A DNA stretch of 31,872 nt from Methanobacteriota archaeon. Its GTDB lineage: Archaea > Thermoplasmatota > SW-10-69-26 > JACQPN01 > JBQTJL01. Each line of letters opens with the position of its first letter. Within the stretch, counting starts at the first letter, position 1. The translations under genes and the position numbers were made by a program. Location of the stretch: contig JBQTJL010000389.1 in NCBI GenBank assembly GCA_052387135.1, forward strand, positions 1 to 31,872. The letters are read 5' to 3'. The notes below the pieces were generated by a model. That model had not been told where the DNA came from and did not search any database. It saw only the letters and a program-made list of their open reading frames with translations. Positions 1-31,872 of this stretch are shown one piece after another.

Positions 1-137
1 GGGGGCGCGCCGGTCCCTGTGCCGCTTGCGGCCCCAGATCTCCCGGGCTTGGGGCCGGCGAGCCCACCCCCCGCCCGCCGGGTTCCCGCGCCCTCCCCGG
101 AAAGCCGGCGGCCGCGGACCTTGACCCCGCCCTTCAT
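1..137 (-). CDS. 5' part of the next trp-operon gene (trpF or trpB expected from gene order), truncated by the window edge
   Basis: ATG at 137-135 overlaps the trpC TGA (ATGA coupling, like the GTGA overlaps at trpE/trpG and trpG/trpD). The frame is open to the edge: MKGGVKVRGRRLSGEGAGTRR. No diagnostic motif is visible. Confidence 0.35.
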   Translation of the reverse strand, partial: MKGGVKVRGRRLSGEGAGTRRAGGGLAGPKPGRSGAASGTGTGAP

Positions 138-907
138 CGAGATACCAACTCCCGGACCTTGGCCGCCGGGTCGGGCGCGCGCATCACGGACGAGCCCACG
201 AGGACCCCGTCCGTGCCCGCGGCGACCATGCGAGCGACGTCGGCCGCCGTCTCGACGCCAGAGAGCGCGAGGACGGGCCGGTCCGGCGATGTCCCGGAGA
301 GGATCCGCTCGGTCTTCGAAAGATCCGTCGCGAGGGTCTCCAAGTCTCGGTTGTTCACGCCGAGGAGGTCCGCCTCCGTGTCGAGGGCGCGCTCATACTC
401 GTCTTCGGACGCGACCTCGAGGAGGACCTCGAGCCGGAAATGCTGGGCGTGCCGGATCGCCTCCTCGAGCGTCGGCCCGGTGAGGCCGCGGTCGAAGGCA
501 CGCTGGATGAGGAGGACGCAGGAGGCGCCGAACCGGCGGCCCGCCTCGATCTGGGACTCGTGGAGCACGATGTCCTTCATCAGCACGGGCGCCCCGGCCT
601 CGCTCGCCGCGAGAAGGTGTTCGAGGCTTCCGTGGAAGTAGTCCGGCTGCGTAAGGACCGAAAGCCCACAGGCGCCCGAGGAGACGAGCGAACGCGCCAG
701 CGCGGTCGGATCGCGGACGTCCCGGAGGTGGCCTTCCTTTGGCGAGCTCGGCTTGATCTCGGCAACGAGCGCGCGCGGCGAGGCGCGCCGGACCGCGGCC
801 GCAAGCGACGGGGCCGGGCCCGGCGGGGCCCCGGGCGGCGCGGCGTCGTAGTAGCCGGACTCGATCCGGTGGAGGATGCCGGGTGCAATACTTCCGAGGA
901 AATCCAT
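134..907 (-). CDS. trpC: Indole-3-glycerol phosphate synthase
   Basis: Motifs AEIKPSSP, LSVLTQPDYFHGS, VLMKDI, LLEV, GVNNRDL, LSGV, VLVGSSVMR; located in the trp operon. Confidence 0.95.
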   Translation of the reverse strand: MDFLGSIAPGILHRIESGYYDAAPPGAPPGPAPSLAAAVRRASPRALVAEIKPSSPKEGHLRDVRDPTALARSLVSSGACGLSVLTQPDYFHGSLEHLLAASEAGAPVLMKDIVLHESQIEAGRRFGASCVLLIQRAFDRGLTGPTLEEAIRHAQHFRLEVLLEVASEDEYERALDTEADLLGVNNRDLETLATDLSKTERILSGTSPDRPVLALSGVETAADVARMVAAGTDGVLVGSSVMRAPDPAAKVRELVSR

Positions 908-909
908 CC

Positions 910-1923
910 CTACACCTTGGAGGCCGCGGAAAGGTACGCGTCGAGGCGGCCCTCGGCCCGGCCCGAATCGATGCTGCCTTCGGCAAGCACGAGGCCCGCC
1001 TTGAGGCTATCGCACCGGCCCGCGACGAAGAAGCCGGCCGCGGCGTTCAGAAGGACGATGTCGCGGCGAGGGCCGGGGACTCCGGACAGGACCTCGCGAA
1101 GGAGGACCGCGGATTCCTTCGGGGCAAGCGGCCCCACGTCGGCCGGTCGCGCGGGCGCGATTCCGAAATCTTGCGGCCGGACGGTCTCGGTCCGGACGCG
1201 GCCCGCGTCGAGCACGCCGAGCGTAGTAGGGCCCACGGTCGAGATCTCGTCGAGGCCGCCCTCGCCGTGCGCGACGACAGCGCGGAGGACGCCGAGGTTC
1301 GCAAGGACCGGCGGAAGGAGATCGACGAGCCGGGGGTCGAAGACGCCGACCACCTGTCCCGTCGCCCCGGCGGGGTTCGTGAGGGGCCCGAGGACGTTGA
1401 ACACGGTCCGGATCCCCATCTCCTTCCGGACGGGAGCGGCGTGCTTCATCGCGGGGTGGAAGCCCGGCGCGAAGCAGAACCCGAAGCCGACCGTCTCGAC
1501 CACGGCCTCGACGCGGGCGGGAGCGAGCGCGAGGTCGACCCCAAGCGCTTCGAGGACGTCCGCCGAGCCGCAGGACCCGGTGACGCTCCGGTTCCCGTGC
1601 TTTACGACCGGGACGCCGCCGCCCGCGAGCACGAACGCGGCGACCGTGCTCACGTTGAACGTCTTCACCGCCGCCCCGCCCGTGCCGCACGTGTCGACGA
1701 TGCGGCCGGCCACCTTCGGCGAGATCTTCGTGCCGGCCTTCCGCATCGCGCGAGCAAAGCCGGTGATCTCCTCGACGGTCTCTCCTTTCATCCGGAGGGC
1801 GACGAGGAAGGCGGCGATCTGCGCAGGGGTCGCCTGCCCGTTGAACACGGCGTCCATCGCGCGCTCCGCTTCCTCGATCGTGAGCGAGCGGCCCTCGACG
1901 AGGCGCGTAAGGACATCCTTCAC
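910..1923 (-). CDS. trpD: Anthranilate phosphoribosyltransferase
   Basis: Motifs DTCGTGG, FNVST, KHGNRSV, GSAD, RTVFNVLGPLTNP, GLDEIS, LNAAA. Start reassigned to GTG 1923, which overlaps the trpG TGA (GTGA); the ORF-track upstream extension is out-of-frame trpG sequence. Confidence 0.95.
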   Translation of the reverse strand: MKDVLTRLVEGRSLTIEEAERAMDAVFNGQATPAQIAAFLVALRMKGETVEEITGFARAMRKAGTKISPKVAGRIVDTCGTGGAAVKTFNVSTVAAFVLAGGGVPVVKHGNRSVTGSCGSADVLEALGVDLALAPARVEAVVETVGFGFCFAPGFHPAMKHAAPVRKEMGIRTVFNVLGPLTNPAGATGQVVGVFDPRLVDLLPPVLANLGVLRAVVAHGEGGLDEISTVGPTTLGVLDAGRVRTETVRPQDFGIAPARPADVGPLAPKESAVLLREVLSGVPGPRRDIVLLNAAAGFFVAGRCDSLKAGLVLAEGSIDSGRAEGRLDAYLSAASKV

Positions 1924-2501
1924 TTGCACCCCTCCACGAAATTCGCAAGGAGGCGCATCCCGTGCTCGGTGAGGATCGATTCGGGGTGGAACTGGACGCC
2001 CTCGATGGGGTAGCGCCGGTGGCGGGCCCCCATGATCTCGCCGTCGTCGGTCCATGCGGTCTTCACGAGGTCCTTGGGAAGCGTCGCTTCCTCCACGATG
2101 AGGCTGTGGTACCGGCCCGCCTCGATCGGGTCGGGGAGACCCCGGAACACGCCCTTGCCGTCGTGGTGCACGAGCGAGGATTTCCCATGCATGAGCCGCG
2201 GCGCGTGCACGACGCGGCCGCCGTAGTAGTGCGCGAAGCCCTGGAGCCCGAGGCAGACGCCGAGCGTCGGCGTCTCGTGGCTCACGGTCGTAAGGACGTC
2301 GGCGCATACCCCGAAGTACTTCCGGTCCGCCGGGTTCCCGGGCCCGGGCGAGATCACGATCCCCTTCGGGCGGAGCGCGCGGATTTTTTCCAGCGTGATC
2401 GCGTCGTTCCGATACACGACGGGGTCGGCGCCGAGCTCGCCCAAGTACTGGACGAGGTTGTACGTGAACGAGTCGTAGTTGTCGAGGACGAGCAGGTTCA
2501 C
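1920..2501 (-). CDS. trpG: Anthranilate synthase component II (class I glutamine amidotransferase)
   Basis: Motifs LDNYDSFTYNL, ISPGPG, GVCLG (catalytic Cys), MHGK, RYHSL, GVQFHPES. The GTG start overlaps the trpE stop. Confidence 0.96.
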   Translation of the reverse strand: MNLLVLDNYDSFTYNLVQYLGELGADPVVYRNDAITLEKIRALRPKGIVISPGPGNPADRKYFGVCADVLTTVSHETPTLGVCLGLQGFAHYYGGRVVHAPRLMHGKSSLVHHDGKGVFRGLPDPIEAGRYHSLIVEEATLPKDLVKTAWTDDGEIMGARHRRYPIEGVQFHPESILTEHGMRLLANFVEGCK

Positions 2502-3916
2502 CGTTTCCCTCCCTCGTCCCTCGTACCTCGTACCTCGTCCCTCGTACCTCGTACCTCGGTCCTCGTCCCCCGTCCCCCGTCCCGGATCCGTTCGAGGACC
2601 GTTACGAGCGCGCGGGCCTTCGCTTGGGTCTCGCCGAACTCGCGGGAGGGCTCGGAGTCCGCGACGATGCCGGCCCCCGCTTGGACTTGGAGCTTGCCGG
2701 CGGACGCGGCGACGGTCCGGATCGTGATCGCGGCGTCCGCGTTCCCGGAGAGCGAGAAGTACCCGACCGACCCCGCGTAGGGCCCGCGGGCGGACGGCTC
2801 AAGATCGTGGATGATCTCCATCGCGCGGACCTTCGGCGCGCCGGTGACGGTGCCCGCGGGGAAGATCGCGTCGTACGCGTCGAACGCGTCGCGGCCGGAG
2901 GCGAGCGTGCCCCGGACGCGGCTCACGATGTGCTGGACGTGGCTGTACTCTTCGACCTTCATGTACTCCGGGACCTCGACCGTGCCGTAGCCCGCGATGC
3001 GGCCGACGTCGTTTCGTGCAAGGTCGACGAGCATCGCGTGCTCCGCGCGCTCCTTCGCGTCGCCCAAGAGCTCGGCGCGGAGCGCGTCGCGCTCAGCCGG
3101 CGAGTCGCCGAGCGGGCGCGTGCCGGCGATCGGATACGTATCGACGGCGCCGCCGTCGACCCGTACGAGCATCTCGGGGGACGTGCCGATGATCTCGCGG
3201 TCGTCGAACTTCAAGAAATACATGTACGGGCTCGGGTTCACCGCAAGGAGCCCACGATAGAACGGAAGCAGATCGCCCTCGAACCGTGCCGAAAGGATCC
3301 GGGCGAGGACCACCTGGAAGATGTCGCCCTCCCGGATGTGGTATTTCGCCTTCTCCACGAGCTTTCCGAACTGCGCCTCGTCGAGGTTCGCGCGAAGCTC
3401 GCCGAACCGGGGAGGCGCCTCGGGGAGCGGGAACATCTGGAGGATCTCCTGCGAGCGGTCCTTCCCGTGCGAGTAGTAGACGACCTTGCCTTGCTCGTGA
3501 AGGTACACGACTCCGTCGAGGAAGAGGCCGTACTCGAGCTCGGGGAACCCGCTCTCGGTCTTCGGGGCCGGGAGCCGTTCGAGCCGGTTCACGTACTCGT
3601 AGCTCGTGTAGCCGACGAGCCCGCCGAGGAACGGGATCCCGGTGGTCCCGTCGTCCGCCCGCGCGTACCGGTCCCGCACTTCGCGAAGCACCGAGGCCGG
3701 CGGCTTCCCTCGCGTTTCGACGTCCGAGCCGTCCACCGTGACGCGTCCGCGGTCGGAGCGGACCCGGACCGCGGGCCCGAAGCCGAGGAAACTGAAGCGG
3801 CAGAACCGTCGCGGCCCCGTGGCGCTCTGGAGAAGGAAGGCGGCGTCGCTCGACTGATACAGACTCTGGAAGAGCGTCAGCGGGTCGAGCGCGGTCCGCA
3901 ATTCCTTGAGTATCAT
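2498..3916 (-). CDS. trpE: Anthranilate synthase component I, with a repeat-derived C-terminal tail
   Basis: Motifs GDIFQVVL, NPSPYM, TSPE, PIAGTRP, KERAEHAMLVDLARND, FPAGTVTGAPK, RGPYAGSVGY, QAGAGIVADS; first gene of the operon. Confidence 0.94.
   Translation of the reverse strand: MILKELRTALDPLTLFQSLYQSSDAAFLLQSATGPRRFCRFSFLGFGPAVRVRSDRGRVTVDGSDVETRGKPPASVLREVRDRYARADDGTTGIPFLGGLVGYTSYEYVNRLERLPAPKTESGFPELEYGLFLDGVVYLHEQGKVVYYSHGKDRSQEILQMFPLPEAPPRFGELRANLDEAQFGKLVEKAKYHIREGDIFQVVLARILSARFEGDLLPFYRGLLAVNPSPYMYFLKFDDREIIGTSPEMLVRVDGGAVDTYPIAGTRPLGDSPAERDALRAELLGDAKERAEHAMLVDLARNDVGRIAGYGTVEVPEYMKVEEYSHVQHIVSRVRGTLASGRDAFDAYDAIFPAGTVTGAPKVRAMEIIHDLEPSARGPYAGSVGYFSLSGNADAAITIRTVAASAGKLQVQAGAGIVADSEPSREFGETQAKARALVTVLERIRDGGRGTRTEVRGTRDEVRGTRDEGGKR
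2512..2581 (+). repeat. Tandem heptamer array (CCTCGTN)x10 inside the trpE 3' end
   Basis: Units cctcgtc, cctcgta, cctcgta, cctcgtc, cctcgta, cctcgta, cctcggt, cctcgtc, ccccgtc, ccccgtc read directly. They encode RGTRTEVRGTRDEVRGTRDE on the minus strand. Confidence 0.92.
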
Positions 3917-3937
3917 CCGGATTCCCTAAGGCGTAAT

Positions 3938-3954
3938 GAACGTTCTAATACTTT
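3938..3954 (-). promoter_or_regulatory. Putative archaeal promoter of the trp operon with an overlapping palindrome
   Basis: AT-rich island. The minus strand reads aaagTATTAGAA about 27-34 nt upstream of the trpE ATG, overlapped by the palindrome GAACGTTC (3938-3945). Confidence 0.5.
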
Positions 3955-3975
3955 GTTGGACATGTTTGGACGTTA

Positions 3976-4017
3976 GACGAGCGCGAGCGCAGGCGCAAGC
4001 GCAGGCGCAAGGGCCGC
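3976..4017 (+). repeat. GCGCAR hexamer array (copy 1) upstream of the peptidase gene
   Basis: gacga-gcgcga-gcgcag-gcgcaa-gcgcag-gcgcaa-gggccgc. Confidence 0.8.
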
Positions 4018-4147
4018 CGGTACGTGAAGAGGGTCCCGGTACTCGAAGCCAGCGCTTTGTCCGCGGCCGCGCTCTTTCCATGAATGTAGGGCAACCCTTT
4101 TGCGGTCGGGGGTCGCGGACGGTGCGGGAGGCCAGAAAGTGCGGCCC

Positions 4148-5422
4148 ATGTTGGTCGGTCGGCGGTCGATCCTGCTCGTGAGCGCGGTTGCCTTCGGAAT
4201 GCTCGCTGTGCCTCCGATGGCGGCGGCTCCGCAGTCCGACGCCGGGGTCCCCGGCGACGCGGGGAACACGTTCGCGACCGGCCGCACCATCGCGCCGAGC
4301 GGGCCCTATTGGGGCACGCTCGACGGATTCCCCAGCGACGCGGACGATTACTACCGGTTCTTCGTCCCGGCGGGCGACTCGGTGAACATCGAGATCCGCG
4401 CGGGACTCGTGACCGGGACTCCGTTCCCCGGCGACGACCACAAGCGGCTCTCGTTCCAGCTTGTGGGCCCGGACGGCGTGCCGCTCGATACGCCGAACAC
4501 GATCAACTCGGACTCGCGCGTGACCCTCGTCTCCGCGCCCGTCTCGGGGACGTACGGGTTCCACGTGACCGACAACCTCGGCATCGGGCACCGGGGCGCC
4601 TACGGATTTTGTTTCGTGCGCTTCGCCGTCCCGTGCCCCGAGTTCGGCACGCGCCCGATCCGGCTCATCGGCGCCCTGCAACACCCGATGGCGGAGATCC
4701 TCCTCGAGGTCCCGCCGCACGGCGACCTCGGGAACGCCGCTGGGCCCACGCGGGACGACTACCTCGCCGCCGCGGTCCGCGGCATCCACCGATGGGAGGC
4801 CGCGATCGATGCCTTTGTCGCCGACCACCCGGACTTCTCCTACCTCTCCGCCCTCAAGATGCACGTCGCGGTCTTCGACGGCCCGGTCCCGGAGCGCGTC
4901 GGCGTCGACATGACCATCCTGTGGATCCCGGCCTCGGGGTCCCAGTTCCGGGGCGTCGCATCGCCCGGGACCGACTACCTCTGGGAGGGCGTCTGTTGGG
5001 AGCCCTTCTCGTGCGGCGTCTATTACGGGAGCGTCGAGCCCCACGCGCACCTTTCGGACGGCCTCGTCGTTCTTTCGCTCCTTGCGAACGCCCCCCGGGC
5101 GGGCCAGCTCGTCCAGGACTACCCGGAAGTGAACGATATCGAGAACGTGGTGATGCACGAGGTCGCGCACGCGTGGGGCCTCGGACATACACAGACTTGG
5201 CACGCCGACACCGGCCCCGACGCGATGAACAGCCCGTACGGCCAGGTCTTCGGCGACGGCGACCCCTTGGGATTCGGCCCCGAGCGGACGGCGGTCTCCT
5301 GCATCTCGAGCGTGGACCTCTACGGCCTTGCGTACATCTTCCGATGGCTCCCGTCGGGCGTGTTCGCGCGGCCGGACGTCCCCGAGGTCACGGCGCCGTT
5401 TGCGTACGAGCTCTACTGCTGA
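4148..5422 (+). CDS. Secreted metzincin (matrixin-like) zinc metallopeptidase with an N-terminal PPC-like beta domain
   Basis: HEVAHAWGLGH (HExxHxxGxxH) followed by the Met-turn DAMNSPY. N-terminal signal MLVGRRSILLVSAVAFG. PPC-like segment GTLDGFPSDADDYYRFFV. Start set at ATG 4148. Confidence 0.85.
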   Translation: MLVGRRSILLVSAVAFGMLAVPPMAAAPQSDAGVPGDAGNTFATGRTIAPSGPYWGTLDGFPSDADDYYRFFVPAGDSVNIEIRAGLVTGTPFPGDDHKRLSFQLVGPDGVPLDTPNTINSDSRVTLVSAPVSGTYGFHVTDNLGIGHRGAYGFCFVRFAVPCPEFGTRPIRLIGALQHPMAEILLEVPPHGDLGNAAGPTRDDYLAAAVRGIHRWEAAIDAFVADHPDFSYLSALKMHVAVFDGPVPERVGVDMTILWIPASGSQFRGVASPGTDYLWEGVCWEPFSCGVYYGSVEPHAHLSDGLVVLSLLANAPRAGQLVQDYPEVNDIENVVMHEVAHAWGLGHTQTWHADTGPDAMNSPYGQVFGDGDPLGFGPERTAVSCISSVDLYGLAYIFRWLPSGVFARPDVPEVTAPFAYELYC

Positions 5423-5444
5423 CGAGCGCAAGCGCAAGGGCCGC
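5421..5444 (+). repeat. GCGCAA hexamer array (copy 2) directly after the peptidase stop
   Basis: gacga-gcgcaa-gcgcaa-gggccgc. It shares gacgagcgc and the exact 13-mer gcgcaagggccgc with 3976-4017. Confidence 0.75.
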
Positions 5445-5461
5445 GGCCCGCCGCGAGCCCG

Positions 5462-6610
5462 CTACCCGATCCGGCCCAAAAGCGCCCGCGCGATGATCAA
5501 CTTGTGGATCTCCTTCGTCCCCTCGTAGAGCTCGGTGATCTTCGCGTCGCGGTGGAACTTCTCGATCCCCATCTCGCGCATGTAGCCGTAGCCCCCGTAG
5601 ATCTGGATCGCCTCGTCGGTGACGCGCACCGCGGTCTCGCCGGCGAACCACTTCGCCATGCTCGAGATCTTCGGATCGGGCTTGCCCGCGTCGATCGCCC
5701 AAGCCGCCTTGTACGTGAGATTCCGCGCGGCCTCGACGCGGGTCGCCATCTCGGCGAGCTTGAACTGGATCCCCTGATGCTCCGCGATCGGGCGGCCGAA
5801 GGTCTTCCGCGCCTTCGCATATTCGATCGCCTTGTCCAGCGACCCTTGCGCGATGCCGACCGCCTGCGCCGCGACCATGATCCGGGTCTGGTTGAAGAAG
5901 TTCATCACGTGGTAGAACCCGTGGCCCTCCTCGCCGACGAGGTTCGCGACCGGCACGTGGACGTCCTTGAACTCGACGTCGGCGGTGTCGGAGGCCCGGA
6001 TCCCCATCTTCCCGTACATCTTCGTCGCGCGGTAGCCCGGGCGGTCCGTCTCGACGAGGATCGTCGAGAACTTCTTGTGGCGCTCCGCGTCCGGGTGCGT
6101 GATACAGGTCGCGACGACGACGTTCGCGATCGTCCCGTTCGTGATGAACGTCTTCGTGCCATTGATGACAAACTCGCCGCTCTTCCGGGCCGCGACGGTC
6201 TGGATGTTCGCTACGTCGGAGCCCGCCTCGGGTTCCGTGATCGCGGCACCCGAGATCGCCTCGCCCTTCACGAACTTCGGGAGCCATTTGTTCTTCAGTT
6301 CCTCGCTCCCCAAGGCCGCGAGGAGCTCGGAACCGAAGGTCGAGGAGCCGATCCCGACCGCGATGCCGCCGTCGATCCGTGAGAGCTCCTCCATCACGAT
6401 CGTGTGGTCGATCACCCCGAGTCCGGCCCCGCCGTACTTCGGGTCGATCGTGATGCCGACGAAGCCGAGGTCGGCGAGCTTCTTGAGGAGCTCCATCGGG
6501 AACTTCTCTTTCTCGTCGCACTCCTCGGACCATTTCGGGAACTCGGTCGTCGCAAATTGCCGCGCCGTGTCCCGGATCTGCTTCTGTTCCGTCGAGAGCG
6601 AGAAGTCCAT
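5462..6610 (-). CDS. Acyl-CoA dehydrogenase (short/branched-chain-like)
   Basis: Motifs AITEPEAGSDV, INGTKTFITNG, GKMGIRAS, VGEEGHGF, RKTFGRPI, QIYGGYGYMRE, ELYEGTKEIH. Confidence 0.95.
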   Translation of the reverse strand: MDFSLSTEQKQIRDTARQFATTEFPKWSEECDEKEKFPMELLKKLADLGFVGITIDPKYGGAGLGVIDHTIVMEELSRIDGGIAVGIGSSTFGSELLAALGSEELKNKWLPKFVKGEAISGAAITEPEAGSDVANIQTVAARKSGEFVINGTKTFITNGTIANVVVATCITHPDAERHKKFSTILVETDRPGYRATKMYGKMGIRASDTADVEFKDVHVPVANLVGEEGHGFYHVMNFFNQTRIMVAAQAVGIAQGSLDKAIEYAKARKTFGRPIAEHQGIQFKLAEMATRVEAARNLTYKAAWAIDAGKPDPKISSMAKWFAGETAVRVTDEAIQIYGGYGYMREMGIEKFHRDAKITELYEGTKEIHKLIIARALLGRIG

Positions 6611-6619
6611 GCCGCTTCT

Positions 6620-6640
6620 AAACGACGTTTCCTTATTAAA
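6620..6640 (-). promoter_or_regulatory. TATA box plus palindromic operator candidate for the acyl-CoA dehydrogenase gene
   Basis: Minus-strand TTTAATAA (6640-6633) lies 22 nt upstream of the ATG. The palindrome AAACG-A-CGTTT (6620-6630) sits between TATA and start. Confidence 0.6.
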
Positions 6641-6654
6641 GGGCTAGGGCGAGT

Positions 6655-7632
6655 CTAGCGCCGCTGCGCAAGAAGCACGCCGAAGAGGATCACGAGGCCG
6701 CCTGCGAGCGCAAGCGGGGCCGGTCGCTCGTCGAGGAGCAGGAACCCCCAGACGACGCCGAAGACGGGGTTGAGGAACACGAACGTCATCGTCTCGGTCG
6801 GTGTCAGGCGGCGGAGCGCGTCGTTGAACCCGACGTAGCCGAAGACCGTCGCCGCAAGCCCGAGGAACAGGATGGCCGCCACGCCGTCGCGCGAAAGCGA
6901 TGCCGCACGCTCGGCCGTTCCCGTGGCGAGGATCGGAAGGATCATCAGGGTCCCGACGAGCGTCGCGGACGCGGTGAACGGGAGGGCCCCGTGCCGCATC
7001 ACGAGCGGCTTGGACAGGACGGACGATAGGCCCCACCCGATCGGCGCAAGCAGCGCGACGAACACCCAGGCGCCATAGGACACGTCGAGGCCGGCGTGCT
7101 CGCCGACGACGAGGAGGACGACGCCCGCCATCGCGAGCGACATCCCGGCGAGGCGCCCGATCGCGAAGCGTTCGCCGAGAACAAGGCCCGAGAAGAGGCC
7201 CGTCCAGAGCGGCCCGGTGGCGACGACGAGCGCCGCGATCCCGGCCGAGATGCGGGTCTCTCCCGCGTTCAACGCGAGGTGGTACCCGCCGACCGACAAG
7301 AACGAGACGAAGAGGAAGGTCGGCCATTCGGCCCTCGCGAGCTTCGGCGCCCCGGCCGCATAGAGCATTACCGCAAGGAACGGCGCCGCGACGAGGAAGC
7401 GAAGCAGCGTGAGGTCGAGCGCGGTCACGTCCCGGAGCGCGACCTTGATCGCGGTGAAGGCTCCGCTCCAGGTGAGCACGACTCCGAGCATCACTAGTTT
7501 CGCTTGGAAATGGCCGGAGATGGGTAGAGATGGACGGATATGGGTCTCCGATTCACCGTCCTTCATTTCCGCCATTTCCGCCTCATATCCCGCTTCATAT
7601 CCCGCTTCATATCCCGCTTCATATCCCGTCAT
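6655..7632 (-). CDS. EamA/DMT family transporter (copy 1) with an N-terminal GYEA repeat extension
   Basis: About 10 hydrophobic segments in two EamA repeats (TWSGAFTAIK, LLRFLVA, IAALVVATGPLW, NPVFGVVWG). ATG 7632 overlaps the upstream EamA stop (ATGA); alternative starts at 7575, 7566 and 7491. Confidence 0.88.
   Translation of the reverse strand: MTGYEAGYEAGYEAGYEAEMAEMKDGESETHIRPSLPISGHFQAKLVMLGVVLTWSGAFTAIKVALRDVTALDLTLLRFLVAAPFLAVMLYAAGAPKLARAEWPTFLFVSFLSVGGYHLALNAGETRISAGIAALVVATGPLWTGLFSGLVLGERFAIGRLAGMSLAMAGVVLLVVGEHAGLDVSYGAWVFVALLAPIGWGLSSVLSKPLVMRHGALPFTASATLVGTLMILPILATGTAERAASLSRDGVAAILFLGLAATVFGYVGFNDALRRLTPTETMTFVFLNPVFGVVWGFLLLDERPAPLALAGGLVILFGVLLAQRR
7583..7630 (+). repeat. 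12-bp tandem repeat (TCATATCCCGCT)x4
   Basis: Three perfect units plus one near-perfect unit. Encodes (GYEA)n in the EamA copy 1 N-terminus; preceded by the 9-bp duplicate catttccgc at 7564-7581. Confidence 0.93.
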
Positions 7633-8510
7633 CTCCGCGCGACAAGCGCAAACCCCCCCGCGATCAGCGCGAACGCAGCGAACGCGCGGACCTCGATCGG
7701 GTCGCCGAGGAAGATCGCGCCCGCGACCGCGGCGACGACGGCGGCGACGTGCGAGACGAGGTTCGTGCGGATGGGCCCGACGCGCGAGAGCAGCGTGAAG
7801 TAGACGACGAAGCCCAAGCCGCTCGAGGCGAGCGCGAGGTAGAGGAGCGCCGTGAGGCCTTCGCGGGACGTGTCGCCGTGGCCCCCGCCCTCGAACGCGA
7901 ACGCGGCCGCGTGGAGGAGGACCGCCCCGGCCGCCGAATGCCACGCGATGAACGTGGCGACGTGCATCCGGTGCCCGCTCCGCTTCACGAGCACCGAACC
8001 CAGCGACCACGAAAGGATCGCGCCGACGACGGCGAGTTCGCCGACGCCTCTTGCGTCGAAGAGCGGTCCCGGCTTTCCGGCGGCAAGGACGACGATCCCT
8101 GAGAGGCCGAGCGCGAGTCCGAGGACGCCGCCCCAGCCGACCCGATCGTCGCGGAGGAGGACCCGCGAGAAGACGGTGGTCACGGTGGGGTTGAGGCCGA
8201 CGATGATCGCCGCGATCCCAGCGGTCGTGTATTGCTGGCCCCAGAAGAGCAGCGCGTGGTAGGCCGTCACGTTGAGGACCGCGGCGATGAGGATCGCGAT
8301 CCACTCCTGCTTCGCGTGCGGGACGAGGGGCGCGCGGCGCACGAGCGCCACGACAAACATCGCGAGGGCGACGAGGTCGAAGCGGAGCGCGGCAAGAAGA
8401 ATCGGGCTGAAGTGTTCGAGTCCGACCGTGATGAAGAGGAACGCCGACCCCCAGAGGACGCCGAGGCCCGAAAGGAGCCCGAGGTCCGGGGCCGAGAAGC
8501 GGGTCGCCAC
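7629..8510 (-). CDS. EamA/DMT family transporter (copy 2)
   Basis: Motifs VLWGSAFLFI, AALRF, TAGIAAIIVGLNP, LYLALASSGLGF. Start set at GTG 8510 (293 aa). Confidence 0.88.
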   Translation of the reverse strand: MATRFSAPDLGLLSGLGVLWGSAFLFITVGLEHFSPILLAALRFDLVALAMFVVALVRRAPLVPHAKQEWIAILIAAVLNVTAYHALLFWGQQYTTAGIAAIIVGLNPTVTTVFSRVLLRDDRVGWGGVLGLALGLSGIVVLAAGKPGPLFDARGVGELAVVGAILSWSLGSVLVKRSGHRMHVATFIAWHSAAGAVLLHAAAFAFEGGGHGDTSREGLTALLYLALASSGLGFVVYFTLLSRVGPIRTNLVSHVAAVVAAVAGAIFLGDPIEVRAFAAFALIAGGFALVARR

Positions 8511-8518
8511 GGCCCCGG

Positions 8519-8561
8519 ATGCCGGGTGGATTACACAATCCTTTTGTGTCGCGCCCGGCAT
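8519..8561. promoter_or_regulatory. Nested inverted repeat in the divergent EamA / PPIase intergenic region
   Basis: ACACAA-tcctt-TTGTGT (8533-8549) is enclosed by atgccggg (8519-8526) and cccggcat (8554-8561). Confidence 0.4.
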
Positions 8562-8577
8562 GGCCCACGCGACCCAC

Positions 8578-9900
8578 ATGCGACCACGCCTCGTCCTGGC
8601 GCTCCTTGTCACGCCGCTGCTTGCGGGATGCCTAGGCCTCGACGGCGGGGAGCCCGGAGACGACGGCGCCGGCTTCGACGTCTCGGCGCTCTCGACGAAG
8701 AACCCCGTCGTCGTGTTCGAGACCGGGAAGGGCCGGATCGTCGTCGAGCTCTTCGAGGAGATGACGCCGATCACGGTCGCGAACTTCCTCAATCTCTCGG
8801 CGACCGGGTTCTACGACGGCACGAGGTTCCACCGCGTCCTTCCCGGCTTCGTGATCCAAGGCGGCGACCCGAACACGAGAAGCGGCGCGCCGTCGACCTG
8901 GGGCGGCGGGAGCCCCGGCCACACGATCCCGGACGAGTTCCACGCGCGGCTCCGCCACAACCAGTCTGGCATGCTCTCGATGGCCCACGCGGGCCCGAAC
9001 ACCGGCGGAAGCCAGTTCTTCGTGACGCTCGCCCCGACGCCGAACCTCGACGACCGCCACAGCGTGTTCGGCCGCGTGATCCTCGGCATGGACGTCGTCG
9101 CCGACATCGCGGACGATCCGACGACGGACAACGGCCGCGGTGAGAAGTCGCAGCCCGTGAGCGCCGTCGCGATCGACGCGGCGAGCGTGCACCGCCACGC
9201 GCGGACACCCGCGACGGAACCGCACGGGCTCCGCCTCTACGCGCCGCGACCCGAGCACGGCGGCGGCGCCGGCCGCGCCTCCTCCTGGATCGTGGTCCTT
9301 GCGAACGACGGCGACGTCCGCGACAACGTCACGGTCACGGCGACGGCGCCCGCGGGCTGGAATGCGCGCGTCGAGGAAGGCTTCGCGGCCTTCACCGCGA
9401 ACGCGCGCCAATCCCACGCGTTCGTCGTCGAGGCGACGCCGCCCGCGGACGCGCCGCCGGGCCCCGCGACGATCACGGTCACCGCGCGAAGCACGTACGC
9501 CGGCGTCTCCGTGGCCTCGACGACGCTGACGCTCGTCGTCGGTGAGATCGGCGCATCGCAGGTCCGCCGCGGCGACAGCGTGACCGCGAACTACGTCGGC
9601 GTCGTCACCGACGGGCGCCTCTTCGACACGAGCGTCGACGGCGTCGCGCGAAACTCCAGCTACCCGAAATTCGCGGTCTCGGGCGGGTTCCAGCTCCGGG
9701 GCTCGTACCAGACGTTCCAGTTCAGTCCCGGCTCCGGCGTCATCGAGGGCTTCACCGACCTTGCCCTCGGCATGCGCGCCGGCGAGACGAAGGCCGGCCG
9801 CATACCGGCCGCGAAGGCGTACTCGTTCGGCAGCGTCTACGAGCGGCCGCTCACGGGGAAGACCCTCCTCTTCGAGCTCGAGATCACGAAGAGGGAATAG
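8578..9900 (+). CDS. Lipoprotein with cyclophilin + Ig-like (NEW3-type) + FKBP-type PPIase domains
   Basis: Lipobox LLAGC. Cyclophilin motifs YDGTRFHRVLPGFVIQGGDP, SMAHAGPNTGGSQFFV, HSVFGRV. Ig-like strands NDGDVRDNVTVTATAPAGW. FKBP motifs GDSVTANYVG-DGRLFDTS, VIEGF-LALGMRAGE, IPAAKAY, LLFELEI. Confidence 0.9.
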   Translation: MRPRLVLALLVTPLLAGCLGLDGGEPGDDGAGFDVSALSTKNPVVVFETGKGRIVVELFEEMTPITVANFLNLSATGFYDGTRFHRVLPGFVIQGGDPNTRSGAPSTWGGGSPGHTIPDEFHARLRHNQSGMLSMAHAGPNTGGSQFFVTLAPTPNLDDRHSVFGRVILGMDVVADIADDPTTDNGRGEKSQPVSAVAIDAASVHRHARTPATEPHGLRLYAPRPEHGGGAGRASSWIVVLANDGDVRDNVTVTATAPAGWNARVEEGFAAFTANARQSHAFVVEATPPADAPPGPATITVTARSTYAGVSVASTTLTLVVGEIGASQVRRGDSVTANYVGVVTDGRLFDTSVDGVARNSSYPKFAVSGGFQLRGSYQTFQFSPGSGVIEGFTDLALGMRAGETKAGRIPAAKAYSFGSVYERPLTGKTLLFELEITKRE

Positions 9901-9956
9901 CCCCGGGGAAACCGAAAGCCATTATGGGGGATTCGTTCCTTTGGGGCCGGTCCGAC

Positions 9957-10292
9957 GTGCACGGCCTCTCCTGTCCCGAGCTCCACGAGCGGGCCGCATC
10001 GGACGGGCCCCTTCTCGCCGTCTACTACGCCGACTGGTGCGGCTACTGCGAGCGGTTCGCCGGCCCCTGGAACGCGCTCTACCCGCAAGTGCGGGTGCCG
10101 GTCGTCTACCGCGACATAAGCGACGAGGAGGAAGACCCGTGCTGGGAAGACCGCTCCGCGATCCGCGTCGTTCCGACGCTCGTCCTCTGGCGCGCCGGAT
10201 CCGTCGCGGCCCGGCTCGACGGCGTCTTGGGCCGCGGCATCGACCCCGCGCGGCTCCGGGAATGGCTCGCCGGGAACGGGCTTTTGGGCTAG
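9957..10292 (+). CDS. Thioredoxin family protein
   Basis: YYADWCGYC active site and the VPT cis-Pro loop. GTG 9957 is preferred (111 aa); ATG 9924 is possible. Confidence 0.85.
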   Translation: MHGLSCPELHERAASDGPLLAVYYADWCGYCERFAGPWNALYPQVRVPVVYRDISDEEEDPCWEDRSAIRVVPTLVLWRAGSVAARLDGVLGRGIDPARLREWLAGNGLLG

Positions 10293-10298
10293 GTAGAC

Positions 10299-10306
10299 TT
10301 TTATAA
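10299..10306 (+). promoter_or_regulatory. TATA box of the tRNA-Thr gene
   Basis: TTTATAAG located 24 nt upstream of the mature tRNA 5' end. Confidence 0.7.
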
Positions 10307-10330
10307 GTGAATCACATTCGGCCGCCGAAG

Positions 10331-10403
10331 GCCGCCTTAGCTCAGCCGGTAGAGCAGCTGATTCGTAATCAGCAGGTCCAGGGTTCGAGTCCCTGAGGCG
10401 GCT
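10331..10403 (+). tRNA. tRNA-Thr (anticodon CGT)
   Basis: Acceptor stem GCCGCCT/AGGCGGC; D-arm TAGCTCAGCCGGTAGAGC; anticodon arm GCTGA-TTCGTAA-TCAGC; T-arm CAGGGTTCGAGTCCCTG. U discriminator, no encoded CCA, no intron. Confidence 0.97.
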
Positions 10404-10405
10404 CT

Positions 10406-10577
10406 CCCTCCTCGTCGGGCCTCGCTCCGTGCTCGGGCGATGGGCTTGGTCTTTTCGCCGCATGCTGCGTCGCGCGCCTCGTCCGTAGCGATGCTACGAC
10501 CTCGGCGCGCTCCTTGCCTGCGGCGAAAATCCGCGGCGCCCCTCGCCCTGCGCGCATCGCTCGGCCCTCCTCGTCGG
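10406..10577. repeat. 13-bp direct repeats enclosing a long imperfect hairpin
   Basis: CCCTCCTCGTCGG at 10406-10418 and 10565-10577. Nested stems: ttttcgccgca/tgcggcgaaaa (10452-10462/10519-10529), gcgcgcc/ggcgcgc (10472-10478/10504-10510), cgtagc/gctacg (10484-10489/10493-10498). Confidence 0.8.
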
Positions 10578-10580
10578 CGC

Positions 10581-10608
10581 TACTTACTTAGTACTTACAA
10601 AATAAGTA
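10581..10608. promoter_or_regulatory. AT-rich TACTTA repeat/palindrome, possible promoter or protein-binding site
   Basis: tacttacttagtacttacaaaataagta, containing the inverted repeat TACTTA-caaaa-TAAGTA (10592-10608); strongly AT-rich against a very GC-rich background. Confidence 0.45.
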
Positions 10609-10663
10609 TCCTCGCCCTTGCCTTTTCCCTAAACTTGCCCCCGCGCTCGCCCTAGCCCTCGCC

Positions 10664-11167
10664 CTACGAGACGGTGAGGACCCCTTCCATCCCCCGCCCC
10701 CGATGGTCGCCCACGGAGCAGTAGAACGCGTACTCTCCGGGGGCCGGCGCAGTAAACTCGACGGACGCGCTCTCGCCCTGCGCGATCGCGTCGGTCTCGG
10801 CGCCGGCGACGCCGTCGAGGACCCAGTTGTGCTGGACGAGGGCCGCCGCCGGGTCCTCGTTCGCGAACGTGAGCGTCACGAGGGCCCCCGCGGGCGCTTC
10901 GAGGGCCGCCGGATCGAAGACCGGATTCACGGGATAGATGCCGGATGTCCGGACCGCAATCGAGACGGGAGGCGGCGCCGTCCGCGCCATGCCTGGAGAG
11001 GGCGTCGTCGCGTTCCCGCTTCCGGTCGCGTTCCCGGCCGCGGTCCCGTCGTTCATGCCTGAAGCGTCCTCGCCGGTCTCGGCGGGCGCGGGTCCCTCGG
11101 AATCCCCGCCGAGGCAGCCGGACGCAAGGAGGACGGCGACGGTGACGAGGAGGACCGGGGCGCGCAT
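10664..11167 (-). CDS. Blue (type 1) copper lipoprotein, cupredoxin/halocyanin-like (copy 1)
   Basis: Lipobox LASGC, low-complexity linker, and Cu ligands H (QHNW) plus C-H-M in YCSVGDHRGRGM. Confidence 0.88.
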   Translation of the reverse strand: MRAPVLLVTVAVLLASGCLGGDSEGPAPAETGEDASGMNDGTAAGNATGSGNATTPSPGMARTAPPPVSIAVRTSGIYPVNPVFDPAALEAPAGALVTLTFANEDPAAALVQHNWVLDGVAGAETDAIAQGESASVEFTAPAPGEYAFYCSVGDHRGRGMEGVLTVS

Positions 11168-11191
11168 GGCCCCGGCACCTCTCGTCGCCGC

Positions 11192-11197
11192 CTTAAG
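11192..11197 (-). promoter_or_regulatory. Putative TATA box for cupredoxin copy 1
   Basis: Minus strand aaaggCTTAAG 24 nt upstream of the ATG at 11167, which suggests an independent promoter. Confidence 0.45.
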
Positions 11198-11200
11198 CCT

Positions 11201-11836
11201 TTACGTCGTCGCGTTGGTTTCCGTCACGCGGAACGTCCCTTCCATGCCGCGCTCGCGATGGTCGTCGACACGGCAGTAGAAGGCGTAGTCGCCCGGCGTC
11301 GCCGGCGCGTAGAACACGATCGACGTCGAGTCGCCGGGCTCGAGCTCTTCGGTCTCGGCGCCGTCGACCCCTTCGAGCACCCACGTATGGACCACGAAGG
11401 GGTACGGGTCCTGGTTCCAGAAACCGAGCGTCACGAGGGCGCCCGCCGGCGCTTCGAGATAGTCCCTGTCGTACGTGGATTCGAGCGGGAAGACGCCCGT
11501 CGCCACGATCTCGAGCGTGACGTTCTCGGTCGTCTCGTTCGCGGTCGTGTTCGGCCCTGTCCCGTTTCCGGGCGCGGTCTCGTTCCCGGTCGCGTTCCCG
11601 CTCTCGTTCCCGGTGGCGTTCCCCGCGCCCGTCTCGTTCCCCGGCGCGGTGCCGTTTCCGGGCTGCGTCTCGTTCTCCCGCATGCCCGTCTCGTTCTCCC
11701 GATCCCGGCCGTCGCTCGTCTCTCTGCCGTCGCCCGGCCCTCTCGCGATGTCGCCCTGCGTGTCGTCCTCGCCGAGACACCCCGTGAGGACGGACGCAAG
11801 GGGGAGGAGGGCGATCAGGATCGCTCTTGCGTACAT
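11201..11836 (-). CDS. Blue copper lipoprotein (copy 2) with an N-glycosylation-sequon-rich stalk
   Basis: Lipobox VLTGC. Cu ligands H (VHTW) plus C-H-M in YCRVDDHRERGM. Clear paralogue of copy 1 (LEAPAGALVTL, GAET, YAFYC). Start set at ATG 11836. Confidence 0.88.
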   Translation of the reverse strand: MYARAILIALLPLASVLTGCLGEDDTQGDIARGPGDGRETSDGRDRENETGMRENETQPGNGTAPGNETGAGNATGNESGNATGNETAPGNGTGPNTTANETTENVTLEIVATGVFPLESTYDRDYLEAPAGALVTLGFWNQDPYPFVVHTWVLEGVDGAETEELEPGDSTSIVFYAPATPGDYAFYCRVDDHRERGMEGTFRVTETNATT

Positions 11837-11907
11837 CGCCCCCGTGTCCGCGAAGGGGTGTTCAAGGTTTCTGGTGCGTTCGTGGAAGGCATCTCGACGA
11901 TTGCCGG

Positions 11908-12342
11908 CTATGCGGCCCGGATCCGCGCCGCGATCGCCGCAAGGTCCTCCTTCGAGACGGCCGGCCGGGCCGCCCGAGGCACGATCGAGTGGAGGCTCCC
12001 GCCGCCGTCGTCCGCCGTGCGCGGGATCACGTGCGCGTGGACGTGCGCGACCGCCTGTCCCGCCTCGGGGCCGTCGTTTACGCCGACGTTCGCCGCGGGG
12101 ACGCCGAGCGCGCGCTGGATCCGCGGAACGAGCGCATGGACCGCCCGGTAGAGGGCGTCGGCATCGGGGCCCGGAAGCTCGGCGAGCCGCGCCGCATGGG
12201 TCTTCGGGATCACCAGGGTGTGGCCGCGGGAGAGCGGCGCGATGTCGAGGAACGCGAGCACGCGGTCGTCCTCGTGGACCTTCACGCCGGGGATCTCGCC
12301 CGCGACGATCCGGCAAAAGACGCATTCCTTGTCCCGCTTCAT
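11908..12342 (-). CDS. hit: HIT family nucleotide hydrolase (Hint/PKCI type)
   Basis: N-terminal CVFC, GHTLVIPK, NVGVNDG-AGQ and the histidine triad HVHAHVIPR. Confidence 0.93.
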   Translation of the reverse strand: MKRDKECVFCRIVAGEIPGVKVHEDDRVLAFLDIAPLSRGHTLVIPKTHAARLAELPGPDADALYRAVHALVPRIQRALGVPAANVGVNDGPEAGQAVAHVHAHVIPRTADDGGGSLHSIVPRAARPAVSKEDLAAIAARIRAA

Positions 12343-12367
12343 GAGAAGCCGGAACGCGGTACGATTC

Positions 12368-12375
12368 TATTAATA
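12368..12375. promoter_or_regulatory. Palindromic TATA box shared by divergent hit and ttuA genes
   Basis: TATTAATA lies 25 nt from the hit ATG (12342) and 26 nt from the ttuA ATG (12402). Confidence 0.65.
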
Positions 12376-12401
12376 ATGGCGCGGACTGATGGGGGCCCCG
12401 G

Positions 12402-13328
12402 ATGAAGTGCGACCGGTGCGGCCGGGACGCCGTGACGACGCTCCGATACGCCGGGCGCCGGCTCTGTGCCGACCACTTCACGGAGCTCGCCGAGCGGCGC
12501 GCGAAAGCAGAGTTCCGCGCGCAGATGCCGAGGCTCCCCGAGGGCGCCACGATCGCGGTCGCACTCTCCGGCGGAAAGGACAGCGCGGCCGCCCTTCATC
12601 TTACGAAGCTCGTCTACGGGCCGGTGCGCTCGGCGCAGATCCTCGCGGTCACGATCGACGAAGGGATCGCCGGATACCGCGCGGACACGATCGCCGAGGC
12701 CCGCGCGCTCGCGGAGCGGCTCGACGTCGCGCACCGGGTCCTCCGGTTCGAGGACGAGTTCGGGACGACCACGGACGCGCTCGCGGCGGCCGGGCGCGAG
12801 ACCGGACGCGCCCCGTGCGCCTCCTGCGGCGTGATGCGACGCACGCTGTTGAACCGCGCGGCGCGCGAGGTCGGGGCCGCGGTCCTCGTCACCGGCCACA
12901 ACCTCGACGACCTCGCCCAGTCGATCCTCATGAACGTGGTCCGCGGCGACACCGCGCGCCTTGCCCGGCTGGGCCCGCACGAGACGCCGGTCGACGGCCT
13001 CGTGCCGCGCGTCTTCCCGCTCCGAACGACCCCGGAGCAGGAGGTCGCGCTCTACGCGTTCCTCCGAGGCCTCCCGGTCGCGCACGACGCGTGCCCCCAC
13101 GCGCGCGACGCGAGGCGGGGCCGGTTCCGCACGTTCCTCCTGGATCTCGAGGAGGACGAGCCGGGGACGCGCCACGCGATCCTCCGGGCCCACGAGCGGC
13201 TCGCGCCGGCGCTACGGGTCGACGACGCGTCGCCTCCGGCGCCGTGCCCCCGGTGCGGGGAACCCGCGACGGGCGGCGTCTGCCGCGCCTGCGCGATCCT
13301 CGACGAGCTTTCGGCGGTGGCCCGATGA
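12402..13328 (+). CDS. ttuA: tRNA 2-thiouridine synthetase, TtuA/NcsA/Ctu1 family
   Basis: N-terminal CxxC and CxxH zinc site, PP-loop SGGKDS, Fe-S ligands CASC and CPH, GHNLDD, and a C-terminal CxxC-CxxC zinc finger. Confidence 0.92.
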   Translation: MKCDRCGRDAVTTLRYAGRRLCADHFTELAERRAKAEFRAQMPRLPEGATIAVALSGGKDSAAALHLTKLVYGPVRSAQILAVTIDEGIAGYRADTIAEARALAERLDVAHRVLRFEDEFGTTTDALAAAGRETGRAPCASCGVMRRTLLNRAAREVGAAVLVTGHNLDDLAQSILMNVVRGDTARLARLGPHETPVDGLVPRVFPLRTTPEQEVALYAFLRGLPVAHDACPHARDARRGRFRTFLLDLEEDEPGTRHAILRAHERLAPALRVDDASPPAPCPRCGEPATGGVCRACAILDELSAVAR

Positions 13329-14029
13329 GCGCCCGCGCCGTGACCGCGGCCGAGATGCAGCGGCTCCACGAACTCCTTCTCGCGCAGTACCGCCTCTCCT
13401 TCGACGCGCTGGTCGAGAACGCCGCCCGCGACGTGACGATCGTGCTCCGCCGCCTCGCCGGCGGGTCCGTCGTCGGGCAGCGCATCCTCGTGCTCTCGGG
13501 CCGCGGCCGGACGGGTGCCGTCGGGATCGCGTCCGCTCGCCACATCGCGAACGCCGGCGGCGACGTCGCCGTGACCCTTCTTCCCGGACCCGGGGCGCTC
13601 GCCCCGGAGGCGTCGCGGCAGACCGACGTCGCCGAGGCCGCCGGGATCACCGTCTCCCCCGCGATCGAGACGGAGCCGCGCCCCCACCTCGTCGTCGACG
13701 CGCTGGGCGGCCCCGAGCAGGCGCTCCCGCCGCAGGACCTCGCCCGCCTCCTCATCGACGAGGCGAACGGCCTCTCGGCACCGATCCTCTCGATCGACGT
13801 GCCCGCCGGCCTCGACCCCGACGACGGCCGCGTCCACGCGCCCTGCATCCGCGCCACGTGGACGCTCGCCCTGGGCCTTCCGAAGGCCGGCACGCTCGCC
13901 CCCGGCGCCCGCGCCGCGACGGGCCACCTTCTCCTCGGCGACATCGGGATCCCGTTCCCGGCCTATGCATCGTACGGCGTGGAAAAGCCCCTCTTCTCCG
14001 AGGGGTATGTGATCGAGATCGGGCCGTGA
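13325..14029 (+). CDS. nnrE: Stand-alone YjeF_N / NAD(P)HX epimerase-like protein with a divergent active-site motif
   Basis: Motifs VTAAEMQ, LVENAA, VVDAL, SIDVPAGLD, TLALGLPK, DIGIP. ATG 13325 overlaps the ttuA stop. The canonical GNNGGD reads GRTGAV here. Confidence 0.78.
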   Translation: MSARAVTAAEMQRLHELLLAQYRLSFDALVENAARDVTIVLRRLAGGSVVGQRILVLSGRGRTGAVGIASARHIANAGGDVAVTLLPGPGALAPEASRQTDVAEAAGITVSPAIETEPRPHLVVDALGGPEQALPPQDLARLLIDEANGLSAPILSIDVPAGLDPDDGRVHAPCIRATWTLALGLPKAGTLAPGARAATGHLLLGDIGIPFPAYASYGVEKPLFSEGYVIEIGP

Positions 14030-14030
14030 C

Positions 14031-14083
14031 GAAGCGCATGCGCAAGCGCCAGCGCAAGCGCACGGGTCGCTTGCGCTTGCGCT
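14031..14083 (+). terminator. GCGCAA hexamer array (copy 3) forming a 12-bp-stem hairpin after nnrE; possible terminator or REP-like element
   Basis: agcgcaagcgca (14051-14062) pairs with tgcgcttgcgct (14072-14083) across a 9-nt loop. It starts immediately after the TGA. Confidence 0.55.
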
Positions 14084-14179
14084 CTGGACGACGATTTGTC
14101 GGCTTTTGTAGACAATACCCTACGTATCGTCGGAAAATATGGTGAAACGGTAAGGTCACCGGGCCGCCTAGGAGCCCCG

Positions 14180-14842
14180 ATGAGCGACGCGTACTTCCAG
14201 GCCGTGGCCCCAGAATGGGACGCGATGAGGGAGCGGTTCTTCTCGAAGGGCCTCCGCGAGCGCATCCTGGCGGAGGCCGGCGCCGGGCTCCGTCCGGGCG
14301 CCGTCGCGGTCGATCTCGGGGCGGGGAACGGCTTCCTCACGGAGGTGTTGCTCGAACGGGGCGCGTCCGTCGTCGCCGTCGACCGGTCCGAGGCGATGCT
14401 CGACGTCCTCGCCCGACGCTTCCCGGCCGCCGCGGTCCGTCGCGGGGACGCCGAAGCGCTTCCGATGCCGGACGGCGCGGCCGACCTTGTCGTCGCGAAC
14501 ATGCTCCTCCACCATGTCGAGCGGCCGCCCGCGGCAATCCGCGAGATGGCGCGGGTGCTCCGCCCCGGCGGCCGGGTCGTGGTCGCGGACCTCGACCGGC
14601 ACGAGCACGAATTCCTGCGGCGCGAGCACCATGACCGATGGATGGGGTTCGACCGCGCCGAGGTCGGGAGCTGGCTCGCGGAGGCGGGGTTCGCGGACGG
14701 GCGCGTCGCCGACGCCGAGGAACGCTGCTGCGCCACCTCGTGCGACGGGGGCGACCGCGCCGAGATCCGGATCTTTGTCGCTTCCGGGACGTTGGGACCG
14801 ATAAATCGTAGGCAAACAAAAGAAAATGCCTTAAATACGTAG
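14180..14842 (+). CDS. Class I SAM-dependent methyltransferase with a C-terminal CCxxxC motif
   Basis: Motifs VDLGAGNG, VAVDRSEAM, GDAEALP, ANMLLHH, RVLRPGG, HHDRWMGF, ERCCATSC. GGAG precedes ATG 14180. Confidence 0.88.
   Translation: MSDAYFQAVAPEWDAMRERFFSKGLRERILAEAGAGLRPGAVAVDLGAGNGFLTEVLLERGASVVAVDRSEAMLDVLARRFPAAAVRRGDAEALPMPDGAADLVVANMLLHHVERPPAAIREMARVLRPGGRVVVADLDRHEHEFLRREHHDRWMGFDRAEVGSWLAEAGFADGRVADAEERCCATSCDGGDRAEIRIFVASGTLGPINRRQTKENALNT
14831..14837 (+). promoter_or_regulatory. TATA box for the Lrp gene, embedded in the methyltransferase 3' end
   Basis: TTAAATA after the A-rich aaacaaaagaaaatgcc, about 20-32 nt upstream of the candidate starts at 14858/14870. Confidence 0.55.
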
Positions 14843-14857
14843 GACGCTTTGAGGACC

Positions 14858-15361
14858 GTGACCTCGGGATTGGATGGGATCGATCGCCGGATCCTCGCGA
14901 TCTTGGCGAACGAAGGCCGGGCGACGCTACAGGCGATCTCGGAGAAGGTCGGCCTGCGGCGCCCTTCCGTTCACGAACGGGTACGTAAGCTCGAAGCCGC
15001 GGGCGTGATCCGCGGCTACCGCGCCGAGCTTTCGCCGGACGCGGTCGGAGCCGGGCTCCTCGCGTTCGTCCTACTTTCCGCGGAGCGGCGCGGCGGCGAG
15101 GACTGCATGAGCTGCTGCGAGCGCGTCTCGGACGCCCTCCGGAAGGTGCCCGAGGTCCTCGAGGTCCACACGGTCGCGGGCGCAAACGACCTTCTCGTGA
15201 AGCTTCGAGCGCGGGACATCCGCGCGCTCGAAGAGGTCGTGCTCCGGAAGGTCTCGGGGGCGCCCGGCGTGGGCCGCGTCGAGACCCTGATCGTCATGTC
15301 GACCCAGATCGAACGCCCGCTCGTTCCGCCGCCGGAGCCCGCAAAGAAGGACCGGCGCTGA
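14858..15361 (+). CDS. Lrp/AsnC family transcriptional regulator with a CMSCC insertion
   Basis: HTH LDGIDRRILAIL-GRAT-ISEKVGL-SVHERVRKLEAAGVIRGY and RAM domain PEVLEVHTVAG-DLLVKL-VETLIVM. The start is uncertain (TTG 14849, GTG 14858 or TTG 14870). Confidence 0.92.
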   Translation: MTSGLDGIDRRILAILANEGRATLQAISEKVGLRRPSVHERVRKLEAAGVIRGYRAELSPDAVGAGLLAFVLLSAERRGGEDCMSCCERVSDALRKVPEVLEVHTVAGANDLLVKLRARDIRALEEVVLRKVSGAPGVGRVETLIVMSTQIERPLVPPPEPAKKDRR

Positions 15362-15367
15362 TCCGGT

Positions 15368-18343
15368 CTACGGCAGCTTCGCCTTCAGCGTCTCGAGGTC
15401 CGCGAAGGTCGGTCCGAGCGAGATGCAGCGCGGGGGGCATTCGAGCGCCGCGGCGACAACGAGCTTCTCGTAGCCCTTCCAGCCGTCGGGGTCCGCGACG
15501 TACGCCTTGCCGCCCGAGGCCTCCGCGAACACCATCGGGGCCTTCGTGTAGCAGATCGCGCACGAGATGCAGCGCGGCTGATCGACGACCGGCTTCAGGG
15601 CGACCCCCGGCGCGGGCTTCCCGGGCGGAGGGATCGGGACCGCGCGGGCCGGCGCGCCCGCGGCGGCGGTCGCCGGCGCCTCGACGGCCATCGTCTTTGC
15701 GACAAGATCGGCAAGGTCGACCACGTCGACGCCGCACTTTGCCAAGGCCTGCGAGCAGTCCGGGCACGAGGTCACGATCGCCTGCGCCCCTTTCTTCTTC
15801 GCTTCCGCGCCGACGGCCGCGGCAAGCTCCTTTGCGCCTTCGGCGTCCGCCGCGCGGAACGCCGCGTCCGCCCCGCACGCCCATGCGTCGAGCGGGGGAA
15901 GGACCGTGAGCCCGGGGATCGACTTGAGCAGCGCCTCCGCGTCCTTGTCGATCTCGGCTCCGTGGGGGACGTGGCAGGCGGGGTGATACACGATCTTCCG
16001 AGCTTCTCCGCCGGCGAACGAGAGCCGCTTCTCGTCCACGAGCTTCTTTGCGACGTTCGCAAAATGAAGGGCCGAATGGTTCCATCCCGGGTCCGAGCCG
16101 CGAAGGAGCGCGGCATAGTCGTATTTCAGGGCCTCGTAGGCGCCCGCGGTGAGGCAGACGACGGTCGCCCCGGCGCCGGCGGCCTTCGCGACGGCGTCCG
16201 CGTTCGCGACCGCCGCGGCGACGGCCTCGGGCGCTTGTCCGGCGGCAAGCAGCGCGTCCCCGCTGCACTGTTCCTTGTCGCCAAGGTGCGTGAACGCGAA
16301 CTTGCCGTTCGCGAGGACCGAGGCCGCGGCCTGGACGGCCCCGGGGCGCTCGTACGCCGCGGTGCAGTCGGCAAAGAGCACCGCCTTTGCGGCCGGGTTC
16401 GTCGCGACCCCCGCGGCCCACTTCGCCCGGTCCGCCTTCGGCTTCCCGAGGTGGTTCCCGTTCTTCTTCGCGCCGTCCCCGAGCGCGGCGTGCTCTGCGA
16501 GCGCGAGCCCTTCCGCGTCGATCTCGGCGCGAAGGGCCTGCACGATCTTCGTCTTCGGGACGGCGTTCGGGCATCGCTCTTCGGCCCGGCGCAGGAACGC
16601 CGCGCGCCGGAGCCGCCCCGCAAGCTCGCGGGACGGCCGGCCTTCGCCCAAGAGGATCGCGCGGGCGGCACCCATCCAGCCCCGCGGCGCATCCGCCGCC
16701 ACGGTCCGGCTCGCCGTCGGGGCGTTTGCGTCGCAGGAGGAGCAGCCGAGGGCGGCGAACACCGCGTCCGAGTGCTCGGCGAGCCGGCCGCCGGTGACCC
16801 GCCCCAGCGCGTAGTAGAGCGCCGGGGTCGCGGGCTGGCCGTTGTGCGCGCGGTCGTGCGGGCTCGCGCGGGCGCCGCCCTTGAGGATCGGCGCGGAGAG
16901 TTTCATCACGAGGCTGAACGGGACGGGGGGCGCGCCCTTCACGGAGGCCGGCGTGACCTTTCCCGGATTGAATATCGAGGACCCGTCGACGTCCTTCTTG
17001 AACACCATCACGCGCTCGAACCGGTCCTTCCCGAGCACCGACTCCGCCTCGTGGGAGAACTCGAGCCCGACCGACGCGGGGCGCCCGCCGAGCGGCCGCA
17101 CCGTGTCGAGGAGCGCAAGGCCCAGGCCGACCGCGACCGGGTACGAGCCGCGGCGCTCGTCCTCGGGGACGTACGCGGTGATCGCGGCCTCCCGCTTCGA
17201 GACGAGGGTCGCCACGAACCCGACGTCCTCGTTCGGGATCGCGCGGGCGGCGGCTTCGAGCGCTTCGCCCACGGACTCGACGGGGACCCGCACCTCGGCC
17301 ATGAAGAGCGTGGGCCCGAGGCGCTGGATCTCCCGGGCGCGGGCGCGGAGCGACCATTCCTTGTCCGCGACCTTCGCGTCCTGCGCTTTTCCCCCGAGCC
17401 GCACCATCGCCTGGTCGAGCTCGGTGCGCCGGCTCTCGTCGGAGCGCGCGAGCACCACAAGGAGCGCGAACTTCTCCGCGGGCGCGCCCTTCACCTTGGT
17501 CGCCTCGTCCCGGATCGCGAGGAACCCCGGCGTCGCGAGGGTCGCGCTCCACGCGGGAAGGAGCTTGCCCACGTAGTTTGCCGCCTGCGCGGCCTTCTGG
17601 ACGTCGTCGAAGGTGTAGAGGAGCGGAAGCACCGGCTCGTTCTTGCGGACCTTCAGCGTGACCTCGGTGATGAAGCCGGTCGCGCCGCAGCATTCCGTGA
17701 CGAGGTCGAGGTCGGGGCCCGAGAACCGCCGGAGCTTCCCGTTCGGAAGGAGCATCTCGGCCGAGACGACGCTCGAACCGACCGGCCCGTGCGCGAGGCT
17801 GCCTACGCCGCCAAGGCCTTGCGCGAGCCAGCCGCCGAGCGTGCCGCCGGGGAACGAGCCCGGATACACGCGGAGCGCGAGGCCTTTCGCGTTCAGGGCC
17901 TCTTCGAGGTCGCCGAGGAGGATCCCGGCCTCGGCCGTGGCCGTCATCTCCTTTTCGTCGAACGCGAGGACCTTCGAGAGCGCCCGCATCGAGACGACGA
18001 CGCCGCCCTCGGTCGGGACCGCGCCGTTGAAGAAGCCGGTCCCCGCGCCGCGCGGGACGACCGGGATCAGCTGCTTTTCGGCGAACTTCACGATCTCGTA
18101 GAGGTCGCCCTTCGATTGCGGGAATAGGACCGCCTGCGCGCGCTTCTTCAGGAGCGCCTCGAGCGCGGCGGGCACCGGGACCGCGTCGACCGAGTGCGCT
18201 TCGCGCACCGCCGGGTCGAAGCTCACGCGGTCGCCGAAGACGTACGCCAATTCTTTCTTCGGACCGACCGGCATCTCCTCGACGAGCGGCGAATATCGAT
18301 CGAAGAGTTTCGACGAATTCATGATCGCGTCGAGAAGTCTCAT
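15368..18343 (-). CDS. FAD-linked oxidoreductase (GlcD/Dld-like) fused to degenerate Fe-S/CCG domains and a C-terminal ferredoxin
   Basis: FAD_binding_4 motifs VVPRGAGTG, GTLGGWLA, GATGFITEVTL; FAD-oxidase_C end DGSSIFNPGK; CCG-like FADC, YHPACH, VTSCPDC; ferredoxin CISCAIC...CPPRC. Start ATG 18343 lies about 28 nt below a TATA box. Confidence 0.85.
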   Translation of the reverse strand: MRLLDAIMNSSKLFDRYSPLVEEMPVGPKKELAYVFGDRVSFDPAVREAHSVDAVPVPAALEALLKKRAQAVLFPQSKGDLYEIVKFAEKQLIPVVPRGAGTGFFNGAVPTEGGVVVSMRALSKVLAFDEKEMTATAEAGILLGDLEEALNAKGLALRVYPGSFPGGTLGGWLAQGLGGVGSLAHGPVGSSVVSAEMLLPNGKLRRFSGPDLDLVTECCGATGFITEVTLKVRKNEPVLPLLYTFDDVQKAAQAANYVGKLLPAWSATLATPGFLAIRDEATKVKGAPAEKFALLVVLARSDESRRTELDQAMVRLGGKAQDAKVADKEWSLRARAREIQRLGPTLFMAEVRVPVESVGEALEAAARAIPNEDVGFVATLVSKREAAITAYVPEDERRGSYPVAVGLGLALLDTVRPLGGRPASVGLEFSHEAESVLGKDRFERVMVFKKDVDGSSIFNPGKVTPASVKGAPPVPFSLVMKLSAPILKGGARASPHDRAHNGQPATPALYYALGRVTGGRLAEHSDAVFAALGCSSCDANAPTASRTVAADAPRGWMGAARAILLGEGRPSRELAGRLRRAAFLRRAEERCPNAVPKTKIVQALRAEIDAEGLALAEHAALGDGAKKNGNHLGKPKADRAKWAAGVATNPAAKAVLFADCTAAYERPGAVQAAASVLANGKFAFTHLGDKEQCSGDALLAAGQAPEAVAAAVANADAVAKAAGAGATVVCLTAGAYEALKYDYAALLRGSDPGWNHSALHFANVAKKLVDEKRLSFAGGEARKIVYHPACHVPHGAEIDKDAEALLKSIPGLTVLPPLDAWACGADAAFRAADAEGAKELAAAVGAEAKKKGAQAIVTSCPDCSQALAKCGVDVVDLADLVAKTMAVEAPATAAAGAPARAVPIPPPGKPAPGVALKPVVDQPRCISCAICYTKAPMVFAEASGGKAYVADPDGWKGYEKLVVAAALECPPRCISLGPTFADLETLKAKLP

Positions 18344-18370
18344 GTCGGCTCGGGCGCGTAGCTTGCTCAA

Positions 18371-18397
18371 TTTATTTAAGCACGGTGTCTTTATATA
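18371..18397. promoter_or_regulatory. Back-to-back TATA boxes for the FAD oxidoreductase (minus) and the Rieske/cytochrome b operon (plus)
   Basis: Minus-strand TTAAATAA at 18379-18372; plus-strand TTTATATA at 18390-18397, 22 nt before GTG 18420. Confidence 0.72.
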
Positions 18398-18419
18398 TGG
18401 CAACCCTCATTCGCAGCGC

Positions 18420-19163
18420 GTGACCCGCACCGTCCTACTTGCGGTTTCGCTCCTTGTTCTCGCCGTTTCGCCGCTCGTTTTCGCCGCCGAGGAGCCAGCC
18501 GCCGGCGGCCCCGCCGCGACATGGCCCGGCACGCCGGAGGACGCGTGGAACGTGACGGTCGTGATGAAGGGGACCGCGTTCGTCCCCGGCACGATCGTCG
18601 TCCCGCCGGGCGCCACCATCACCTGGGTGAACCGCGACGGCCAGCCCCATGACGTCCAGGGGCCCGACTTCGACTCGGGCGAGCCCGCCGGCATGGACGA
18701 CGGCGCCACGTTCGCACACACGTTCGACAAGGCGGGGACCTTCGAATACTACTGCGAGATCCACACGAAGGGCGTCATGGCGGGCACGGTCATCGTTTCC
18801 GCCGACGGCGCACCGCCGGCCGGAGCGGGCGGCCACGAGGCGGATCCGAACGCGAGCGCGGTCGAGTCGGGCTTCGTCGAGATCACCAAGGTCGGCGTTG
18901 CGTATCTTGCGTACTGGATGGGCCTCCTCGCGTTTGTCGCCGTCATCGTGACGCTGGTGTTCCTGTTCTTCTTCTTGAAGTACGGCGAGACCCCGCACGC
19001 GGCGGACCAGACCGCGCGCGAGCCCGTCGCAGCCGGCGCCGGGGCCGTCCGGACCGGGGACCAGGCGGTCGACATGGGCGAGACGCTCTGGGCCGTGCTC
19101 CTCTCGATCCTCGCCTTGGCGCTCCTGTTCTTCCTCCTCGACCGGGTCGTCGGAGGCGGATAG
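18420..19163 (+). CDS. Membrane-anchored plastocyanin/halocyanin-like blue copper protein, probable electron acceptor of the Rieske/cyt b complex
   Basis: Signal peptide; Cu ligands H (PHDV) plus C-H-M in YYCEIHTKGVM; two C-terminal TM helices; first gene of the operon. Confidence 0.88.
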   Translation: MTRTVLLAVSLLVLAVSPLVFAAEEPAAGGPAATWPGTPEDAWNVTVVMKGTAFVPGTIVVPPGATITWVNRDGQPHDVQGPDFDSGEPAGMDDGATFAHTFDKAGTFEYYCEIHTKGVMAGTVIVSADGAPPAGAGGHEADPNASAVESGFVEITKVGVAYLAYWMGLLAFVAVIVTLVFLFFFLKYGETPHAADQTAREPVAAGAGAVRTGDQAVDMGETLWAVLLSILALALLFFLLDRVVGGG

Positions 19164-19469
19164 ATGCCGAAGGAGGTCCCGTGGGGGACCGTCACCCGGA
19201 ACGAACCCGCGCCCGAACCCCTGTCCGTCGCGGTCGCGATCGCGATCCTCACCGTCGCCGAGGTCGTCTTCGTCGGGCTCTTCCTCTACGGCATCGTCTC
19301 CGGCGCGAACTCGATCCTCGACCAGCAGATCATGGCGTTCTGGCTGGGCTCGGCTTTCTTGGTGTTGACGCTCATCCTCGTGCTCTACCGCCGGTACTTC
19401 CTCCCGGACGTGATGGTCGTGAAGCGCCGACGGGCAAAGTACGAAGATTTCCGTTGGACCTCCAGGTAG
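19164..19469 (+). CDS. Small two-TM membrane protein of the Rieske/cyt b operon
   Basis: Starts immediately after the upstream stop; two hydrophobic helices followed by the basic tail YRRYFLPDVMVVKRRRAKYE. Confidence 0.78.
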   Translation: MPKEVPWGTVTRNEPAPEPLSVAVAIAILTVAEVVFVGLFLYGIVSGANSILDQQIMAFWLGSAFLVLTLILVLYRRYFLPDVMVVKRRRAKYEDFRWTSR

Positions 19470-19473
19470 AACC

Positions 19474-20253
19474 ATGGGCCGCGAACCGGATCTCAACCTT
19501 CCGCCGCCGAAGCCCGGCGGGATCGACCGCCGCACCTTCGTGAAGGGCTGCATCGCCGCCGCGGGGATCGGCGCCTTGGGCGCCGGCCTTGCGCCGTTTG
19601 CGAACACGCTCTCGGCCCCGAAGAAGAAGGCGCGGGGGACGTTCACCTACGTCGGAACCCAGCTCAAACGCGGCCCCGCGCAGGTCGGCCTGCCGCTGAT
19701 CCCGATCACCGTGAACGAAGCGGGCGAGCTCGTCGGGATCCCGGACAAGCTCGCGTGGTACCGCTACTGCGGGCGGACGTGGCCGGGCCTTGACGACGGC
19801 GCGACCGAGGAGAACAAGTTCCACTTCTTCGTGAAGCGGAAGGCGAACGGCGACGCCCAGTTCCCGAACCTCTGGTACGTGCCGCTCGACCGGCAGGTGA
19901 TGACGCGGACCCTGTTCGAGAAGGTCGGCGACGGGGCGATCGCGTCGTGGCGCAGCGAGGGGCTCACCGGAAACGACGTGATGATCGCGTTCGTCGTGCG
20001 GATCGACCCGGACAAGTTCCAGTTCCCCGCGGCCCTGGAGCCGGAGCTTGCCGCGGTGATCAAGGAGAGCGGCTTCGTCGCCTTCAACGGCGCCTGCGTC
20101 CACGCGTGCTGCGTCCCGGGGTACAAGGAAGCGGACCTTGCCCGCACCGAGGCCGACGGCGCCTTCTGGGAATCCATCTACTGCACCTGCCACGGGTCCG
20201 TGTACGGCGTGCACGGCCTCGACATCTACAGCAGCGCCCTCCTACCCCCGTGA
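19474..20253 (+). CDS. petC: Rieske [2Fe-2S] protein (Tat-exported)
   Basis: Twin-arginine signal IDRRTFVK; box 1 CVHACC (20095-20112); box 2 CTCHGSVY (from 20182). The equivalent gene is called petA in haloarchaea. Confidence 0.9.
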   Translation: MGREPDLNLPPPKPGGIDRRTFVKGCIAAAGIGALGAGLAPFANTLSAPKKKARGTFTYVGTQLKRGPAQVGLPLIPITVNEAGELVGIPDKLAWYRYCGRTWPGLDDGATEENKFHFFVKRKANGDAQFPNLWYVPLDRQVMTRTLFEKVGDGAIASWRSEGLTGNDVMIAFVVRIDPDKFQFPAALEPELAAVIKESGFVAFNGACVHACCVPGYKEADLARTEADGAFWESIYCTCHGSVYGVHGLDIYSSALLPP

Positions 20254-20257
20254 GACC

Positions 20258-21073
20258 ATGGCCGCCCCCGAACTCGTCCGCGAAACGCCCGTGTCCCCGA
20301 AGCGGGCGCGGGAGCTTTCCGGGTCCGAGAAGCTGATGCTCACGACGTTCGCGTGGCTCGACGAGCGGTTCAAGCTCCGCGACTTTGTCCAGGAGGCGCG
20401 CGACTTCTATTACGGCCTGAACCTGCAGATGCCGAAGTCGCACACGGAGAAGTACAAGCTCCGGAGCATCTGGTACTGGTACCCGATGTATTCGCTGGGA
20501 AGCCTGTCGCTCATCGCCTTCGGCGTCGCGACCTTGACCGGCATCATCCTCGCGCTCTACTACGTGCCGTCGCTTGCGCCGGTCGAGGTCGGAGGCGAGG
20601 CCGCGACCGAGGCATGGCGGAGCATGGTGTACATCATGACCGAGGTCCCGTTCGGCTTCATGATCCGCGCCCTCCACTTCTGGAGCGCGATGATCATGGT
20701 CGCGGTCGTCTTCCTCCACATGATGCGGGTCTACTTCACGCAAGGCTACAAGAAGCCCCGCGAGCTCAATTGGGTCATCGGCGTCGTCCTCCTCATCCTC
20801 ACGCTGGGTCTCGGGTACACGGGATACATCCTCCCGTGGAGCCAGCTCTCGTACTGGGCCGGGACGATCGGCGTGAACATGGCGTCGTCCTCGCCGCCGC
20901 CGTTCCTCGGACAGTGGGCCGCCGGGCTCGTCTTCGGCGGCACCTCGATGACGCAGGCGACGCTCGTCCGGATGTACGTGTACCACGTCGTCCTTCTCCC
21001 CCTCCTCATCGTCGGAGCGATCGGGCTCCACCTTTTCATCGTCTGGATCCAGGGGATCGCGGAGCCCCATTAG
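20258..21073 (+). CDS. petB: Cytochrome b6-like subunit (split cytochrome b, N-terminal half)
   Basis: Four heme-ligand His (ALHFW, FLHMMR, VYHVV, GLHLF); KKPRELNWVIG; GYTGYILPWSQLSYWA. Start ATG 20258. Confidence 0.95.
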   Translation: MAAPELVRETPVSPKRARELSGSEKLMLTTFAWLDERFKLRDFVQEARDFYYGLNLQMPKSHTEKYKLRSIWYWYPMYSLGSLSLIAFGVATLTGIILALYYVPSLAPVEVGGEAATEAWRSMVYIMTEVPFGFMIRALHFWSAMIMVAVVFLHMMRVYFTQGYKKPRELNWVIGVVLLILTLGLGYTGYILPWSQLSYWAGTIGVNMASSSPPPFLGQWAAGLVFGGTSMTQATLVRMYVYHVVLLPLLIVGAIGLHLFIVWIQGIAEPH

Positions 21074-21093
21074 GCGAAGAGGAAAGAAGCAAG

Positions 21094-22383
21094 ATGGCAC
21101 TCGGAGAAGCGATCGGGGCGTACGTGGAACGGGCGCGCGAGCTCGACGCCGCGCGGCGCGCGAAGCGCACGTTCCGCAACGTCGAAGGGACGCCCTTCTG
21201 GCCGCACGAGGCGGTCCGCGACACCGCGATCATCGCGTTCTTCATGGCCGTGATGCTGTATTTCACCGCGATCCTGCCGTTCTTCCTCGAAGAGCCCGCG
21301 AGCCAGAACCAGCCCGCCGTCATCCTTCCGGACTGGTACCTCCTGTGGGCGTACGGGCAGCTGAAGATCGCGAAGAACGTCGAGTTCGACTTCGTCGCAC
21401 AGCCCGTCTCGGTCGGAGGCCCGATCAGCAAATCGCTGATCTTCTCACCCGTGGGCCTCCTCTACATGGGGGCCCTCGCGATCGGGCTCGGAGGCCTCGC
21501 CTACGCCCTCTGGAGCCTGAAGAAGCGGAAGGTCCTCCACGCGGTCGGCGGCGGCGTGGCGGGCGTCGGCGGCCTCCTTGTTCTCGCGTTCCGGCCCGAG
21601 ATCCACGCGGTCGCGCACGGGCTCTCGATCGGCTCGACGCACCCCCTCACGATGGGGCTTCCCCCGTACGTCCTCCTCTCGCTCCTTTTCGTGCTGGGCG
21701 GCGTGGGCCTCGCGATGAAGTCGCTCCAAGCGCAGGCGAAGCGCGGCGAGACCGGCATCCCCGGCGGCGTCTTCGGCGGCGCGTTCCTTTCCGCATTCGG
21801 TGTGGCATTCTACGCGTTCGGCCACTTCCTCGTCGCCCCCGGCCAATGGGAGCTCCACCCGCCGCCCGGCTCGACGATTTCCGCCTGGCTGTTCCTTCCA
21901 TGGGAAGTGCCGCCGATGTCGGGCCTCACGCTGGGGACGATCCTCAATGGCGTCTACGTCGTCCCGCTGATCCTCATCCCGTTCATCGACCCCGAACCGA
22001 AGGTCCAGCGGCCGGTCGAGCAGCCGTTCTGGACCGCGCTGGGGCTTGCCGCCTGCTGGTCCGTCTTCATGTTCTCGATCTACTCGGTCGACCTCCTCGT
22101 CTACGGCGAGTCGGCCGGCTGGAGCCGCAGCATCGTGCTCCCCGACTTCTTCGTGATCCCGATCCTCGACCTCTTAGGGTTCGGATACGAGGGCCTCGCC
22201 GAGATCGAGATCCTCGGCTCGCATCCGCTCCGGTGGATCTCCATCACGTATCCGGTCCTCGGCTGGGTCACTTGGGCTTCGCCGATCGTCGTCTTCTACC
22301 TCGTCTACTGGACGCTCGCCCACTTCAAGCGGAAGGGCGGCTACGAGGCGAACATCAACAAGACCTACTACAAGGTCCGGTGA
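21094..22383 (+). CDS. petD: Cytochrome b/b6 subunit IV-like protein, greatly enlarged (429 aa)
   Basis: PFWPHE, ILPDWY (PEWY variant), VPLILIPFID and RPVEQPFW. Start ATG 21094; the upstream ORF-track extension is off-frame petB. Confidence 0.88.
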   Translation: MALGEAIGAYVERARELDAARRAKRTFRNVEGTPFWPHEAVRDTAIIAFFMAVMLYFTAILPFFLEEPASQNQPAVILPDWYLLWAYGQLKIAKNVEFDFVAQPVSVGGPISKSLIFSPVGLLYMGALAIGLGGLAYALWSLKKRKVLHAVGGGVAGVGGLLVLAFRPEIHAVAHGLSIGSTHPLTMGLPPYVLLSLLFVLGGVGLAMKSLQAQAKRGETGIPGGVFGGAFLSAFGVAFYAFGHFLVAPGQWELHPPPGSTISAWLFLPWEVPPMSGLTLGTILNGVYVVPLILIPFIDPEPKVQRPVEQPFWTALGLAACWSVFMFSIYSVDLLVYGESAGWSRSIVLPDFFVIPILDLLGFGYEGLAEIEILGSHPLRWISITYPVLGWVTWASPIVVFYLVYWTLAHFKRKGGYEANINKTYYKVR

Positions 22384-22385
22384 GC

Positions 22386-22399
22386 CTTTCTCGCTTTTG
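22386..22399 (+). terminator. Pyrimidine/T-rich tract after petD, possible archaeal terminator
   Basis: cctttctcgctttt immediately follows the TGA. Confidence 0.35.
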
Positions 22400-22407
22400 A
22401 GATTTGC

Positions 22408-22668
22408 ATGAGCGAGAAAGGCTGGATCTTGTTCTATACGAAGAAGGGTTGCGCGCTCTGCGAAGAGGCGCGGGCGCTCCTTGCCGCGGACGTGGCGGCC
22501 GAAGGCGTCGAGGTGAAAGAGGTCTACATCGAAGGCGACCCAGACCTCGTGCGGCGGTACGGGAACGACGTGCCGGTCGCCGAGTACCGAGGGCGCGTGC
22601 TGTTCCGGTTGCGGTACGATGGCGAGGCCCTCCGCTCCGCCCTACGCCCCGCAAACCAAAAAGAATAA
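22408..22668 (+). CDS. Glutaredoxin-like protein (DUF836/NrdH-like)
   Basis: YTKKGCALCEEA (CxxC) and the YGNDVPV cis-Pro loop; 86 aa. Confidence 0.85.
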   Translation: MSEKGWILFYTKKGCALCEEARALLAADVAAEGVEVKEVYIEGDPDLVRRYGNDVPVAEYRGRVLFRLRYDGEALRSALRPANQKE

Positions 22669-22704
22669 GAGGCGTGCCGCAACGTATCCGCCGCAGGTGA
22701 TAGT

Positions 22705-23205
22705 ATGGGAGAGACCGAGTCGGCCGGGACCCTGCAGGTGTACCGGATCCAGTCGCTCACGGGCCTCTGGGCGCTCTTTACGATCTCGATCATCTACTTC
22801 CTATGGATCGTCCTCGTCGTCACCGAGGCGATCCGGGTCCGCCCGCTCGACTCCGTGACGGACGCCCAGTGGGTCCTCTCGGGGATCGTCGTCTTCCTCC
22901 TCGTGCTCCTTCTTGAGTTCCTGTACCTCCGGAAACGCGGCGTCGGGGCCGCCCAGCGTGCGGCCGCGGGCGTCGAGGTCGTCGCCGAGTCGCCGGTCCC
23001 GACCCGCGTCACGAAGGCCGGCATCCACGACGAGTACGTGACGACGAACGACCTCTATCAGGGGAAGCGCGTCCTCGAATACTCGAAGCCGCCGAAGTCC
23101 CAACACTCCGAAGCGGTCTACGCGAAGACGTATGTCGATGTCGGCGGCGGGCTCGCGCTTCGGGTCGAGGAGCTCGTCGCGGAGCCCTCGGGTCAACGGT
23201 TCTAG
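22705..23205 (+). CDS. Hypothetical membrane protein (2 TM plus soluble C-terminal domain)
   Basis: GGTGA SD-like motif upstream; two hydrophobic helices; natural amino-acid composition. No family recognised. Confidence 0.72.
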   Translation: MGETESAGTLQVYRIQSLTGLWALFTISIIYFLWIVLVVTEAIRVRPLDSVTDAQWVLSGIVVFLLVLLLEFLYLRKRGVGAAQRAAAGVEVVAESPVPTRVTKAGIHDEYVTTNDLYQGKRVLEYSKPPKSQHSEAVYAKTYVDVGGGLALRVEELVAEPSGQRF

Positions 23206-23244
23206 CGAGCCGGAAGCGAGGCGCACGACACGTCTTGCGCCTTC

Positions 23245-23286
23245 CCTCGTACCTCGTTCCTTGTACCTCGTTCCTCGTGTCTCGTG
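23245..23286 (+). repeat. Tandem heptamer array (CCTCGTN)x6, intergenic
   Basis: cctcgta, cctcgtt, ccttgta, cctcgtt, cctcgtg, tctcgtg; same unit as 2512-2581. Confidence 0.88.
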
Positions 23287-23417
23287 CCCCATTCCAGTCC
23301 CCGCTTGCGCGAGAACCGCGGCCCCGGCCGTCACGATTCCGGCAAGCGTTGGTGGGGTCCGGGAAACTATTTGTATCACGAACCGACAAGCTAGGGGCGC
23401 GCCGAGGTCGAGAGTGC

Positions 23418-23846
23418 GTGTTCCGTGAAGTAAGTTCGATCGTGGTCCGTGCGTCCAAAGAGCGGGTGCACGCGCTCCTTATGGACCCCCAGAACCTCCC
23501 CAAGATCCACCCGTGGGAGACCGCGGTCGAGTCGGTCGAAGGCGGAAGCGGCCACTGGACGATCGGGGTCGCCGGCGCGCGGTACCTTCAGCCGCGCCGG
23601 GCCGTGGTCGAGCTCAAAGACCGCGGCGACGAGGTCCTGCTCCAGACGGTGAACGACCCTTCGGGGCGCGAGGAGGAGCGGTTCCTCCTTCGCGAGACGC
23701 CCGATGGGACCCGCCTCATCCTCACGCGCCACGAAGAGCCCTCCGGGATCCTCGGCACGATGACCGAGGCGTTCCTCTGGGTGCGGCCGCACCTTACGGT
23801 CGACTCGGAGCTCCGCAAGATCAAAGAGATGGCGGAGCGGCCGTAG
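23418..23846 (+). CDS. SRPBCC/START-fold (polyketide cyclase/CoxG-like) protein
   Basis: SIVVRASKERVHALLMDPQNLPKIHPW and the C-terminal helix VDSELRKIKEMAE. GTG 23418 has GAGGT about 10 nt upstream (142 aa). Confidence 0.8.
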   Translation: MFREVSSIVVRASKERVHALLMDPQNLPKIHPWETAVESVEGGSGHWTIGVAGARYLQPRRAVVELKDRGDEVLLQTVNDPSGREEERFLLRETPDGTRLILTRHEEPSGILGTMTEAFLWVRPHLTVDSELRKIKEMAERP

Positions 23847-23856
23847 GCGCGGCGTG

Positions 23857-24088
23857 TGCAGGCCGCGTGCGATCGTTCCTGTTCATGCAGGCAGCGTGCC
23901 ACCACTCCTGTTCATGCAGGCAGCGTGCGAGCACTCCTGTTCGTGCAGGCAGCGATGCAGTGGCTCCTGTACGTTGCATGGGAGCGTCCGGCGGCCGGCG
24001 ATGCACAGGAGCTGAGCCCGCTCCCGGCAACACACAGGAACTGAGCCCGCTCCCGGCAACGCACAGGAGAAGAGCCCGCGGCCGTGCA
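23857..24088. repeat. 232-bp composite inverted element: two opposing arrays of 29-bp repeats with imperfect terminal inverted repeats (MITE/BIME-like)
   Basis: Left units tcctgttcatgcaggcagcgtgc-N6 at 23877, 23906 and 23935 (partial copies at 23856 and 23965). Right units (g/a)cacagga(g/a)ctgagcccgctcccggcaac at 24003 and 24032, partial at 24061. Ends tgcaggccgcg / cgcggccgtgca. Confidence 0.85.
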
Positions 24089-24091
24089 GCG

Positions 24092-24532
24092 TCAACGGAC
24101 GATCGTCACGGTCCGATCCGCGTACCGCATCACCTTTTCCGCGACGGAGCCGATGAAGAACGGCTGCTTCTTCTCGTAGGACTTGAACCCGAGCACGATC
24201 TCGTCGCAGGCCTTCTCTTTCGCCGCGGCGAGGATCTCGTCCGCGGGGTCGCCCTGCCGGATGACGACGCTCGTATGCTCCGGCATCTTCGCCGAAAGGT
24301 CCGCGATCGCGTCCTCGATCGAGCGCTTCGCGTTCTCCTTGAACGAGCCCCCCTTCGCGACGCGTGAGAGGTCGATCCCCGGAAGCAGCATCTCCATGAA
24401 CTTCTTGTCCGCAAGCTGCGAGGGCACCACGTTCACGACGACGATCTCGGACGCCGAGCGGGCGGTCGCCGCGTACTCGAGCGCCTTCCGCGAGGCATCT
24501 GATCCGTCGAACCCGACGAGGATCCGCGCCAT
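24092..24532 (-). CDS. uspA: Universal stress protein
   Basis: RILVGFDGSDAS, GDPADEIL, IVLG, IGSVAEKVMRYA-VTIVR. Confidence 0.93.
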   Translation of the reverse strand: MARILVGFDGSDASRKALEYAATARSASEIVVVNVVPSQLADKKFMEMLLPGIDLSRVAKGGSFKENAKRSIEDAIADLSAKMPEHTSVVIRQGDPADEILAAAKEKACDEIVLGFKSYEKKQPFFIGSVAEKVMRYADRTVTIVR

Positions 24533-24577
24533 GCGGAGGAATGCGGCTATGGATATTTGTATGAACCGACCGTGCGC

Positions 24578-25804
24578 TCACCGGTTCCGGCGCCCGAGGA
24601 GGAGCCCTGCGAGTCCGACCGCCGCAAGGAGGAGCGCGACCGGCGGAAGCGGCGTCCCGGAGCCGGAGTCGCCCGAGCGTTCCGCGCCCGTGACCGTGAA
24701 CCGCCCCTCTTTCATCGGCGTGCGGAAGCCCTCGAAGGAGACGTACCCCTTGAACGTGTGCTCGCCGGGCTTCTCCGGCGAAAAGAACGCATCGAGCGTG
24801 ACGGTCTCGCCGGCGGGCACCCGGAGGGGCTCGCTCGATTCGACCGCGACGCGGCGGCCGGCGAGGAAGACGCCGACCGTGAACTTCGCGTCCCGGATCT
24901 CGACCGGGCCCGTGTTCGCGAACTCGCCGGAGAGCGCCACGACCTCGCCGACGACGCCCGCCGGGTCGGCGAAGAGCTTCTTCAACGAACCTTGGACGCG
25001 CGCGGTCGCGCCTTCGGTCGACGCGCCTTCGGCAAGGACGCGGAACGAGAGGGGGAACGGCTCGGAGCCCGTCGCGGCGTTCGCGAGGGTCGCCGTCGCC
25101 TCGTAGAGGCCGGCGGGGAGCCCGCGGGAGGCGCGGAGAGTCTGGGTCTCGCGCGCGCCGGGGAGGACCGGCGTGCCCTGCAGGTCCTCGCGGAGGACCT
25201 CGGCCCCGTCGGCGTCCTTCACGACGAGCGCAAGGGTCGGCGCCGCGCGGACGTTGCCGCGGTTCGCGAAGTCGCCGGCGACCGCGATCGGCGCGCCGCT
25301 TGCCGCGTCCGCGATCTTCAGGTTCGCGGCCGCGAAGCGAAGGACCTGCTCGCCCGCGACGAGGATGCGGACCGCCGGCGCCACCTCGACGTTCAACGCG
25401 GCGCCCGAGCCGGCCGGTTCGCCCGTGCCGGTCGCACGGATCCGGATCGTGCCGCGGTGCTCGCCGTTCGGGGCGTCCGCGGGGACGGCGACGTTCACGG
25501 TGAGCGTGCGGGTCCCGTCCGCCGGGATCTCGAACGTGCCCGCAGGCTCGAACGAGAGCCATGGGGCGACGGTGCCTTCGGGCGTCACGTCGACCGCGGT
25601 CGGGCTGTGGAAGCCGTTCTGGATCCGGAGCGTCGCGCGGAACGCGCCGCCGCGGACGAGCGGCGGGTCCGTGAGGGAGACCGTGACCGGCGTCACGCCG
25701 AACGACTCGGGGGGGCCGTCGGTCGCCTGCGACGTCGCGAAGGGCACGAAGAGGGAGAGGACGAGCGAGGCAAGGAGGACGGCCGGGGCCGCGCGCGGCT
25801 TCAT
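24578..25804 (-). CDS. Secreted multi-Ig-domain protein with C-terminal TM anchor, DUF916/DUF3324-like (WxL-interacting or pilin-chaperone-like)
   Basis: Signal peptide; FGVTP start of the mature domain; GAALNVEV; FANRGNVRAAP; VLPGARE; GLYEA; third beta domain FANTGPV; C-terminal TPLPP-TM-RR sorting-like signal. ATG 25804 overlaps the upstream stop. Confidence 0.75.
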   Translation of the reverse strand: MKPRAAPAVLLASLVLSLFVPFATSQATDGPPESFGVTPVTVSLTDPPLVRGGAFRATLRIQNGFHSPTAVDVTPEGTVAPWLSFEPAGTFEIPADGTRTLTVNVAVPADAPNGEHRGTIRIRATGTGEPAGSGAALNVEVAPAVRILVAGEQVLRFAAANLKIADAASGAPIAVAGDFANRGNVRAAPTLALVVKDADGAEVLREDLQGTPVLPGARETQTLRASRGLPAGLYEATATLANAATGSEPFPLSFRVLAEGASTEGATARVQGSLKKLFADPAGVVGEVVALSGEFANTGPVEIRDAKFTVGVFLAGRRVAVESSEPLRVPAGETVTLDAFFSPEKPGEHTFKGYVSFEGFRTPMKEGRFTVTGAERSGDSGSGTPLPPVALLLAAVGLAGLLLGRRNR

Positions 25805-26685
25805 GAGGAGGCCTCCGCGGCGGCGCCGATCGTGAGTCGGCCGCGATACGTGGCGGCCGGGATGAACTGCTCCTCGCCGGTCGGCATGTGGATGTCGAAG
25901 TAGGCGTTCTTCTCCGCCGTCGCCCCCGGTGCCAAATTGAAGTTCGCGTCGGAGACCGGCGGAGACGTCGCGAGCCCGCGCTCGCCGGCCATGTCGGCGA
26001 CGCTTGCGTAGCGGATGCGGGACGCCGAGATTGTGGCGTCGCCCTCGGGGTTCGTAAGGTCGGTCGCGGAAAGCGCGAGGTCGACGACGACGTTCCCCGT
26101 GTTCCGGATCGCGACCGTGCTCGGGGCGGCGTGGGTCGACGCGCCGGGCCCGATCGCGCCGCTTCCGAACGAGACGCTCGAGGACCCGAGCGAGATCGCA
26201 AGGAGCTCTTCGTAGTGGAAGGTCGCCTCGATGGTGCGGAGGTCGTTCGCGCGGTCCTTCACGGAGAGCCGGACCTTGTAGGCGCCCGGCGGGTCGTAGT
26301 AGTTCATCGTGAAGCTCGCCTCGAACTCCTTCTTCTTCCCCCGCGGTTCGCCCTTCGTGGGGGCCGTGACCGGCTCTCCCAGCGGGTTCCCCTGCGGGTC
26401 GAGGAGCTGGATCTCGGCCTGCGCAAGGTCCCGCCAGCCGTTTCCGTCTTCGGCCGAGGCTACGACCGGGACCGTGACCGTGGTACCGGCACGGGGCGCG
26501 ACCTCGATCCGTTCCGGCGTGTTCGGGTCGGCATCGGCGGCGGAGAGGTCGATCGCGAGGGCGGACGGCGGGTCGTTCCCGACCTGCGCCTGGCTGTCGA
26601 CCTGCGAGCCCCAGCCGGACCCCGAGGCGACGAGGAGGGACGCAACGAGCACGGAAAGGAGGACGGGCGCGCGGGCTTCCATCAT
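25801..26685 (-). CDS. Secreted two-domain (A+B) beta-sandwich protein, candidate major fibre/surface subunit
   Basis: Signal peptide. Domain A: VGNDPP, DGNGWRD, VKDRA. Domain B: VSFG, IRNTGNV, PAATYRGRLTI. ATGA overlaps at both ends; no TM anchor. Confidence 0.78.
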   Translation of the reverse strand: MMEARAPVLLSVLVASLLVASGSGWGSQVDSQAQVGNDPPSALAIDLSAADADPNTPERIEVAPRAGTTVTVPVVASAEDGNGWRDLAQAEIQLLDPQGNPLGEPVTAPTKGEPRGKKKEFEASFTMNYYDPPGAYKVRLSVKDRANDLRTIEATFHYEELLAISLGSSSVSFGSGAIGPGASTHAAPSTVAIRNTGNVVVDLALSATDLTNPEGDATISASRIRYASVADMAGERGLATSPPVSDANFNLAPGATAEKNAYFDIHMPTGEEQFIPAATYRGRLTIGAAAEASS

Positions 26686-27188
26686 GCGACCCCCCGGGCG
26701 GTGACCTCGATCGCGCCGGTGTAGGCTCCGGCCGGGACGTCGGAGTCCTCACCGGAGGGCGCGTCGAGGATGACAAGGAGCACGGTCTCGGAACCGGGGC
26801 CGAGGGTCACGCCCCGGAGGTTCGTCCCGGCCTCGGCAAGCGGCAGCCCCGAGTCGCCCTCCGCGAGGACGACACGGATCGCCGCCGCGGGGATCGAGGC
26901 GCCGTCCGGCCCGGACAGGCCGGGCGTTGCGAGCGCGAGCCGGAGCGGGACGGAACCGGTGTTTGCGAGCGTGAGGCGGACGGGCTCGGACGAGGTCCCC
27001 GGAAGGACGGTCCCGAAATCCACGGCGCCGGGCGCGACCGAGAGCGCCGCGGGTCCTGCGACGGCGGCGATGCCCTCCGCCTGGTCGGCCCCGACGGGGA
27101 CGACGAGGACGAGGCCGGGGATCGGGACGGGCGACGCGAGGCCGAGGAGCACGAGCGCGCCGATGATCGCGAAGAGGCGAAGGGTCAT
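26682..27188 (-). CDS. Secreted single-domain (B) beta-sandwich protein, paralogue of the C-terminal half of 25801-26685
   Basis: Signal peptide; VDFG, LANTGSV, VPAGAYTGAIEV. Start ATG 27188 (GTG 27212 possible). Confidence 0.75.
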   Translation of the reverse strand: MTLRLFAIIGALVLLGLASPVPIPGLVLVVPVGADQAEGIAAVAGPAALSVAPGAVDFGTVLPGTSSEPVRLTLANTGSVPLRLALATPGLSGPDGASIPAAAIRVVLAEGDSGLPLAEAGTNLRGVTLGPGSETVLLVILDAPSGEDSDVPAGAYTGAIEVTARGVA

Positions 27189-27233
27189 GAAGGTCCGGCC
27201 TGCCGTGGGCACCGAGTGCCGGACGGACTCTCT

Positions 27234-27316
27234 TTCGCCGGGTTTTTTGAATGTTCGCCTAGGGACTTCGGCCCGTTCGCCCGGTTTTCGACTAGGAACT
27301 CATGGCAAACCTTATG
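27234..27316. promoter_or_regulatory. Divergent promoter region of the surface cluster with repeated motifs
   Basis: ttcgccSggtttt at 27234 and 27276 (42 bp apart); ctaggRact at 27259 and 27292; aaacCTTATG at 27307-27316, about 30 nt before ATG 27346. Confidence 0.45.
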
Positions 27317-27345
27317 GTGGGCCAATCCGTCGAACGGCCGTCGGC

Positions 27346-27858
27346 ATGCGTGGCTTAATGGTTGCGTTAGCGGGCGCCCTTTTCGTCGCGTTCGCGGTCC
27401 CCCCGTCGGTCGGAGGGGACGTCACGACCTCGGTCGCGGTCGCGAACGCGCCGCCCGCGATCGTGGGCACGTCGGTCTCGGTCGCCCCGACGGTCGCGGT
27501 GGTCCGCTTTTCGACCACGGACGGGAACGGGCACCGCGACGTGTCCGAGGCCCGCGTAGTGTGGAAACGCACGCTCGGAGGCGACGCGGAGGCCCTCGCC
27601 GTCCGGACGTCCGGCGCGGGGATCCGGGCCGAGTGGGAGGCCACGGTCCCGCGCGTGCCGCTCGCGGGGCCGTCCGAGGCGAAGATCATGGTGAAGGACC
27701 GCGCCGGCGCCGTGACACACGCCGTCGTCGGGTTCCGGGACCCCACGACCGGGGTCGCGGCCGGACCGTCACCTCCGACGCTCGCGCTCCGTGCGTTCGG
27801 TGGCGCGCTCGCCGCCGTCGCCGACCTCGTGTTCCGGGCGCTTCACCCGTACCGGTAG
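27346..27858 (+). CDS. Secreted single-domain (A) beta-sandwich protein with a C-terminal hydrophobic helix, paralogue of the N-terminal half of 25801-26685
   Basis: Signal peptide; VANAPP, DGNGHRD, VKDRAG; Pro linker then LALRAFGGALAAVADLVF. Start ATG 27346. Its 3' end overlaps fixCX by 16 nt. Confidence 0.75.
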   Translation: MRGLMVALAGALFVAFAVPPSVGGDVTTSVAVANAPPAIVGTSVSVAPTVAVVRFSTTDGNGHRDVSEARVVWKRTLGGDAEALAVRTSGAGIRAEWEATVPRVPLAGPSEAKIMVKDRAGAVTHAVVGFRDPTTGVAAGPSPPTLALRAFGGALAAVADLVFRALHPYR

Positions 27859-29486
27859 CCGACGCCTTTTCCGCCGCGCGGGTGCTCCCACTTCGTCTTC
27901 GCCACGACGGCGCAGGTCCCGCACTCGATACACGGCTGCGTGTCGAGGACCACGAGGTCCTTCGTGGCACCCTCGCGCGTCTTCACGGTCTCGAGCCGGT
28001 AGCAGCCGCGGCTCGACCCGGTGCTCGAGACGGGGCACGTGTGGACGGCCTTGCCGGACGCCGTCGGGGCGTCGTCGAGGAGGAGGATGTGGGCCCGGCC
28101 GATGTCGGTGTCGTACCCCAGTGCCCCGATCCGGTCGTCCAGGGATTTCGGGTGGATCCTGTATCGTGCCTCTCGCCGCTCCCCACAGGCGGCCGCGAGC
28201 ATCGAGGGGAGCTTCACGTAGACGAACTCGGTGTCCGGCGCAAGCTCGGCCATCCGGGCGTTTGCGAACATGCCCTCGACCTGACTTCGGACGAAGCCCA
28301 TCTTGAGGAGCGTGGGACCGAGGAACGCGCCGCCCACGGCGGAGAACGCGCGCACGGCCGTCTTCGCGAACCTGCGGCCGGCGAGCTCGCGGTGGACGTA
28401 CGTCTCCCGGAGGAGCCGCACGTACTCCTCGCCCGCCGCGGCGCCGTCCCCGCGGCCCTTCGCGCGTAGATACGCCTGCGCGGCGAGGATCCCCGAACTG
28501 ATGCCGAGGTTCATCCCCTTGATGACGGGGCCCGCGGCCCACATCTGGCCCGCGGCGTCGCCGCAGACCAGGAGCCGGTCCTTCGCAGGGTGCGTGAGGA
28601 CGGCCTTCTTTCCGTCCGGGATGAGCTTCGCGCTGTACTCGATCTCGTCGTAATCGTCCCGGACGTAGTCGGCGACGACCGGGTGCGTGAGGAGCCGGTC
28701 GAGGAGCCGATGGGGCTCGACCTTCCGGTCCGCGAGCGAGTCCAAGTGGAACACGGTCCCGATCGACAACGTGTCCCGGTTCGTGTACACGAAGCCGCCC
28801 CCCCGGACGCCCTCGAACAGGTCGCCCGCGACGAGGTGCGCCGAGCCTTGGTCCGGCCCGATCCCGAATCGCTCCTCGATCTTTGCGGCGTCGAGCTTCA
28901 CGACCGCCTTCACGCCCTGGAACCACTGTTCCGGCTCGAGCCAGCCGCGAAGGCCGGATTTCCGGGCGAGCTCCGACGTGGCGCCGTCCGCGGCGATCAC
29001 GACGTCGGCGCGGATCGGGTCGAGCTCGTCCGTCTCGACGCCCACGATGCGGCCGTTCTCCAGGAGCGGGCCCCGCACCCGGACCTCGGAGAGGACGCCG
29101 CCGCCGGAGCGGCGGGCCTCGTGGTGGACGCGCTCCGCGAACCACCGGTCGAACTTCGCGCGGAGCACCGCGTAGCTCCATTTCGTGTTGTGCTCGTGCA
29201 CCGGCGTGATGTCCAGCGTGCGGACGCGGTCGCCGTGGACCGCGTGCATCATGTAGCGGGAGATCGGGCGTTCGAGCGGCGCCTCCTTCTGGAACTCCGG
29301 AAGGAGGTAGTCGAGGTTGTACGGCGTGTCCGTCTGGCCGTAGAGGATCCCGCCCGTCACGTTCTTTGCGCCCGGGAACTTGCCCCGCTCGACGACCAGC
29401 GTCTGGACGCCGTTTCGCGCAAGTTCGTAGGCGGCGGCCGAACCCGCGGGGCCCGCGCCGACGACGACCGCTTCGTAGCGCTCCAT
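27843..29486 (-). CDS. fixC: FixC-type ETF:quinone oxidoreductase flavoprotein fused to a FixX-type ferredoxin
   Basis: VVVGAGPAGSAAA, ERGKFPGAKNVTGG, GDAAG, GMNLGISSG. C-terminal FixX motifs CP, CIECGTC, WEHPRGGKGVGYRYG. ATG 29486 overlaps the etfA stop. Confidence 0.9.
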   Translation of the reverse strand: MERYEAVVVGAGPAGSAAAYELARNGVQTLVVERGKFPGAKNVTGGILYGQTDTPYNLDYLLPEFQKEAPLERPISRYMMHAVHGDRVRTLDITPVHEHNTKWSYAVLRAKFDRWFAERVHHEARRSGGGVLSEVRVRGPLLENGRIVGVETDELDPIRADVVIAADGATSELARKSGLRGWLEPEQWFQGVKAVVKLDAAKIEERFGIGPDQGSAHLVAGDLFEGVRGGGFVYTNRDTLSIGTVFHLDSLADRKVEPHRLLDRLLTHPVVADYVRDDYDEIEYSAKLIPDGKKAVLTHPAKDRLLVCGDAAGQMWAAGPVIKGMNLGISSGILAAQAYLRAKGRGDGAAAGEEYVRLLRETYVHRELAGRRFAKTAVRAFSAVGGAFLGPTLLKMGFVRSQVEGMFANARMAELAPDTEFVYVKLPSMLAAACGERREARYRIHPKSLDDRIGALGYDTDIGRAHILLLDDAPTASGKAVHTCPVSSTGSSRGCYRLETVKTREGATKDLVVLDTQPCIECGTCAVVAKTKWEHPRGGKGVGYRYG

Positions 29487-30628
29487 CAGCGCCCACCCCC
29501 AGGGCCCTTCCTTCGTTCGAGCGCCTCGATCAGCCTCGGGAGGAGCTCGAACAGGTCTCCCTTCACGAAGACGTCGGAGAACTCTCGGATCGGCGCGGAG
29601 TCGTCGGTGTTGATCGCGACGATCTTCGCCGACTTGTCCATGCCCTTCTTGTGCTGGATCGCGCCCGAGATCCCGACCGCGACGTAGAGCTTCGGCTTCA
29701 CCATCTGCCCGGTCTCGCCGATCTGGCGCGCCTCGCGCGTGAACTGGTCGACGCCGGCCTCGACGGGGTACTTCGCCGTGACGATGCCGCGGGAGATTCC
29801 GAGGTCGCCGCCGAGCACGTCCGCGAGGCGTTTTGCGAGCTTCAGGCCCTTCGTCGGATCGTCCGCGATGCCGCGGCCGGCCGCGACGACGACGTCGTAG
29901 CCGGTAAGGTCCGCCTCCTTCACGATCTTCTCGCGCTTTCCGATCTTCACCCGAAGGTCGGACGGACCGGGCTCGTACGCGAACGGGACGACGCGCCCGG
30001 TGCGCCGCGGGTCTTCCGGGAGCGGCGCAAACGAGCCGGGGATGATGGAGCAGGCCTGGGGCGACCACTCCTTCTCCATGTCGTCCAAGCAGAGGATCGT
30101 GGACCACTCGAAGCCGGAGAAGTCCGGGCGCTTCATGTGGAGGATCCGCGGGTACTTGCGCGGCTGCCCGCCCGTCTTGATCCGGTTCGTCATCTCGATG
30201 TCCTCGATCGCGAGGTGGTTGCAGTCGGATGCGAGGCCGGACGCAAGCTCGGCCAACACCGTCGCGGAGAGGTCGCGCCCGTTGTTCGTCGCGGGGAACA
30301 GGAAGTACCGCGGCTTGTCGTACGACTTGCCGTTCCCGGTCGAGGTCGCCATCGCCGAGACCGCGCGCGTGTACGGTTCGAGCCGGAAGTGCGCAAGCTC
30401 CGGGTGGTCCGCCGTGTAGACGACGTCCGCGCCGTGCGCGATCGCGGCCGTCGCGAGGCGGTCTCCGTCCTCGCCGAGGATGACCGCGACGACGAGCTCC
30501 TTCTCGTTGTAGTCGCGGTTGTACTTGTCCATGAGTCGGCGCGCCTCGCCGAGCATCTCGAGCGACACCCGCACGAACTCGCCGCCGACGGTCTCGCAGA
30601 AGACCCACATGTCGCGGTAGACGCCCAC
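29486..30628 (-). CDS. etfA: Electron transfer flavoprotein alpha subunit (FixB)
   Basis: MWVFCE, PATNNGRDLS, ASDC, AAGRG, GISRGIV, QIGETGQMVKPKLYVAVGISGAIQHKKGM, AINTDDSAPI. Confidence 0.94.
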   Translation of the reverse strand: MGVYRDMWVFCETVGGEFVRVSLEMLGEARRLMDKYNRDYNEKELVVAVILGEDGDRLATAAIAHGADVVYTADHPELAHFRLEPYTRAVSAMATSTGNGKSYDKPRYFLFPATNNGRDLSATVLAELASGLASDCNHLAIEDIEMTNRIKTGGQPRKYPRILHMKRPDFSGFEWSTILCLDDMEKEWSPQACSIIPGSFAPLPEDPRRTGRVVPFAYEPGPSDLRVKIGKREKIVKEADLTGYDVVVAAGRGIADDPTKGLKLAKRLADVLGGDLGISRGIVTAKYPVEAGVDQFTREARQIGETGQMVKPKLYVAVGISGAIQHKKGMDKSAKIVAINTDDSAPIREFSDVFVKGDLFELLPRLIEALERRKGPGGGR

Positions 30629-30629
30629 G

Positions 30630-31466
30630 CTACGCGCCTCCCGCGGAAAGCAGGATCTCGGCGAGCCGGTCGACGTCCTGCGACGAGCGGCCGTCCAAGA
30701 CCGTCGCGGTGCGTTCCGAGGGCGGCGCCGGGATCGGCTCCACCTTCTTCACGACCGTCGGCGAACCGGGGAGCCCCAACTTCTTGATCTCCGTGGGGAT
30801 GTCCGCGGCGGTCCAGACCTTCAGGGCCTCCTCGTACTTTTCGGCCCGCGCGGCCGATTCGCGGCGAAGGTCGAGCCCCACGAGCCGGTCCCGCGCGCGC
30901 CGGTACGTCGACGTGAAGCCGGGGTCGGTGACGACGAAGCAAGGAAGCGGCGCCTCGATCTCCTCGATCTCGTCGTACGCGACGCGGCGGGCGCGGAGGA
31001 TCTTCCGGTCCGCGTCGAGCTCTTGGTGGATCACGTGCGTCACGATCGGGTACTTGAGCTTCCAGGCGGTCTGGGGGCCGGTCTGGCCGGTCTCGCCGTC
31101 CGCCGTCTTGAAGCCGGCGTAGATCACGTCGGCCTTGCGGATCTTGCGGATCGCGGCGGAGAGGGCCTCCGCGGTCGCGAGGGTGTCCGCGCCCGCGAAC
31201 TTCACGTCCGAAAGGAGGTACAATTCGTCCGCGTAGACCGACATCGCCTCGCGGAGGATCGACTTGTAGTTCGGGGGGCCCATGCAGACGACACGGACCG
31301 TGCCGCCGTGCTTCACCTTCGCCTCGAGGGCCGCTTCGAGGGCGAACCGGTCGTTCGGGTTCATCACGGTCGGGGTGCCGCCGCGGTCCAAGGTGTTGTC
31401 TTCCTTGAACTTGACCTTCCCCTCGCGGAAATCGGGGACGCCCTTCGTGAGGACTATATAATCCAT
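30630..31466 (-). CDS. etfB: Electron transfer flavoprotein beta subunit (FixA)
   Basis: KGVPD, MNPNDRFALE, CMGP, AGADTLATA, DGETGQTGP, GLPGSPTVV. Confidence 0.94.
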   Translation of the reverse strand: MDYIVLTKGVPDFREGKVKFKEDNTLDRGGTPTVMNPNDRFALEAALEAKVKHGGTVRVVCMGPPNYKSILREAMSVYADELYLLSDVKFAGADTLATAEALSAAIRKIRKADVIYAGFKTADGETGQTGPQTAWKLKYPIVTHVIHQELDADRKILRARRVAYDEIEEIEAPLPCFVVTDPGFTSTYRRARDRLVGLDLRRESAARAEKYEEALKVWTAADIPTEIKKLGLPGSPTVVKKVEPIPAPPSERTATVLDGRSSQDVDRLAEILLSAGGA

Positions 31467-31499
31467 GGACCAGGCCCAATCGGCGGAAAACGATGGTCT

Positions 31500-31507
31500 T
31501 TCTTAAA
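31500..31507 (-). promoter_or_regulatory. TATA box for the etfB-etfA-fixCX operon
   Basis: Minus-strand TTTAAGAA, 33 nt upstream of ATG 31466. Confidence 0.55.
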
Positions 31508-31528
31508 GCTTCTGTATGAACAGCGTGG

Positions 31529-31744
31529 CTACTTCGGATAAAAGGTCCCGTTCACGGCGCGGACCCGGTCCGGCCAGTCGATGACGTTGAGGCAGGCGTG
31601 GTCCTGCTCGAACCGGAACAGGTCGCCCGGCCGCATCGCCGACGATTCGACGAGGATCAGCCGGTTCGTGCCGCCGTGCGCGACGAGGAGCACGCGGCCG
31701 CGGCCTTCGGCGGCCCGCGCGACCGCGGCAACGATGCGCGCGCG
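31529..31744 (-). pseudogene. 3' fragment of a histidine phosphatase (phosphoglycerate mutase/CobC-like), apparently interrupted by an IS
   Basis: Translation RARIVAAVARAAEGRGRVLLVAHGGTNRLIL...EQDHACLNVIDW...FYPK* matches the C-terminal half of the family (VAHGG-R motif). In-frame sequence beyond 31745 loses all resemblance. Absent from the ORF track. Confidence 0.7.
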
Positions 31745-31745
31745 C

Positions 31746-31872
31746 GGAGTGTCCGGTTTTTTGTGTACGGCGAGTGGTCCCAGACGTGAAGACCGCGTGA
31801 GACGATGCCGACAGCCGAAACGGTGACAAGGAAGACGAAGAAGGATATCCCGACCGACGTCCTGGACGAGCT
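31746..31872 (+). mobile_element. Left end of a probable IS256-family insertion sequence (truncated by the window)
   Basis: GGAGTGTCCGGTTTTTTGTGTA (31746-31767) resembles IS256-family terminal repeats as I recall them (GR-AGTGTC...TTGTGTA). It begins exactly where the phosphatase similarity stops. Confidence 0.6.
31805..31872 (+). CDS. N-terminus of a probable IS256-family transposase (partial)
   Basis: MPTAETVTRKTKKDIPTDVLDE(L), similar to the basic-patch plus (D/E)LLD(E/Q)L starts of IS256 transposases. Only 22 codons are visible. Confidence 0.5.
   Translation, partial: MPTAETVTRKTKKDIPTDVLDE

Follow-up and report, generated by a model that had tools for sequence, protein, structure and literature searches.

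The window analyzed in this study is a stretch of 31,872 nucleotides that corresponds to contig C389 of an archaeal genome assembly (2.77 Mb in 463 contigs, 69% G+C, 89% completeness). The archaeal origin of the source genome is based on the presence of TrpE-arch, NcsA, a beta-CASP RNase and TATA-like promoters. The locus described here is a convergent gene pair whose intergenic spacer is occupied by a repeat element. The upstream gene encodes an SRPBCC protein and terminates with a TAG stop codon at positions 23844-23846; its start codon is uncertain. The downstream gene encodes a universal stress protein of the UspA family, and its TGA stop codon reads TCA on the + strand at positions 24092-24094. 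The 245 nt between the two stop codons are filled by an element of 232 bases. A preliminary description of this DNA had named both convergent neighbours and the filled gap, and the open reading frames and Pfam matches confirmed this arrangement. The following features were assigned:

23235..23846, + strand: SRPBCC / Polyketide_cyc2 gene, upstream convergent neighbour (open reading frame list; Pfam PF10604, E 1.2e-6)
23857..23973, + strand: left arm of the element, four head-to-tail units (Tandem Repeats Finder, repeat families D1 and D3, cores, nhmmer)
23857-23885, 23886-23914, 23915-23943 and 23944-23973, + strand: the individual left-arm units, each closing with (C/T)TCCTGT followed by NCRT
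23974..24000, no strand: centre, a coreless degenerate unit at which the arms meet (sequence; inverted pair I3)
24001..24088, - strand: right arm of the element, three inverted units (Tandem Repeats Finder, repeat family D2, nhmmer on the - strand, unit alignment)
24092..24532, - strand: UspA-family universal stress protein gene, downstream convergent neighbour (Pfam PF00582, E 1.1e-22)

The division of the element into two opposing arrays of approximately 29-nt units was verified by several methods. Tandem Repeats Finder reported a left array at 23857-23954 (period 29, 3.4 copies, score 147) and a right array at 24004-24079 (period 29, 2.6 copies, score 124), and a repeat search placed the element in registers of 29-30-nt steps and recovered the previously claimed inverted pairs in the middle and towards the ends. 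Cores were located on the + strand at 23876 (TTCCTGT), 23905, 23934 and 23964 and on the - strand at 24005, 24034 and 24063 (ACAGGAG or ACAGGAA if read on the + strand). These positions correct the unit numbers of the preliminary description: the left arm, which had been counted as three full and two partial units, consists of four cored units plus a partial unit that lacks the core and makes up the centre; the right arm contains three cored units, the outermost of which is degenerate, rather than two full units and one partial unit. The sequence CTCCTGTWCR was observed three times in the window, compared to 0.13 occurrences expected from shuffles, and this count was matched by 0 of 100 shuffles. 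The centre of the element carries the short palindrome CCGGCGGCCGG at 23988-23998 and is spanned by inverted pair I3 (23963-23977 with 23998-24012, 80% complementary); a homologous centre is conserved in a copy of the element on contig C219. The unit alignment revealed that the arms belong to different sub-types (GCA..TGC on the left, GCC..GGC on the right). The proposed palindromic build is thus correct with respect to the opposed arms, but these are only approximately 65% alike and form a poor hairpin. Accordingly, the RNA fold of the entire element, which had been suggested as a check, is weak with z values of only -1.6 for the + strand and -2.2 for the - strand, and a reading as a long hairpin or cruciform was rejected, given the different sub-types of the arms. 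Two other short tandem repeats were noted in the window, a 12-nt unit CCGCTTCATATC with 4.2 copies at 97% identity (7578-7628) and a 7/21-nt array of the TCCCTCG type with approximately 10 copies (2510-2583).

BLAST searches with the element against its own genome identified 13 places at E<=0.001, the best of which are 81-82% identical over 130-150 nt, and the element is hence not a single-copy feature. A profile HMM of the unit (nhmmer) yielded 76 unit matches in 29 clusters, 19 of which contain multiple units, and a sequence-only covariance model detected 106 matches, compared to background singletons in related genomes. Seven of the 19 multi-unit clusters are located within 150 nt of a contig end (5% expected). 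As repeats break short-read assemblies, the true copy number is probably higher, and the unit counts of individual arrays may be mis-assembled in this fragmented metagenome-type assembly. Two sub-families could be distinguished. The sub-family of the window type (C389, C219, C298, C304 and C103) is built from GCA..TGC and GCC..GGC units, and the second one, termed b (C17, C200, C459, C43, C172, C333, C12, C171 and C112), contains a central hairpin GAACGACGACG...CGTCGTCGTTC and accessory hairpin modules of the GGCGCC type. The element in the window and the reverse complement of the C219 copy are 81-85% identical across both arms and the centre, and the succession of their arm types is identical; the copies of sub-family b have the centre and the ordered right-arm units in common at 84-93% identity. 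The sharing of arm sub-types and centres between loci shows that composites were copied as wholes to many unrelated loci and that the number of units was then changed locally.

The architecture of these copies follows strict rules in some respects and is variable in others. All 12 two-armed clusters show + units followed by - units, and the opposite order was found in none. Within an arm, the cores are spaced by 29 nt (22 cases), 30 nt (6 cases) or 31 nt (6 cases); larger spacings of 53-61 nt and one of 82 nt mostly equal about twice the period and are consistent with a degenerate core in between. The number of units per arm varies from 1 to 6 or more and the length of the element from approximately 60 to more than 260 nt. 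Alignments of the copies with their flanks showed that the outer units decay and that the ends are ragged, and distinct end modules next to the variable tandem units were not seen in the aligned copies. Neither sharp termini nor a target-site duplication or any recurrent direct repeat could be found in these alignments. The tetranucleotide gcgt, noted before as approximately flanking the element in the window, is unconvincing as a target-site duplication: it equals the NCGT tail that closes every unit, it is offset by one base on the left, on the right it abuts the UspA stop codon with an overlap of one base, and no flanking duplication was seen at the other copies. The divergence between copies is about 7-16%, with the exception of one match of 93 nt at 99% identity, in which a contig end is involved. 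This match apart, the sequence divergence gives no sign of recent activity.

Mosaics of the element with other modules were detected on contigs C346, C12 and C171. Accessory modules of approximately 24 nt consist of GGGCGGAGC followed by a GGCGCC-TTC/TAC-GGCGCC hairpin or a GGGGCC/GGCCCC variant and are interleaved with CTCCTGT units (C12:14640-14700, C171:1731-1820, C200, C459, C43, C47, C333 and C237). In contrast to the core units, these accessory modules show compensating changes in their stems. At C346:2363-2850, a composite of approximately 480 nt lies between convergent genes and comprises one + unit, a GGCGCC hairpin module, an insert of about 330 nt and - units. The insert has no Rfam match, and a piece of approximately 50 nt from it recurs at at least 14 other loci, thereby representing another dispersed module. 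The same genome also harbors a second family of opposed arrays, in which the left arm consists of 14-nt units with the core GGAATGAG and the right arm carries the inverted core CTCATYCC (C320:5300-5640, C103:8560-8740, C317:7530-7700, and further sites on C315, C357 and C453). Short GC hairpins closed by GAA or GCAA loops, among them the GCGAAGC type, lie in between; their stems vary and stay complementary. The arrays start just past a TGA and end beside a TCA, the apparent stop codons of the flanking genes.

The unit alignment allowed us to define the conserved part of the repeat. The invariant columns are TCC.GT within the CTCCTGT core; C..T.C.T around it, a GG..AG patch upstream and the NCGT that follows are conserved as well. 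A unit hairpin with covariation, suspected by eye from the pairs GCA/TGC, GCC/GGC, GCGC/GCGC and GATAGC/GCTATC, was discarded after it failed three controls. The best-stem lengths of the units were close to those of shuffled sequences, an exchange of unit halves between loci hardly affected the folding energy (-7.09 kcal/mol for native and -6.93 kcal/mol for chimeric units; 71 of 300 permutations equalled or surpassed the native value), and the units folded no better than their shuffles (mean z +0.11). A pairing of GGAG with CTCC was also rejected; both partners are conserved, so that covariation is uninformative, and the core is base-paired in only 41% of native units compared to 60% of shuffled ones. 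We infer that the conserved part of the unit is a primary-sequence motif (CTCCTGT-NCGT and GG..AG) that recurs at a fixed period, rather than a hairpin. Searches of Rfam returned only chance-level matches (at most 17 bits, compared to gathering scores of 50-160) and none in the composite C346 copy. The initial impression that this is not a described archaeal element therefore stands as far as Rfam and the literature searched are concerned.

Two other classes of repetitive DNA were tried and rejected. A CRISPR array does not fit, as the units abut at 29-31 nt without spacers and no k-mer array with a spacing of 50-90 nt was present genome-wide. Integron attC sites carry the consensus sequences RYYYAAC (R'') and GTTRRRY (R') at the ends of an imperfect palindrome and occur in cassette arrays. 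The GTTGCCG and CGGCAAC junctions of the element misfit these GTTRRRY and RYYYAAC sequences, and its copies are dispersed singly without forming cassette arrays. An iteron-like protein-binding array, which had been offered as one possible function, is unlikely in the sense of a replication origin, given approximately 20-30 chromosomal loci at gene 3' ends.

The distribution of the repeat was followed beyond the source genome, which is the sole member of its family in the genome collection. No signal above scattered background was obtained in 60 relatives from within its order, class and phylum by BLAST, by a strict three-core pattern or by the covariance model. A pattern scan of the genome collection returned, among the matches listed, only unrelated DNA without any match to the unit HMM. 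A first metagenome pattern scan gave 0 matches, and a second one gave weak matches only, in which the core is common because the pattern demands it. One metagenome contig (Ga0265316_10000674, L203, 69% G+C) contains at 5370-5460 an intergenic tandem repeat of three 29-nt units ending in CTCCTGTTCGT. This unit forms a perfect 8-bp hairpin GGAGGGCC-ACC-GGCCCTCC followed by TGTTCGT, and its likeness to the family is imposed by the search pattern. The nearest UspA homologues among 5.8 billion proteins are only approximately 52% identical, which marks the lineage as essentially unsampled. The SRPBCC gene has no match within the order, and the neighbours of FtsY and gyrB are not syntenic with those in order-level relatives.

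The search for a mobilizing enzyme covered the rve, DDE_Tnp_1, Y1, TnpB and tyrosine integrase families. Neither Y1/RAYT (PF01797) nor TnpB (PF01385) had a match in the 89%-complete genome, while the control genomes were positive for both. Six rve matches, six DDE_Tnp_1 matches and two tyrosine integrases are present, and no core array was found within 4 kb of any of these genes. A transposase with termini matching those of the element, which had been named as a check, was accordingly not found among them. The earlier proposal of a non-autonomous mobile element is therefore upheld in part: dispersed copies beside unrelated genes, a variable number of units and absence from the relatives searched agree with it, and two of its expected parts, a target-site duplication and an autonomous copy or transposase with the same ends, were not detected.

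The reading that accounts best for these observations, and that is held to be probable with modest confidence, is that of a lineage-specific, non-coding mosaic "foldback" family, which would have been spread by a sequence-specific DNA-binding enzyme while slippage altered the length of its arrays. In this model, the mobile entity would be a foldback composite of a left head-to-tail array of 29-31-nt units, a central palindrome or hairpin and an inverted right array. A putative trans-acting DNA-binding enzyme would recognize the repeated motif on both arms, in analogy to transposases that act at repeated subterminal sites, and slippage or unequal recombination would change the number of units. 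If the element influences termination or mRNA stability, this would be of secondary nature. As the primary-sequence motif stays in phase on mirrored arms and a unit hairpin is not supported, recognition by an enzyme would be the most economical mechanism.

Among known repeat systems, REP/BIME and BOX elements resemble the family in lifestyle, although it belongs to neither of them, and foldback transposons come closest to it in form. MITEs have a constant length, sharply defined terminal inverted repeats and target-site duplications, and their genomes contain a related IS; the ends of Tn7/Mu-type transposons contain several oriented transposase-binding sites. The archaeal element resembles these in being small and non-coding, with inverted arms, many copies and repeated oriented motifs in both arms. 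Unlike MITEs, it ranges from about 60 to more than 260 nt with ragged ends, and neither a duplication nor an array at the rve and DDE_Tnp_1 loci was found. The eukaryotic foldback transposons FB of Drosophila, Galileo and Tetris (PMC3573991, PMC4079207) share with it inverted arms of short tandem subrepeats, a variable arm length and little or no sequence between the arms in non-autonomous copies. As foldback transposons are kilobase-scale elements with defined termini, target-site duplications and known transposase superfamilies, this likeness is one of form only. BOX elements of Streptococcus pneumoniae have the composition boxA-(boxB)n-boxC, with distinct end modules whose ends are complementary, and fold tightly as RNA (PMC3049150). 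Like BOX, the archaeal family is an interspersed composite with a tandem module of variable copy number, whose length changes by gain or loss of modules, which is tolerated mainly downstream of coding sequences and which has neither coding capacity nor a known dedicated transposase. While BOX contains one array in one orientation, units of one type make up both opposed arrays of the archaeal composite, which folds weakly and in which distinct end modules were not seen.

The genomic positions of the copies bear directly on the question of whether the arrays serve the host. Gene calls were obtained with a crude codon-usage caller (more than 1,700 ORFs), and every cluster falls between called genes. 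The flanking genes are unrelated housekeeping genes, including those for GyrB, ribosomal protein L11, alanyl-tRNA synthetase, FtsY, beta-CASP RNase and phosphoglycerate mutase, as well as an M50 peptidase, a MazG-like protein, an Lrp/AsnC protein and others. The loci for which both neighbours are known comprise about five convergent, six tandem and one divergent arrangement. At all 15 boundaries that face a gene 3' end (15/15), the outermost core is located 15-31 nt past the stop codon, which puts the start of the outermost unit no more than a few bases from the stop. Towards gene starts, at least 50 nt are left free, including TATA-like boxes. Copies survive only in dispensable DNA, away from promoters and immediately behind stop codons. 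Transcription of either convergent gene in the window would run into sense-oriented units, and the element probably forms the 3' UTRs of both.

It was further asked whether the repeat itself provides stop codons or truncates genes, an idea that finds only weak support for UspA and fails for FtsY and GyrB. The UspA protein ends in ...TVTIVR and its five nearest homologues (48-53% identical) extend 7-15 residues further (PP...). A non-conserved tail may have been clipped by the repeat, and with homologues that are only about 50% identical the evidence for this truncation is weak. The C-termini of FtsY (C200 copy) and GyrB (C459 copy) coincide with those of order-level relatives, which places the start of these arrays after the native stop codons.

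The strict stop adjacency and the fixed polarity of the arms would fit a selected host function as well. The arrays could represent a module of polar, sequence-specific sites, either for a protein on DNA or for binding at the RNA level, that serves as a 3'-end device working in both directions. It might terminate transcription, in a roadblock-type or factor-dependent manner, stabilize 3' UTRs or insulate convergent genes topologically from each other, with dispersal being secondary. Besides the positions described above, several observations speak for this explanation. Genes that enter the element from either side meet sense units first, and sense cores are present within 80 nt downstream of 20 stop codons compared to 3 stop codons followed by antisense cores. 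The element fills the whole convergent spacer, the region lacks any other terminator-like signal, and the reduced base-pairing of the core relative to shuffled units would suit an accessible binding site. A run of at least four T residues occurs within 80 nt after the stop codon in approximately 9% of called genes (4% background), and oligo-T terminators seem to be rare in this archaeon with 69% G+C. However, the genome contains only about 20-30 such loci among its more than 1,700 ORFs, the repeat was not found in the 60 relatives, the copies C74, C17 and C304 lie beside promoters or in a divergent spacer, outer units are degenerate and a palindromic build by itself entails that sense units are met first. 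The position after stop codons can also be explained without a function. A third of the convergent and tandem spacers of this genome are 30 nt or shorter, and short 3' spacers together with selection against hits in genes or promoters would leave copies next to stops, an argument that was made in the same way for the position of pneumococcal repeats (PMC3049150). A selected host module is considered unlikely, albeit the likeliest of the alternatives. The related suggestion of a BIME-like bidirectional terminator or RNA stabilizer in the preliminary description holds with regard to the location just 3' of genes, but the hairpin or terminator fold is weak and no T-run is present.

The spread of foldback composites by a DNA-binding enzyme was also weighed against an origin that requires no dedicated enzyme, in which arrays would grow in situ by replication slippage at small palindromes and spread by ectopic recombination or gene conversion. 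Variable unit numbers, ragged ends and missing target-site duplications agree with this, as does the existence of several other modular repeats of the same build in the genome. The copy at gyrB is in line with it as well. The gene gyrA is encoded about 5-55 nt behind gyrB in the six order-level relatives that were examined at this locus, whereas in the source genome gyrB (C459:2562-4700) and gyrA (C48:2876-5500) are located on separate contigs, gyrA has its own TATA-like box and a repeat copy that is situated exactly at the gyrB 3' end marks the synteny break. This explanation has difficulties with the same ordered arm types standing beside unrelated unique genes that offer no common flanks for recombination, and slippage alone does not explain the arrival at new loci. 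It is rated as somewhat less likely than a host module.

A bolder proposal, entertained only tentatively and with still lower confidence, combines spread with function. The opposed arrays might be a new archaeal 3'-end device, namely a set of binding sites for one protein that is polar and portable, is placed directly behind stop codons and spreads as a cassette. Such a device would stop or process transcripts, or block the passage of supercoils or polymerases, in both directions in a genome that nearly lacks oligo-T terminators.

In contrast to the proposed enzyme acting on double arrays of a sequence motif, a true REP/BIME (REPIN) system would be mobilized by RAYT, a Y1 HUH transposase, on single-stranded hairpins. 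REP, BIME and REPIN sequences of Proteobacteria are hairpins of 20-40 nt with a GTAG or CGTC tag, alternating orientation and a cognate Y1 transposase (PMC2817692, PMC3116915, PMC3733652). The archaeal family is similar in being short, GC-rich, non-coding, intergenic and lineage-specific, with many copies that form variable mosaics mostly 3' of genes, and its 29 clusters with 76-106 unit matches are extragenic, clustered mosaics as in REP-type repeats. The accessory GGCGCC and GGGGCC-type hairpin modules of some copies, with their compensating stem changes, also favor a REP/RAYT system. It differs by its 29-31-nt units, the CTCCTGT core, the lack of a supported hairpin and of a detectable Y1 gene, and by units that are arranged head-to-tail within an arm and change orientation just once, at the centre, instead of alternating. 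The GTAG tag is absent from the units and CGTC appears solely as a variant form of the NCGT-N junction. As PF01797 and PF01385 are missing from the 89%-complete genome in searches with positive controls, and tagged REPs were reported from bacterial phyla in a 2013 survey (PMC3733652), mobilization by RAYT is very improbable.

Although seven contigs of this 463-contig metagenome-type assembly end in repeats of the family, the probability that the element is an assembly artefact (an inverted chimera or a collapsed repeat) or a chance low-complexity feature is negligible, as it is internal to a 31.9-kb contig and bordered on either side by unique coding sequence, its arms belong to different sub-types without exact mirror copies, homologous composites exist at many independent loci and the motif count is far above that of shuffles.

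Bacterial REP, BIME, BOX and MITE repeats have been studied extensively and shape mRNA stability, transcription termination, supercoiling and genome rearrangement. To our knowledge, comparable archaeal families have hardly been described, and reports of RAYT, the enzymes responsible for REPs, come from bacteria. The foldback family of this poorly sampled, GC-rich archaeal lineage has a distinct design, consisting of opposed head-to-tail arrays of approximately 29-nt units that are defined by sequence, have a strict polarity and start strictly past stop codons, and it has no known mobilizing enzyme. A practical consequence is that the family fragments the assemblies of the lineage, with 7 of 19 multi-unit clusters ending a contig. 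If a protein partner of these arrays exists, it would represent a new kind of mobilizing enzyme or a new 3'-end factor.

Follow-up and report, generated by a model that had tools for sequence, protein, structure and literature searches.

The Elr/WxL pilus of Enterococcus faecalis comprises the pilins ElrD and ElrC, a tip protein (ElrA), a base protein (ElrB) and the chaperone ElrE, which donates residues 139-153, a position equivalent to residues 135-153 of the archaeal protein termed BIG below (bioRxiv 10.64898/2026.10.17.759780). The donor strand of ElrD follows the consensus [S/T]-x-[G/A]-x-[V/I]-x-F, and the membrane-anchored DUF916/DUF3324 chaperone pathway, described only in October 2026, was reported from a screen at Pfam thresholds to be confined to Bacillota (10.64898/2026.10.17.759780). 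Here we describe a four-gene locus in the window, meaning the whole stretch of 31,872 nucleotides that was analysed, from a Methanobacteriota archaeon. As in the Elr/WxL pilus, a membrane-anchored protein, apparently of DUF916/DUF3324 type, is encoded last, after small secreted subunits, and there is no usher. The genes and the region between the divergent pair are:

24578 to 25804, minus strand: BIG, 408 aa, in which a signal peptide precedes three beta-sandwich domains, a C-terminal transmembrane anchor and an RR tail
25801 to 26685, minus strand: AB, 294 aa, secreted and two-domain, the proposed major (shaft) subunit; AF2 pLDDT 90
26682 to 27188, minus strand: B, 168 aa, in which a variable linker joins the signal peptide to domain B, its sole domain; the proposed tip (acceptor-only) subunit
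27189 to 27345, no strand assigned: divergent intergenic region with AT-richer tracts (read in the sequence), candidate promoters for B-AB-BIG and A
27346 to 27858, plus strand: A, 170 aa, with a signal peptide and with domain A between an N-terminal motif and a hydrophobic C-terminal segment; the proposed donor-only membrane base or terminator

This four-gene layout had been put forward in a first-pass annotation, and the coordinates of the open reading frames, the coding-type GC3 of all four (0.89-0.94) and the ATGA overlaps through which B, AB and BIG are joined on the minus strand (tcATGAag at 25801-25804 and gcATGAtg at 26682-26685), with A divergent, all agree with it. The C-terminal transmembrane segment with an RR tail that had been ascribed to BIG was recovered, along with a signal peptide, by sequence, hydropathy and the AF2 model, which has a pLDDT of 90. 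The cluster had also been read as free of class III signals and of an usher gene, and neither a class III signal nor an usher-like gene was found; the neighbours are uspA and FixC/ETF genes.

The features of BIG, all on the minus strand, are listed in the order of the protein chain:

25427 to 25708, minus strand: domain 1 (aa 33-126), DUF916-like, an apparent profile-level paralogue of subunit domain B
25346 to 25402, minus strand: proposed chaperone donor strand (aa 135-153, AALNVEVAPAVRILVAGEQ), which follows domain 1 as a long strand or hairpin in which every second residue is hydrophobic
25019 to 25345, minus strand: domain 2 (aa 154-262), DUF3324-like, collinear with EfmWxLIP1 through residue 248
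24680 to 25003, minus strand: domain 3 (aa 268-375), a CARDB-like beta-sandwich with no counterpart in bacterial WxLIP, giving CARDB-type matches to 2kl6 and 3idu
24593 to 24649, minus strand: C-terminal transmembrane helix (389-407 in the AF2 model), followed by GRRNR

Among 177,635 PDB sequences, the top match of the BIG-family profiles was EfmWxLIP1 of E. faecium (9i25_C, 9i1y), with E-values of 9.4e-6 for BIG profile A4 and 2e-5 for BIG profile A3. A single collinear alignment covers both domains and the strand that links them, pairing positions 48-248 of the BIG profile with positions 36-261 of the EfmWxLIP1 chain; a search of the PDB with the 8-sequence BIG profile A2 did not recover EfmWxLIP1. 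In addition, the bacterial protein P0165, which clears the Pfam cut-off for WxLIP_PGBD (PF06030; 34 versus 27.3 bits), matches the BIG family both by profile (E 2.2e-12) and by hhalign (97.6%, E 4.5e-12), and its gene lies behind two small genes, one of which clears the WxL cut-off, as part of a WxL operon with the same layout. With WxLIP as the top PDB sequence match and P0165 bridging the families, the earlier guess that BIG is DUF916-like held up well.

Within Pfam, the window's BIG scores 10.8 bits against PF06030 (E 0.86), which is below the gathering score and is the sole match in the whole genome, and hmmscan of BIG returned no PF06030 match at E<=1; sub-threshold PF06030 matches occur in 3/8 and in 3/99 BIG relatives. 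PF11797 (WxLIP_HBD) gave no match on BIG in the search of its own genome and a sub-threshold match in 11 of 99 relatives (best E 1.9e-5). Foldseek on the BIG model returned WxLIP with an E-value of 9e-8, at just rank 34 of 449 matches, along with the CfaA pilus chaperone (E 1.6e-7), and 18 of 100 Atlas feature neighbours of BIG are WxLIP clusters. The architecture is also WxLIP-like, with a signal peptide, tandem beta-sandwiches joined by a long linking strand, a transmembrane anchor and small secreted partners encoded alongside. The linking region at aa 135-153 contains DSSP strands at 138-141 and 144-149, shows conservation in 99 homologues and aligns to the interdomain segment of EfmWxLIP1. 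Judged by sequence comparison, BIG is a distant WxLIP (DUF916/DUF3324) homologue with an extra third domain. Its family is large, with 711 cluster representatives at E<1e-30, and its relatives match many Ig-like families, including CARDB in 35 of 99.

The secreted partner AB has three parts of interest:

26566 to 26607, minus strand: N-terminal extension (aa 27-40, SQVDSQAQVGNDPP), which follows the signal peptide directly and has a conserved amphipathic strand pattern; the proposed donor strand
26212 to 26565, minus strand: domain A (aa 41-158), PKD/MG2-like, a complete beta-sandwich in which D80-x-N82-G-x-x-D86 is invariant
25816 to 26211, minus strand: domain B (aa 159-290), ASH/PapD-like, a beta-sandwich whose chain stops at a G-x-Y-x-G-x-x-T strand; the proposed acceptor domain without a final strand

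The ASH/PapD-like assignment of domain B is based in part on a match to FAP74 ASH, and AB has a signal peptide with no further membrane segment. The first-pass annotation had proposed that domain B is paralogous to gene B and domain A to gene A. The former pairing was confirmed by BLASTP (E 1e-10, 32% identity over 127 aa) and by a domain-B HMM, for which B was the only further match in the whole genome (3e-13). The latter was also retained, with a BLASTP E-value of 8e-6 (33% over 114 aa) and a weaker HMM score of just 17 bits, because the two share both D-x-N-G-x-x-D and the N-terminal motif and because A-type genes border the operon in three other loci. A sequence search with stand-alone A returned no homologue from the databases. 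The C-terminal membrane helix that had been assigned to A stands insofar as a hydrophobic segment exists there, but that segment is weak (Kyte-Doolittle 1.6).

Comparison of domain B with BIG links the subunits to the putative chaperone. Alignment of the domain B profile A5 with the BIG profile A4 by hhalign (92.5%, E 5e-7) places domain B positions 4-128 on BIG 33-126, such that domain B spans BIG domain 1 end to end and stops at the strand that precedes BIG 135-153. A repeat with the smaller BIG alignment A2 gave 54%, likewise ending at residue 125, while pairwise BLAST of domain B against BIG domain 1 gave no match, the likeness being visible at the profile level only. These profile alignments suggest that domain B and BIG domain 1 are paralogues and that domain B lacks exactly this last strand; in BIG domains 1-3 and AB domain A, one further strand comes after the G-x-Y/H strand at which domain B stops.

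The genes also co-occur in other genomes, as had been expected of a real system: all 10 AB-positive related genomes contain the subunit-BIG core, as B-AB-BIG or AB-AB-BIG, and AB-BIG forms are found on four more distant contigs, the more distant carriers ranging in GC from 0.30 to 0.70. A-type genes flank the core in four loci, three besides the window. One could regard the four genes as encoding ordinary co-transcribed secreted Ig-like proteins (envelope, S-layer-associated, or substrate-binding proteins of CARDB/PKD type) that share motifs through common beta-sandwich ancestry and exchange no strands. The Pfam matches of the locus proteins, all sub-threshold and scattered over many E-set families, would fit this, as would the Foldseek matches of AB to generic tandem Ig proteins (RbmA, HPI S-layer, MG domains) and the confident folding of both AF2 monomers, that of AB into two well-formed sandwiches. 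We nevertheless consider it distinctly improbable, as WxLIP is the single best PDB sequence match and is collinear across two domains, the bridging protein P0165 belongs to a WxL operon with this layout, translationally coupled synteny is retained down to about 25% identity, and the domain B chain always stops at the penultimate, G-x-Y/H strand (26/26 sequences).

Several known types of pilin had been named as resembling the subunits. AB and B had been called WxL-like, and a WxL identity was rejected after every test for WxL homology failed. No PF13731 match at E<=1 was found in the four proteins, 16 AB relatives, 21 B domains or the whole genome; the window's proteins contain no Trp-x-Leu motif (AB ends ...YRGRLTIGAAA and B ...YTGAIEVTA); hhalign of profile A5 against P0169, which clears the PF13731 cut-off, gave a probability of 3.4%; the best 50 Foldseek matches of AB include no WxL chains; and the Atlas WxL neighbours score only 0.77-0.78. 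As a separate observation, LYWxL occurs in some distant AB copies only. Identification of domain B as an archaic chaperone-usher pilin, in line with the suggested Csu/SCPU resemblance, was not robust, since the match to CsuE fell from E 0.006 with profile A5 to 0.19 with the broader profile A6, and the SCPU (PF05229) and DUF4402 matches, in 2/21 and 5/21 domains respectively, were all sub-threshold, with no match in the locus's own genome. The TasA-type resemblance found no counterpart in fold or sequence, as neither the best 50 Foldseek PDB matches nor the PDB and Pfam profile searches contained TasA, thread or cannula proteins.

These searches also bear on whether AB alone forms a chaperone-free donor-strand filament of the thread, bundling pilus or cannula type, with BIG as an anchor, adhesin or unrelated partner. 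The archaeal donor-strand filaments known so far have all been described without a chaperone, and the invariant D-x-N-G-x-x-D may recall calcium-dependent cannula assembly. We regard this as very unlikely, however, given that no thread, TasA/Abp or CanA match was obtained by fold or sequence and that BIG, a constant neighbour, has a homologue with demonstrated chaperone function.

AB and A both carry a conserved, amphipathic N-terminal motif, V-x-S/T-x-A-x-V-x-N-x-x-P. It resembles the donor-strand consensus of ElrD. In AB it shows i/i+2 periodicity and ranks with the best conserved positions (V/I29 in 12/16 sequences, S/T31 in 14/16, A33 in 12/16, V/I35 in 16/16, N37 in 15/16 and P40 in 16/16, with variable positions in between), and in the AF2 model aa 27-40 are not built as a strand and have lower pLDDT. 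A carries it as V26-x-T-x-V-x-V-x-N34-x-x-P37, and it is kept in all four A-type proteins, which are otherwise highly diverged; the AB-type motif is absent from B proteins. Due to its location immediately ahead of domain A, the motif could instead be part of that domain.

The spread of putative donor strand and acceptor domain over the proteins, as read from their sequences, is consistent with AB as the polymerising subunit, B as the tip, A as the base and BIG as the chaperone. We put at about even the chance that these genes specify a surface fibre of the archaeon whose assembly proceeds by chaperone-primed donor-strand exchange, in the manner of the Elr/WxL pilus but with different subunits: a B tip, an AB shaft, an A membrane base and BIG as chaperone. 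In this reading we infer that strands are complemented and subunits polymerise, and also the polarity of the fibre and what each subunit does. In this model, Sec would export all four proteins, and BIG would be held in the membrane by its C-terminal helix, with its third domain as a stalk, while its strand at aa 135-153 would fill the groove of subunit domain B. Having an acceptor domain only, B would start the fibre as its tip. [quoted passage not shown] A, in which domain A stands between a donor strand and a membrane segment and which has no acceptor domain, would stop growth and anchor the fibre in the membrane, the part that ElrB plays through sortase.

The homology of BIG to WxLIP and the truncated domain B would fit equally well with a static display complex, in which BIG binds AB and B 1:1 by strand complementation and presents them as adhesins or envelope proteins on the membrane, with no polymerisation; a 2023 Protein Science model of WxL clusters proposed exactly such a 'platform' (PMC10599100). 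We take this alternative seriously but consider it unlikely, as it leaves unexplained both the conserved N-terminal amphipathic strand of AB and A and the set of acceptor-only, donor-plus-acceptor and donor-only proteins, and as experiment has replaced the static model with a pilus in the bacterial system (10.64898/2026.10.17.759780).

The comparisons made here show that the DUF916/DUF3324 chaperone family extends into Archaea through a distant branch, which has a subunit type of its own and a proposed membrane-anchored base. Should the fibre prove real, it would be the first chaperone-assisted donor-strand pilus in Archaea, and the likeness of domain B to a BIG domain 1 without its last strand would connect chaperone and subunit in evolution. 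The broader proposition, that Archaea have a chaperone-dependent donor-strand-exchange pilus pathway with an ancestry common to the WxLIP chaperone and an acceptor domain that arose when the chaperone's own domain 1 lost its final strand, falls slightly short of an even chance in our estimation. If true, it would provide the first candidate assembly factor, and answer to priming, for archaeal donor-strand filaments, and the thousands of BIG-family proteins, most of them unannotated, would point to a fibre system that is widespread in Archaea and has been overlooked. The BIG profile offers a way to annotate thousands of archaeal proteins labelled hypothetical or 'CARDB-domain'.

Among known systems, the E. 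faecium WxLIP and the csc-WxL clusters of lactobacilli, where CscA is the DUF916 protein, share with BIG a C-terminal transmembrane anchor and small, secreted operon partners; BIG differs from E. faecium WxLIP in its very low identity to it, in lying below both Pfam cut-offs, in its extra domain and in having partners without WxL motifs. The proposed set of acceptor-only, donor-plus-acceptor and donor-only-plus-anchor proteins in our locus follows the logic of the Elr/WxL pilus, whose N-terminal donor strand likewise alternates small residues with variable ones, although the final motif position is Phe in Elr and Asn in AB and A. Elr/WxL subunits are WxL domains, whereas the archaeal ones consist of a PKD-like domain A and a domain B related to chaperone domain 1; ElrB is anchored by LPxTG and sortase and A would be anchored by a membrane segment; and the hosts are Bacillota and an archaeon respectively, with a third domain in BIG. 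Gram-negative chaperone-usher pili (chaperones Caf1M, CfaA and CsuC; Csu/SCPU pilins) use the same mechanism that we propose, in which a chaperone strand completes an Ig-like subunit until the next N-terminal strand replaces it, but the archaeal locus lacks PapD_N homology, an usher and an outer membrane, and its chaperone would be membrane-anchored. Sulfolobus threads (Saci_0406/0405) resemble the locus in their two-domain subunits and in a donor-only partner, Saci_0405. For these threads, as for bundling pili (AbpA, TasA-like), Tat-dependent pili or tafi and Pyrodictium cannulae, no chaperone has been identified, whereas the locus described here has a candidate from the WxLIP family.

All four genes outlined in the first-pass annotation are open reading frames, and they lie in DNA of ~70% G+C as follows:

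24578-25804, minus strand: BIG, open reading frame
25801-26685, minus strand: AB, open reading frame for a protein with two beta-sandwich domains, domain A and domain B
26682-27188, minus strand: B, open reading frame for a protein carrying domain B
27346-27858, plus strand: A, divergent open reading frame for a protein carrying domain A

BIG, AB, B and A alike have a coding-type composition (GC3 0.89-0.94), and both 4-base ATGA overlaps proposed for the minus-strand operon were confirmed in the sequence. The proposed module paralogy also held, with BLASTP E-values of 1e-10 for B against domain B of AB and 8e-6 for A against domain A of AB (17 bits with a domain-A HMM); across the whole 2.77-Mb genome, a domain-B HMM matched AB and B only. 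BIG has an N-terminal signal peptide and, from the AF2 model and hydropathy, a C-terminal helix with GRRNR after it; in AB only a signal peptide is present, and in A it is accompanied by a weakly hydrophobic segment at the C-terminus. The locus is flanked by uspA and FixC/ETF genes, and none of its neighbours is usher-like, in agreement with the earlier statement that the cluster has no usher gene. Two spurious long open reading frames, of 362 aa (26770-27858, plus strand) and 732 aa (24578-26776, minus strand), overrun the real genes; because the true starts in this 70% G+C DNA are internal ATGs, automatic longest-ORF calls would be wrong at both places. Between an SRPBCC-like gene and uspA (23857-24088), the same short peptide-coding unit recurs on both strands in the ORF translations.

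A word-based search returned only seven database relatives of AB, one of them labelled 'Euryarchaeota archaeon' by NCBI, and genome searches placed AB in 10 genomes, all from the same order or class and the window's own among them. The BIG gene directly follows AB in every AB-positive genome (10/10), in the order B-AB-BIG at six loci and AB-AB-BIG at four. AB-type genes also precede four distant BIG homologues (L026, L048, L051 and L053; ~25% identity, contig GC 0.30-0.70), that of L048 encoding an A-A-B protein; the contigs of other distant homologues were too short for neighbours to show. The operon is flanked by A-type genes in the window and in L018, L017 and L053; their products combine an N-terminal motif with domain A and a basic-tailed C-terminal TM helix. 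A word-based sequence search with stand-alone A gave zero homologues. The four-gene observation is real, and co-occurrence of the genes is conserved in other genomes.

One relative genome has a second AB paralogue with 42% identity (L015:6886-7764; G001:C4:72936-73760), and neither a B nor a BIG gene was detected in the ~7 kb flanking it to each side. On a 1.9-kb contig (L049; G007:C617:237-1478 and 1527-1844), a second, diverged BIG copy adjoins a BIG C-terminal fragment, in a genome that also holds a B-AB-BIG operon. At L052:7-3105, the gene upstream of a distant BIG homologue is not of AB type and encodes a 1032-aa protein with faint Big_13 matches, its own TM helix and a charged tail; this protein may be a partner of large adhesin type, or else a neighbour with no relation to BIG. 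The tails of several BIG relatives (L022:1606-2937, L016:7988-9247, L021:1553-2791), composed of a Ser/Thr/Gly-rich linker, P-G-L or P-G-P, a hydrophobic helix and RRR, resemble PGF-CTERM-type sorting signals. An archaeosortase explanation was set aside, as there were zero NCBIfam matches and a search of the window's 89%-complete genome gave no exosortase-family gene.

BIG belongs to a large family: with a profile of eight sequences, 9,581 cluster representatives scored E<1e-3 and 711 of them E<1e-30, and almost all of the best 150 matches were ~400 aa long and matched full-length. An AF2 model from 150 sequences (pLDDT 90) has a TM helix in addition to three beta-sandwich domains. The first-pass annotation had guessed that this protein was DUF916-like, that is, related to the WxL-interacting proteins (WxLIP; DUF916/DUF3324). 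BIG reaches neither Pfam WxLIP threshold (PF06030, PF11797), and Pfam searches of BIG and its relatives gave only sub-threshold E-set matches, with WxLIP_HBD in 11/99 relatives and WxLIP_PGBD in 3/99. The eight-sequence profile missed WxLIP in the PDB, and only the deeper profiles detected it; with these, the top sequence match in the whole PDB was E. faecium EfmWxLIP1 (9i25_C, 9i1y), at E 9.4e-6 with alignment A4 and 2e-5 with A3, in a single collinear alignment that spans the DUF916 and DUF3324 domains and the strand linking them. A word-based search with A4, which gave few BIG relatives, surfaced a bridging protein from a bacterial MAG, P0165, which is above the Pfam WxLIP_PGBD cut-off, aligns to the BIG profile with E 2e-12 (hhalign 97.6%) and is encoded after two small genes, one of which exceeds the WxL cut-off. 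WxLIP clusters also make up 18/100 of the Atlas feature neighbours of BIG. Foldseek with the BIG model found WxLIP (E 9e-8) and the pilus chaperone CfaA (E 1.6e-7) amid many tandem-Ig proteins, with ciliary ASH-domain proteins on top, and with the AB model it found generic tandem-Ig proteins only. Such lists are what ordinary Ig-like envelope proteins might give; set beside the collinear PDB match and P0165, that reading of the locus seems improbable to us, and BIG is very probably a distant WxLIP-family member, so that the DUF916-like guess now has homology behind it.

A bacterial MAG (GCA_046589935.1) carries a high-GC operon (L050:956-3600) adjoining recA, recX and RNase Y genes, in which small secreted proteins of 182 and 191 aa precede a 492-aa TM-anchored, WxLIP_PGBD-positive protein. 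The C-terminal ends of the small proteins, GTYTGTLTTTIAAAP, are of WxL type without the Trp, and one of the two is barely above the PF13731 cut-off.

The subunits themselves did not bear out the labels first given to them. The WxL-domain assignment of AB and B was ruled out, since PF13731 signal is nil in the four proteins, the AB relatives, the domain B set and the whole genome, the Trp-x-Leu motif is absent from the window's proteins, and domain B against the bona fide WxL protein P0169 reached only 3.4% in hhalign. The suggested likeness to Csu/SCPU subunits was also dropped, as weak CsuE/SCPU/DUF4402 matches of domain B were lost with a broader profile and an own-genome search. The AF2 model of AB (16 sequences, pLDDT 90) has two sandwiches, with residues 1-30 poorly defined; domain A is weakly PKD/MG2-like and has an invariant D-x-N-G-x-x-D motif.

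Domain B instead matched BIG domain 1 from end to end (domain B 4-128 to BIG 33-126; hhalign 92.5%, E 5e-7), a relationship that gave nothing in pairwise BLAST and fell to 54% with the small BIG alignment, the end point unchanged. The alignment stops at a G-x-Y/H-x-G strand, and all domain B sequences (26/26) end a few residues past it. Because the other four sandwiches, BIG domains 1-3 and AB domain A, extend by one further strand in the models, domain B is read from sequence and models as apparently lacking its final strand. Beyond the equivalent strand, BIG continues into a long strand, 135-153, hydrophobic at every second position and located where WxLIP chaperones donate a strand.

Directly after its signal peptide, AB carries the motif V/I29-x-S/T31-x-A33-x-V/I35-x-N37-x-x-P40, conserved in 12/16, 14/16, 12/16, 16/16, 15/16 and 16/16 sequences, in order, with variable and polar intervening positions. 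Four A-type proteins with little else in common retain this motif, VTTSVAVANAPP in A of the window, together with D-x-N-G-x-x-D, and B proteins lack it. From this distribution, B would be acceptor-only, AB donor and acceptor, and A donor-only with a membrane segment. In the AF2 model of AB, the motif segment is not in a strand and confidence is lower there.

The reading we favour, to which we give about an even chance, is a chaperone-primed fibre of BIG, B, AB and A assembled by strand exchange. Among the rivals, a static display complex of BIG and the subunits is unlikely but the most credible, and a filament built without a chaperone is very unlikely. Homologies, architecture and synteny are observed results; strand complementation, polymerisation and polarity we infer as follows: BIG strand 135-153 would enter domain B and so hold B and AB just after export, the next AB would oust it with its own N-terminal strand so that the shaft grows at the membrane, and A, donating a strand and accepting none, would tether the fibre. 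The scheme proposed at first, with AB polymerising, B at the tip, A at the base and BIG as chaperone and anchor, is largely consistent with this evidence; the subunits' 'WxL-like' label is rejected.

WxL clusters have been reported to build a pilus (preprint, October 2026; 10.64898/2026.10.17.759780). There, the DUF916/DUF3324 protein ElrE serves as a membrane-tethered chaperone whose residues 139-153 are donated to WxL pilins without a last strand; ElrD polymerises by insertion of an N-terminal strand (consensus [S/T]-x-[G/A]-x-[V/I]-x-F), ElrA is an acceptor-only tip cap, and ElrB, which combines a donor strand with an LPxTG anchor, terminates the fibre (10.64898/2026.10.17.759780). The system was reported as confined to Bacillota in a screen that applied Pfam thresholds to a single proteome from each genus (10.64898/2026.10.17.759780), a range outside which the L050 locus may lie. 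The putative roles of B, AB and A follow the same logic as those of ElrA, ElrD and ElrB, and we would class the locus with the WxLIP-chaperone donor-strand pilus, as a new archaeal form of it.
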